The notes: a model not told the origin generated them from the sequence alone. Positions 1 through 64,000 are shown, counted from the first letter of the stretch. The stretch is 64,000 nucleotides of DNA from Paraphysomonas bandaiensis (GCA_965644295.1 CBFFRP010000074.1:123140-187139); one strand, 5' to 3'. Made by a program: numbers and translations.

Positions 1-1483
1 CATTTCTCTGCTGTTGCACTGGTACATACAACCACAGCTACTGTCCATTGCACCATAGCAGTATGAGTCTCATCAGCATTGCATACTAAAGCATAATGTA
101 ATGAACTAGTATTAAAATGAGTACATATAATAGAATTTATTGTACGTGTCCCTGTAGTGCCTTGACCTGCATTAACAGACTTTAGCTTAACGGATGCTTG
201 GCTTAATCCAGGAAGAGTCAGACCATATCGAGGTAAGCGAAGAGCATTCAATGATGATACCAAATACTTGTCTATATCTTGTTTAATTGCACTAGAACAG
301 TTGCTTTGCATATTTCAATATGGTTTCATTGTACGGACATGCAACTCAGTCATTAACTGACCTTCCAAACCGTGAATATCATGCATAACAATACAGCAGA
401 GGTACAGCAGTACATGTATAGAGATGTACTGCTGTACTCGTTATGCACCAAGATGCTGTATAGATCTGTACATGTCAGATGTACTGATAGACTGGTACAG
501 CAGTACATATAGGCTGCTCAAGACACACATGCAATGTACCACTGTACCACTGTTCCTGTATATACCGTGCGTATACAGCAGTACTGTGGATGTCGCCCTT
601 ATCTATGCATCTAAACTCTGTACATAAACTGTCCACAGATATACACTATATATATATAGCAGTGTTGAATCAATATAGAGACAACGAAACAAGATATTGA
701 CTGGAAATGTAATTGATAACAATATTTTAAGCTAAGGTTACTGCTCGTGTTGCATTTGGTGCTACTATAACAGTTGTAGAAGGTGGACTAATTTGACGAG
801 ATCAGCAATTTGAATCCCCTCATTTGACACCATGCATTCGTGTGGAAGATAGTCCTTATCTAAAAGATATTATCCGCATATCCGGTTGACTTCATGCAGC
901 CCAGACGGCAGTAGTAAACTCGGTGTTTTTTGTTTGATGTGAATTCCAATATGCGACTTTAGCACCTCTGTTTACTACTAAGTACATTTCATTGAAGCAA
1001 GGTATTCAAGCGTTACAAGTAACATTTTTTCTAATGAAGAGTCGTCTAACCTCCTGTAAATATACTCGCGGGAGAATACTACTAGCCATTGTGCTGGTAC
1101 ACAAATTTTGTAAATTTTGTACCCACCATGCAGGGTTGAATCGAGTTGCAACCATCTTTAATCCTTCCTAATATGAGCAGTACGAAAGTGTTGAGGGTTA
1201 CGGCCACATTGCAAGTATGTGATTATAAGTTAAGCTTCCATGAAGTTGTAACTATATAATAGCTTCTGTATTGCAATCATAGAAAAATACCAAACACAAT
1301 TCAGAGTCCAATGTAGAATCACTCCAATATGAATATGTAATGGTTGAATTGCTACTACGACTCTATTCTGCCTGGGACAATGTACAGTAGTAGCTGGTAG
1401 CCCACGACTTCCCATCATCATGTTAATTAGCTATAGGCGTGTAAGGGTCAGAACTCATGTAGCAAAACAATATTACTAACTAT

Positions 1484-1638
1484 TGCTTAACTCTGATATC
1501 CTACTATTTGGCAGATGTCAGGTATATTTGGCAGATGTTTTCTTTGAGTGATTGAGCGAAAGTAGTTGCACCTTCGTGTTTGCGGTGACGCACAAGCAGC
1601 TTTCGTGGAGTAATATAGTAGGATATCAGAGTTAAGCA
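1484..1638. mobile_element. MITE-like copy of a dispersed repeat, with 24-bp perfect inverted repeats
   Basis: TGCTTAACTCTGATATCCTACTAT (1484-1507) is the exact reverse complement of 1615-1638. The interior carries the repeat core shared with ~25045, ~33432 and ~45597. Confidence 0.6.
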
Positions 1639-2082
1639 CTGATTCTTAAGGCCTATTGCTAATAATAAGACATTGACTACTACATCGATTAAGAAGCCTC
1701 TGGCCCTCGGAACGATATGGGTATATCAAGCAAAAATCTTGTACCACATTGTGTGGACGGTTTCTACAAAACTAGTTTCTTGTATCGAACGTACAATAGT
1801 ACAGCGACTCGAGGATCTATCTTTCGAGGCTATTAAAAATAAATCCATAGAAACTGGTGTGTAGTGTGTAATATTCGAGCGAGAAAGCTATAATGGTTTA
1901 TAAAATACGGTAGGTTTATAAAAACATAGGATTCTAACTACGTTATTTTATTGTTTCGTGATAGATAACTGCTTGCCACTTCAAAGCTTATTATTTTTCG
2001 CCTTTGTTACATTATGTAGCCAGCAAGGACAATAAAACTCTATATACATGTATTACAATAATAAATCACATGGGTTGTCCCG

Positions 2083-5000
2083 CTATATTGTTGTGGAACA
2101 CATTTGTGCCTGCAACAGCTCCTTCGTCACTCCGACTTCTTCAAGTTGTAATTTCACATCATAACTACACCTCATCATGTTGTTCAGGCAACATGCAGCT
2201 GCCATCCTGCAAACGGGCAGGTCACGTTTAAGTACCCCCACAATAGAGCACAAACCGCCAGCCGTAACTACCAGCAGTGCAATATCCCGTTCTGTTTTCA
2301 CCATATGCCCGAGGGTACAGAGTGCTGCTTCACAGCAGCAGTCACTATTACTTTCAACTAATTTTATGAGTGGATCTATAGCATCTCTCAAAGCAATGTT
2401 CGAACCACAGTAACTAACCAAACTATTTAATACCCACGCCGCCTCGGCCTTGCACTTTTCAGATCCACGCTTCAGCAGTTCGATAAGTACTTCAATTCCA
2501 CCACAATCAACAATATGCATAATACTCAGACTGTGATACCAAGTCAGGCATCGCAGTGCACTCACTGCTCTTTCTGCCGTGCTCTGACCAGCGGACAGCA
2601 TATCAACCAGGGGGGCTGTGGCATCAGACTTCACAATCGCACTACGACTGAAATCATCGTATGCCAAGATCCTAACCAGATCTGCGGCATCCTCACGTAT
2701 ATTTAATGCACAGCAGTGATTGCGTAAAATATCTACCACAACCTCAAGCACCCCTTCATCCTCTACCACGGATCGCTTAAGAGCAGTTGTACAGCCAACG
2801 CAGAGAAGGTAAAGTGGGCGGAGAGCGGACGGCCTGTTCCTATCTCCTACACGAAGGAGGTTTACAAGAGCAGGAATTGCCCCAACATCAATCATCCGAG
2901 CCTTGCCTTCTGGATCAGAGGCCAGGGCTCCAATCGCGTCCGCAGCTGCTTGTCCACAATCACCGACACTGCACCACAACATACGCACTAGATGGACATG
3001 AACTCCAATTTCAAACGCAGGGAAAGCAGTCTGAGGGACGCGATATATTAATGACTGAAGTAAATTCGCACTTCTAGCACATAACGTACAATCCTCGCCT
3101 TGGAGTAAGACCCCAATGGAGAATAACAAAGATTCGTGACCCATACTCAAAGCATTTTCTTCCTCGCTAGCGAGAATCCTCAGAGCCTCTAAGGAATCCA
3201 GTTGAGCGTCTCGTGATCCATGCAGAAGCATTGACACAAGGTCAAATCCCCCCTCTTGAAGCTCATGAAATGTAAATCCGTCTGCGGCCATCTTGGTAGC
3301 ACCCACACCATCTAGTCGCCTTTGGGCTGCAAGCACAGACAAAGCCACACCAGCGGATCGTAGCAGCGGAAGAGTAAAACCTGCCTGCCGTAATTCTGTG
3401 GGGCCAATGTTTTGAAGAGTCCAAGCAGCGGCCTCTTTGCATGCTTCTGATCCAGTACGTAAAAGGCGCAGAAGAGGGCCGAGTGCACCAGAGTCAACTA
3501 CTATCATACAATTTGCAGCGTCACATGCAAGACTACAGAGTGCCCATGTCGCCGCTTCCTTTGACGAATCCGAACCACAACTAAGCATTTGGATAAGCAT
3601 TGGAATAGCAGCACCTCCTGCAGTAACAATTTCGACATCAGCACACCCATGTGTCAGATATCTGAAAGCCCATGCACAGGCTTCCCGAACCCTGCCCTGT
3701 CCCTTGCGCACCACATGAACCATTACGTCAATTCCATTCTCCTCCTTCAGAATACGCCTATTTTCATCCTCGGATATCAAACTCCCAAGTACCCACACTG
3801 CTGCCTCGCACCACCTATTCAGATATATTTCAGTAAAATAGTACACCTGTCAACTCAACTGATCACCTTTCGGTATTCTCATTGTCACGAATAATAGAAA
3901 GAAGTCGTGTAATAGCACCAGCGTTGCCGATGGCAACTTTATTCTCTTTATTACATGCAAGTCCACCTAATGCACTAGCGGTAGCTTCATTCAATTGAGT
4001 GCTAGATTCAGGTCCCAGAATTGCCACCAGTCTATCAACTGCTCCCAATTCACATACTTTTTCAACATTCTCTTCGTCACACGCTAAATTTCTCAAAGCC
4101 CAAGCTGCGGCTTCTTGGCAACCTTCCGACGTGCTACTTAACAATGAAACTAAAGGCTCAATAGCACCCGCTGCCGCAATCGAAACCATATTTTCACAAT
4201 CACATGCGAGATTACACAGTGCCCTGGCAGCTGCTTCCTCAAATCTAAAACACCGTGTAAGCATATCAAAGTGTCCTCATGAAGAATTACCTAACATTGC
4301 CGTGGGAAAGGAGTTGAACCAAGGGCTTTATTGCCCCAGCACTCGCAATCACTGATACAATGTTACTATCACAAGCCAGATTGCAAAGAGCTCGTGCAGC
4401 AGACTCTTTAAAGCAGTCAGTACCGTTAAGCAACTGGTCTACCAGCGGGTCAACTGCACCGGCTAAAGCAATCGCTGTCATATTAGCAGCGTTATCTCGC
4501 GCCAAGCTCCGCAATGCCCAGGTTGAAGCATCTTTGCAACTATCACCCCCCCCACGGAGTAGGTCCACGAGAGCAGGGATAGCCCCCGCATCTGCAACCT
4601 GGACTTGGCTCTCACTGTTACAGGCCAGTGCTCCAATAGCCGCTGCGGCTGCTAAACAGCATTCGCTCACTTCTGAACGTACCATATGTACCAGGGGGTC
4701 GAGAACTCCGGCGGCAATAATTTCGTCCTCGTTGCTTTCGTCACAAACGAGTTCGTGTATACAGCGTGCAGCGTCGATACGCAAGGCATCATCGCTTCCC
4801 CTCAACATAGCCAACAAGTCGAAACCAGCATCGACAATCTCACTGTATGTGAATCCATCAGTAGCCATATCACAAGCGCTGGCTCCGTCAAGCCGGCGCT
4901 GTGCAGCAAGTACCGATAGTGCGATGCCACCTGACATACGAAGTTCCGCGAGTGTAAACCCAGCGTACTTGTCGTCCCCTAAAGAGAAACCAGCATCACG

Positions 5001-7958
5001 GAGACAATCGATCGTAAACCCTACATATTTGATCAACACGCGACTCAGTAAGATGATATGTATGTACTACCTGCACCAATTAGTTGTGCCGCTGAAAAAC
5101 CACCCAAGCGAAGTTCTTTCGCCGTAAACCCTTCTTGCTTGAGAGCATCAATAGTTACACCACTCTGACGTAATTCACATAAAAACCACTCCGGCCGCTC
5201 AGAATTGGATACACCAGTGCTACGTTTGTCGACGATCTCCACATGACTGGCAGATGATGAATCCACTTCACTGACAGAGTCCACATTCTCTTGGCTAGGT
5301 GAACCTCCCCAAGCACCAGAGTATAACATACTCGTGCTCTTTGAAACAGAGCGCTGTGGTATTTCTTTTCCTTCGAGAAGAATCCCTTCGTCATTAAAAT
5401 CCGCGCAGAGATAGGCCATTAATTCACGGGCAGCATTCTCAACAACACATAAATCCTCAACTATACAAGTTCTCAGTTCAGAGCAAACTTCCGGGATGTT
5501 TCCATCGTTGTCGTTCATATAGCGATCCAGCCCTACGAAGCAAAAATACATCAAGATAAAAATAATATATTGCCTTTAAAAATACTACCATGATCAATAC
5601 ACGACGACAAATCTTCAATGGATATTAAAAACTGTTCACGAGTGAGTATAGTGATGAGCGCACTAGACAGCTGGTGCATATTAAACTTTATCACGGCATT
5701 GCTGCAATTAGTAAAATCGAATTCCACTGTTACACACCCTCCTGGTCGGGACAACGATGTAAACGAGTTCACGCAATGTAACATGTCTTCCAAAGCATCA
5801 GAAAGCTTAGTTTTAACCTGTTCATGAACTGCGTCAGCTAAAAATGAAAGGAGTCCAGTGGAAGATCCATCCAAGCTCGTTCCACTGGTGTCAAACCTTC
5901 CGAGTCTACATGCAGAGGAGTCCTGACGCCATAGTTGTAACAGATTACTTCTCCACACGGTGCATGCCCTGTACAGCCATCGATTAACAGTTAAACCAAA
6001 ATCACTGTATATTTTTGCCTGGTGAGACTGGAACGGCATTCTTCTATCAGTGAATTTCGTACGGAATCAATATATCCATCTACAGAATTGCCAGGCAGGA
6101 GACAGTCTTTGATATATATATCGTCGCGTAAGACAAGACGAGATATGTTTTGCTGGAAGGTATGTAATACTTCAGTACCATAAATCTGACACAGGCATGA
6201 AAAATTATTTGATACAATATCCCGGCAAGCTCGAGATGTGACTTGAACGAAATCCTTCGAACTCAATGTGTACATCGAAGTTGCTATTATATCCTAACAT
6301 ATGCATAAGCTGTTGCCATCACTTTAAAGTAGGTACCTTTTGCTTATTGCTATCACAAGGTGGTGCGGGCAATCCAATATCAGCGTACATTTTCAAAAGT
6401 TTTTCATACTCGTCAACAAGAAGGCGTAGAAGTCTAGGTACCCATGATTCCCGCAATGAGGACAGGTACATATGTCCCATCAAACTAACAAGAGCCTCAC
6501 AAGTCGCCCGGCCACTTCGGACTGCGTCTTCAAATTCGTTAGACATGAAACACATAGTTTCCTCAACTGCTGTCCTGAGCATGTTGGTATAACGCCAGTT
6601 CTCTTCATCATGCTTCGAATTGACAGTACTTCCTTCGGAAGGCGGTACTACAGAAGTAAATAAGTATCCGTGTTGGAGATCATCATCACACCCATGTGAT
6701 GCATCTCTAGAATCTAAACCCCATCGAACAGCGAACAAGTCATTTTTACTTCTAAGCAAGAACTTATCACATTTCGTTATGACTCCAATAGTGCGGTCCT
6801 ACTCATAATTATACAAAATACACAATAACATTATAGACAGTTCACCTGAAGGTGAAGTCCTCTTACTGCATCAAGAGCGCATGAATGCCGCACTTTATCC
6901 TCATCTGACTCAGTTACGGCAATGTACATACAATTAGGGAACATAAGCACATGGTTATCTAAAATCTTCAAGCGGTCACTTCTCAGCTCCTTCCAGTCCC
7001 GGTCACTGAATACAGAAGTTGTGTTGGGTGAATCGGGGACAGTTGTCGGCAGTAATCCAGGAAGATCGACTAAATCAATAGTTGGTACTGAAGGCGAATA
7101 AAAGTGAACAACAATGGCGCGGTCAATGCACACTTCATAAGGCCGTACGACAACTGCCACAGATGAGACGTCATCTGCATTCGTGTTACTGTCACCGTCT
7201 TGTGAATGTATCGTCGTCAACGATTCCCGACGGCGGCACTTCGCCACAGTCTCCCGTACAAGTACATCGCGCATAGTATCCGCTATGATAGAATGTGCAC
7301 TTTCAAGTGTAGGAATTACAACTGCATCGCCTATCTGAACCTACATGTAGTGCACAATCATCCGACAAAAAGTGCACAATTATCCACATACTTTGCGGCT
7401 AGTATCGATTACTCTCAGTATCGGGCTGGAACTCTCAGGGGCATAACGGAGCTTGACTATGAGTGGCATACACGTCTCTTTCATGGGCCCACAGGGAAAT
7501 AATGAATACATGACGAGCCTCTCTAACAATGAACTTTTACCGCTTCCTATCTCTCCAATAACTGCAAACTGAGGAACATTCCACTCAGAACATGATTCCC
7601 GAATATAGGGTGGAATAATCTCAAAGATCTTTACTAATTTGCGCAAAGATACAATGCGATTACAATCTTTATTCAGTTGTGTTCGTGTGATATCAGTACA
7701 CCTCCTGTATCTATCTAACTCAGATGTCAGAGCATACATCTCTTTCTTTAACTCATCATTTGATATCAGTTCAGTTGATATCTCACATCCAGTTAAAGGA
7801 GAGGTATAGGGACGATTATTAGATTCACATACAACAAACCATTTCATAATAGTTTCTTTAGAGTATGTGTATCCATCCTCTGCTATAACAGGATCAGTGA
7901 AAATATCTTGACTTATAGGATCAATATACTTGTGAATTGATGGAAGTATAGATGACAT
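2083..7958 (-). CDS. U-box + dynamin-like GTPase + LxxxGF repeats + armadillo-repeat protein (9 exons, ~1,800 aa)
   Basis: N-terminal U-box (YIDPISQDIFTDPVIAEDGYTYSKETIMKWF...SPLTG). Dynamin-type motifs: G1 PQFAVIGEIGSGKSSLLERL, G2 Thr in ETCMP, G3 LVDLPGL, G4 RTIGVITKCD. Many ARM repeats (EAAAWALRNLA, AGAIEPLVSLL). The ORFs join in frame through ~43-56 nt introns, e.g. 7341-7391, 6799-6845, 6294-6336, 5969-6018. Confidence 0.85.
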
Positions 7959-8030
7959 GTATGACTAACTGGATATAGTAACTAATACATTTAAGTCCCT
8001 TAGTTAGTTAGTGTAAGTTCATATGTATGT

Positions 8031-8130
8031 AGTGAAGTACAGTGAAGTGTAGTGAAGTACAGTGAAGTGTAGTGAAGTGCAGTGAAGTGTAGTGAAGTGC
8101 AGTGAAGTGTAGTGAAGTGCAGTGAAGTTA
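8031..8130. repeat. Decamer tandem repeat (AGTGAAGTNN)x10
   Basis: Ten consecutive AGTGAAGT+AC/GT/GC/TA units, directly visible. Confidence 0.95.
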
Positions 8131-9715
8131 GTAGAAGAATAGAATACGTATACTTTGATATCTTCACTTCACTATATATATATATGTATATAGAGGATAC
8201 AAAGAAGTATTATATATAGACTTCAATATAAACAACTGAACACACTTCTTCTTCTTCTTTACATACTTCAATGTAAAGTATGTGATAACACAGTCATTAT
8301 AATCGTGTCTAGAATGTCTTTGTGTTTTGTCTGTGGACGAGACGAGATCATTCATACGAAGTTTGATTGCTGTACATACATTGTGTATAGGTACGAAGGC
8401 ATACCTACGTACGAACCCATATGAACAGGAGTACAAGTCCAGGAAGAAAACTGGAAATCCATGTTTTTTTACGTAATATTTTTATAGGGACTTTATCAAA
8501 TATCCCACATTATTATTCAAATTTCACCATAAAACACCTAGTTTTCGTATCTGAGAATCGACACTACTGTTCCTATTCCTATACACTGCTGCTCGATTCC
8601 ATTGCACATGTGTCCATATACATGTCCACAATCGCTCATACCACTCCCATCAGTTCACTTGAATAAGTTACATATCTCACAATATCTAACTCATCATGAC
8701 ACGATTTACTCCATATATTCCCACCACGATAATAGAAGTATCAACTAACTCATTCCATCATATGACAGTTTCCAGTTTCGCATGATATCCATACACTCCT
8801 TTATATATATGTATATATATCTGTACTTCTTACTTTACAATGTGGTGAATGAAATTCACTCAATCATGTGTGATATACGCGGTGTTTCATAACTCAGTCT
8901 GGTCTGTGTATCCTATCCTGTGATCTGTTACTGCCTTTTATTGAACATTAAATATTGAGACCCATTTAAACTATACGGGGTGATATTTTGCTTTTAAGTA
9001 GCATGCAATAAACACCTCAATTATATGAAAGATCCATGAAGAAGTACCATAAACGGATGTGACACTATTCAAAGTATACATAGAATACATTATTCTCGCG
9101 ATTATTAACTTTGCAAAAACTAATACACAAAGTGCTTAAATTATGATCTCAAAGCATGAGCATTGGTTACCTTGACTATAACGTTGGCAGTTTGTGCAGT
9201 AAGTTTAATAGATAATTAGAAATAGTATATTATCTATCTCTCTCATATCAAGTCAATTAAAGAACTCATTGCTTGAAGCGTTTAGTTCGTTTTTGTTGTT
9301 CCATTTCCTGGATGTTGTAGAAACTATTTGTACTCATGTACTTCAGTAGAGTGTGACTAGATATAAGATATAAATTCGACTATACAATACTCTCTTTCAA
9401 ACTACTATAATGCCAGCAGCAATAAGCATATAATCTTTATGCTACCTATCGCTCCAGGATTCTTCCTTAGTCGAATTTCTCTGCTTCATTAGTAGCTCCA
9501 CATCGTTCTAAATAATATTCAACAAATTGTTTGTATTACTCACTGTATTGAGTAGTCGTATAATTTAAAGTTCATAAAATACCCAAAATTTGGCCAATTT
9601 ATTTACATTAAGTATAGAACTCTACGGTGTGCTGCATTAAAAACCCACACCCTCAATATATATTATGCACATCTCCATATAATATTCACAAATCGACATA
9701 TACTATTCGTAAAAG

Positions 9716-12442
9716 CTATCTGTCACTCGAATCAAGAATTTCTTTTGTCGCATTTTCTAAGCTGGATATCATGTCCATGATATTCCCTTTGGGTAATACT
9801 TGATCCGAAATGCCTGTACCATCGCTAGCACCTAAATCATCTTCATTACAGCTGCTTTCTAGAAGTTCGTTTTGTGCTCTGGATTCCATGGTCTTCCTGC
9901 ACAGCTCATCTCTTTCGCTATTTTTAGGACGCTTATGCACATTACCTTTCTTCGGTACTTTCACTTCTCGTTTTCTCTTTCTGAAACTTCCAACTTCACT
10001 AAGTTCTTCCTGTGCAGCCTCATCATCCATTACTTCTCTGGTGGCCGCTTCAAGCTGGTCTAATATACTCAACGAATCACCATTCCTGTTGCCAGATAAT
10101 TCCTGTGGGGTTGTTTGCGCAGTGAGCAGACGGACGGATGATTCAGTGGGGAGCATACTGGTGGTCGAGCTGTTACCTACACTGCGCGAAAACTCACCCA
10201 TTACTTCCTGGGTACTTCTCTCAAGCGCCTCCAACACATCACCACCACCCATACTCGCTGGTGCAACAAATGCGTGAGATGCTTTTGGCGCTCTATCACT
10301 AGGTGTGTTCGAGGTAGTACGACGTTTACTCTTCCCAGGTGCTCCTGTGCGAGTCTTTTTCTGCTTCTGAGCACGCGATGAAGGACGTTGGTTATCAGTG
10401 AATTCTTCTGATGGACTAACTCCCTCCCGCACAGCCTCATCATCCATTACTTCTCTGGTGGCCGCTTCAAGCTGGTCTAATATACTCAACGAATCACCAT
10501 TCCTGTTGCCAGATAATTCCTGTGGGGTTGTTTGCGCAGTGAGCAGACGGACGGATGATTCAGTGGGGAGCATACTGGTGGTCGAGCTGTTACCTACACT
10601 GCGCGAAAACTCACCCATTACTTCCTGGGTACTTCTCTCAAGCGCCTCCAACACATCACCACCACCCATACTCGCTGGTGCAACAAATGCGTGAGATGCT
10701 TTTGGCGCTCTATCACTAGGTGTGTTCGAGGTAGTACGACGTTTACTCTTCCCAGGTGCTCCTGTGCGAGTCTTTTTCTGCTTCTGAGCACGCGATGAAG
10801 GACGTTGGTTATCAGTGAATTCTTTTGATGGACTAACTCCCTCCCGCACAGCCTCATCATCCATTACTTCTCTGGTGGCCGCTTCAAGCTGGTCTAATAT
10901 ACTCAACGAATCACCATTCCTGTTGCCAGATAATTCCTGTGGGGTTGTTTGCGCAGTGAGCAGACGGACGGATGATTCAGTGGGGAGCATACTGGTGGTC
11001 GAGCTGTTACCTACACTGCGCGAAAACTCACCCATTACTTCCTGGGTACTTCTCTCAAGCGCCTCCAACACATCACCACCACCCATACTCGCTGGTGCAA
11101 CAAATGCGTGAGATGCTTTTGGCGCTCTATCACTAGGTGTGTTCGAGGTAGTACGACGTTTACTCTTCCCAGGTGCTCCTGTGCGAGTCTTTTTCTGCTT
11201 CTGAGCACGCGATGAAGGACGTTGGTTATCAGTGAATTCTTCTGATGGACTAACTCCCTCCTGTACAGCTTCATCACCCATTACTTCTCTGGTGGCCGCT
11301 TCAAGCTGGTCTAATATTCCCACACCGCTTAATTCACTCTTACCTTTGGGGCTGTCAGCTTTTGACCCTCGATTAGTGTGTGAGCTTTTCTTGGTTGCCT
11401 TGTTTCTAGTAGGAGGTGTAGTATGAATATTTACATTCTCTACCCACCTATTACTCTCATGTGTTGGGGAAATTGATTGCGATTGCTCTAGAACTTCCAG
11501 AGTACTTTTTTCTAGAGCCTCGAGAAATCCTATAGAACCTTCACTGTTAGCAGTGGCTGCAGTTTGAAGATCTTGGGTTTCTAACAAATTTTGAGGGTTC
11601 TTAGTACTGGTGTTATCTGAATTAGTATTCGAACCAAATAGGAACTCTCTCACACTTTCGTCCATTGTGGCAGGAAGGTTCAATCCTCCACCCTCGTCAT
11701 GTGCAGAACTCACAGGACATCGAGGAACCTTAAACCCTTCTCCTGTAGTGCTATCAGGACTACTTTCCACTATACTCGCCACCTGCTTCGAATTCTCTTT
11801 TATGTACTCGACATTACTCAATAACTCGCTGATATCTGGTCTCAATTGCGTGCGAACTCTCAGCAATGTGGCCACTCTATACAAGGAAGGACCGCCAGTA
11901 TAAGCAGCAAAGTGAAATGCACTAGAATTAAGGAGTTTATGAAAAATACTGGATGCATGATACCCCAGGCCATTTCGAAATACATCTATCTGCTCATATG
12001 CAACAAGTAGCTCTGCCCAGATCTCTGGTGACACCCGAATTTTAATGTTCTGATGACATTGTTGGCGAGTGAAATATAGCGTGTATAACGTGTAGAAAAC
12101 GCCAATATTCCATATTAATTTACCAATCCTAACATCATATTCATCTAAGAGGCCAGTGGGACATGTGTGTAACAAGTCCAGTGCTGTATTCAATGATTAT
12201 ATACGTCTATTAGTAACAATTCATAACTTACCACATTGAAATAAACACTGTATAAAGAGATTAGAATCAGCACGATTAGGGCATAAGTGGTGGATTTCAG
12301 ATAACCCTAGTTCAACCCATACAGTTTTAAACCCTGGAAACTGAAGATTTCTAGAGGATATAAATCTAGATAGAAGGGATGTGAGATCTTCAGTTATGGC
12401 ATCCCTTATGACACTAGTCTCTTGAGTTGGCCACACTTGCAT
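9716..12442 (-). CDS. SNAPC1: snRNA-activating protein complex subunit 1 (SNAP43)-like, with long repetitive C-terminus
   Basis: EDLTSLLSRF..FPGFKTVWVELGLSEIH and IGVFYTLYTLYFTRQ..KIRVSPEIW resemble the SNAP43 domain. A 48-nt GT-AG intron at 12184-12231 joins the two ORFs in frame. Confidence 0.7.
10015..11317. repeat. 417-bp (139-aa) coding tandem repeat, ~3.1 near-identical copies
   Basis: Units start at 10015, 10432, 10849 and 11266 (partial). The ORF track shows repeated ORFs offset by 417. Confidence 0.97.
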
Positions 12443-12862
12443 TGGGACATTAGTAGGAAATGTCTGTTATATAAATCATGTTTGGTTGATAGTGATGTAA
12501 GTATGTGTGTATGTATATATATGTGTCTTGAAATTTGAACACATACACATCTTACATATACATATACATATATATACATACACTGTACACTATATCCATG
12601 TGTGTATGTATATACAGGAGAGCATGAAATATCCCTCAACCAATAATTTCTGTGTACTATTTTTAGGAATTTATATAAATATTCCCTATATTCTGTAATC
12701 TAAGATATGATTTTATAAGAAATCCTTAAAATTTAAGATATTAGTACTATAAATATCCCAGATATTCTACACAACTATATAACATACATCAACTCACTCT
12801 AGCAACCTTAACACACTCCACTCCTACTCTATCAAACACACTATCTATCTATCATTGATATC

Positions 12863-13931
12863 ATGCAATCAGCTGTTCTTATTATTAGTAATAATTCTAT
12901 TACTACTAACTCATATTTAAACCTCATCACTCTACCTCATCCCAAGTATGGCCCAATAGAGTTCTTAGACTGCGATGGGACACTATATGAGATACAATCA
13001 ACACAACCTCGTAAATATGGTAGTTGGTTTATTAATCAAAGAATTTTATCAGATTCTTCTCATATTATTGCAACTAAAATTGATCCAAAGTATTTAATAT
13101 TACCATATTTAGAATCATCTGGACAGAGATATAGTCCACTCAGTCAGATTGTTGTTCCTGTTGAAGGATGTGAACGTATCAATCTTGATAAATGTACTAC
13201 TTGGAATTTAGAAGATATGTGTGATGTGAATGATAAATTGGGAGATGATATGATTTTGTATCGCTTCAATGCGGACAAAGCATTAGCGTGGCTAACGAAC
13301 AGAGTTAATAAAACTGCATCAGTTTTACGCAAGCGACGGATTGCCCAACTATCGAAGAGTTTAACTGTGAGCACGTTTGACAGTTCCGTTCAATCCGGAA
13401 AATCAAATGGTATATCAGCGACTACAAGGGAGAACGGTGGTAAACTATTGTTGCTGTGTTTTACTACATTTCTAAATATGTTGTAGAATCAGTTACTGAG
13501 GAGGACATACGGACAGCACTGAGTATAGTCACCGATTACTTGACAGATAGTATGGCCGCACGCCTCTTGGAAAGTTTTAATGTAACCGAGGAAAGTATCG
13601 CACCTAAGCCTAGTTCTATGAAGCGCAAGGCAGACTGGGAAACTGCTCTTGAGGTATGCCTACGTATATCTTCTACATCTGCGTTTTCACAGTTGCAATA
13701 TCTGGGCAGGTGGAAAAAGAAACAATGTCATACACTGCTAGTGTCACAACAACATCGATTACTACTGTCTCCCAAATAAACAACGTAAGCTAGTTTTCTT
13801 TCTCAACAATTGTTCTTATCGTCTATCAGGGAAATAAGGCGGGATCGGCTCCTCCAAAGAGTACAGGAAAGTTATCGAAACCCCCAATGAAAGGAGTACG
13901 AAGTATAACTAGTTTTTTTGCGAAGAAGTAG
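12863..13931 (+). CDS. RNASEH2B: Ribonuclease H2 subunit B (multi-exon)
   Basis: LPHPK...LYEIQ...SWFIN...ATKIDPKYLILPYL and YRFNADKALAWL. The last exon ends in the PIP-box-like KGVRSITSFFAKK* (TAG 13929-13931). Confidence 0.85.
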
Positions 13932-14517
13932 TTTCTAATGTTATTGTCCCGTGCGTGTTAATAAATATGAAAAGATAAATAGTACACTGTGTGCCATTCG
14001 TTAATGTAAGAAATGATGTAAGAAAATACGTCTTCTGTTCAAACTGTTGGGGGTGAAATTATTCTGCATAATGATGTATATTGAATCCAAAATTATTATT
14101 CTCAAAAATTATTTTCGTGTGGAAATAGATATGGATATACGTAACGCCAAACGACCTCATAGAGTGAAATGATTGTCAAGAAGAGGACAATGCTCGCGGT
14201 GAACGCAGAAACAACAAAGTATACCCATTCTTTTAATAGCGCGTAATATGTGAAGTGGAACTTACTATACCCCGACTCAATAGATGAATAAAATTATTGA
14301 TTACAAAATTAAAAATACATTACATAAATCTATTACTTTTCCTGAAAAAAGTACTACCAACAACTATGCACACGTAAGACACATAGTGTAACGGCACAGA
14401 AAACACTTCACAATACGTCAAGGGATTTCAGTTCTACATAATATACCCAGGAGGACCTGACTACATAATTCCGCGATCAGTGTATGTGAACGCGTGATTA
14501 TACAGTTCAGCTAACAC

Positions 14518-17500
14518 TCAACCAGTAGCGTCATCCACACTGGTGTTACTATCTCGGCGTGACTTTGGTCGCACATATTCTATTGGGGGTAACCGTTTTG
14601 AAGTCACCGATCCACGCAGAGCCCCACCATCGCCAGAATCTGTCACGTCATGCGCGTCAACACCACTGAGTGAGGAATTGACAGCATTAGATTCGTGTGC
14701 ACTGTCGACAGAGTTCAAACGGCATCTAAACTCATCACCATCTCCATGGGGCTCCATTATACTAACACTTTCCTTTTCCTTAACTGGCGGGGAATTGGCT
14801 TCACATGAAGTCATATTTGCCTCTCCTTCAACCGTATCGTCAAACCTGGTGACATCGACATATGTTGCATTTTTTTCGCTTTGCGTATTCTCGATCTCTT
14901 TACCAGTTGCTTCATTATCCTCATCTTCCGTCTTCTCTACTGCTTTTTCATCAACCCGCACGTCATTCCACCCCGATTTCACTCCTGCTAATGAATCCGC
15001 ACTGCGAAGGCGTTTCACACATCGTTCGATTGTATCCTGGCGTTCAGCATCCACATCGTTAGTATCGCCAATTGATGCAGATTGTTTTCCTTCAGCGATG
15101 TGCTCTTCCTGTTTTCTACCTTCCTGCTTGCGCCTCATCTGAAACTCCGAATCTCCCTTAAGTAGGGTTAGATTTCTTGATCGTCTTCTCTCCTCCGCAA
15201 CTTCGAGCTCCCCTTTCAGGGCATCATCACTCCCGTCATGTATCTTCACTTTCGGGCGCTCAAAAGACCCCAATGAGCTCATGCGTCGAAGGGCCTTTGT
15301 GGCACCGTTAAGAATACCAGAATTTTGTTGCGATCTTCTGAGTGCGCTGCTATCTTCAGTGTCTTTGCTTCCTACCTTACGAACCGCCTTTTTGAACTTT
15401 ATTCCCAGTTTCGAAGGAGTCTTTTCAAGGCTAAGCTTTTCAATGTTCTTCTTGTATGCAACCCCAATCAAGTTTATTAGCTCGAGGAATTCTGCAAAAT
15501 CTATCTGCCCGGACGAGTCTCTATCCACCTACACACACAGCCGTTATATCAAAACCGTGAATGATATATCGAAGCTATATATGCAGAGTCGTCAGCGCAC
15601 CATCATGAAAAGTGAGAATTGATCAGTTTCTTCTACCGACACAATTTCTAGAACAGGCTTGAGCTCCGTCATCTGTGAAAAAAGACATGTAACAAGTAGG
15701 TTTCTCATTAGATAATTTTCTTACGGTTAGTTTCCCATTTTGCCCGATGTCAATCAAGTCAAAAATCTCTAGAAGATTGTCAATAGTTGTGTCTCGTATA
15801 TTATGCTCTTTCTGGTTTTTCTTCACTTTCTCCCAAACCTCTTTCTCTTCCTTTATGCCTTCCTTAAGAAGATCCATCGAGGTAATAATAATACCAACGA
15901 AGAGCGACATCAGTACCATCACACCGAATATAACAAAAACAAAAAAGTACCTACGGGTAGGTTAATATTAGAACAAGTGGCACAAGACAAAACTGCAGAA
16001 CAGAACATTCAACTTACGCAGCTGCAAACCAGCCAAGTCCAACAGGCTCATTGCACTGAGAGTCATAATACTCTTCTCCCGAGTCATATCCGTAATAGTC
16101 GCAACCATACATATTGATACGAGCAGTCTCTGACCAATCGTCTAGCGAACACACCTACCAACAAGGACAAATATGTAAGTGTCGAGTCAATCCTACAAGT
16201 TATTGTACTACCCGAAACAGAGTCACAAATGCATAAAAGAGATTTCCAAAGTGCACAGGATCATTCGAACGAAAGAGTAACACCCCAGCGATGGCAAAAT
16301 GGAAGAAAAATATCAACATGAGCATAATCACATACACTAGGGCCTTAGCAGACGATGCTATGGCTTGCATGATTACGTTCAAATCAGCAATCCAATTTAA
16401 TAATCGAAGCAGTCTTAATATTCTGAGCACACGTAATAGGCCTACCAAACGAAAATATGAGTCACATACAACATCAACACTGAAATACTGTCAGTACCTA
16501 AGTATTTATCTCCCGGAAGACCGTTGGTGAAAATAGGGGCCCAAGTGGTAAGTACAAGCACACTGTCGAAAGAATTCCAACGGTCGTTAAAATAAGTCTT
16601 CACAGCAGGGTACGCCGCTAGCATTTTAAAGCATATATCCAATGAAAAGTACACCTGTAGTACAATCTGAACAATTTGTAGGCGTTGACTACCATTATAT
16701 TCTGGACGCTCCACCGTTACAATTTCAAGCATTGCAGCAAAAAACACAACTGATGCGAGAAGATTTTTATAGTATTTGTTCCCTGTAAGGTTTCGAGCAT
16801 ACACACTGTTCTTTTTTATGTCGCGTATATCGAACTCCGAGCAAAATTGCTTCGCAAGAGAATATGATTCCTTACGAAAGAGAGACTGCCGACAGTCACC
16901 AGGTTTCATCTTTATAGATGTCTCCTTGGCAGACTGTGCTCTCAACTGCTGCCTCGCATATTTTTCATTCTCACTCCACACTTGCTTCATTAGTAGTAAC
17001 AACATATCAGGGTCTGTAATGAGGGAGTTATCTTGCTTGCCCGTACTGAGAAGCGAGGCCGTCCTGCTAACCGATTGGTTGCCTTGTATTTCTCTAGCTA
17101 AATCTTCCTTCTCAAGAGTACTCAGGCGATCGTTAATTCCTGCCGTCACAGCCGCAACAGTGAGCGAGACTAATATGAACCCACACAGTAAAATAAAAGA
17201 TATAAATATGACAGTTGAAAGGACAGGGTTTCCTTGAGGTTCTGTGCACACAGGAAGATAAAGTGTTCCATATCTCTCTATGGTGCGTGGCAAATCAGTT
17301 GCGTTGCGGTCGACATATTGACTTGGATATGAATCGCACCCGTAGAAGTTGACATACATGATCACGCCCCAATTCTACGAAGAATAACAGTGTAAAATAA
17401 CGTATACGTGATTTACAAGTCATGATGTGCTGCATGTACAATTACGGTTGGGACGTACATCAAGTGTAGCCATAAAGAACAGAGTCCAAAGGCTCATTGC

Positions 17501-18482
17501 AATAGAACCGAAGTGAAAAGGGTCATTGGCGCCAAAGACAGTCATCGCCACCGCCGCATATATAAAGAAGACAAGAGTGAGGAGCAACCAGGTGGACATT
17601 AATGAACGTATGCCCAGGGAAATCCCGCTCTGAGGCATACACAAAACACATTACAAATGATCGAGAATGCACATATCAAACAGTTAGCTAGGTGCTAATA
17701 ACTTGCCATCATATGATAAAAAATCACACATACACACCACTCACCACGAGTACATCAATATGTGGTACATTTTCCAGTGCAAATGTAGATATTAGGAGCA
17801 CCCTAACTAGTCTACACCAGTCTCCGTGAACCGTGGATCCGAGAGCTAGACTCAGTGAGCTAATAGCCACATCAAGAAGACCAGAACTTCGTAAAAACTC
17901 TCCTGTGTGAGCTTTAGATCCAAATAATCGTTTAACACGAAGTTTGGCGAATACTGCGACAAACTTCAGAGCACCCAAGATAATGAAGTACACATCAATT
18001 ATGATTTCCATTATAGCTATCACAGAATGAACATCATCGCTCAACCCAGATGAGGCTATCATAGAAAGAGTAATAAAGGCTATAGCTATTGCTGCAGCCC
18101 GTGAGACACGAATAGCATAGCTCTCGAGTATGTTGTGGGCTGTGCCAGATGCAGCCATCACATATGCAAACACTAAACGACGAAAGTATGGCGAAGTAGA
18201 CAAATCAAAACCTGAGCTCATTGTTGAATCATTTGAGTCATCTCGACTAATAAATTTCCTTATAAAACTCCCATTAGTGGTGGATCTTGACAATGCTGGG
18301 TTTATCTTGCTACTGCTGGTCTGATACTTCAGACTTTGATCTGGAGTTAGATTCGCTCTTCGGATACGATTTGCTGTATGAAATATACTGTGTTTTTTCT
18401 GTCTTGCCATTAATTTTTGTCTCTGTTGAGCAGCTTGAGTTATAAGCTCAGAGAAATTAGGACGGTGTTTCACTACAGGCAT
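14518..18482 (-). CDS. Two-repeat (2x6TM) voltage-gated cation channel with C-terminal EF hands
   Basis: Two pore modules after splicing: DPFHFGS..TLFFMATLD|NWG and DPVHFGN..TLFR|VCSLDDWS. S4 helix LLRVLRILRLLRLL, plus DRWNSFD. EF-hand loops DIGQNGKL and DRDSSGQIDFAEF. Confidence 0.8.
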
Positions 18483-19321
18483 TTCTATGTATATCAGAGT
18501 CTGTTAATCCGTATATAAGTCATGTGTGATATGGCTGTTAATAAGATCTTTCCATCTAACATGAATGATATTATCATCAATCAATCTGGATATTAAATCA
18601 TATCCCTTTGATGTGTATGTATTGGATAGTATGGGCAGCAGTGTCGAGAATTGATTACATTGGATGGAATGGGTGTGTCCAGAGTGGTATACATGTGTAT
18701 ATATATACAGCACATTATACATTACAAGATGGTTCATATATTCTAGAGCCGAAAACTCTATGATTTTAAGGTTAAAAGTTAAGGAAATTATAAAAATATT
18801 AGGTATTTATAAGAGGTGACGGTTACATGAGAAATATGAGGGTTTTTTAGTGAGATGAAGTTGAGATTTTACATACTGTATATACGATATATAGTCGTAC
18901 AATATCGTCTGTAGTCGTCATATATTCCCTCATATATACCTCCGTAATCCGTAATCCGTAATCTGTAGCAATAGGACTCTGTAGTACAGTGTATACATAT
19001 TATTGTATTCTGATCCCCAGGCTATGTGAGCCAATTGTTTCCTACTCCATCGCCGAGGTATGTCCTATACCCAGCTGTACATGTACAGCAGTACATTTAT
19101 GTATAGGCATAGCGGTATAGTGTCCTCATATACTGGTCTACCAGTACACAGATATCATATCATCCAATCATCGCTCATCTATCTCCACACATATATATAT
19201 GCAACCATACATATGATTTCTACAAAATAATGTTTGCATATTATCCTCAAGTGTTAGTTTATATAACTGCACGATATTCCTGTGCAATATTTTGTTCTTG
19301 AGGTGATTGCTTCAAGGCATT

Positions 19322-21423
19322 ATGAGTGACCCATTGATCCAAAAGGAATACCTCAGTGATGCGAACAGACCATCTGTGCTCAAGACAGTTGCATCTTATA
19401 TCATTGTTACAGAGTTCTGTGAGCGTCTTGCATATTATGGGTTTGCCGGCTCATTGGTTCTTTTTTTTGAGACCAAAATGAACCTTTCGAATGAAGATTC
19501 AGTTAATCAGTTCTATTTATGGAATGGATTTGTGTACGTGACACCACTGCTTGGCGGTTACATTGCCGATACATATTTAGGCAGATACAAGACTATTCTT
19601 ATATTTTCCGTTGCATACTTAGTGGGGTTGTGTTTGTTCGTATTTGGAGCCATTCCAGGAGCCATCCAAGCTGCTGTAGTGTTTTCTGCCATGTACATTA
19701 TCGCCCTTGCCGCTGGAGGAATAAAACCTAATGTTTCGACAATGGGTGCCGATCAGTTTGATATACGATACAAACAAGATGAAAAAGAAGCGGGACAATT
19801 TTTCTCATACTTTTACTGGTCTATCAATCTCGGTGCGCTGGGTGCGTATACCCTGGTAGCCTACATATGCCAATACGGCTTGCCGGGATTGGGTGGAGAG
19901 CCTTGGGGATTTTTTGTCGGATACCTTATCCCTACTGTGATGATGGCCATCGGAATCGCCATATTTATCTACGGGTCGCCAAGGTACAAGAAGAACCCTC
20001 CTCACGGAAGCATGATTAGCATCGCTAGTGGAATCCTTTATGAGGGTTGGACTCGCCCTGCGCTTCCGTCCTCATCTCACTGGTTGGATAAAAGTTCTCG
20101 AGAATTTGGTGGCAGCTTTGCAACGGAAGACGTGGAGGGCATGAAATACATGATGAAGCTTGTTCCATATCTCGGTGTCATGATCCCATTCTGGGGAATA
20201 TATGGTCAAACCAAGACGGCTTTCCAGATTCAAGGATGTCAGATGAATCTTTATGTGGGCGACTTTCAACTTCCGGTGTCTGCGATGAATATATTTAACA
20301 ACGTCACCATCCTATGTCTTGTTCCGTTCTTCGATCAGGTGCTATATCCATACCTGAAGAAAACCAGGGGAATAGTTCCCTCTATGCTTACGAAAATAGG
20401 TGTGGGTTTTATATTGGCCGTAAGTGCAATGGTGGTTGCGGGACTTGTGGAGATGTACAGACTAAAAGAAGCTCCAGAGGCTGCCGATTATTCTTCACAT
20501 AGCGCCCGAGATAACATATCTCCATGCAGAGATATCTATAACTATAACCCGCATAAATATCAAGCCTGGTATGATGGTGAGTAAAACCGCCCCTTTGTGG
20601 ATGATTGTAACAATAAAGTATTTCCAATATTCTTATTCCGGTTTTTCTTATATGCATGCTGCAGGTGACGAGGACGATAAACCCACAAACTGCCATACCA
20701 ACTGTCACACCATTGTCAATGGGACCCTCTCCTTGGACTGCATTGAATGCGATGACATCCCTCAGATGTCCGATGTGTCGATATTCTGGCAGGTACACAC
20801 CCTTCTTATATTGCTGTAGTATGTATATATCTCGTGTTCTCTAATTGTGATATAATCATTTATGTCAGATACCCCAGTTTGTGCTGATAGGAGTGGCTGA
20901 GATTTTCGCTTCTATCACCTCTTTGGAGTTTTTCTACTCTCAAGTAAGTTGCATACCTCGCCATATAGTCTCCTTTTGATCTATGCCCTTTGACTTCTCC
21001 GCATAGGCCCCCAGTCAAATGCGATCTGTTTCTCAAGCTTCCAATTTGTTCACGAACGCCCTTGGATCTTGGTTGACCATCCCTCTGACGCTGCTGGTAA
21101 ATATACAATCCAACAACGAGTGGGTTGCCTCTAATGTAGACGAGGGACACCTGGACTGGTACTTCTTCCTGCTGGCGGGACTCATGCTCTTGGCTCAAAT
21201 TATTTTTGCGTACATGTCGGCTGGATACCAGTATGCAGACCCCACGGTGTTGGCTGAACTTTCTGCGGCAGTGCAGCGCAGTGACTCGAAGCTGCGAGGA
21301 CAGTCTGCGGACGGTGATTACGGTGCTCGTAAGCATCTGATAGCGGCTCAGCTAGAAGGTGAAGAGCAGAATGAGGACGATGTGATCGTACCACTCATGA
21401 GGGAAGAGAGAGGGCGCATGTAG
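19322..21423 (+). CDS. POT/PTR family proton-dependent oligopeptide transporter
   Basis: EFCERLAYYG (ExxERxxYY), GGYIADTYLGRYKTI, GGIKPNVSTMGADQF, FFSYFYWSINLG, and spliced WQIPQF..LEFFYSQAP..MRS. Confidence 0.92.
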
Positions 21424-22805
21424 ATCGCCTATTTTATATCTTTTCGAGTTTTTAATTTTGCTTCGCAATGGATAAATTGAGTAATACTTGAGAAGAAATC
21501 ACACAAGACAGTATGGAAATGTAGTATATAGGCATCTCGTGTCATTATTACAACCTTGTCGTGTATTATAATGAATATAGAATTAGAAGTCAATTTCAGG
21601 TTATATCACATCGGAAGTGCGAGATACTTTTGAATAACTAATAACTGATTGTCTTATTGATTATTGGTCATTTTCACATAATTAAGATCGTTACGAGAAG
21701 TTTATTGTAATCAAACTACATAGAACTATAAGGTTTGTACAATGAGACCTGACTGAAAAGAGCACATTGACAATGCTATATATGAATATGATATCAGGTA
21801 TCAATACAGGGTGTGGGTATGCAAATCAAAGGCATCAATAACTGCAGCTGATATTCATCATTCGATCGATGCAGTTATATATGGAACCTACATCTACACA
21901 GTCATTTTCAGACTGTAATTGATATTGCTAACTTTGCTTAAGCGTTACCTCATCCTCACCTCTCCAAGTCACTATAGCTTCCCTTGTATGATCATTCCTG
22001 TGACCACTACTCTAGAATTCAGTTAAAATTACGATATGTAATGGCAATATCTTCTATATATAGATATCGAGTATCTTTCAACACAGCACATGCTCGTGCT
22101 CACTTTGTGTGATTGTTTGATAGAAAGCCACTGAAGAAAAGGGTCCTTGACCGAATAGATTTCCTCATACTCTTCCAACAACTTTATTGCATCAATCGAC
22201 TTGTTGCTCCAGTGATCATAAATGAAAGAAAGCCTTCATATATATATCTGTAGCATGCCCAGGTAGGATAAGTCCCTCTCCTTTGAACAATTCACGTCTC
22301 TGAACCTTTCGTTAAGTATCCATGAACTCGTCTATGTCTTCCTTATCTTAGTTTGAACGATAGTCTTCTTGTTAAGCTCGTGTTGATTCGACAATCTTCA
22401 TACTGAATCATGTACTGCTGTACACTGCTCTTATCTATCTATATAAGTACACTCTATACAGCAGTACGCTCTCGAAATGCATGTATATATACCGTAGAAT
22501 ACAATGTATACTTGACAACTCTACAGAAAGTACCAGCAGCAGTATGTAAAATTTCATCTATGACGGTTGATGATCTCCAACCAACCTCCGACCTAAAGAA
22601 TTTACTGGTTAACTATCTCACCAATCATTCCACTATCTCTCCACTCTGCTGTGTACATATACATACATATATCTCTATAGTAGTTGATCCAAAAAAAAAA
22701 AAAGCAAGAAGTGACTGCTTTTAACTCAATCAAATATCAAGTTTTAGTATATAGTCAATTCAAATATACACCATTATAGTAACTATATTCATTTAAATTA
22801 AAAAT

Positions 22806-24331
22806 ATGAGTGATCCATCACACCATTCTATGATGTTAGATGGTACTGGTATAAGTGCTGGAATGAGTGCTCATGAAGCTGCTGTATTGAGACAAGAGCA
22901 AGTAGCACAAGAGAAGGTCATAGAGACTATATACTTAAACCCTTGTATATCTTATAATAATGTAGGATTTCTGGAGACGTATTATGGAGGAGATGACAAG
23001 CATTGATCCATGTAAGTTCTTGGCTCATGAGATACTGTTTTGGATTTAACTCAATACTGCTTATGGATATTCAGCTAAGGAGCAGTTCAAAAATCAGGAG
23101 CTACCACTATCCCGCATTAAAAGAGTAATGAAACTTGAGAATGATATGCTTGTTGAAACATCTCGCAACGTAAGATTATTAATATCTTGTTAATTTGTTG
23201 AAGTTAACATTTTTGTTTGCAGATGATCAGCGCGGAAGCGCCTCTTGTGTTGGCCAAGGTATATCGCAAAAACAATATAGTCATAGTTACGACGGCATCA
23301 TACATTGTTTGGCAGGCATGTGAAATGTTTATTCTTGAACTCACATTAAGGGGATGGTCCTTTGCCGAAGATGTTCGTAGAAGAACTCTGCTGGTACTAT
23401 TGGAACCATTATCTTTTATGTGTCTAACGCAGTATTTACCAACAGAAAAGTGATGTAGTCCGCGCTGTTTGGCAGAGTGAAGTGTATGACTTCCTCATAG
23501 ACACTATACCCAGAGAAGAGGTCCCACCACCTTCACCATTACCTCAGCAGGTCACTACCGACTATCCTTAATCTGCTCTCTAAACTTTTCTTACATGTAC
23601 AGATGTATGATGGCCGCTATCACACTGCAGATAGGAACCAGGGAGTATATAGCTACCAACCTGGTACTAGCATTTAATATATGTTGTGTTGAAACACTAG
23701 ATGTCTCAGCTAACACATAACGTGTTTGCCGCGTATATTGTATTTTTACCACAATTAGCATATCATATTGAACAGAGTGCTCCCTGCATTTGTATATCTT
23801 TTGTGTGTAATTCTATGCCTTTGATATGCAGGCCCTGCAGGTGGCCCATACACCCTACCTCCTGGGAATGACTACCACCCATCCCATCTTTCTGCCCCAT
23901 CATCTCACCCTGCATCAGCAACCCCCGTCAGTAGCGCCCAAAGTCATCCATCAATGCGGCCACTGACCACCTCCGTACCCCCCCAGCACATGCATTCTAA
24001 CGCCGGCGTTACGGGTGGACCTTCCATCGCTCCTACCCCGACCTACATGCCACACGCTCAACATCGAATGCATGTACCCCCTCACCATCATCCTGTTATG
24101 CAACAACCGCAGCCCCATATGCAACCACATCCTCACCCACAACAAATTCCTCACCCTCACCAACAGCACCACACTCAGCCACAAGTCCACTCTCAACAGC
24201 AACCTCACACTCAGTCTCATCAACAGTCACAACCAGGACAAAAGCGAGGAGCCTCTCAGGCGCTAGATATGGAATCATCGAATGCCCAATCCGCGGCCCC
24301 CGGGAAAAAGGCTCGAGGAGGAAGAGCGTAG
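22806..24331 (+). CDS. NFYC: Nuclear transcription factor Y subunit C-like histone-fold protein with His/Gln/Pro-rich tail
   Basis: Spliced exons give QELPLSRIKRVMK..MISAEAPLVLAK|ACEMFILELTLRGW..RRRTLL|KSDV..YDFLID. Confidence 0.85.
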
Positions 24332-25004
24332 ATGGACTTTTCATAGATGGTTGGTTGGTTCGAATTATGATGTCGTGTGGTATCAATGAAGTATTCTAGC
24401 GATGTGGTGAAGTAGTGTGGGTAGTTACGTATATAGTATAAGTAAAGCAGAAGGTAATATTCAATTGGATACAAAAGATAGGGTGGTATGCTGTATGCTA
24501 TATGTGTAACCCACTGTTGGGTGAAGTCGTAATAATTATTGTTTTATTACTCAAACCGAAATTGTATAAGAGGCATTGCATGCGATAATTACAATATGTG
24601 TTGTACTCAACAATTGAGATAAATATTATTTTATTGGAAATAAACCAATCATGTCATGTTGCTAAAATGTATCCCTCTCCAAGTATATGTAACACAAGGT
24701 TTGTTCGAAACTAGAGCCAAGGTAGGGGTGAAATATTGAAATAGTGTTGGCTTCAAAATTATTCCATCAGCAAAGCAGTAAACTTTTAAACCTAATAGAA
24801 AATAGAGTAAACTTTGCACTTGTTTATTGTAAATAGTAGACTTACTAAAGTACTAAAATGCACAAATTCAAGCCAAACAAATTAACCCTCAAATAAACTG
24901 ACAAAAACTATTATTTTTTAGAATTATTTGCTTCCAGCTTATCTTCTGGAAGTCATAGTTGGTTTTGTTATATTTAACCACGGGTTATAAGGAGGTTATT
25001 CGAA

Positions 25005-25155
25005 ATAATGTAATAGGCGATGAAGAGTCTGATATATAAATTCTACGAAAGCTGCTTGTGCGTCACCGCAAGCACTAAGGTGCAATAACTTTTGCTCTAT
25101 CGCTCAAAGCAAACGCAGTGAGCAAGCAGAATGTTGATATACCTGACATCTGCTA
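25005..25155 (+). repeat. Dispersed repeat copy (core AAGCTGCTTGTGCGTCACCGCAAGCACTAAGGTGCAA)
   Basis: The core matches the reverse complement of ~1566-1606. The downstream ATATACCTGACATCTGC matches the reverse complement of 1511-1527. Confidence 0.85.
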
Positions 25156-25868
25156 ACTTCAGGATCTTTGAGTCCTTAAAGTGAACAGCCCGGATGCTTG
25201 ACTTCAACAGGGAATACCCCTGATGCCCATGAGGTGGCCCATTCCCGCATGGATGTTTTCTCGTGAAGGTCTAAAGACGCCACTAGGCCATGAGTGAGAA
25301 GAACGTTATCTTCTGGCTAGCTATATATGCGGTACACGTCAGTTCCTGGAGAAATACTAATTAGTACTTATCCTTTAGCGGTGCGGATCATATTGATAAT
25401 TTAAAGTGCGAGTCCGACTTTATTGAGGGTGTATTATGATAAAGTCACTTTCAAATTACTATCAATATTATAACTAGGATAGAAGACAGTTTCTGTTTGA
25501 AGAGTATTAAAGTTGAATTCGGTGGTACTATGAGAATATGAGCATTCTGCATTCTGCAGAACCCAATTCAGGTAAAGAAACACTTTTTGAGATTGGGAAT
25601 AAGGCTATTTCGAAATTCGAATTTGTTTAGTAAAGCGACACGGCAAACAGTGTCGCAGAATAGTGCAGAGTAGCTAGTCTACTTTAATAATTCGTTTGGT
25701 GTGTGGCATGCGCAATATATATACTGGGTCATGATATCATTATACCCTCAACAAATACAGTAAGTTCACTGCTTATTACTCAACTGACTGACCCCCTCAC
25801 ATACACACCAAGAGAACTCAACTGGCTAGCTACTACGATTGCACGCTTGCGGTGAGTAGTGTGTCTGT

Positions 25869-26498
25869 TTAGAGAGTGACTCCCATTCCGCGGGACAGCT
25901 CCTGGAGGGCGGTGAGCTGGATAAACGCTTCAGCCTTCTCCTCAGGAACATTTGTAGATGCAAATGCTTTAGAAGCTGCTGCGAACTCTTTCTTCATAGC
26001 GTCCACGTCAAAGTCATCAATAGGGAAGGCCTCGGGGCAGGCAACATCCTACAGAAAAATAAGAATAGAACTAGTGGTATCTTGAACGTAATGGTAACAT
26101 GGCAACTTCGAAAAATAGTATAATCTAAAATAATTTTGAAGTATTCATACCGTAGTAGAGTCCTCACGGGAGAAAGCGAATCCGCCAGAGACGAAGAATT
26201 TCTCCTGTTCGCCCTGTATAAAAATAATAACACATAAGAAAAAAATCTCATTAAAAAACACACGTACCCCAACATGGTATATAGTAACAGTACCCGCCTT
26301 TAACTGGCCAATGACAGGGGTTTTATTTGCTAAGACACCATAGTATCCATCCTCTCCAGGCAAACTGATACCGGAGACGACTTTGTCTGTGTAGATGGGG
26401 TTGTGGGGAGTGCCAAATGTCAAGCGTAGCTCGGGAGCCCCGGCAGCAGCGGCAGTAGCAAAATTACGCCTTCCAATATTAAGAGCGGTGCGGATCAT
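25869..26498 (-). CDS. ATP5F1D: Mitochondrial F1 ATP synthase delta subunit (3 exons)
   Basis: Presequence MIRTALNIGRRNFAT, then LRLTFGTPH..ISLPGEDGYYGVLANKTPVIGQLKAGTV, and EKFFVSGGFAF in the next exon. Confidence 0.9.
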
Positions 26499-26845
26499 AT
26501 TGATAATTAATATGCACCTATGATGTATGTAATTATGGTGAGTTGTAAGACGAATGCATGCAATGCATATGCATACATACATACATGCATACATACACAC
26601 AACACATACATTCATACATACATGCATACATGTATGTTTGTTGCCACTCTATTTGCATGTTGTATTTTTTTTGTGGCTCCTTTCACATCATAAATTCAGA
26701 AAACAAAAACTGAAAATAGAAGAATGTCTTTTCGAGATACTAATGATCAACTGATGTTTGCAAGCACCAAAGCTCGTTGTTGTTGTTGTTGTCTTGTTGC
26801 AATGCACTCGCAATAGCACTGTCATTCCATCAGTTAATAGCAACT
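26499..26845. promoter_or_regulatory. Putative bidirectional promoter between the ATP synthase delta and beta genes
   Basis: 347 bp separate the divergent ATGs (26498 on minus, 26846 on plus). The interval contains a CATA-rich tract. Confidence 0.6.
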
Positions 26846-28452
<1,607 letters not shown>

Positions 28453-29799
28453 ACACCACTCTGATGTCTTATATGATGATGCATAGTTGCTGCTACCTGC
28501 CTTTCAACCTACCTTAGTTAGTCTGTAGCTGTGTGTTCGCTTTTGTGTGTTGACGAGCGGCACTGCAGCCATGCAAGTAACAGATTAATTTATCTCCTTT
28601 CAAAAAATGAATAGTATCTATATCTTTTTACTGTGTAGAAATGGTATGCTTCGCCCTTATTATGTTTGTATATTTCAATTGCGAATGACAGTGTGAGTAA
28701 AATTGCTTTTCGATATGGGATTGGGTAACAACATTACAAGGATTGCATAATAGTAGCAAGTTTTCTCAATAATATTTTCTAGTAAAAACTGCTATTATGT
28801 GCACCAATTCTACGTTTAACATCATACTAAATTCTGAGTGATGTAGTTTTATCAGTTGCTGCAGTTATAAAGCTAAAAGTATGTTAGTTATATCTGTTAT
28901 GTGGAATGATATAATTCTGTATGCGAAACGATCATAGTTGTAAAATAGCAAAAATTATTTTCATCAGCATTACTCAGCGCTAGACGTACACCAATACTAC
29001 GTGCTTAAAACATCATTCTGAGTAACTGAGTAACACTGTATTACCCTCGTTTCCGTGAGTTACTATTCTCATGAAGTGATTAAAATATACAAAGCACTAT
29101 CATCGTTGAAGCGCTCTCAGTTTATCGCTATTATGATTCTAGGAAATGACAGTGTAGTCGGAATGTAACCCTGCCGATGCACTTGGCGAGCAACATATAT
29201 AACGCTAAGATTTGGCGCCGATTCTAATATTTCGCGTAATAGCTCATAGCTCACCCATCACCCACAGCAATCTTGGTTGTCCTTATAGCTCCTCCCATGC
29301 AGGAAATGACAGAGAGCCACCTTATCGGCCCTACCTGTATCAGCCTTTAATGCAAGAAATTTGCGCAGACTCTAGCAAGGCCACGTTCACCCTCCACTCT
29401 AGACCAAAGAATACGCGTTTTTGTAGTCACGCATGTCCAATGTATGTATTGTGTAGGATGTAGGCCTAGCATGGAATTGGCTGCGCCCCCAATCCACCAG
29501 AGTATATGGAACATGCAAGCCTTGTATAGATCTACTTGGAACTTGCATGATACCACACGTAAGAAATACGCTGGGATTTTAATAAAGACGTAAATACTGC
29601 TTAGTTTGATTACCAAAACCACTTCACCAGTGTGTGCCCTCAGAATGGGACAGTAACTGTTAAAACGGGTGTTTATCACCACATAATAAATAAACAGTTT
29701 ATTAAATGTGAAAAAATTACACTTCGTGGAGGCTTCCAACTCACAGCAGTAATTAATCAAACATTAATTACTATTATTAGCGCGAGGATATTTCTACAA

Positions 29800-30255
29800 C
29801 TATTTCTTTACCCAGTCACCGTCAGGGAATGCTAGGTAACGGTGTGGAGAGTAGTCAACTGGCATCTCCTGGTAGTAAAAGTATGCCTTTATGATTCCTC
29901 TCTCTTTAGTATACACATCAACCACTGTTCGTTTATATAATCCTGAATTATCCTCAGTGTATCCCTCAATAGAGTCACAGTGAGGCAATGCTATATCAAA
30001 AGCATCTTTACTAGCCCAGGTAAGTACAGTACCCTTAACTATTCCAGATGAATTAGGAGTTGCAAATGGATAAAACAGGCTCTTATCTTGATATAGTGAG
30101 TAGCCTGATAGAGTACCATAGTACCATATACAGTCCCACCCTTTACTCTTGAGCTGTGACATCACTCCCCAGTCATCACCATCTATTGTTCTATCTGCTC
30201 GAAGGGTTCCATAACTAAATATTGCTTGTATATTATTATTACATGATTGAGACAT
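29800..30255 (-). CDS. Gamma-glutamylcyclotransferase (AIG2/GGACT-like) protein
   Basis: IFSYGTLR N-terminal motif, plus DSIEGY..LYKRTVVDV..AYFYY. Confidence 0.8.
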   Translation of the reverse strand: MSQSCNNNIQAIFSYGTLRADRTIDGDDWGVMSQLKSKGWDCIWYYGTLSGYSLYQDKSLFYPFATPNSSGIVKGTVLTWASKDAFDIALPHCDSIEGYTEDNSGLYKRTVVDVYTKERGIIKAYFYYQEMPVDYSPHRYLAFPDGDWVKK

Positions 30256-30887
30256 TTTTCTTGTTATTGTGGATGTTAATGATACTCAAGTGATGAGGGA
30301 TGCAGTGCAGGATATCGTATGGCGTATCGGCAGACAGCATATCATATTTTTCGGAAATAAATTGAAGCAAATATCCTCTATATTACTTATATACAAGTAC
30401 GGCTGTAGTACAGATAATTGTTGTCTCAATATATATGGATATATATGTACTGTCTGTATATACTCTGCATACACATATACAGCAGTGTTGTGTGTTGGTA
30501 TATATGGAGAGCACTATAGGCCGTGTCCTTGTAGGGGCCAGTCACTGTATATGAATCATACATTGTATTTCAATTGTCTCTATGGTATGGAATACATATG
30601 CCTATGCAGTATACAGTAGTATACACGCAGTTGATCTCGTATAGTAGTGTCCGCATAGTGTTCAAAGAACTGACTGTATGTACATATATATGCATAGTCA
30701 GATAGTGGAACTGTGCATAGATAGCAGAGGGGTGGTAATAAGCTAACAGATCAACATTGCATCATTGACCAAGCAGGTGATCTATTTCTCTCCCTTCTAG
30801 TTCAATTACAGATTTAAGAGACAACAGTAAAGCTTCTTATTATTCATTGTGGTGCAATTGGACAGATATATCTGATACAGTTATACA

Positions 30888-32903
30888 ATGAGTCAATCTA
30901 TGCCATCACACAATTCATCACAAACTATTCATCGACAAAACTCACAAGATGAAAAAACTATCATAGAAAGAGGACAGAAATGGGTTTTTATGGCTACTTT
31001 TATGAACTATGCTATGGCACATTGGACCAGAAAGTGAGTTCTACGTATGCTGGGTATTTAGTCTACTAAAGCATATTCACAGGTCGTATACGAACGTCAA
31101 ACTATCTCTTGTAAGTGCAGGGGTTGATCCGCTTACTCTAGCTGCGATGGACAGTGGGTTTATGTTCACTTATGCTCTCGGTTCATTCATCACAGGACAA
31201 CTCGGTGATCATTTTTCGCCAGTGTTAGTGGTCGGTATAGGGTTGTTGGGATCGACAATATGTCTGATGTTGATCGTGTATGGGGCTTCTAGTTGGGTGG
31301 TCAAAAGTACGGCTGTGTGTAGCACATGGTTCCTCTCAAGTCAGTTGATACACGGTCTTTTTCAGGCAACAGGAGGACCCGTAAGTGCTTATCTCATTTT
31401 GTTGTGCGCGATGTTACCATATTACAAGGATTGCATTATAGTTATGGCAAGTTTTCTCAAGTAATATTTTCAGGTAAACACTGCTATTATGGGTAACTGG
31501 TATCCTGCCAAGGGAAGAGGGCTAATGTTCGGTGAGTTGCCTATATTGGCCTTTATAGTAGCGAATTGTGCTGAGGATATGAAGTATCTCATTTGTAGCA
31601 TCATCTAACCGCTATGCGTATGAGGACAGGCATGTGGACTTGCCACCAGTATGTAGGAGATATTACGGCCGCCCTTGTGTCCGCATGGATTTTAAATCTA
31701 GGGCTGGACTGGCGGTGGTGTTTAGTGGTCCCAGCACTTGCAAATGCTTTATGGGCCGTTTTGATTTTACTTACTCTTCCAGGATCACCAGATGATGTTG
31801 GGTAAGTATTGTAGTACGTTTGATGGATTGGATGTAAGACTATTGAAAATATATGAGATATGCACAACGTACCTAGTACGTTGTATTTAATCGAGTACAT
31901 GATTTTTGGTTATATTGCCTGGTTTAAAGTGTCATGTCCAGTGTACTAACTTCGTGTTTTGGTATAGTGTTGCGAACCAGGAAACCTCTGACAATAACGG
32001 CGGCGGGGATACCGTAGCTATCGGTTTTACTCGTGCCTTGTTACTTCCTAGCGTCATACCATATGCACTAGCTTTTGGTTTTTTTAAATTGGTATGTACT
32101 GCAATTTTTTTCTTTAGTGTACGTTGGCATTTGAATATGATGGATGTAACACCGAGAACTGTTCAATGCGCTATTCGATTGACTGCAGTGTATATTTTAT
32201 GATGAATGAAATGGTAGGGGATCTGTCCTTTAAAATATTAATACTCTTATTGCAGGTGAACTACGCTATGTTCTTCCAGTTACCGATGATACTTACCTCC
32301 CATTTTAGTCAGAGCACTGCTAATACCATATCTGCTCTGTATTCAATTGGCATGATGCCTGGAGGGGTTGCATGTGGGTGGCTGAGTGACCTCTATGGAG
32401 GGCGCCGAGCCTGTGTGATCGCTACGTTTATGCTTACACTGTGCCCTCTGCTGCTACTACTGGCGCTATATATGGACAACATGCCTGCCTCCTTGCTTCT
32501 GATACTGCTTGCTGTGATGGGATGCATGGTGGGTGGACCGAATAATATAATTACATCCGCAGTCGCTGCTGATCTCTCTGAGGACCCTTCCATCCGAGGA
32601 AGTCGGAAAGCACTCGGTACAGTCACAGGAATTATAAATGGAGCAGGGAGTGTGACTGCAGCTATTGGTCAGATGGCAATCCCAGTATTGGCGTCTTACG
32701 GCCGTGACCGGGGTGAAGGTTACCGGTACGTCTGGTTGTTTCTTATTGTCTGTACTATAGCGGGCACAAGTCTCATGGGGGGACGTATTCATGGGGAACT
32801 CAAAGGGACTTTGAGAACAGGGGAGAGAACTCCTATTGTGTCCACTAACAGAGAGGGCTATATGGCGGTTAACACAGAAGAGGGACCAAGCTCTCAATTG
32901 TAG
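30888..32903 (+). CDS. MFS sugar-phosphate / glycerol-3-phosphate exchanger (SLC37/GlpT-like)
   Basis: YAMAHWTRK, FTYALGSFITGQLGD, GLFQATGGP|VNTAIMGNW, GPNNIITSAVAADL and GTVTGIINGAGS. Confidence 0.88.
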
Positions 32904-33337
32904 AACTCATTGAAAATAAAACTCCGGAGCATATGACCTTCACATTAATTTGCTAAATCACGATTTACGAAGTATATATATCGAGTAGATATTCTTTGTA
33001 ACGAGTGACATTAGTTCAAATTTTGCGGCGTTTGTGATGGCGACATTTGTTTTTTGGTGATTTTGATAACGATTTTGGTTACAATATTTATCTGCAACTT
33101 TCTGCTTGACTTCAATTAATATTAATTTATCCGCTGTACTGTTGTGTGACAAATTACTTTTTAACTACTTAGAAACAAGCAACAACTTATATAGATAACA
33201 ACTAAATATCAGTTCTATGGATGATATATTTTGACAACTTCGAACACATTGGTTACATGAGTGAGTTACTTTTAATGCACTTTAGTCTTTCAACTTTTCT
33301 AATCCTATTTTTAATATATATATTGAAAGTCCTTTTA

Positions 33338-33475
33338 TCTTATTACTAGCAATAGGCTTAGTAGTAGCTAGACGCTAGACGGACAAACTAGTCAAGCTAG
33401 AAAAGCATCTCTTACATCGTACTATTTAACGCTACGAGAATTGCTTGTGCGTCACCGCAAGCACCAAGGTGCTTC
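33338..33475 (+). repeat. Dispersed repeat copy (same family as 1484, 25005, 45475)
   Basis: TCTTATTACTAGCAATAGGC followed by TACTATTTAACGCTACGAGAATTGCTTGTGCGTCACCGCAAGCACCAAGGTGC. Confidence 0.85.
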
Positions 33476-33800
33476 CAAACTCGCTATATGATAGATGTGT
33501 ATGTAGTGCCGTTCTAATTCTAACAACATATGGCCCGCTGAGCAAAACAATGTTCTTCGTATTCTACTGAACCATAAACCATAAACAAGAATCAATGTGG
33601 TATAGGGATATTCATCTTATCAACATACTATATACCACAGTGTGAAAAGTTCACAAAATAGCTGTTATTACAAAGTAAATTGAACACTCACTAGAAGTCG
33701 TCTTTCCTAGACACACCTGCTATTATTCCTCAAAAAAGTAAGTTGTGCATTGCTTCAAATTTTCTTTTAATGGGCAGATAAGGCAGACAAGTCCACTTCT

Positions 33801-34516
33801 CTATTCGTATTTCAAAAGGGTATCGTTATAGGCAGATATCACTGCATCGTCGAGTGCAGCTCTATCTCCTGTATTGACTATAACCCTGTCGGCCATGGCT
33901 TTTCGCTCTTCTGCGGACATTTGGCTATCCACCCTAAGCTCGCTGTCTTCACGAGAAAGGTTGTTGCGGTTCATCAAACGAGAAACTGCGAGTTCTCTGC
34001 GCAGGATGTCATATTCATGACAACAGAGTAATACATATATAAATGTTAATGTAGCAACTCCACCAGCAGAAAAATCAAGAGTGGTTATCATAATGATGCT
34101 CAGGACATAGACACGTACCTATCAACATCCACCACCCACAGCTCAGTCACCATATCTTGCCATCCTGCCTCTATCATTACTGCCGCTTCGACTACAATAA
34201 CACTCTTATCTACTGTAGAAATTTCATTTTGTATGAGTTGCTTGATTCTCGGCCACACAATACTATTCAACCGTTTCATTTGAGATGTATCACTAAAAAC
34301 TATAGTGCCTAATACACGTCTGTTAATAGTCCCATCTTCATTTAATACACTATCACCAAATGCAGAGACAATATCATTAAGACACTGTGTGCCTTTAGAG
34401 TAAGCTTGATGGCCTAGTTTATCTGCATCTATTACATGAGCCCCTCTGTTTGATAGTATAGTACTTACTGTACTTTTTCCACTACATATACCACCTGTGA
34501 TACCAATGATTATCAT
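33801..34516 (-). CDS. Dephospho-CoA kinase
   Basis: MIIIGITGGICSGKSTVS..VIDADKLGH..INRRVLGTIVF..LNSIVWP. Exon 2 has RLMNRN..RVDSQM..ADRVIVNTG. Confidence 0.92.
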
Positions 34517-35442
34517 TGTATATAGATGATTGATAGGGTTAGTTAATTCTATATGCTCCTTCAGGTTGCTTGGTAGCAAGATATGCTGTGTGTATATTTG
34601 TTTCGGGAATAAATTGAAGTAAATATTCTCTATATTACTGCAATACAACTACGACTAGAATGCAGATAATTATTGCCTCAATATTTGAGGCATCTTTGAA
34701 CAAAAATATACAAAGGATGTGTTGTATACGGTATACTATGGAATCCTCGTACCATGTATGTAGGAATTTCTACGATAGTATGTGCAATATACCCCGATAT
34801 TCTATCATATATTCCGAGATTTTTAGAATTTCAGTGATATACTCCGTATTTGGTAATATACAAGCATGTAAAAAACAGAGGACGAATAGTTTGAATTAAT
34901 AGAAACCCCCCATTTCTGCACTACGAACAGAACACAGGACAGATACAGTACAAAAGTGGCTCTGTCGCAGGTGTGATGCAGATCTATATGCACAGAATGC
35001 ATTAACAGTTGCAACAGCAGTGTCGTAAAACTGCACACTATCGTGAAATATCTTTGCAACAGTTCTATGCATAAGACCTCTTCTAGTCCAGTGCTGGAAT
35101 GATACGATCACAGGACCCCTCATAGATCATAGAGCATAACTACATGTGATATATATATGAATACTGGCAACAAATAAGTGGACCAGCAAGAGCTTCATTG
35201 AAATTGTATTGCTTTACAATGATTCGACATATATAATGTTAAAGTTAAAGTAACATGAGACGATAATATCAACTGCAATGAGTTTACAGTACATCGTTAT
35301 ACATAATAAGATAATAAGCAGCATCATTATATAGAAAATATGCTATTCACTTACTACATAAAATTGACTTCTACAGTTTATAAGAAATGGATACTAGGCA
35401 AGCAGTACATCACATCAATGAATAGTATGCTGATTACGCAGT

Positions 35443-37732
35443 CTATCTATACACAAAAGCTAATAGAATGCTAACAATACAGACAAGTATGGCTGCAACT
35501 ACGAACAGCACTGCCCATGTTCGCATTTGGTGTTTGTGGCGCCTGCTTGAGTGTATATCTAGGCATTCCAAAACCACAGGACGCATCACCGCATTCCAAT
35601 TGTCCTCCCAGCTACCTGTAACAACAAGGATAAGAACAGTGCATATGCTTTAAAACGATGCATTCGTCATTAAATGACACTTAATACTACGTTAACAAGC
35701 AAGATATACCTATTCTGTAGGCTGCCTTTCTCATCTTGCATAGTTCCTCAGATGCTCCAGCCTCGTTAGGGGCCTCACAGAACAGACGGTACAGTTGAGC
35801 CGCTAGGTCATTGTGCTGACGGTAAATGATGCCGTTTTCCCCATTTTTCAAAAGCTCAGGAAGGGCAGGGTAGTGTATGGCGCAGACTGGAACACCACAT
35901 CCAAACATATCCAGCACCTAAACCGCACATAAGTATTCATGTGTCAATATATATACAGCAATATAAACTATGACAACCATAACAGCTCAACCATTTCTAA
36001 CATGGTGGAATAGAGAGAGGTCTATAGCTGCTACATCTACAGTTGTCCGACTGCCTCAGGTACTTTCTAGGGCAGAATTATATTATATTTCGTAGCATAC
36101 CTTCATAGGAAGGTCGAGTCCACTGGTAGACGTGTGCAAACAGATACCCAAATCAGCACATGCAATCATGAGCGGGTAATCGGCTATCTCTAGCCAGACC
36201 GATACGATAGATACATAGACCAGTCTACGCGCATATGAAATTAAACAGATATATCGCTAGATATATATTTTATATATAGAGAAAAAAACATAGAGTAGTA
36301 AACATATATCTCTACGGTCGGCAACATCTACCCACATGTCATATAAAAGAAACATATATATACCTGTCAGCTGGATTTTCTTGTCTGGCTTTCCAGGCTT
36401 GCATAAAAGCATCTCTCATAGGTCCTTTACCGGTTATCACCATTACTACTTTGCTCTGCGTCAATGATCGTCCTACAAAACGAAGTGTATTAGCACAGCC
36501 ACACTCCAAGACTTCGCATCAATTGCGCATTTCAATATACGATATGGATGACGCTTTTACTCCCAACACAATACAATTGATGTTGCATATACATATATAA
36601 ACCACGCTCAGCACTTCCAAGTCGTTTTACGTTAATAAGAAATATAATCCTGGGTAACGTAAGATATTAGCCATACCGTTCGATCGCCTTCTCACAAGAC
36701 TTCTGTCAAGATTACAGAGCGCTTTCATGAGTAAACCGAAGTCCTCATCAGGTGACCAACTGGTGGCAGTCACTAATATCACGGCTCTGTCGTCACGCAT
36801 TGTAACTGTGTCATCCCCATTTCCAGACAGCCGCACTGTCTGTATCGTTCTTTCGCTCGACGATGTAATTTGAGACGAACTACTCGATTGGGAATGAGGA
36901 AAAAGTTCTTCATCTGTTAATTTTAACTTCAGTAGAAGCTCGTGTCTGACTTTCACATCAATTTGAGGCAAATTGAGATCGACTCCATCTGCGTCGCTCT
37001 GTGGGGCAGAGAACCGTTTGAATACTTTAGCTGGCGGTTTGTCATACAAAGTAGTGGCAGATACATTAAAACGTTTATGAAGCCACTTTCCCATGGAATC
37101 AGATACGCATATGTGTCTATCGGACAAAACTCCCAGGCGGCCCTCCAAAATTCGACTGACTCTCACAAGCACGTGTTTGCTCGAGTATCTATCGAAATAC
37201 ATGGAGAATCCAAGGTTGTGCCAGTCCAATAGTACAACCATTCCATTGAAATAGGACATGAAAAGACATGCTAGTAGCGCCGGTATAGCAGGAGGATTCT
37301 GTACGACGACCATATCTATGTGGGGTAGTCGGAATAGTGTAAAAAGTAGAGATAGCACCAGAAACACCCCTTTAACAGCTGCATAGAATAGAATAGAAAT
37401 GAATAGATGTCCTTATGCTAATCTATGAATCATATACCTGCATGCAACAGAGATATAGGTCTCAGCTTGTCTATCCATGCACTGGATGTTGTAAGCCTGT
37501 GCATGACAATACAGTGTAATGACATAGCATCAAGAATCAACCATACATACCGTATATCATGTATTGCAGGATTACTAACAATCAATTCATTACATACTTC
37601 TCCTGGATAGCCTATTAGAGTTACTCTATTAATTTGAGGTAGAGCTGCGAGAGATATGGCGTGATACTGCATACGAGGACTCCTGCCAGTGTCTCCTAGC
37701 ACAACTACCACGGCATGAGCCCCCTCTGACAT
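35443..37732 (-). CDS. ALG1: Chitobiosyldiphosphodolichol beta-1,4-mannosyltransferase
   Basis: [38 protein letters not shown] and [19 protein letters not shown]|[11 protein letters not shown]. Confidence 0.95.
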
Positions 37733-38392
37733 GTTAAATCTAACAGTAAATGCAATACAGAGGTATATATAAGGGATATGAATGTTATAGTTATGTAGAG
37801 TAAGGTATACGACTCATGTGGTATATAAGTCTCTTGTGTATATACTCATAGTACCTTCTTGCCTTCGTCTTACGTATGATATGATACTGTAGAGTACCAT
37901 ATGAATAGACAGACTGCAATATACTGCTGCTGTATACATATGGATTGCTGTATGTATATGTACAGCAGTGTGTGTGTATACGTGTACACAGTATACTCTG
38001 TAGCACTTTCATCACTTTGTACAGTTCTCAACTTTTAGGGAGTTGAAAACTGGAGGTTTAGTAATATCATATCACGGATTTCACAGTTTTCATGTTTTAT
38101 GTTGTTTTACAGTCAGCATAGTGTTCATAAAAATAGGGGGTTTTAAGTTTCAATACATTCATATGAAGATTGAACTTGCAACTTACATACTTATCTATAT
38201 GATGAATACATCCATATATAACTTAAATAATATCACCATATCGAGATATACATCATTCTATTGCATTTACAACATAACTGATAGTTGACAGTCATTCATT
38301 GGTCATAACTGGATTACTGGAAGGGCATCCCTTAAGGTATAGTGAGATCTAATCGATACACTGATGTTTGATTAATATCATTATAGAAACTC

Positions 38393-41300
38393 ATGTTTAA
38401 GAGGTTTCAAACCGCCCGAACGGTTCCAGTAAAGACCTTATTTAAGATAGAAGTACACCGCGTTACTTTCCCCAAAAATCAAGAGATCGCAGATGCCTCT
38501 GAAATTAGTGTATGCTTCGAAAGAGGGGGTAAGATGGCTGCATCATTGGATAGAACTGTCAGAACTCTACCCGCTGGTGCTATGGAAGTTGTGTTTAGTG
38601 AGACACTATCGATGATTGTCACTATGCACAAGAATACTCACAGTAACTCCTATCAGGTATTTCATGTACTCCCTATTGTTGGTAAATGTGAATGATACAA
38701 TTAAAGTGCAGCCTTGAAATGTGATCGACATTGATGTGTATGTCTGTAGGAGAAAGCCGGCAAGCTCATTGTCCGCCAGCGACGAAGGAATCGTAACAAA
38801 GGAGATTGCTACAAGGGTGTAGGGGTGGCATCCCTGGATCTGGCAGCTCTGTGCCGAGTTGACGAGCCGGTCACTCTGGCATTACCTGTACAGCAGTGTG
38901 GTATACCAGGCGTCGTAATACACGGTACCGTCACTCCCAAAGTGCTAGGAGAGGTGAGTGCTGTTGGGCAGTATGTACGATTGTTAGTGGATACTGTAGT
39001 GTGAGGATGATGATCGAAGTAGCGGGAGCGGATTTTCAGATGGCGAATTTGAGGACTCGGAGTCCGTGATATGTGCATCGGACTTTTCACCTGCGCAACT
39101 TGAGGTAGATACATTCGACTCAAATAATGAAATACCGTACGTGATGTGGTCGGCCTAATTTATATAGGTGTATGTTAGTTTACGAAATTAACTTTCCGGT
39201 ACAGGGTTTTTCTAAAGATCACTCCCGGCTGTCTCCCATTCAGAAAAGCAACACTGGAATTAGTCTTCAAGGACGCTTAGCAGACTCTTTGGCTACAATA
39301 GCGCGGTTAAACAGTTCTCTCAAAAAACTCGAACAGGAAAATACTTGTTTGATAGAAGCCAAGAGAAAACGTGATGAAGAAGTTGACTCCCTGAGACGAG
39401 AAGTGACATTTTATAGAGAGGTAGAAACGCCGTAGTATTGCCTGGAATTGTATCTTGAGTAGAAAATTATATGATACTTGAAGTAATGTGTAGTTCATTA
39501 TGCAACTCAGTATACGATTATATGAAGTTTTATTTGTTTTGTGAATGTCAGAACTGTGTGGATCTTGAAGAGCAACTTAATTCTCAACGTCCTGGATCTT
39601 CCCCGGATGTCGTTCAGGTTGACATTCGCCGGCTACAGGATGCTCTCGATGTTGAAGTGAGGAAAACTGAGAAACTTAAAGAGTCACTAGAGACGGAAAG
39701 AAGTCTGCATACTAGTGCCTCTCGTGCGCTACAAACTAGCTCCGCTGAGGTACAACGACTAGTGGCGTTAATTTCATCGAAGCCAGATATCTCTGCAGGG
39801 CTCTCTACATGTGCTACTTGCGGAAAGGATGTAGGTATTATAGCGGATGAAGGAATAATACAGCAGGAACAGTACATTAGAGAGCTTGAGACTGAGCTGT
39901 CATATGTATTAATGGATAAAACACGACTAGAGGACGACGTACGTGTGTATCACGACCGCATTGCAGAATATAGACACCGGTTGGAGAATTTTTCTCCTGC
40001 TCTAGGAATACGTCCGCTTGATCTCAACAGTCAAAATCGCGAAGTCTTAGAACGAGAAAATAAAGCACTGCAAGACGAGAACGCTGACCTAAAAGAAAGA
40101 GTACAGGGGCTTGAGAGGAGGGTAGAGGAAATATCAGCCGAACGTACTGCTTTAGTGAGCAGTGTAACAGCATTTCAAAATACTCACGTGGGTATGTTGG
40201 AGCAAGCAAGAAAGCTACTAGATGAGGAGGATATGAAGCAACAAGAAGATATGCAGACTCTCAGGAAGGAGGCTCAGAGCGCGAGGGATCAACTAGTGTG
40301 TCTACGTGATGAGATATCAACCCTAGAAACGAGATGTGCTGGTCATCAACAGGAGATTAAAAATCTTCGAGCTTCTGAGCAGGCTCTTAAAGATGAAGTT
40401 AAGGAAAGGCAAGATATGAAATTATTATTTCAAGATGAGAAATCGAAGTGGCAAAAACAAAAAAAAACATTTCAATTTGAAGTGAATAAACTTAAACGAA
40501 ATGAATTGTCACTTCAGGGCGAACTTCGAATATTGAAGGAAACTGAAATTAATCTTCAAAACGAAGTGAAAAAGTTGAAAGAGAGCAAAGCTACCCTTCA
40601 AGTTGATAAGAAAGCTTTAAAGAAGAACGAAGTTGATCTTCAAAGCCAGGTGGAGTCATTAAATACACAGCTCTCCTCCCTGGAGAGTCGTGTAACAATT
40701 CTTCAAGGTGAAAGGAATGAACTTCAAGTGAAGTTGGAAGGTTTAACTAGTCAGAAGGCATCTCTTGAGGAAATGATGTTATCTCTTCAAAACGGAAAGC
40801 TCGATCTTGAAGTGAAACTTCGAAGCGAAAGTAAAATACGAAACGATTTAGAAATGAAACTTGCATCAATTCAAGATGGTATGCGAATTCCTCCTTTTGT
40901 TGACAGAGTTAAAGAACGAATTGAGGCGGATGAAATATCTTCTGATACAATGTCAAACTTTGGGGCCGAGTTGAAAATTGCAGATGATGACACTCGAATG
41001 GAGGGGAAAGTGTTGTCTCTTCAAGGCACTATAAATGAAGAAGTCAAGTTTGTAACTCTTCAAGGTGACATGGCGATACTCCGAGGTGAGAATAAGAAAC
41101 AGCAGAGCACTATTACTGCGCTAGAAACATCCTTAAATGAATTACAAAATCAGTCGCACAAGAATATACATGCTCTGCAAGATAAAGTGTGTAGTCTTGA
41201 ATGGACGCTTCAAAATGAAAAAGAAAAGAGAATTGAGCTTGAAACAAAGTTAGTACTCAGTGATAATGAAAAGCAAACGGTAGAAGGGAGACTTCAGATG

Positions 41301-44124
41301 GCTTCTGAAACCGAACAACTTCTTCGAGGTGACATTGTCAATCTTGAAGATGCGATAGCGTACCTGGAGCAACGTGAAATGACACTTCAAGACGACAAAA
41401 GTTTGCTACGAAAAGAACTCGTGATATATCACGAGAGAGAAAATGAACTCAGGAGGGATTTAATGGCCGTACAGGAAGAAAAAATGGCTTTAGAGAGCGA
41501 ACTAGAGATTAAAACTAATGAATTGCGAGGCCTAGATGATCAAGTGACTGTCCTTAATAATGACATTTCTAGTTTAAATTCTACGATAGAGACCCTCGGT
41601 GCTGACAATGAATCGCTAAGAGTAAAAGTGTCAACTGTTGAACATGACTTGGAAACTGCTAGGTCGTTGATTGCCTCCCTTGAAGGCGAGGTTAAAGAGC
41701 TTAGGAGCCGGGTAGAGGTGATGAGGGGCAGTAGATCTAGAGCAGAAGCTGCCCTGGCGGCTGAAAAGAGAACCACTGCGGATCTACGGGAAAAGTTAAT
41801 GAATATTGAAGATAAGAAGTGGGGTCTAGAATCTGAATTAGAGGGAATGAAGTCGAGTCATGTTAGAATGTCTCGAGAAGTATCTTTCCTGCAAGAAGAC
41901 AAACGTCAACTCGATCAAGCAATCTTAGCTCTGCGAGAGGAGAAGCGTATAAGTGATAGTCGTGCGGCATCCCTTGAAGACGAGAAAATGATGTGGGATC
42001 GAGAGAAAACTGCACTGCAACAGGAAAATGAAGGTTTAGAAAAGTCTTTAGAGGAGGCAAAGGAGGAAATATCTCAAAATATGCAACGGAAAGCCTCGCT
42101 TGAGGGAGCTCAAGAGGCTATGGGAGTGGCGGCAAGTGTAGGTATGTATCGTCACGTGTACGACAGCATGATTCAGTGTGTCATAGGATATGACATTTAT
42201 ATGCAGTTTCTGTGTTGTGGCTATGCACTGTTTTTTCTTGGCAACATGCGGGTATACAATAATATGACTCGTAGGGGAGAGAATGAGGGCACTGTTAGTT
42301 GAAGACAGAAGGAGGCTTCAGGAGAGTGTGGCCACTTTGGAAAGCGATAAACATGCCTTACAACAGGAGGCTAACATATTGAGGACTGATACCGAAACTT
42401 TGCATAGTGCCTTGTCTGCCGCTCAACAGGAACTTGACGCTCTGCGAGGAGAGGCAGAAAATCTGCGTGCAGAAGCTGAATCCCTTGCAGCTGCGAATAG
42501 TGAGGCTGAATGTTCGATTTCCGTATTGACCGCCCATAAGACCATGCTGGAAGAGCTTTTGCACGAGCAGCTTCTCTCGGAAGGTGGTCGGGGAGGCGAG
42601 TTAGAAGTGACAGAGAGCTTTTCTCAGGAGCCGAACGCCGGCAGTAGAGCAAGTCAAGTCGCAGAAGAGTTAATGGCCACAAGGAGCACCATTATTCAGT
42701 ATCAACAACAAATAAAAGAGATGTCGGCACAGCTGAAGGCGGACGAAGATGAGGTGTCTCGCCTTACGAGAGAAAATGTACGTAAAATATTGTTATATAT
42801 ATAACGAGGTATATATTGTTGAAAGTAAATGATGTAGGATAGAGCACACTGTATTATGAGTATGATAGCACAGTGTATAATTTCGCATATATATATATTG
42901 TACTGAGGCTTGTTACGCGGTTTAATTTGCTATTGTGCTTGCTAATGAAGCAACTCTTGCAAATTAACGTAATGATGGAAACTGTATAAATGATATCGTA
43001 CTCTGTATTGTTGATAATATTTTTATTTGACTTTTGTATGCGCATGTTCATTGGTGAGAAGTCCGAGTTATCTAAGAATTGTGATTTGAAATCATCACGC
43101 ATCGATATTTTGCTCGATCATGTATCTCACTTAGAGAAATCTGTCCTTACTAAAGATAAAGAAATTGTAGCACTTCAAGAGAATGTAACTAATACAGAAC
43201 ATCGCTGTTTGATATGTAAATGTGGAAGAGATGAGGCGTTGGTGGCTCTGGAGAAAGAGGTACGGGAACTCAAGGGGAAAGTGCAAGAGAGAGAGAAAAA
43301 GATTGAAAATCTTTGTTTGTGGTCGGTTAAGAGAGGGCCGGAGCAGCTGTTGAGATCAAATAGCACCGAAGAGGTAGCGGAAGATGATGTGGAGGAAGCG
43401 GTACTGCTAAGCCGCGGAAGAATATTCCCTGCTTCACCCTCTGGACAAAATTCTTCCCACGTAGGGACTTGTTTCTCGACCAATCCAGAGGAAGGGGTAG
43501 CTGAAGCAGGGGATGATATCGGAGGAGTACTTGAGGAACTCATTGAAGCGAAGGTACTGGCAGCAGAGGCCTGCACCGAAGTCGACGCTGAAAGGAAAAA
43601 GGTAAGTTTACATATTTTTTCAATTCTTGATTGTCATGGGGGTCTAATCTGCGTATCCGTGACAGGTGTATTTGCTTCGCACACGGCTGCAGCGCTACGC
43701 GGAGAAGGTGGCTACTTTAGAAGTTTCTAATGCTGAACTCAAGGCTCACTTTCGACGAGAATCTCTGCATAGATCTGTATCGAGTGCAATTCCAGGAAAC
43801 TACATTTACACCGGATATCTTACGAAACGGGGTTCTTTTTTTCCCACTTGGCTTAGAAGGAGGTTTTTTCTATATCCAGGAGTATTGACCTACTACGATA
43901 CCGATGGGTGGACCAAAAAAGGGGAATTTAAAATTACCCCGCAAACGGTACTGAAAGAGAAATCTTTCTTGATGCATGCGCACTGTTTCTGTCTCGTCAA
44001 TCCAAGCCGAGTGCTTTATATGACAGCCGACAGTGAAGATGAGAAGAGCCATTGGATGGCGGCTATTTTAGATGTTATACGTCGTGTGGTTTGTCCAGAG
44101 GTGTCAAATACCCTCCAAGCTTGA
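38393..44124 (+). CDS. NT-C2 (EEIG1/EHBP1-type) + long coiled coil + C-terminal PH domain protein
   Basis: N-terminal ISVCFERGGK..VVFSETLSMIVTMHK..GVASLDLA. More than 1,000 aa of E/K/L/Q heptads follow. PH motif GYLTKRGSFFPTWLRRRFFL..KKGEF..SEDEKSHWMAAI. Single-gene status is inferred from plausible splice sites. Confidence 0.7.
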
Positions 44125-45474
44125 ATCGGTAGTAGATATTTGCATGTGTATAATCTCAATATCTTTGACCAATAATATGGAGGGTATGTTATATCTAGTT
44201 CTGCTTTGTGTACTGCAACATCGCGAGTAGATACACACATATATTGGCTTTCGAGGTTTGCAGTAAACATTCTGTATTGTATGTCATATGTGACGTCATT
44301 TCGCTGTTTCATTTACGGGACATAGATGATAATATTGGGTGTTTGTCGATCTTACATTGAACCTGCATCACTCTTCTTTGGTATTACGTACGCAGGAATT
44401 TTACTTCTGACTTTCACTCCTTGATTATCTTAAATGGTTTTTCGTTGTTCGGTCAAATGAGTAGAGTATTTAATTTATCAGACTAAACCAAATGATTGAA
44501 TGTATTGATTTTCTTGCAGTTTATTTGTAAATGCTAAGAACTCTTTTTATTTCAAGAGACTTAATTGACTTCATAAATAAGATTTATAGCTAGTCTTAGT
44601 ATTTAATGAAGATACATGTCGTATTATTAGAAGATAAAGTCGTCAAGTTTCGACACAATTGGATGATACACTTAGTACTAAGTTAACTGGACGTGTATTC
44701 ACCCATTAATATTGTTAAAATTATTATAAACAATATCTCTTCTCATTCATCAATTTCACGTTATCTCTACGACCAGTCATTTCTCGTACGATCTTACATC
44801 GTCTCTATCTTTGTTTGATCTATATATTATATTCAGTTTCATTACTACATTAGCTATCATGTTGTTAGTTCTCATAATACTGTTAACAGTTAACCACTAC
44901 TGTATTCCTCGACTAACGGTCATAATTCATATACCTTAGAATTACAGCATTTAATTGCTCAAACAGCAAAACTCAATAATATAAACTTCACATGAAGAAT
45001 AAGGTCTAATAGTATAATAGCAAGACACGTTTAGAAAGGGGGTTATCACCACACACATTTGCGTATCTTGTACAGTCGCGTATCTTGTATAGTCTGGTAA
45101 TCATTCAGGCAATGATATTTTATTGTATATATGTGTTGTATTTACGCGTTAAGAGATATACGTGAATCAACGAATTTTAATATTCGTTACAAATCTACTT
45201 GCAAGACTGTGCTAATTATTCACGCTGACTGTATATGTCAGCTCCTAGCAGGATATAGGTTAACATGGGTACCTAAACATAAAATAAAAATTAAGATTGA
45301 CTCCATATTATACAAATTTTATTAGATAATTCAGTTCGATGAATTTATTCTCATTATGGTCAATATAAAGGCTGCTCAATATACAAGGCATCATGCATGA
45401 AATTTAAAGACTGATACGTATAAAATAGATATCAAGTGTATGATGCACAGGTTCAATGTCTATATTGAAAATCT

Positions 45475-45645
45475 TTCTATTTAGCAATAGGCGTTAAAAA
45501 CTCGTGCCAATATAGTGGCTAGTTGAATGCTAGGCATACTAGTTAGACCTCTACCCATAACTAATCAGCACAAATTCTATTATCCTACTATTTAACGCTA
45601 CAGAAGCTGCTTGTGCGTCGCCGCAAGCACCAAGGTGCAATCACT
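45475..45645 (+). repeat. Dispersed repeat copy (same family as 1484, 25005, 33338)
   Basis: TTAGCAATAGGC followed by TATCCTACTATTTAACGCTACAGAAGCTGCTTGTGCGTCGCCGCAAGCACCAAGGTGCAA. Confidence 0.85.
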
Positions 45646-46504
45646 TCCAATTCAATGTCTAGCGCATCTTTTTGAACGGAGGAGTAAAGAGATTTGTGTA
45701 AAAGTACTGTTGCAATTTCATATACCAGCAACAAGAAAATGCAACTAGAAAGCTCACTTGGGATTACAAACAGTATGACCATGAAACATCAGTTGGTGCA
45801 TATCGTGAATTCAGGTTCAATACCAACCACTCAAATCATAGAATATCAAATATTATCAATGAGACATCTGCTGATACATAGGGTCATTTGTCACCTATGC
45901 AGAAGCTGAAGGCTTAACTATTCATAACGTAATTCGTTGTTTTCCTTACAGTATGAGTTCATCGAAGCTCTATTCATTCGTTCAGTTTCATGCCACTCAA
46001 GCAGTAGCACAGCACACATACATAGCCATAAACTCAGTTCACGAATACGATGAACTAACAGTGCATTTGCTATTCAGAAGGAAGTCACTCTTGGGTACAC
46101 TCAACTTTAACGATCAGCTCATGCACACAAATGCATGCATATGAAGCATGTTCAAACTTCTATCCATAGCTATGAATGCATACACTACTCGCTGACAATG
46201 AGTCGATACACACGAATAAGATGAGAGTGATGTGACGAGGCGATAATTGATGAGGTTATGTCTCTACAACATCATCTGCTATCACCAGATCACAGCACAG
46301 TCACAGGAATGATGAGTATAGCAGCAGCACACTATCATCTGACACTATCAGTGAGGAAGAGAGCCGATCTCAATATGATACTCTGCCTGTATGTATGATA
46401 TGCGGTGTGTGTATGAAGATACGTGGCTGTATATGTAGAGAGCAGCAGCATGTAATAGTTAGATATATAAATCCTAAATTTTCAGGGTGATATCGTGAAG
46501 TTGT

Positions 46505-46577
46505 GGCGCTATAGTGTAGTTGGTTATCACTCAGGGTTCTGATTCCTGCGACCTGGGTTCGAATCCCAGTAGTGCCT
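46505..46577 (+). tRNA. tRNA-Gln (anticodon CUG)
   Basis: Acceptor stem GGCGCTA/TAGTGCC, anticodon arm CAGGG-TTCTGAT-TCCTG, T arm CTGGG-TTCGAAT-CCCAG. Followed by T5 (46581) and T6 (46596). TATATAAA lies ~40 bp upstream. Confidence 0.95.
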
Positions 46578-46617
46578 TCATTTTTGGCTCATGCATTTTT
46601 TAGAGCCCGTTCTTTTC

Positions 46618-47518
46618 ATACAAAAACACGTTCTCAAGGAATGTGAATTCCAGGAATTGTGCGTGTGAGGAAATATATCCACATACTGTGCCTTGTATTA
46701 ATATATTACGAAGCAAAGTTTTGACCTATAGAATGCCCTGAAAAGAGGCCTAGAATAGAATTCTTTGACAAGAAAATACCACGACCCCACCCTTTCAAGT
46801 TTAAACTCTTTAATGAAATGCTTCAGTTCTGTTTCATCCTCAAAGACCTCGATCCCACAGAAACCTATGCTTGGGTTTCGCTGCCGAAGGAAGAAGAAGT
46901 TCAGAACGAAGGGCTGCTAGAAAAAAGCATTAAGAGTTCAAGGCACCGGAACCTCTATACGGATCAGGCCGAAGAGGTTAAAAAACTGACATCCACTGTC
47001 GCTTGTAAAGAAGTGTCCGTACCTATATCCAGTTTTCGTAAAGCTCGTAGTCGATGAATTTCTTTACAAGCGACAGTGTAGTTCATCGACTATTAGCTTT
47101 ACGACAACTTGATATAGGTACGGACACTTCTTTACAAGCGACAGTGGATGTCAGTTTTTTAACCTCTTCGGCCTGATCCGTATAGAGGTTCCGGTGCCTT
47201 GAACTCTTAATGCTTTTTTCTAGCAGCCCTTCGTTCTGCACTTCTTCTTCCTTCGGCAGCGAAACCCAAGCATAGGTTTCTGTGGGATCGAGGTCTTTGA
47301 GGATGAAACAGAATTGAAGTATTTCATTAAAGAGTTTAAACTTGAAAGGGTGGGGTCGTGGTATTTTCTTGTCAAAGAATTCTATTCTAGGCCTCTTCAG
47401 GGCATTCTATAGGTCAAAACTTTGCTTCGTAATATTAATACAAGGCATAGTATGTGGATATATTTCCTCACACGCACAATTCCTGGAATTCACATTCCAT
47501 GACAACGTGTTTTTGTAT
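46618..47518. repeat. 901-bp near-perfect palindrome (arms ~440 bp, 23-nt loop)
   Basis: 46618-47058 is the reverse complement of 47082-47518 with few mismatches or indels. Loop at 47059-47081. Confidence 0.95.
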
Positions 47519-48904
47519 AGAGCTGTATAGAGGTTCCGGTGCCTTGTCCATGACAGCTGTGCTTTTCGTGACCATGCATGACTCAGCATAGGTCACGAGT
47601 CATCCTCCCCTAGAATGCGCGGGGTTCTCGTAATCATATAAGGGCTATGCAAGTATAGTGTATAGTGTAGACCTAGCTACAAGCTAAAGCTTGTTTGGTA
47701 CGACACACAGAAAATAGAAATTACGCCTGGATTTTAATAAAAATCTATACATTGCTTAGTTTAATACTTTACTAGGGCACACAGTTGGAATGGAGCACAT
47801 GCTACCACTGATCCAACAGCTTACAAGCAAGTAGACTGTAACACCTGTAACACTGTAACTACGTAATATGTAACTACCAAGGATAGGGAACAACATATTT
47901 CACTGTATGGTGCACTCACATTATATTATTGAAATATATATTTTGTTTTTCCTAAAATGAAGCCATATCATTCCAATTGAAACAATTCTAACTTCCAGTC
48001 CTACGACTGCAATCAATAACTTCTATGCTGATAATATCAACAAAGTGTATTTCAACTATCAAAAATGACTGTAAATACCATTTAACATTAATACCATAGT
48101 ATGTTAACCCTATCAATACCATCCACACAGTGTTATCATAGCGGATGTATTGGACAGTTACACTAATAAATGCATAACGTAGCATATCCCCAAGTTGGGC
48201 AGCCAAAGGTGGCCTCGACGTTAGGTGAAGATATCAAATAATTCATTCTCTGACCAATACCGCCACTCCAACTCTCAGTTGAACTACTGTATCTCAGGTT
48301 AAGTCGCCACAGCTGTACATAAGTACAATTAAGGAAAAATGATGTAGACTTGCCGCGTATCTAACGCCCTGAGAGTCTACTGTAATACAAACTTCAGTAG
48401 AGTGTATGTGACAGGCAATACAGACAACTGTGTGAGTAAAACTCATGAAGTCTTAGGAAAGCAGTCGAGTGAGAACATAGTCTCTAGGTAGAAATAATCC
48501 AGTTCATATACATCAAACGTTCAACGTTGATACCCCTTTAGATCATATAACCATTTATAACTGTGCAATGCATGGACGCACATGATGAAAAGTTGGGTTC
48601 AGAATTTGATTGCTTGCCAAACATGATCACATAACACACTGCAGCGTCGTACTTAAGTGGAAGCTAACTCAGTGTGCTTCCCTGATATAATGATATTCCA
48701 TTAAGTATACTGTAGCTACACCAGTTTGTCTGTCTCTCCTATATGTACATACAGCAGTAAGTTAGGGTCCGCCCCTATATTGGAAAATCCAGTGCTTTTG
48801 GGTCTACCAAACTCTGGAACTCACATTTGTACTCTAGGAATAACAAGCTCCATAAAAAAGTAGATGAGAGGACGGGCTCTAAAAAATGCATGAGCCAAAA
48901 ATGA

Positions 48905-48977
48905 AGGCACTACTGGGATTCGAACCCAGGTCGCAGGAATCAGAACCCTGAGTGATAACCAACTACACTATAGCGCC
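48905..48977 (-). tRNA. tRNA-Gln (anticodon CUG), inverted identical copy
   Basis: Reverse complement of 46505-46577 with the same flanks. Confidence 0.95.
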
Positions 48978-50130
48978 ACAACTTCACGATATCACCCTGA
49001 AAATTTAGGATTTATATATCTAACTATTACATGCTGCTGCTCTCTACATATACAGCCACGTATCTTCATACACACACCGCATATCATACATACAGGCAGA
49101 GTATCATATTGAGATCGGCTCTCTTCCTCACTGATAGTGTCAGATGATAGTGTGCTGCTGCTATACTCATCATTCCTGTGACTGTGCTGTGATCTAGTGA
49201 TAGCAGATGATGTTGTAGAGACATAACCTCATCAATTATCGCCTCGTCACATCACTCTCATCTTATTCGTGTGTATCGACTCATTGTCAGCGAGTAGTGT
49301 ATGCATTCATAGCTATGGATAGAAGTTTGAACATGCTTCATATGCATGTATTTGTGTGCATGAGCTGATACAAGATAGTGACGTTGTAAGATCGTACGAG
49401 AAAGTATTGTTCGTAGAGATTAGAGATAACGTGAGAAGAGAAGACACCTTGAATGAGAAGAGATATTGTTTATAATAATTCAACAATATTAATGAGTGAA
49501 TACACGTCCAGTTAACTTAGTACTTAGTGTATCATCCAATTGTGTCGTAACTTGACTTATATACTTAGTCTTTATCTTCTAATAATACGACATGTATATT
49601 TCATTAAATACCAAGACTAGCTATAAATCTTATTTATGAAGTCAATTAAGTCTCTTGAAATAAAAAGAGTTCTTAGCATTTACAAATAAACTGCAAGAAA
49701 ATCAATACATTCAATCATTTGGTTTAGTCTGATATATTAAATACTCTACTCCTTTGACCGAACAACGAAACCATTTAAGATAATCAAGGAGTGAAAGTAA
49801 GGAGTAAAATTTCGCTTACAATCTCATCCCAAAGGTGCGGATTGCACTCAGAAACACTGACATTCAAGGTGTCTAGGTGTACTTCGATTGGGTCCCTATT
49901 CACATTAATATTCTATTCTTTAAAGAGTAAGAATTCAGCCATTTTTTAAAAGAGCTATACTCTTTATATTGTTTACCACTAGTGTGTATCTCAAAAGTCG
50001 CACTGGTAGTATATCTTGATTGATTGGTGGAAAGAGCAAGGTTTACTTCTGATGAGTAGCTTACACCTCAGTGTTACATACCTAACTTTATATTATAAAT
50101 TAAGATCGTACATTTATAACTTCAAAAATA

Positions 50131-51048
50131 CTAGTCTTTCTTTTTCTCCTTCGCGTGTTTGTGTTTCGATTTCTTTTTCTTTTTGTGCTTCTTTGCACTT
50201 TTATGCTTCTTCTTTTGAGAATATTTCTTACTGCTGCTACTATCGGAGTCTGAGGAGGCAGAATCATTGCTGCTACAATCGCTTGATTTCTTACTACTTC
50301 CACTATAGCCCACAAAGGTTGACTGGAGAGGAGGAACTGACACGTCGGGACCCTGTGTAGAACTTTCTGCGGAAAGCTTCTGTGCCTTCGACAAATAAAA
50401 TAAGCTACAATCAATACAATATACAACATGCCCATACCTTCAGAGCAGCCCAATACTCTCTGTCATTATCGTACACGTTATGACTTCTCTCTGCAGTTCC
50501 TCTCGGCCGTTTCCGAAGAGAAGTTTCTTTCACAGACGATACAGACGAGTTACGTCGAGGGTGTCGTGTGGAAGAAGTGTGAGTTTTCGCTTTCTTCATC
50601 ATATCATGCTGGCGCCAGCAATCAGCACATTCCTTCAGTTCAAAACGTTACATTACTTTGCAACAAAGCTCTATATCAACAGTTTTAACATTCGGATAAC
50701 AATAAACTCATATACACAATATAGTGATTGCTGTATTTACCTCCCTCCTGTTATGACTCTCAACGCCTCGAATAGTATTAGCCAGAAATGTTTTGTTGAT
50801 CTCTGCACCTTTCCCCACAGTGGCATTACCCTGACATTACAATACTCATCACTGTCCATACAATTGTATTATAAGAATCATACCGTAAAGGCGGCCAGAA
50901 CGCCTACGCGTTTGGATAATTCCATTCGCTTAGAACTTTCAGCAGCAAGTAACTGAGCGACATATTCATCACTGACTATAGGAGCGGTTGGCACAGAGGC
51001 CATCTTTGCCCATACTGCTTCCTCGACTTTAGATGAGCGCTTTGTCAT
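50131..51048 (-). CDS. Small Lys/Ser-rich nuclear protein; N-terminus resembles the POLR1D-isoform-2-like family
   Basis: Spliced reading MTKRSSKVEEAVW..DEYVAQLLAAES..GVLA..INKTFLANTIRGVESHNRRE, with C-terminal SSDSDSSSSKKYSQKKKHK. The family call is from motif recall only. Confidence 0.5.
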
Positions 51049-51458
51049 TGCTTGTATAAGAGGACTACTACTATATCTCCTTTATATAATTGAATGGTAC
51101 TATTACATAAGGTGATGCCGTTATAATGGCTATCATTTACATAGAGAGTAAGTGCAGGCAGTGTTCACTTAACAGAGACATGACGCAAGTTATAGTTGGG
51201 AAAAAGCAGTATATTCTCATCTAATAAGTCGAAAAAGCAGTGTATTCTCATATAATAACTGTTAGTGATCTAAAATCCCGTATTTTGTGATATCAATATC
51301 CGGAATATTTTGATGAATGTTTGAAAGCCTTGATGAACTTTCTTTGCAAAATCACAAGCGATTGATACACATATACATACACATATGGCTGGTAGTGATA
51401 ATATATATAGACTCTCATCATAATATTCAACAGCTAGTTAATAGAGTGTACATATACT

Positions 51459-52383
51459 ATGGATGCACGAACTGCTCATTGGAATCAACGATGGACTATA
51501 CCAGGTACACAGTGGACATTAACAGGCTTTTCAAGAGCTGCATATCGCACAGGCTTCTATATACCTGAACTAGATATCATGCTGGATGCAGGTCAGTTCA
51601 TATGGTTATATGTATTGGATTATTTGATAGTAACATACAACAGGTCCACAAAATTATAATAAACCAAGTAATATTTTTATTACTCATACACATGGAGATC
51701 ATATTGCAAGTTTGCCCTTTACTCTGATAGGTGATGAGAATGGCGATCATGTATTTAACATACATGCTCCAGCCCAAGCTGAGATGTACTTAAGGAAGTA
51801 TATATCTTCTTTATTTGAAGTTAATGCTCTTATGAGTGAGGAAGAGATGGGTACTAAGGACTGGTACATGTATCACGGGTATTCAGAACCCACGACTTTT
51901 AGAACAAATCTCAACAAATCTCAGTTTGAGATCTCTGTAGTGTTGTGTGACCACGGTGTGCCCACGATAAGTTACTGCTTTTCTCTCGTAAAAAATAAAC
52001 TCAAAGAAGAATACAAAGATACTCCAGGTAGAGAAATTGGTGCTCTTCGTAAACAAGGCGTTGAGGTCACAAAAGAAGTGGTAGTGAAGTCATTCGCCTT
52101 CATATGTGACACAGCTATAAGTGTTCTGGAATCATACCCTGATATTGTGAGCTATCCATACGTTATTATTGAGTGCACCTTTTTATATCCAGAAGAGAGA
52201 GAAAATGCTACAACCACGAAGCATATTCACTGGGAGGAACTTAAACCTTACGTGGTTGCCAACCCCGAAACTGTATTTGTGCTCATACACTTCTCTTTGA
52301 GATACAAGGACGACGAGATACTAGAATTCTTTAGGCAGGAAGATGTATCCAATATAAAGGTCTGGGCGGGTGATACTAAATAG
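51459..52383 (+). CDS. Short-form tRNase Z-like metallo-beta-lactamase
   Basis: MLDAG|PQ..IFITHTHGDHIASL (HxHxDH), DHGVP, FICDT, IIECTF, KHIHW and LIHFSLRY. One intron. Confidence 0.85.
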
Positions 52384-53070
52384 CTATGGTTCGAATGACT
52401 GCGATGTATGATGTATGCTAATCGTAAATAGTAATGGCCCGATCATAAATAGTGGAGTAAAGGAGTCATTTTATAGTACTCTTTTACAATTGAATAATGT
52501 GAACTAATACTAAGCACTATTTTGTATCTTCAGACGACTGTAAAGCTTACGCACTATTCAATTTGAATGCAGTTTCTTCAATGCGGATAATACAGGTCAT
52601 CAAAAAATGTACCGTTGATGCAGAAATTGATATTGTGAATATCATTTACGCGTATCGGTGGATAGTATCTGTCCAACCAATGAACAGTCGAAGAGTGACA
52701 AATCTATGTATAGATGCACCGACCGAGTAGTAGTATGCATCTATCACAGTTATTCCGTTATATGTAAATTACTGTAACTGATACAACAAAAGACTAAGAG
52801 CTAACTTTCAGAAAGAATATAATTAACTTATCACGAACAACTAACAAAATCAGAGTTCGAAGCAAATGACATGCAAACTAACAGTAACCACTAACACCCG
52901 CAGCACCATGCACGAAGGGGAAAAATTATGGCAGTGCTAATAGTTAAGGATGCGCTTGGAGATCCGTGTGCCCATAAAAATGCTCATAGCAAGGAGGTAT
53001 AAGGCCGACTACACTATATTATCTGTTAATAAAGACACCACTCCATGACATTAACGTCAGCAACTGCTGC

Positions 53071-54468
53071 TTAAAGAAGATCCGCTACATTCGAAGGCAT
53101 CTCTTCAATCTGAGTGTGATAAAACTCCTCGATATCACGGAGATATCTGACATCACCCTGGGTGATGAAATTGATGGACACACCCTTTCTTCCGAATCGA
53201 CCAGAACGACCAATACGGTGAATGTAGTTCTCTCTATTAGTGGGCAAATCGTAGTTGATTACAAGAGAAACCTGCTGGACATCAATACCACGAGCAAGTA
53301 GATCTGTGGTAATGAGAACACGGGTGGACCCGGATCTGAACTCTCTCATAATCATATCTCTCTCACGCTGCTCCATATCTCCGTGCATTGATGACACGGT
53401 GAAGTCGCGGCTCTGCATCTGCTCGGTAAGCCAGTCGACCTTACGGCGGGTGTTGCAGTATATGATCGCCTGGGTGATGGTAAGAGTGGTGTACAGATCG
53501 CAAAGGGTCTCTAACTTCCACTCTTCTCTCTCGATCGCGATAAAGAATTGCTTAATACCTTCAAGGGTGAGCTCGTCTTTCTTCACGAGGATGCGGATAG
53601 GGTCGCGCATAAATTTGCGGGTAACTTCAAGCACCTCTAGAGGCATTGTGGCTGAAAAGATGGTGCACTGAACACTCTCAGGCATGAACTTAAACACATC
53701 GTAGATCTGTTCCTTGAACCCTCTGGAGAGCATTTCATCAGCCTCATCCAAAGCAAACAATCTAATATTATCAAGTCTAAGGGCTCTTCTCTGGATCATG
53801 TCGTACACTCTACCGGGGGTTCCGACTACAACATGGACGCCATCCTGAAGAGTGCGGATGTCTTCGCGAACAGCGGTACCACCAACGCAGGCGTGAATTT
53901 TTATGCTCATAAAGTCTCCAAGTGAAGTAATAACCTTTACGATTTGCTGTGCGAGCTCACGAGTAGGAGCCAATACAAGGGCTTGGCACTCTCTCAGGGA
54001 CACATCAAGTGTCTGCAGGATGCCAATAGCAAAAGTTGCGGTCTTGCCAGTACCTACAAAATAACGTCATTCTAAAAAAGATAAAGAGTGATTCGTATCA
54101 GGTCATATACATAGAACAGCGGTCAGTTTGTCAGAGGTATTTATCATCAACCAGTAAGTACAGACTCGAAAGATGGTATTTGTTTAGTCATCATCCCGGT
54201 GTTCGTATATACATACATCATCCTATACACAACAACACTAATTACCTGACTGAGCCTGAGCAATTACGTCACGTCCGGTAAGGATAGGCTTGACAGCTCT
54301 CTGCTGGATGGCAGAAGGCTTCTCAAAACCATAGGCGTAGATGCCTCTCAGTAGATCCTCTTTCAGATCCATATCATCAAAACTGGAGACTACCTCGTCC
54401 CAGTTGGTCTCAACTCCATCTCCAGAATCCTCCAGAGGTGCTTCTCTTGTTTCACTGTTGTCTGCCAT
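53071..54468 (-). CDS. EIF4A: Eukaryotic initiation factor 4A (DEAD-box helicase)
   Basis: [24 protein letters not shown]|TGKT, PTRELA, DEAD, SAT and [13 protein letters not shown]. Confidence 0.97.
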
Positions 54469-55699
54469 GATTACTTTGATTATTAAGATAACTGTAATAT
54501 AATGAGATTGATAGACATGTCCACTCAAATGCTTCTCATTATTTTCTCTGCCACTTATTTTCTATAACATATCTTTAACAGTCAAACTGAAATTTTGAGA
54601 ATGATTTGAATTTTAAATTTTTTTTTGTATATAGGCTCTCGGAATTCCGCTGTGTGTGTATTCCTGGTATTCTATTACTGTATTCAGAATTGTCCCAAAA
54701 GCCCAAAACCCAAAATACCAAACTACTATTTGAACTGTATAGTCAACACTGCTGCAGGCATGTGTATATGATATATGAGTGCAGTTGCTTAGAATATAGC
54801 CATATACTAACTGAGTATACATCTGAATGAGGTTATAACGAGTCTATGATATTCAGAGGCATATACGCTTGTGATTTCTCGTTTATTCTTTGTTTAGAAT
54901 GTTTCCTATATACACATTTTCATATGAAGTTTAGAGCATGAATGTAAAGTTGATGATAATACTACACGAATGCGAACAGAAGATTGTGCTTTGATATAGT
55001 GTGAATGTTTCTGTTCCAGAGCACTACATGTACCAGTGCTATAGCTTCATTGCGACGGTTGTCACTCTCTAGACTACCTACCACTGCGAACACAGCATAT
55101 GCAGGAGGTGTGTACCGAAGACACGGGCCACAGGTTGTCATCTCTAAAGTTGTACATGGACGATTGAATATGCTCTAGCTTATACTCGTAATTCCTTGTA
55201 TATACACAGCAAGCCGAATGGAGTTGTTGGAGAACTTTAATGCTAAATACGCTAGAAGAGAATCATTTTATACCAAGTGTTGCATGTGTTAGATGGATAA
55301 TGCTACGACCCATATGGTTGCGCTTCTTAATAATAAACATAGTCTGTTCATTCTTACTAATATGAATTCGATGTATTTAACTACGACATGAAAGGCTAGC
55401 TCCCTCGATAATGTTTTTCAGTGTATACTTCGTTTGGTACCTAGTCAGTAATATAGTAATATATATATCCACGCAAGATTTTACCACTATATTATTCGAT
55501 ATTATAACCAGGTTTGCATAATGAAGCTCATACCACTTCTGGACGATAAGAAAATTTCAACATTTAGAACAGGTAAATACTACAATACTACAGTATGTGC
55601 TTTCGCTTCAATGTTATAGAGTGAGAGCATCGATAAAGATATATTAGACAACTGCGTATAACATATACCAAGCTGTAATTATAATAAATTATCAATCAC

Positions 55700-57274
55700 T
55701 CATGATGTTTGAGTGTCTAGAAATGAAAGAAGCCTACTTGCTACGGTGATATTAATACTATTGCCTATCAATTCATACTGTTTTCGACGACTCACTGAGG
55801 GAGGGAAGGAAAACGAATTCGATGAGTCAGTAGATGTGAGAAGCGAGTTAAAACCAAAAAGTCTCAATAGCTCACTGGGAGAAAAGTAACGAAGAGAAAG
55901 ACGGCGTATTTGCTCTACCGTCCACTGCGGACTTTCAACATTCTCTGCTTCACATTCTTTTTCACCTTTATTCGCAGTAGAAGTGTCATCCTCATGGCAA
56001 GACGAAAGCGTTAGGGTGCTGGGGCTCGGCTTCGCTCGCTTGCACAGTGGTTCATCGTCACAGCATTTAGCAGTGCTTGTCGGTAACACGGACCCCACAG
56101 TGTCCACTGTACTGCCTTGCAAATTCTCACTGACATTGTTGTCCTTCATAAGCAGCACCGATCCAGTTCCACGTATGAATCTGGAATAGCCTTTTGTAAA
56201 GCAGGACGATGATGAATCACTGGGGGATACGATATCAAAGCACCATGCGCTAGGCTTATTCATCACACTGCTCGGAACCATTAATGACTCCTACAAGTGA
56301 CATGAACACGACTGAATAGCTGACCAATAACAGTGCCATGGTAATCATTCCATACCACAAAATTTGAACAAGTCATCTGCTTAATAACGACTTATATATA
56401 GCAATATATGAAACATAGTCATAACATACAATACACAGCTCGGGTACAACTTACAATATCAGGATCACTATCCAAATAATCTCCAATCGTACGCAACGCT
56501 TCTCCACCTATAACAGTTTCCTCTCCAGGGAGAGAGGTATGCAGTGAAGCGTCAGGAGCACTAAGAAGTCCATCACGGGAAGGATTTCCAGGCAACTGTC
56601 GGGAAGCGACACAGAAATATCTTGGGCGCCGATTCGGAATACCATATTGTAAAGGAGTCAGATGAAACTGCATGTATCCGTATTCTCTGCCCCTGTACAA
56701 TAATTTATACGTCAAACGCATTCCACAACAACAACGCAGATAGATCAAATGCAACACATTAATACATGACGACCGCCAACTGACCGCAAAACTTCTAAAA
56801 ATTTCTGACAGCACTCTGATCCCTCGAAGCCGCACACATTTTCTAGGACTATGTATCTGGGAGGGTTTTCCATCCGCTGAAGAGCAGAGGTCAAATGTAA
56901 AAACGCTTTGGAACGCGCATCCGCAGCATCTCTATGATCAGTCTTATTGTTGATTGTGAAGGGTTGGCATGGAGGAGACATGACCCACATATCAGCCTGA
57001 TATCCGTCCAGCTGACTCACTGTAAGACTATCTATACTTTTCTGTATCATAAATAAGTATTATACTGTGTATACATATTACAAATGATACATACAGCTGA
57101 CGGTGACTCTTTGAAGTTATGTAGATAGACTTCATTGGCCATGGGGCTCACATCGAATGCAGATACTATGGAATAGTTTGTAATACTAGAGGATTCTAAA
57201 GCACATCTCCATCCGCCAATACCACTAAAGAATTCCACTACTCGTAGAGCATTGTTTTGATTCACATCCTCCAT
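55700..57274 (-). CDS. TRDMT1: tRNA (cytosine-38-C5) methyltransferase DNMT2
   Basis: EFFSGIGG, MSPPCQPFT, LENV, QYGIPNRRPRYF, SCFTKGY (DNMT2 CFT motif), LRYFSPSEL and LIGNSIN. Confidence 0.93.
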
Positions 57275-57432
57275 AGTGTTGTTAGAATGAGGTTGTTAAA
57301 GCATTATAATGGTGTTAAAGTGAAGCCCATTCACTGGACTTGTATATAGTGGAATACAGCCATATCTGATATGATATATACAGCAGTTCATGCCTACCCG
57401 TACCTACCTACCTACCGACAAATGTCCATACG

Positions 57433-57656
57433 TACATACATACATACATACATACATACATACATACATACATACATACATACATACATACATACATACA
57501 TACATACATACATACATACATACATACATACATACATACATACATACATACATACATACATACATACATACATACATACATACATACATACATACATACA
57601 TACATACATACATACATACATACATACATACATACATACATACATACATACATACA
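57433..57656. repeat. (TACA)n microsatellite, ~56 units
   Basis: Perfect tetranucleotide run between two divergent genes. Confidence 0.98.
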
Positions 57657-57978
57657 TTCATATATACATACACCTGGTACATACAAAAAAAGTACAGCAG
57701 TGTATGTAATGCTAACAGTCATTTCAACGTACTGCAGTGTTAGGAAGATGATTCCCAGATTGATGAGATCAGTTCACCGCATGATATTTAACCAACTGTA
57801 TAAAGTAAAGAATACTCTTACTTCTTCTTCTTCTTGTAGCTACTAAGAGTTTGATTATATAATCTACCTTATTAATAAGTCTCTGGAACATTTCTCGCGT
57901 TCGATATTAAGGTATGAGATATGAGTTAAGATTGAGTTGTTATTAACAAATAATTCGTGTAAGACTTAAGCTATAAGT

Positions 57979-58824
57979 ATGTCTACTGAAACTGAACCTC
58001 AGTCACCCTTCTGGGGGAGTATCGTTACTATTGGTAAACACATCCTTGGAGGCATGGAGTATGTCGGTAAGTCACAATATACAAGCGTGTGTTTCTTGTT
58101 ATTGGTGACTCTGTGATGTATAGGTGAAATAGTGGTGAGTGTTTTTGGTTTAGACGATTCAAAGTTCCAGGATGTCATGGATGGCATGACTGAAGAGGAC
58201 TGGGAATATGCCAGACAGGTGTTTATATTATGAAATCATATTAATTTCTACATATTCCTTGTCAGCTTCTAACGCTATAATTGATACGCTGATAGGTGGA
58301 AAAGGAGCGCAAGCTGGACGATGCTATTCTCGAGGCAATGGAGGCCTTGGCTAGACAGAAAACAGGTCATCACAGATGCTGTGGCTTTGATGTGGCATAT
58401 GGTTGTGCGTACTGCGATTCTGCAATGTTGACGAAATTTATATACGGGACTATATGTGAACAGTGTGTTGCTTTAGCGAGTTGATCAATAGAAATTATTA
58501 TTATTATTGTGAGCCCGTATTATTGTTGTGAGCTATATTTTCTCAACATGTTGTTAAAGTTGATCTGTAAATTGGAAACCTAAGTGTCATGATGTAGGTG
58601 TTGCAGCTGAGGACGATGTTTCACTGGAATGTCTTACTGCTGAGGAGAAGGCACTTATTCGTAGTCAAGTCACGGATCAATTTCTTGTCACAGAAATGTC
58701 CTCTAATTCGAACCTACCGGAGGAGCAGGCAATTGTGAGAGATGAAGAATGTGGAGATGTCGCCCTACAAGACGGAGCAGTCTGTTTGCAGGACATCAAC
58801 CCCAAGGAAGGGAATGTGTACTAG
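57979..58824 (+). CDS. Small acidic FAM177-like protein (4 exons; mostly missed by the ORF track)
   Basis: In-frame splice reconstruction: MSTETEPQSPFWGSIVTIGKHILGGMEYV|GEIVVSVFGLDDSKFQDVMDGMTEEDWEYARQ|VEKERKLDD..KT|GVAAEDD..GNVY*. EYVGE..FG...KFQ resembles the FAM177 core. Confidence 0.65.
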
Positions 58825-59123
58825 GCAATGAAATATCGGGGAATGGGTGTATTACATCGAAGTGGCACTGTATCACGCGCACCCTTGATATCCTGTGTTC
58901 CTATGAAATATGTAGATATTATGTGCATAGTTCGAAAAAAGACATATCAATAATGTGATGAACTTGCTGTAGACTGATGAAAAGACCACATTGAGTGTAT
59001 TTTAAAATAAGTTTTTATTAGTTAAATATTAAACCCTTCTTATTGACATCGTACATGTATTGCCAAATTCCTCGCTGTCTATATAGTCTATACGTCTATA
59101 CAGATCATTATTTCATCGGTGGA

Positions 59124-59830
59124 CCTCAGCAAAAGTACCTATAGGTAGGTACCTATAGGAGACCTATAGGTACTTTATTAATTAAATCTCCTAGTACCTA
59201 TTAGGAACTTGTCTAGTACCTATAGGTACATTTTAGCTCAATAGGTAGTACCTATACCAGCTTCAGATAGGACCACCTATAGGTGGCAAGACCAGCTATA
59301 GGTGGGTCCTATTTCTTGGTACCTAATAATTGCATTAGGAACCCCTATTAGGCACTACCTTTTTGACCTATAGGTACTAAGCAAGTTCCTAATAATGACC
59401 TATAGGTACAAACAAGTACCTAATACGGACCTATAGGTACGACCTATACGTGTCCTATAGGTACTTAATAATTTCCTAATAGGTACTTATCGGTACCTAT
59501 AGGTACTACCTAGTATTGACATTGCTACCTATAGGTAGTAGTACCTATAGGTAGCAAGATCAGCTATAGGTGGGTCCTATTTCTTGGTACCTAACAATCG
59601 AATTAGGAACCCCTATTAGGTATTAATTTTGACCTATAGGTACTACCTAGATAGCTAACATATACCTATAGGTGTAGTACCTATAGGTGGCAAGACTAGC
59701 TATAGGTGGATCCTATTTATTGGTACCTAATAATCGTATTAGAAACCCCTATTAGGCACTACCTTTTTGACCTATAGGTACTACCTAGTTAGGTAACACA
59801 CACCTATAGTTGTAGAACCTACTAAATACC
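59124..59830. repeat. Array of ~16 CCTATAGG palindromes with three ~105-bp higher-order units; probable subterminal region of the adjacent transposon
   Basis: (GTA)CCTATAGG(TAC) recurs throughout. The longer units lie at 59275-59379, 59543-59645 and 59679-59783. Confidence 0.9.
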
Positions 59831-60052
59831 CTGCCTAGCCCAGCCTACAAACCACACACTGCTCATAAAACGCTATACAACATTAGTATCGTTTATAGAG
59901 AAGAGTACTAGACAAATCAAATCAGCATACACACTCGAAAGAACAGAAAACACACACTCGAAAGCGATATATGAATAAAATCGATAATAAAAAATAGCCA
60001 GCTTGAAAACTGACTATGCCTAACATCGGAGGAAATGGTTAATACACATACC

Positions 60053-61250
60053 TTACCAATCTTTCAAAACTACAGACGCCTCATCAGGCTCCTCAATGTA
60101 CTCTGAATTTTCGATCTTTTTCTTCTCTTTCTTCAGTAGTCTCCACGTACTGAAATATCTTGTTCTCTGGGAGTGGAAATAGAGAAATGCGCCTTCTTTT
60201 TCTAAGAAAGCGCGTCGTGATATTTTAATCGCATCAACTCTTGATTTGGCTCTCGATGCCAGATAAGCAGTCCAGGCATCACTACTGGTAGGGGGAGATT
60301 CGGACGCCTGCTGTAGTCGATCGTACAGCATCTCCTGAGCTGTCGACTCTATCATGGCGCTAGTTTCGTTAACAAACGTCATGGGATCACTGCTATCATT
60401 ATGACTATAAGCTCCAATTAAAACACAGACGGCTTCGACAGCAGTCTGCATGAAGGAATCTTCACTGTTCCATTGATGTTCTCGAGGGCAGTTACCTAGT
60501 CAAACAATGAGTTTATAGAAAACAAATATTTGACTTACCATCTTTCAAGGAATTTCTTAATTCCTCCTCGAATGCACTATCCAACCAGGGGGTCTGGTCG
60601 GTATAAAGAGCATGATAGCATAATCTAATCTTCGTTTTTAAATTATCAGCCACCTTTCGCACATATTTCATTACGTCTCTGTAAACTATGTGAGACATGT
60701 AATAATAACAGACTCAATCAAATACCTCGATGACGAAATTGCAGCTATGACACCGCTCTGAAGCATTGTTTCGTTCGGCACAAATGCTCCTTCTTTACAA
60801 GCTAGTTGAAATGCCTGTTATAATTAAGTCACATACTTATAAATATATTAAATTCACCTTATTATGGGGAGCTTGCATATCAATTCCGTTTTTTGATATT
60901 AGTGCAAGTATCAGCCGCATGAGGAGTTCCAAGTGTTCCTCAATGGGAGATATTTCCCCAGTGTCCAGTTTACAATGTAACCGAGCATACATCATCTCCT
61001 GATGATACGGGAGAAAGCTTGGGGATGAGGCAACCACGGCGGCACTCTGCTGCCCCACGACAAGATCTTCCCGGTACAAAACTGTCGACAATAACTTCGT
61101 CCTTACGTTCTTCGTCCGAAGACTGACATAAGGTTGCAAGGTTTCAATTTCTGACGATGAGTGACATTGCTCAGGTATAGTTATATTGGGCCTGCTGCAC
61201 AGAGGCTTCTTCCTGGGAGGTGACTGTGCAGTACAAATGTGCGATCCATT
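60053..61250 (-). pseudogene. Spliced gene of unknown function inside the element, 5' end apparently disrupted
   Basis: Minus-strand ORFs 60837-61139, 60513-60698 and 60053-60451 are separated by short intron-like gaps. No clean in-frame ATG was found. Confidence 0.4.
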
Positions 61251-61571
61251 TTACGGTTTCCACTGCGCTGCGCCATCTGATAACGATAATGATGATAATG
61301 ATAATAATGAATACGATAAATATGATGAAATAATAATGATTACATATATATATATATGACTGTTTATGGAATTCATCTTTCGGAAAGTGAAGAGACATTC
61401 ACATACTCTCACTTCGACTTCTGACTTCGAAGTTCTCACACTTCATTCTTCAGTTTGTTTTTTATGGTACTGCTGTATACTGTACATGGTATACATATAG
61501 CAGAGCACATATGTATACAAAACTGTGCAGAGGGATACACAAAGGTGTACACATGTACACTGTTGGATACA

Positions 61572-63853
61572 ATGTGGAAATGCGATGTGTGTAAACAAGT
61601 TTTTGATTCAGGTCAGAGTTTGTCACGTCATGAAAGATATTGCTTGCTATCGGAGAATTTTTTACCGAATAGAAAGCGAAAGACTTCAGCAGATAGTGGT
61701 CCTCAGAGCTACATCATTCGTGATGACGACAATAGTGATGATGAGTACAGTGACCATGATGAGGAGGACTCATATATTCCTACGTACTTATGGCAATATC
61801 AGATGAGGGGTGACTTACTGTGTCACAATTAACAGACTGTTAATTGTGAGTATCCGCTGAGAGGTGGTGTTTTTTATAACCCAACAGATTCATCTCAAGA
61901 GAGATGGACATACAATTGCTGAACGCTGTCGAAGTCTAAATAGTGGTCGGCTATCAGACAAGGAAGAGAAGGCTACTCGAAAGTCACTCGATGATAAATG
62001 CATCATGCCCTTCGTGAACGCCTTTCATCATTCGTTTATGGGCTGCAACAACCATTGTTTTAATAATCCTCAGGACTTGTTTCACCTATTTTGTGCTGGC
62101 ATTGCAAAAAGTCTTGTTCTTTGGATTCTTACCATTGTTGATAGCACAGGCAAAACTATGGACCCGACTTTCCACAACAGTAAGGGTGTGCTGGATGGTA
62201 GACTGATAATGATACCTCAAATTCCGAATATGCCACATGTAAATTGGACAGTCTTCAAGAAAGGGTTAATGCACATTATCTCTACTAAAAGCAAGAAAGA
62301 TAAAGGCCATTCCACTGGTTCTGGAGGCGGATATCGATCAAGCGAATTCATTACGGCACTTATACAGCTTTTATTAGCGGTAGGTTTTTAAAAATTCCAC
62401 GGTTCGTATCACTTTCCATGAGTTAGATAGGCACAGATGGCCAAGTTTTACCAACAGCTACGAACTACGTATTTTGTTGCAAGAATACGCGGCCCCGACG
62501 CGTTGGTAATTTGACAATGAAAGTTCTACAAGCAATTAAGGCGGTACTGAACGTCTATTTTGAGTGTAAAAGATGCTGTTTCACGAACCCTGATATTCTA
62601 CATGTGGAGCTTATATGCAATGATATGGTTGCAAAGGTTTTGCTAGTGTGGGACTTGAAGCAAACACTTCTTAACAACCAGCCATCATTTCCATTGATGC
62701 AAAAGCTTCATTCTGTTATGCATCTTTCATTTAACATTGCCATGTTTGGAGCCTTATCAAAGGCAGATGCTGGCTCTTGGGAATCGAGCAATCGCTATTT
62801 TACAACCGATAACTGGCGACGCACAAGTAGGAGATATGCTTCCTCAAATGAGGAGATGCTAAAATTATCTATCTGTCAAGATCATTCTCGATTACTGGAG
62901 TTTATTGCTGCATGCCACACTCATGACAATGCGTATATAAATTCACTAAAGCCAGAAGTTCCACCTGAAGTTGTTTTAGTATATCCAATGTGTAATGTAA
63001 AGCATGCAACTCTATGCGTTGGTGCAAATGGCTACTTATTCGCATGTGAAGAAGAGATAGAGTTGAATGATTTCATCGGGCACAAGGAATTAACAGTTTT
63101 TTCTCTAACAGATTTCTGTAGACGAGCTCTGGGTGAACAGGCTGGAACAGCCTATGTCGTGGTGATATATCTCTTAAGCTTATACAAGCTCTCACATACA
63201 ACGCAAACGAAGAGAGTGGTATCGGCAAAGGAAGTCATCATGCAATGAAGAAGACGAGGCGGCGAAAACAACGATTTGATTTTATATTCATTCAACTGGA
63301 AAATGGAGACAATCAACTGGCCCAAATAGTATCAATGTTACAACTGACATTTGAAAACGACATCAAGTATTTCTATATTGTTCAGTATATGGAACCGTGT
63401 GAAGTGAGTAGCCTTGCTTTTTTCCCCAAATACAGATGGGAAGTGCGTTACAATCGCCGACGCCAGCAGATATTTTGCCACGATATTATTGATTTTGAAA
63501 ATATTCTTGACACAGCATTTATTATTCCAGATTTTGCTCATGATGTAATTGCTGGAGAGCCGAATACAATAGATAGATTCTGGTATATTCCGAGGAAATT
63601 CTTTGACCGTTGTGGGTGGAATGATTTGGAAAATGCTGACTATAATCAGACCGAAGATATGGAGGTATATATGAACAGGAATGGCTCTGGTGCAATAGAA
63701 ATGCAGTGCAATATTATCCAAGAAAATAACCATGCTGCAAATAACATGATCGATTCTGACACTGATGACTCCTTACTTTCAGAAAACGAAAGTACAAGGA
63801 GTAGTAGTATATCTAGTGCCAGTGGCTCTGATAGTGAAGGTGACGGCATGTAA
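61572..63853 (+). pseudogene. Plavaka-like transposase pseudogene
   Basis: C2H2-like WKCDVCKQVFDSGQSLSRHERYC, PQDLFHLFCAGIAKSLVLW (DxxH), LDGRL..IP...FKKG, KLHSVMHL..IAMFG..SWESSNR and C-terminal RFDFIFI..IVQYM..TAFIIPDF. There is a frameshift near 63140 and the central domain appears to be missing. Confidence 0.7.
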
Positions 63854-64000
63854 TTCTATAATTTATATTCCCCTGCTTATTTAAGTGACGTGAATAGTCA
63901 TTATTCACAACTATAGTACAACTTACTGGTAATGGAATTGATTGCTAGCCATATAGGCACAATGCTTTATCCGTCCTAGGTAGATAGGCTATACTTCTTA

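Follow-up and report, generated by a model that had tools for sequence, protein, structure and literature searches.

A predicted fusion of U-box, dynamin-type GTPase and tandem ARM arrays encoded by a single expressed gene of the marine protist Paraphysomonas bandaiensis

To our knowledge, RNF112/ZNF179/neurolastin is the only characterised protein that joins an N-terminal E2-recruiting E3 domain to a dynamin-superfamily GTPase. Both dynamin-superfamily GTPases and U-box ligases have been studied in depth, and the covalent union of a full dynamin/Mx-type module with an E3 domain has apparently been examined only in RNF112, whose GTPase is of a different branch. Several other systems share parts of this design. 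In plant PUB-ARM ligases (PUB12/13, SPL11, PUB14), a U-box and ARM repeats lie in one chain, and in the PH-less classical dynamin clade (Mx1/Mx2, Drp1/Dnm1/Vps1) a G domain with motifs G1-G4 is combined with a BSE, a four-helix stalk and a GED. TRIM5alpha-type E3s, NLR/STAND and Roco/LRRK proteins are assembly-activated or repeat-sensor immune proteins. The gene described here comes from P. bandaiensis, a marine protist of the ochrophyte stramenopiles, and its 1826-aa product can be compared with each of these systems. The window, meaning the whole stretch of DNA analysed, is 64,000 nt long (GCA_965644295.1 CBFFRP010000074.1:123140-187139), and positions are counted from its first letter (Table 1).

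The U-box-dynamin-ARM gene is a real, expressed, single nuclear gene. Nine minus-strand ORF pieces join in frame through eight introns, and translation of the joined exons meets one stop only, at the end. All eight introns are found as joints in RNA-type contigs (runs X1 and X3) and two of them also in the polyA metatranscriptome X5, whereas the DNA-type run X13 holds the whole gene stretch in one piece without joints. A 4311-nt contig (X1 record 1) extends from exon 3 past the stop and crosses six introns, and further contigs bridge exons 1 and 2 and exons 2 and 3; the full length is thus pieced together, with no single end-to-end read. The original prediction that separate entries on the ORF track form one in-frame spliced gene of about 1,800 aa is borne out, and the dynamin core and the ARM half share one transcript, as the 4311-nt contig crosses their border, which falls within one exon (exon 6). 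The G4 motif had been expected to appear only after splicing, and indeed exon 3 encodes TKCD upstream of the first start codon in ORF 6319-6759, so that the exon 2/exon 3 splice is needed.

Table 1. Features of the U-box-dynamin-ARM gene in the 64,000-nt window
Feature	Position	Strand	Evidence
Whole coding region	2083..7958	(-)	ATG at 7958, stop 2085-2083; 9 exons, 5481 nt, 1826 aa
Exon 1 (aa 1-189): U-box, linker/BSE helix 1, P-loop, switch I	7392..7958	(-)	U-box 33.5 bits, Dynamin_N 29.4 bits; joint 7341-7391 in X1
U-box (aa 11-74)	7737..7928	(-)	Pfam PF04564 33.5 bits, cut-off 21.4; high-posterior alignment to family-profile U-box
G1/P-loop GEIGSGKSS (aa 135-143)	7530..7556	(-)	G, K, S invariant in family alignments
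Switch I/G2 KETCMPL with T162	7461..7481	(-)	Thr invariant in family alignments A2, A3, A4
Exon 2 (aa 190-354): G-domain centre, 36-aa insert (aa 222-257), G3	6846..7340	(-)	Dynamin_N profile 62-139; insert is gap between two profile stretches; joints both sides
G3 DLVDLPG (aa 278-284)	7056..7076	(-)	D, P, G invariant in family
Exon 3 (aa 355-508): G4, G-domain end, BSE helix 2, stalk start	6337..6798	(-)	Joint 6799-6845 in X1 and X3; family-profile alignment
G4 TKCD (aa 362-365) within DRTIGVITKCD	6766..6777	(-)	Upstream of first start codon, ORF 6319-6759
BSE/stalk/GED region (aa 401-770), over introns 3-5	5402..6660	(-)	Family-profile alignment; AF2 model of member P0013
Exon 4 (aa 509-600): stalk	6019..6293	(-)	RNA-contig joints, family-profile alignment
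Intron 4, GC-AG, 50 nt	5969..6018	(-)	Sole non-GT donor; joint 5967/6018 skips 50 in X1 and X3, 4 ambiguous letters
Exon 5 (aa 601-726): stalk	5589..5968	(-)	RNA-contig joints, family-profile alignment
Exon 6 (aa 727-880): GED/BSE helix 3, Ser-rich linker, start of decapeptide-like region 1	5071..5532	(-)	Translation, profile alignment
Decapeptide-like region 1 (aa 846-950), GF[ST]xxELxxx units, over intron 6	4812..5176	(-)	Pfam, self-alignment
Exon 7 (aa 881-1123)	4291..5020	(-)	Pfam, RNA-contig joints
ARM array 1 (aa 951-1390), over introns 7 and 8	3394..4811	(-)	Pfam Arm 74.9 (exon 7), 72.2 (exon 8) bits
Exon 8 (aa 1124-1249)	3867..4244	(-)	Pfam, RNA-contig joints
Exon 9 (aa 1250-1826 and stop)	2083..3814	(-)	ORF, Pfam, RNA-contig joint
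Decapeptide-like region 2 (aa 1391-1450), short helices, hinge between arrays	3214..3393	(-)	Pfam, self-alignment, AF2 model
ARM array 2 (aa 1451-1826)	2086..3213	(-)	Pfam Arm 121.4 bits; ARM_PUB 57.9 bits, cut-off 33
All eight introns, each 43-56 nt	3815-3866, 4245-4290, 5021-5070, 5533-5588, 5969-6018, 6294-6336, 6799-6845, 7341-7391	(-)	Joints in RNA-type contigs

The order of domains (U-box, dynamin/Mx-type GTPase, helical BSE/stalk/GED region, ARM arrays) is as originally predicted, and Pfam recovers the domains that had been named: U-box, Arm (72-121 bits in exons 7-9) and Dynamin_N, the last split between exon 1 (cut-off 27) and exon 2 (17.6 bits) in an exon-by-exon search. The U-box aligns to the family consensus (conserved core tested for, DPV...DG.TY....I..W...SP.T), and comparison of the family profile with the PDB places the family U-box nearest to plant PUB12, LubX and CHIP. 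The U-box is predicted to be an E2-recruiting domain, with E3 activity putative. The dynamin-type G1 (GxxxxGKS), G2 Thr, G3 (DxxG) and G4 (TKxD) are all present and intact, and are (near-)invariant across 54-56 diverse family members.

Against family profile A3 the protein scores 385 bits over aa 7-770, with aa 258-770 aligned to profile positions 223-674. The family profile in turn matches Dnm1, Mx1, Mx2, Drp1 and Vps1 in the PDB (E 1e-41 to 1e-35, profile positions 113-673), and the alignment covers nearly full-length Mx1, Mx2, Drp1 and Dnm1 (E 1e-41 to 1e-37), including stalk and GED. The AF2 model of family member P0013 (pLDDT 83.5) contains a U-box, a helix, a disordered linker, a BSE helix, a G domain and a stalk; it retrieves Drp1, dynamin and MxA/MxB in Foldseek and superposes on Mx/Drp1/dynamin structures. 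Since the Pfam Dynamin_M and GED models do not match exons 3-5 of the gene, the stalk assignment draws on the family profile and the model of this 26%-identical relative, which together predict a complete dynamin/Drp1/Mx-type module of G domain, BSE, stalk and GED. Identity to Mx/Drp1/Dnm1 is only 14-24%, and unlike those proteins the 1826-aa protein has an N-terminal U-box ahead of BSE helix 1 and, beyond the GED, a stretch of about 1050 aa made up of linker and ARM arrays. The earlier description "Mx-like" is apt only at clade level (dynamin/Drp1/Mx), as the scores do not tell the Mx and Drp1 subfamilies apart: Mx1/Mx2 score no better against the family profile than Dnm1, Drp1 and Vps1. One Symbiodinium relative is labelled "MX2" by its database record.

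It is worth asking whether the protein is an ordinary membrane-remodelling dynamin-related protein engaged in organelle or vesicle fission or tethering, with a housekeeping and not a surveillance function. The ARM tail would then be an organelle anchor like that of Vac8-type ARM proteins, and the U-box would serve only the turnover of the protein itself or of neighbouring fission factors. The closest solved relatives do include remodellers (Dnm1, Drp1, Vps1, dynamin-1) at scores about equal to those of Mx, JGI pipelines call haptophyte relatives "vacuolar protein 8", and RNF112, likewise an E3 with a dynamin-like GTPase, is reported to affect endosome and mitochondrial morphology (PMC12012479). 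However, Pfam and sequence analysis recognise no PH domain, transmembrane segment or other lipid-binding part in the protein, which is predicted to be cytosolic with no convincing transmembrane segment, and canonical dynamins with much stronger Dynamin_N scores already exist elsewhere in the genome (C460 and C214). The family is patchy, its paralogs have diverged and its tails are interchangeable, unlike a set of 1:1 orthologues, and strain differences in the gene (14 nonsynonymous vs 6 synonymous) are unlike those of core fission machinery. A remodelling function is on balance rather unlikely.

Among the known members of a large, widespread and unannotated protist U-box-dynamin family, the 1826-aa protein is the longest. 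An exhaustive profile search returned 484 representative clusters at E<=1e-10; both U-box and P-loop are aligned in 136 of the 150 best representatives, and Dynamin_N matches all 54 members examined. Among the sources that carry a name are haptophytes, a synurophyte, a dinoflagellate and a choanoflagellate. While the head (U-box and dynamin module) is constant, the tail may be absent or consist of ARM, Ank, WD40, NHL or LRR repeats, or there may be an added ADP-ribosyltransferase; at least three other organisms also have members with an ARM tail. Most members have no recognisable repeat tail, so the head must function without a "sensor," and the ARM tail looks secondary to it, given that most relatives of the head lack ARM. 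A count of paralogs, proposed with the original prediction, gave three more U-box-dynamin genes in the same genome (four in all, diverged), one of the three also ARM-tailed; Dynamin_N reaches 70.7 bits in a paralog. In the tree, the gene, the C431 paralog and P0001 group in one clade (97), and the terminal branch of the gene is long. Distribution of the family is patchy, and no 1:1 housekeeping-like orthology was seen. The three-way combination had been thought undescribed; no published description of a U-box-dynamin fusion was found in the literature, but the combination is not a one-off, as the 484 clusters share its head. RNF112 resembles the family in having its E3 domain N-terminal to the GTPase, which, as reported, is followed by a three-helical middle domain and not by a dynamin/Mx-type stalk and GED (PMC12012479). 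It has a RING and not a U-box, carries no repeat tail and is specific to vertebrate brain. The two fusions are a case of independent convergence, not of homology of the fusion.

Beyond the GED, the tail consists of a Ser-rich linker followed by two tandem modules, each of decapeptide-like helices and an ARM array. Exon 6 encodes GED/BSE helix 3 (EVCSELR..., aa 741-770) and the Ser-rich linker (aa 771-845), and its Pfam Decapeptide score of 36.4 bits is under the cut-off of 45. In self-comparison, aa 898-1177 and aa 1392-1715 are 36% identical (E 5e-32), which points to internal duplication of the tail module. The AF2 model of aa 1251-1826 (pLDDT 86.4) is all-alpha, with short helices at the hinge and a pLDDT dip at model residues 148-155, and its best Foldseek matches are beta-catenin and designed ARM proteins (E 1e-12 to 1e-13). 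The hallmarks of ARM repeats, tandem three-helix repeats of ~42 aa forming a superhelix, are thus found in the tail, by Pfam in exons 7-9 and by AF2 and Foldseek in aa 1251-1826. The ARM_PUB match in exon 9 recalls the plant PUB-ARM ligases, from which the protein differs in that ~770 aa of dynamin module and linker separate the U-box from the ARM half, and in having two arrays of about 9-10 repeats each, parted by decapeptide-like helices. The plant-type layout, in which a U-box leads directly into a single ARM array, was considered and does not apply, with ~875 aa (dynamin module, linker and decapeptide-like region) lying between and two arrays present.

Sequence and structure models together suggest, with about an even chance of being right, that the protein is an assembly- and GTP-gated E3 ligase. 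A helix and a flexible linker connect the U-box to the dynamin module, the Ser-rich linker and duplicated ARM modules lie beyond, and the ARM arrays would be the target-binding part, as ARM repeats are in plant PUB ligases. The stalk would bring about self-assembly, in which, as happens in dynamin, Drp1 and Mx, the G domains of neighbours would dimerise and hydrolyse GTP. The assembly and nucleotide state may set the spacing and clustering of U-boxes, since each U-box is attached to BSE helix 1, and the protein would thereby be switched on to ubiquitinate its bound target, or itself, where it has assembled. Such coupling of GTPase and ligase is not a given in U-box-dynamin proteins, since RNF112 auto-ubiquitination was reported not to depend on its dynamin-like properties (PMC12012479). 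This independence would also suit a protein whose dynamin module is an oligomerisation scaffold only, the GTPase being irrelevant or lost, and which is in essence a multivalent PUB-ARM-type E3 ligase; the U-box and ARM are both nearest to plant PUB-type domains, and the G domain carries the 36-aa insert and lies on a long branch. What makes a mere scaffold improbable is the conservation of G1, the G2 Thr, G3 and G4 across the family, which speaks for nucleotide binding and hydrolysis being under selection.

For a GTP-gated ligase of this kind, a role in surveillance or defence, against a virus, an intracellular bacterium or a damaged organelle, would be the likeliest class of function. As in TRIM5alpha, NLR and Roco proteins, the layout combines an effector, a switch that oligomerises in a nucleotide-dependent way and a repeat tail that varies (LRR, WD40, Ank, NHL or ARM in the family), and the tail swapping is NLR-like. 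The likeness is one of analogy only: the switch has a dynamin fold and is neither a STAND NTPase nor a Roc-COR, there is no B-box/coiled coil, and the switches are not homologous. By this analogy it is plausible to read the protein as sensor (ARM), switch (GTPase) and effector (U-box), as first proposed, and the variable tails, four diverged paralogs, strain differences (14 nonsynonymous vs 6 synonymous) and lack of 1:1 orthology are circumstantially consistent with it. A broader possibility, tentative and on the doubtful side, is that the family is a protist innate-immunity system merging Mx and TRIM logic. Swappable repeat tails, here two ARM arrays, would recognise a structure of viral, bacterial or damaged-self nature, the stalk would drive GTP-dependent polymerisation around it and so cluster the U-boxes, and ubiquitination of the target or the polymer would restrict infection, the giant viruses of marine algae being one example. 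Relatives with an added ADP-ribosyltransferase or with LRR, WD40 or NHL tails would then be variants of one system. If GTP-dependent assembly does gate the ligase, it would amount to a regulatory principle new among E3 ligases, and hosts of giant viruses would have in it a candidate for an ancient module of immunity or quality control. The U-box-dynamin union spans several hundred sequence clusters from marine protists that are ecologically dominant (haptophytes, ochrophytes, dinoflagellates, choanoflagellates), and the P. bandaiensis gene is a good entry point: it is intact, its expression is seen both in culture and at sea, it comes from an MMETSP strain and it has the richest tail.

Variation between strains suggests weak purifying selection on the gene (pN/pS ~0.7 overall, from just 20 variable sites). 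All 10 differences in the core (aa 1-770) are nonsynonymous and 0 are synonymous; with 20 sites in the whole gene, the high nonsynonymous share could reflect relaxed constraint and not diversifying selection. Taken with the long terminal branch, these figures might be thought to fit a decaying or functionless lineage-specific fusion that is transcribed under relaxed constraint. Such decay is very improbable: the 5481-nt frame runs across nine exons free of stops and frameshifts, every splice site is used, the catalytic motifs are intact, transcripts are present in several cultures and marine polyA metatranscriptomes (contigs at 99%+ identity), and a paralog and other organisms retain this architecture.

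Between positions 7958 and 2083 on the minus strand of the window, where the GC content is higher than in the flanks, nine long ORF pieces, whose frames alternate, are connected by in-frame introns of 43-56 nt. The spliced coding sequence of 5481 nt encodes 1826 amino acids and contains one stop codon, which is terminal. Contigs from four public sequencing runs were aligned to the 5876 bases of this gene. The run X13 covers the entire stretch unspliced in a single piece and thus behaves as DNA. Contigs from X1 and X3, both culture transcriptome-like, and from X5, a marine polyA metatranscriptome, are joined so that exactly the predicted introns are missing, except at intron 4. Here, the RNA joints ruled out a GT-AG model (6062..6019) and instead define a GC-AG intron at 6018..5969 of the minus strand; the remaining seven introns are GT-AG. 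The original prediction of a single gene fusing a U-box, a dynamin-like GTPase and ARM arrays is borne out by these data. One 4311-nt X1 contig spans six introns from exon 3 to beyond the stop codon, further contigs bridge the junctions of exon 2 with exons 1 and 3, and the dynamin core passes into the ARM half within exon 6, so that separate transcripts for the two halves are unsupported. No one read spans the whole gene. The G4 motif (DRTIGVITKCD) does require splicing, as had been proposed, and is located at the start of exon 3, upstream of the first start codon of that ORF. Transcripts of the gene, at an identity of at least 99%, come from several data sets of cultures and from polyA metatranscriptomes of the sea.

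Coordinates of the gene, its protein features and its neighbours (nt, positions in the window; aa, positions in the protein)
Feature	Position	Strand	Match
Exon 1	7958-7392 nt	minus	
Exon 2	7340-6846 nt	minus	
Exon 3	6798-6337 nt	minus	
Exon 4	6293-6019 nt	minus	
Exon 5	5968-5589 nt	minus	
Exon 6	5532-5071 nt	minus	
Exon 7	5020-4291 nt	minus	
Exon 8	4244-3867 nt	minus	
Exon 9	3814-2083 nt	minus	
U-box	aa 11-74		Pfam, 33.5 bits (cut-off 21.4)
Dynamin_N	split across exons 1 and 2		Pfam, 29.4 bits (cut-off 27) and 17.6 bits
G1, GEIGSGKSS	aa 135-143		
G2, Thr	aa 162		
G3, DLVDLPG	aa 278-284		
G4, TKCD	aa 362-365		
Core, U-box to GED	aa 7-770		385 bits against 54-member family profile
Ser-rich linker	aa 771-845		
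Decapeptide-like region 1	aa 846-950		
ARM array 1	aa 951-1390		Pfam
Decapeptide-like region 2	aa 1391-1450		
ARM array 2	aa 1451-1826		Pfam
SNAPC1-like gene	9716-12193 nt	minus	
RNase H2 subunit B (Ydr279)-like gene	12863-13486 nt	plus	
Ion-transport domain fragment	16442-17365 nt	minus	

All three proposed parts (U-box, Dynamin_N and ARM) were matched by Pfam in the exons. The protein's domains were read from exon pieces, family profiles and relatives, which makes the stalk assignment indirect. Within the alignment of the core to the family profile, the G domain carries a 36-aa insert (aa 222-257) and a GED-like terminal helix (EVCSELR...) can be seen. The decapeptide-like regions consist of GF[ST]xxELxxx units that score below the Pfam 'Decapeptide' cut-off in the window protein and above it in the paralog; no description of such a region was found in the literature. 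Residues 898-1177 resemble residues 1392-1715 (36% identity, E 5e-32), which makes the tail an internal tandem duplication. Modelled with AF2, aa 1251-1826 are all-alpha (pLDDT 86.4), with a low-confidence hinge of short helices at decapeptide-like region 2; among solved folds, beta-catenin and designed ARM proteins come closest.

The family profile aligns with Dnm1, Mx1, Mx2, Drp1, Vps1 and dynamin-1 over nearly the full length of these proteins (E 2.6e-41 to ~1e-34), the aligned profile positions 113-673 corresponding to the G domain, BSE, stalk and GED, and its U-box portion matches plant PUB12, LubX and CHIP. An AF2 model of the relative P0013 (pLDDT 83.5, pTM 0.76) has a U-box followed by a long helix, then a disordered linker and a BSE helix, and after these the G domain and the stalk; its top Foldseek matches are Drp1, dynamin and MxA/MxB. 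On the strength of these alignments and model matches, the U-box-dynamin head is a classical dynamin module without a PH domain. The label 'Mx-like' in the original prediction is apt in this broad sense, but not in any narrower one; the profile aligns Dnm1, Drp1 and Vps1 likewise. The protein could be a membrane-remodelling dynamin-like protein in which the U-box is regulatory, which we consider unlikely. A search of the window protein for transmembrane segments gave none that was convincing.

The U-box-dynamin family is widespread, yet undescribed. A profile from the U-box to switch I, run exhaustively on 1.84 billion representatives, gave 4801 matches at E<=1e-3, of which 484 reached E<=1e-10 and 71 reached E<=1e-30. 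Among the 150 best representatives, 136 align with the window protein in its U-box as well as in its P-loop region, and 72 of these are at least 600 aa long. Dynamin_N was found in all 54 long members and a U-box in 47. Most of the 54 have no tail, while the others end in NHL (5), ARM (3), WD40 (2) or Ank (2) domains; a further word search added P0058, with an LRR tail. Named sources include Chrysochromulina tobinii, Mallomonas marina, Stephanoeca diplocostata and Symbiodinium, the last with an Ank-U-box-dynamin protein (P0321) recorded as 'MX2', and most of the 84 members of an ESM Atlas cluster are from Haptophyta. In the haptophyte (Chrysochromulina-like) clusters P0002, P0060 and P0305-P0311, the heads are 92-98% identical up to ~aa 750-790 and the tails differ in ARM number, in added Ank, Decapeptide or MIF4G domains, or in being absent; these may represent recent paralogs, variants between strains or alternative gene models. 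The 1630-aa Logan/ENA protein P0316 places an ADP-ribosyltransferase (PF03496/PF01129, aa 65-258) ahead of U-box, dynamin and ARM, and so joins two different protein-modifying effectors to one dynamin scaffold. The window gene is the most elaborate ARM-tailed member of the family. A scan of IMG/VR viral contigs with one family P-loop pattern returned no U-box-dynamin gene, which is weak evidence of absence; its sole confirmed match (IMGVR_UViG_3300024243_000024) is to the ankyrin part of the query (residues 1050-1149).

When exon 1 was used as a query against its own genome (62.6 Mb), three paralogs with a U-box and a dynamin P-loop were found on contigs C431, C520 and C439. The C431 paralog (~1530 aa, few introns) shares the U-box-dynamin-decapeptide-ARM order of the window gene, and the other two are without ARM. 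Dynamin_N matches in the genome number at least 16, among them canonical dynamins that score much higher. The HSP90 encoded in this genome matches an MMETSP transcript at 100% identity, and among named sequences it is closest to Ectocarpus (86%) and Ochromonas (85%), which places the organism among the ochrophyte stramenopiles. In C431 (~154500-164560, minus strand), the ORF reads through two in-frame introns, one of which splits the U-box, and for this reason the raw ORF gives no Pfam match to a U-box. A word-based search with its 1133-aa ORF was dominated by ARM proteins, gave 2 matches and is uninformative on rarity. Another gene of this order, P0001 from an ENA assembly, was called without its first exon, and the U-box part lies directly upstream. 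In a tree of the core (FastTree only, several long branches flagged), the window gene, the C431 paralog and P0001 are grouped with a support of 97. C431 is closer to P0001 than to the window gene, whose branch is long, and the duplication thus predates the split of the two organisms.

Full-text literature searches turned up no published account of a U-box-dynamin fusion, in agreement with the original prediction, in which no described protein combining all three parts was known. The sequences present in databases carry the names 'hypothetical protein', 'vacuolar protein 8', 'EngB', 'WD40 repeat protein' or 'MX2'. The nearest characterised precedent is vertebrate RNF112/neurolastin (PMC12012479), in which a RING is combined with a dynamin-like GTPase that has a three-helix middle domain. 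The same source reports that auto-ubiquitination of RNF112 does not depend on the dynamin-like properties of the protein. A PUB-like ligase whose dynamin part serves only as a scaffold is, for the window protein, very unlikely in our view.

Beyond the established architecture, intact catalytic motifs, transcription and family pattern, we infer, with about an even chance of being right, that the window protein is an assembly-gated E3 ligase. By analogy with PUB-ARM ligases, the ARM arrays would bind a target, and the protein would assemble in a GTP-dependent manner, as dynamin, Drp1 and Mx do, driven by interfaces of the stalk and the G domain. The U-box would be attached to BSE helix 1, an element that moves with nucleotide state, so that assembly should cluster and orient the U-boxes and act as a gate for ubiquitin transfer. 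A role specifically in antiviral defence or immunity, for which the original prediction made the protein a candidate, is doubtful; its basis is only NLR-like tail variability, paralogy, patchy distribution and weak constraint. With regard to constraint, the window differs from the public runs at 20 coding positions, 14 nonsynonymous and 6 synonymous (pN/pS ~0.7). The U-box-dynamin core (aa 1-770) accounts for 10 nonsynonymous and no synonymous differences, and the tail for 4 and 6, respectively. Despite the small numbers, strong purifying selection is difficult to square with these differences, which are compatible with either relaxed constraint or diversifying selection. That the gene is decaying is hardly credible.

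The neighbouring genes are ordinary, unrelated and of housekeeping type, and no gene cluster is present. A minisatellite at 8028-8137, located 70 nt upstream of the start codon and likely in the promoter or 5'UTR, consists of 11 copies of the 10-nt unit TGTAGTGAAG and can also be read as 5.5 copies of a 20-nt unit.
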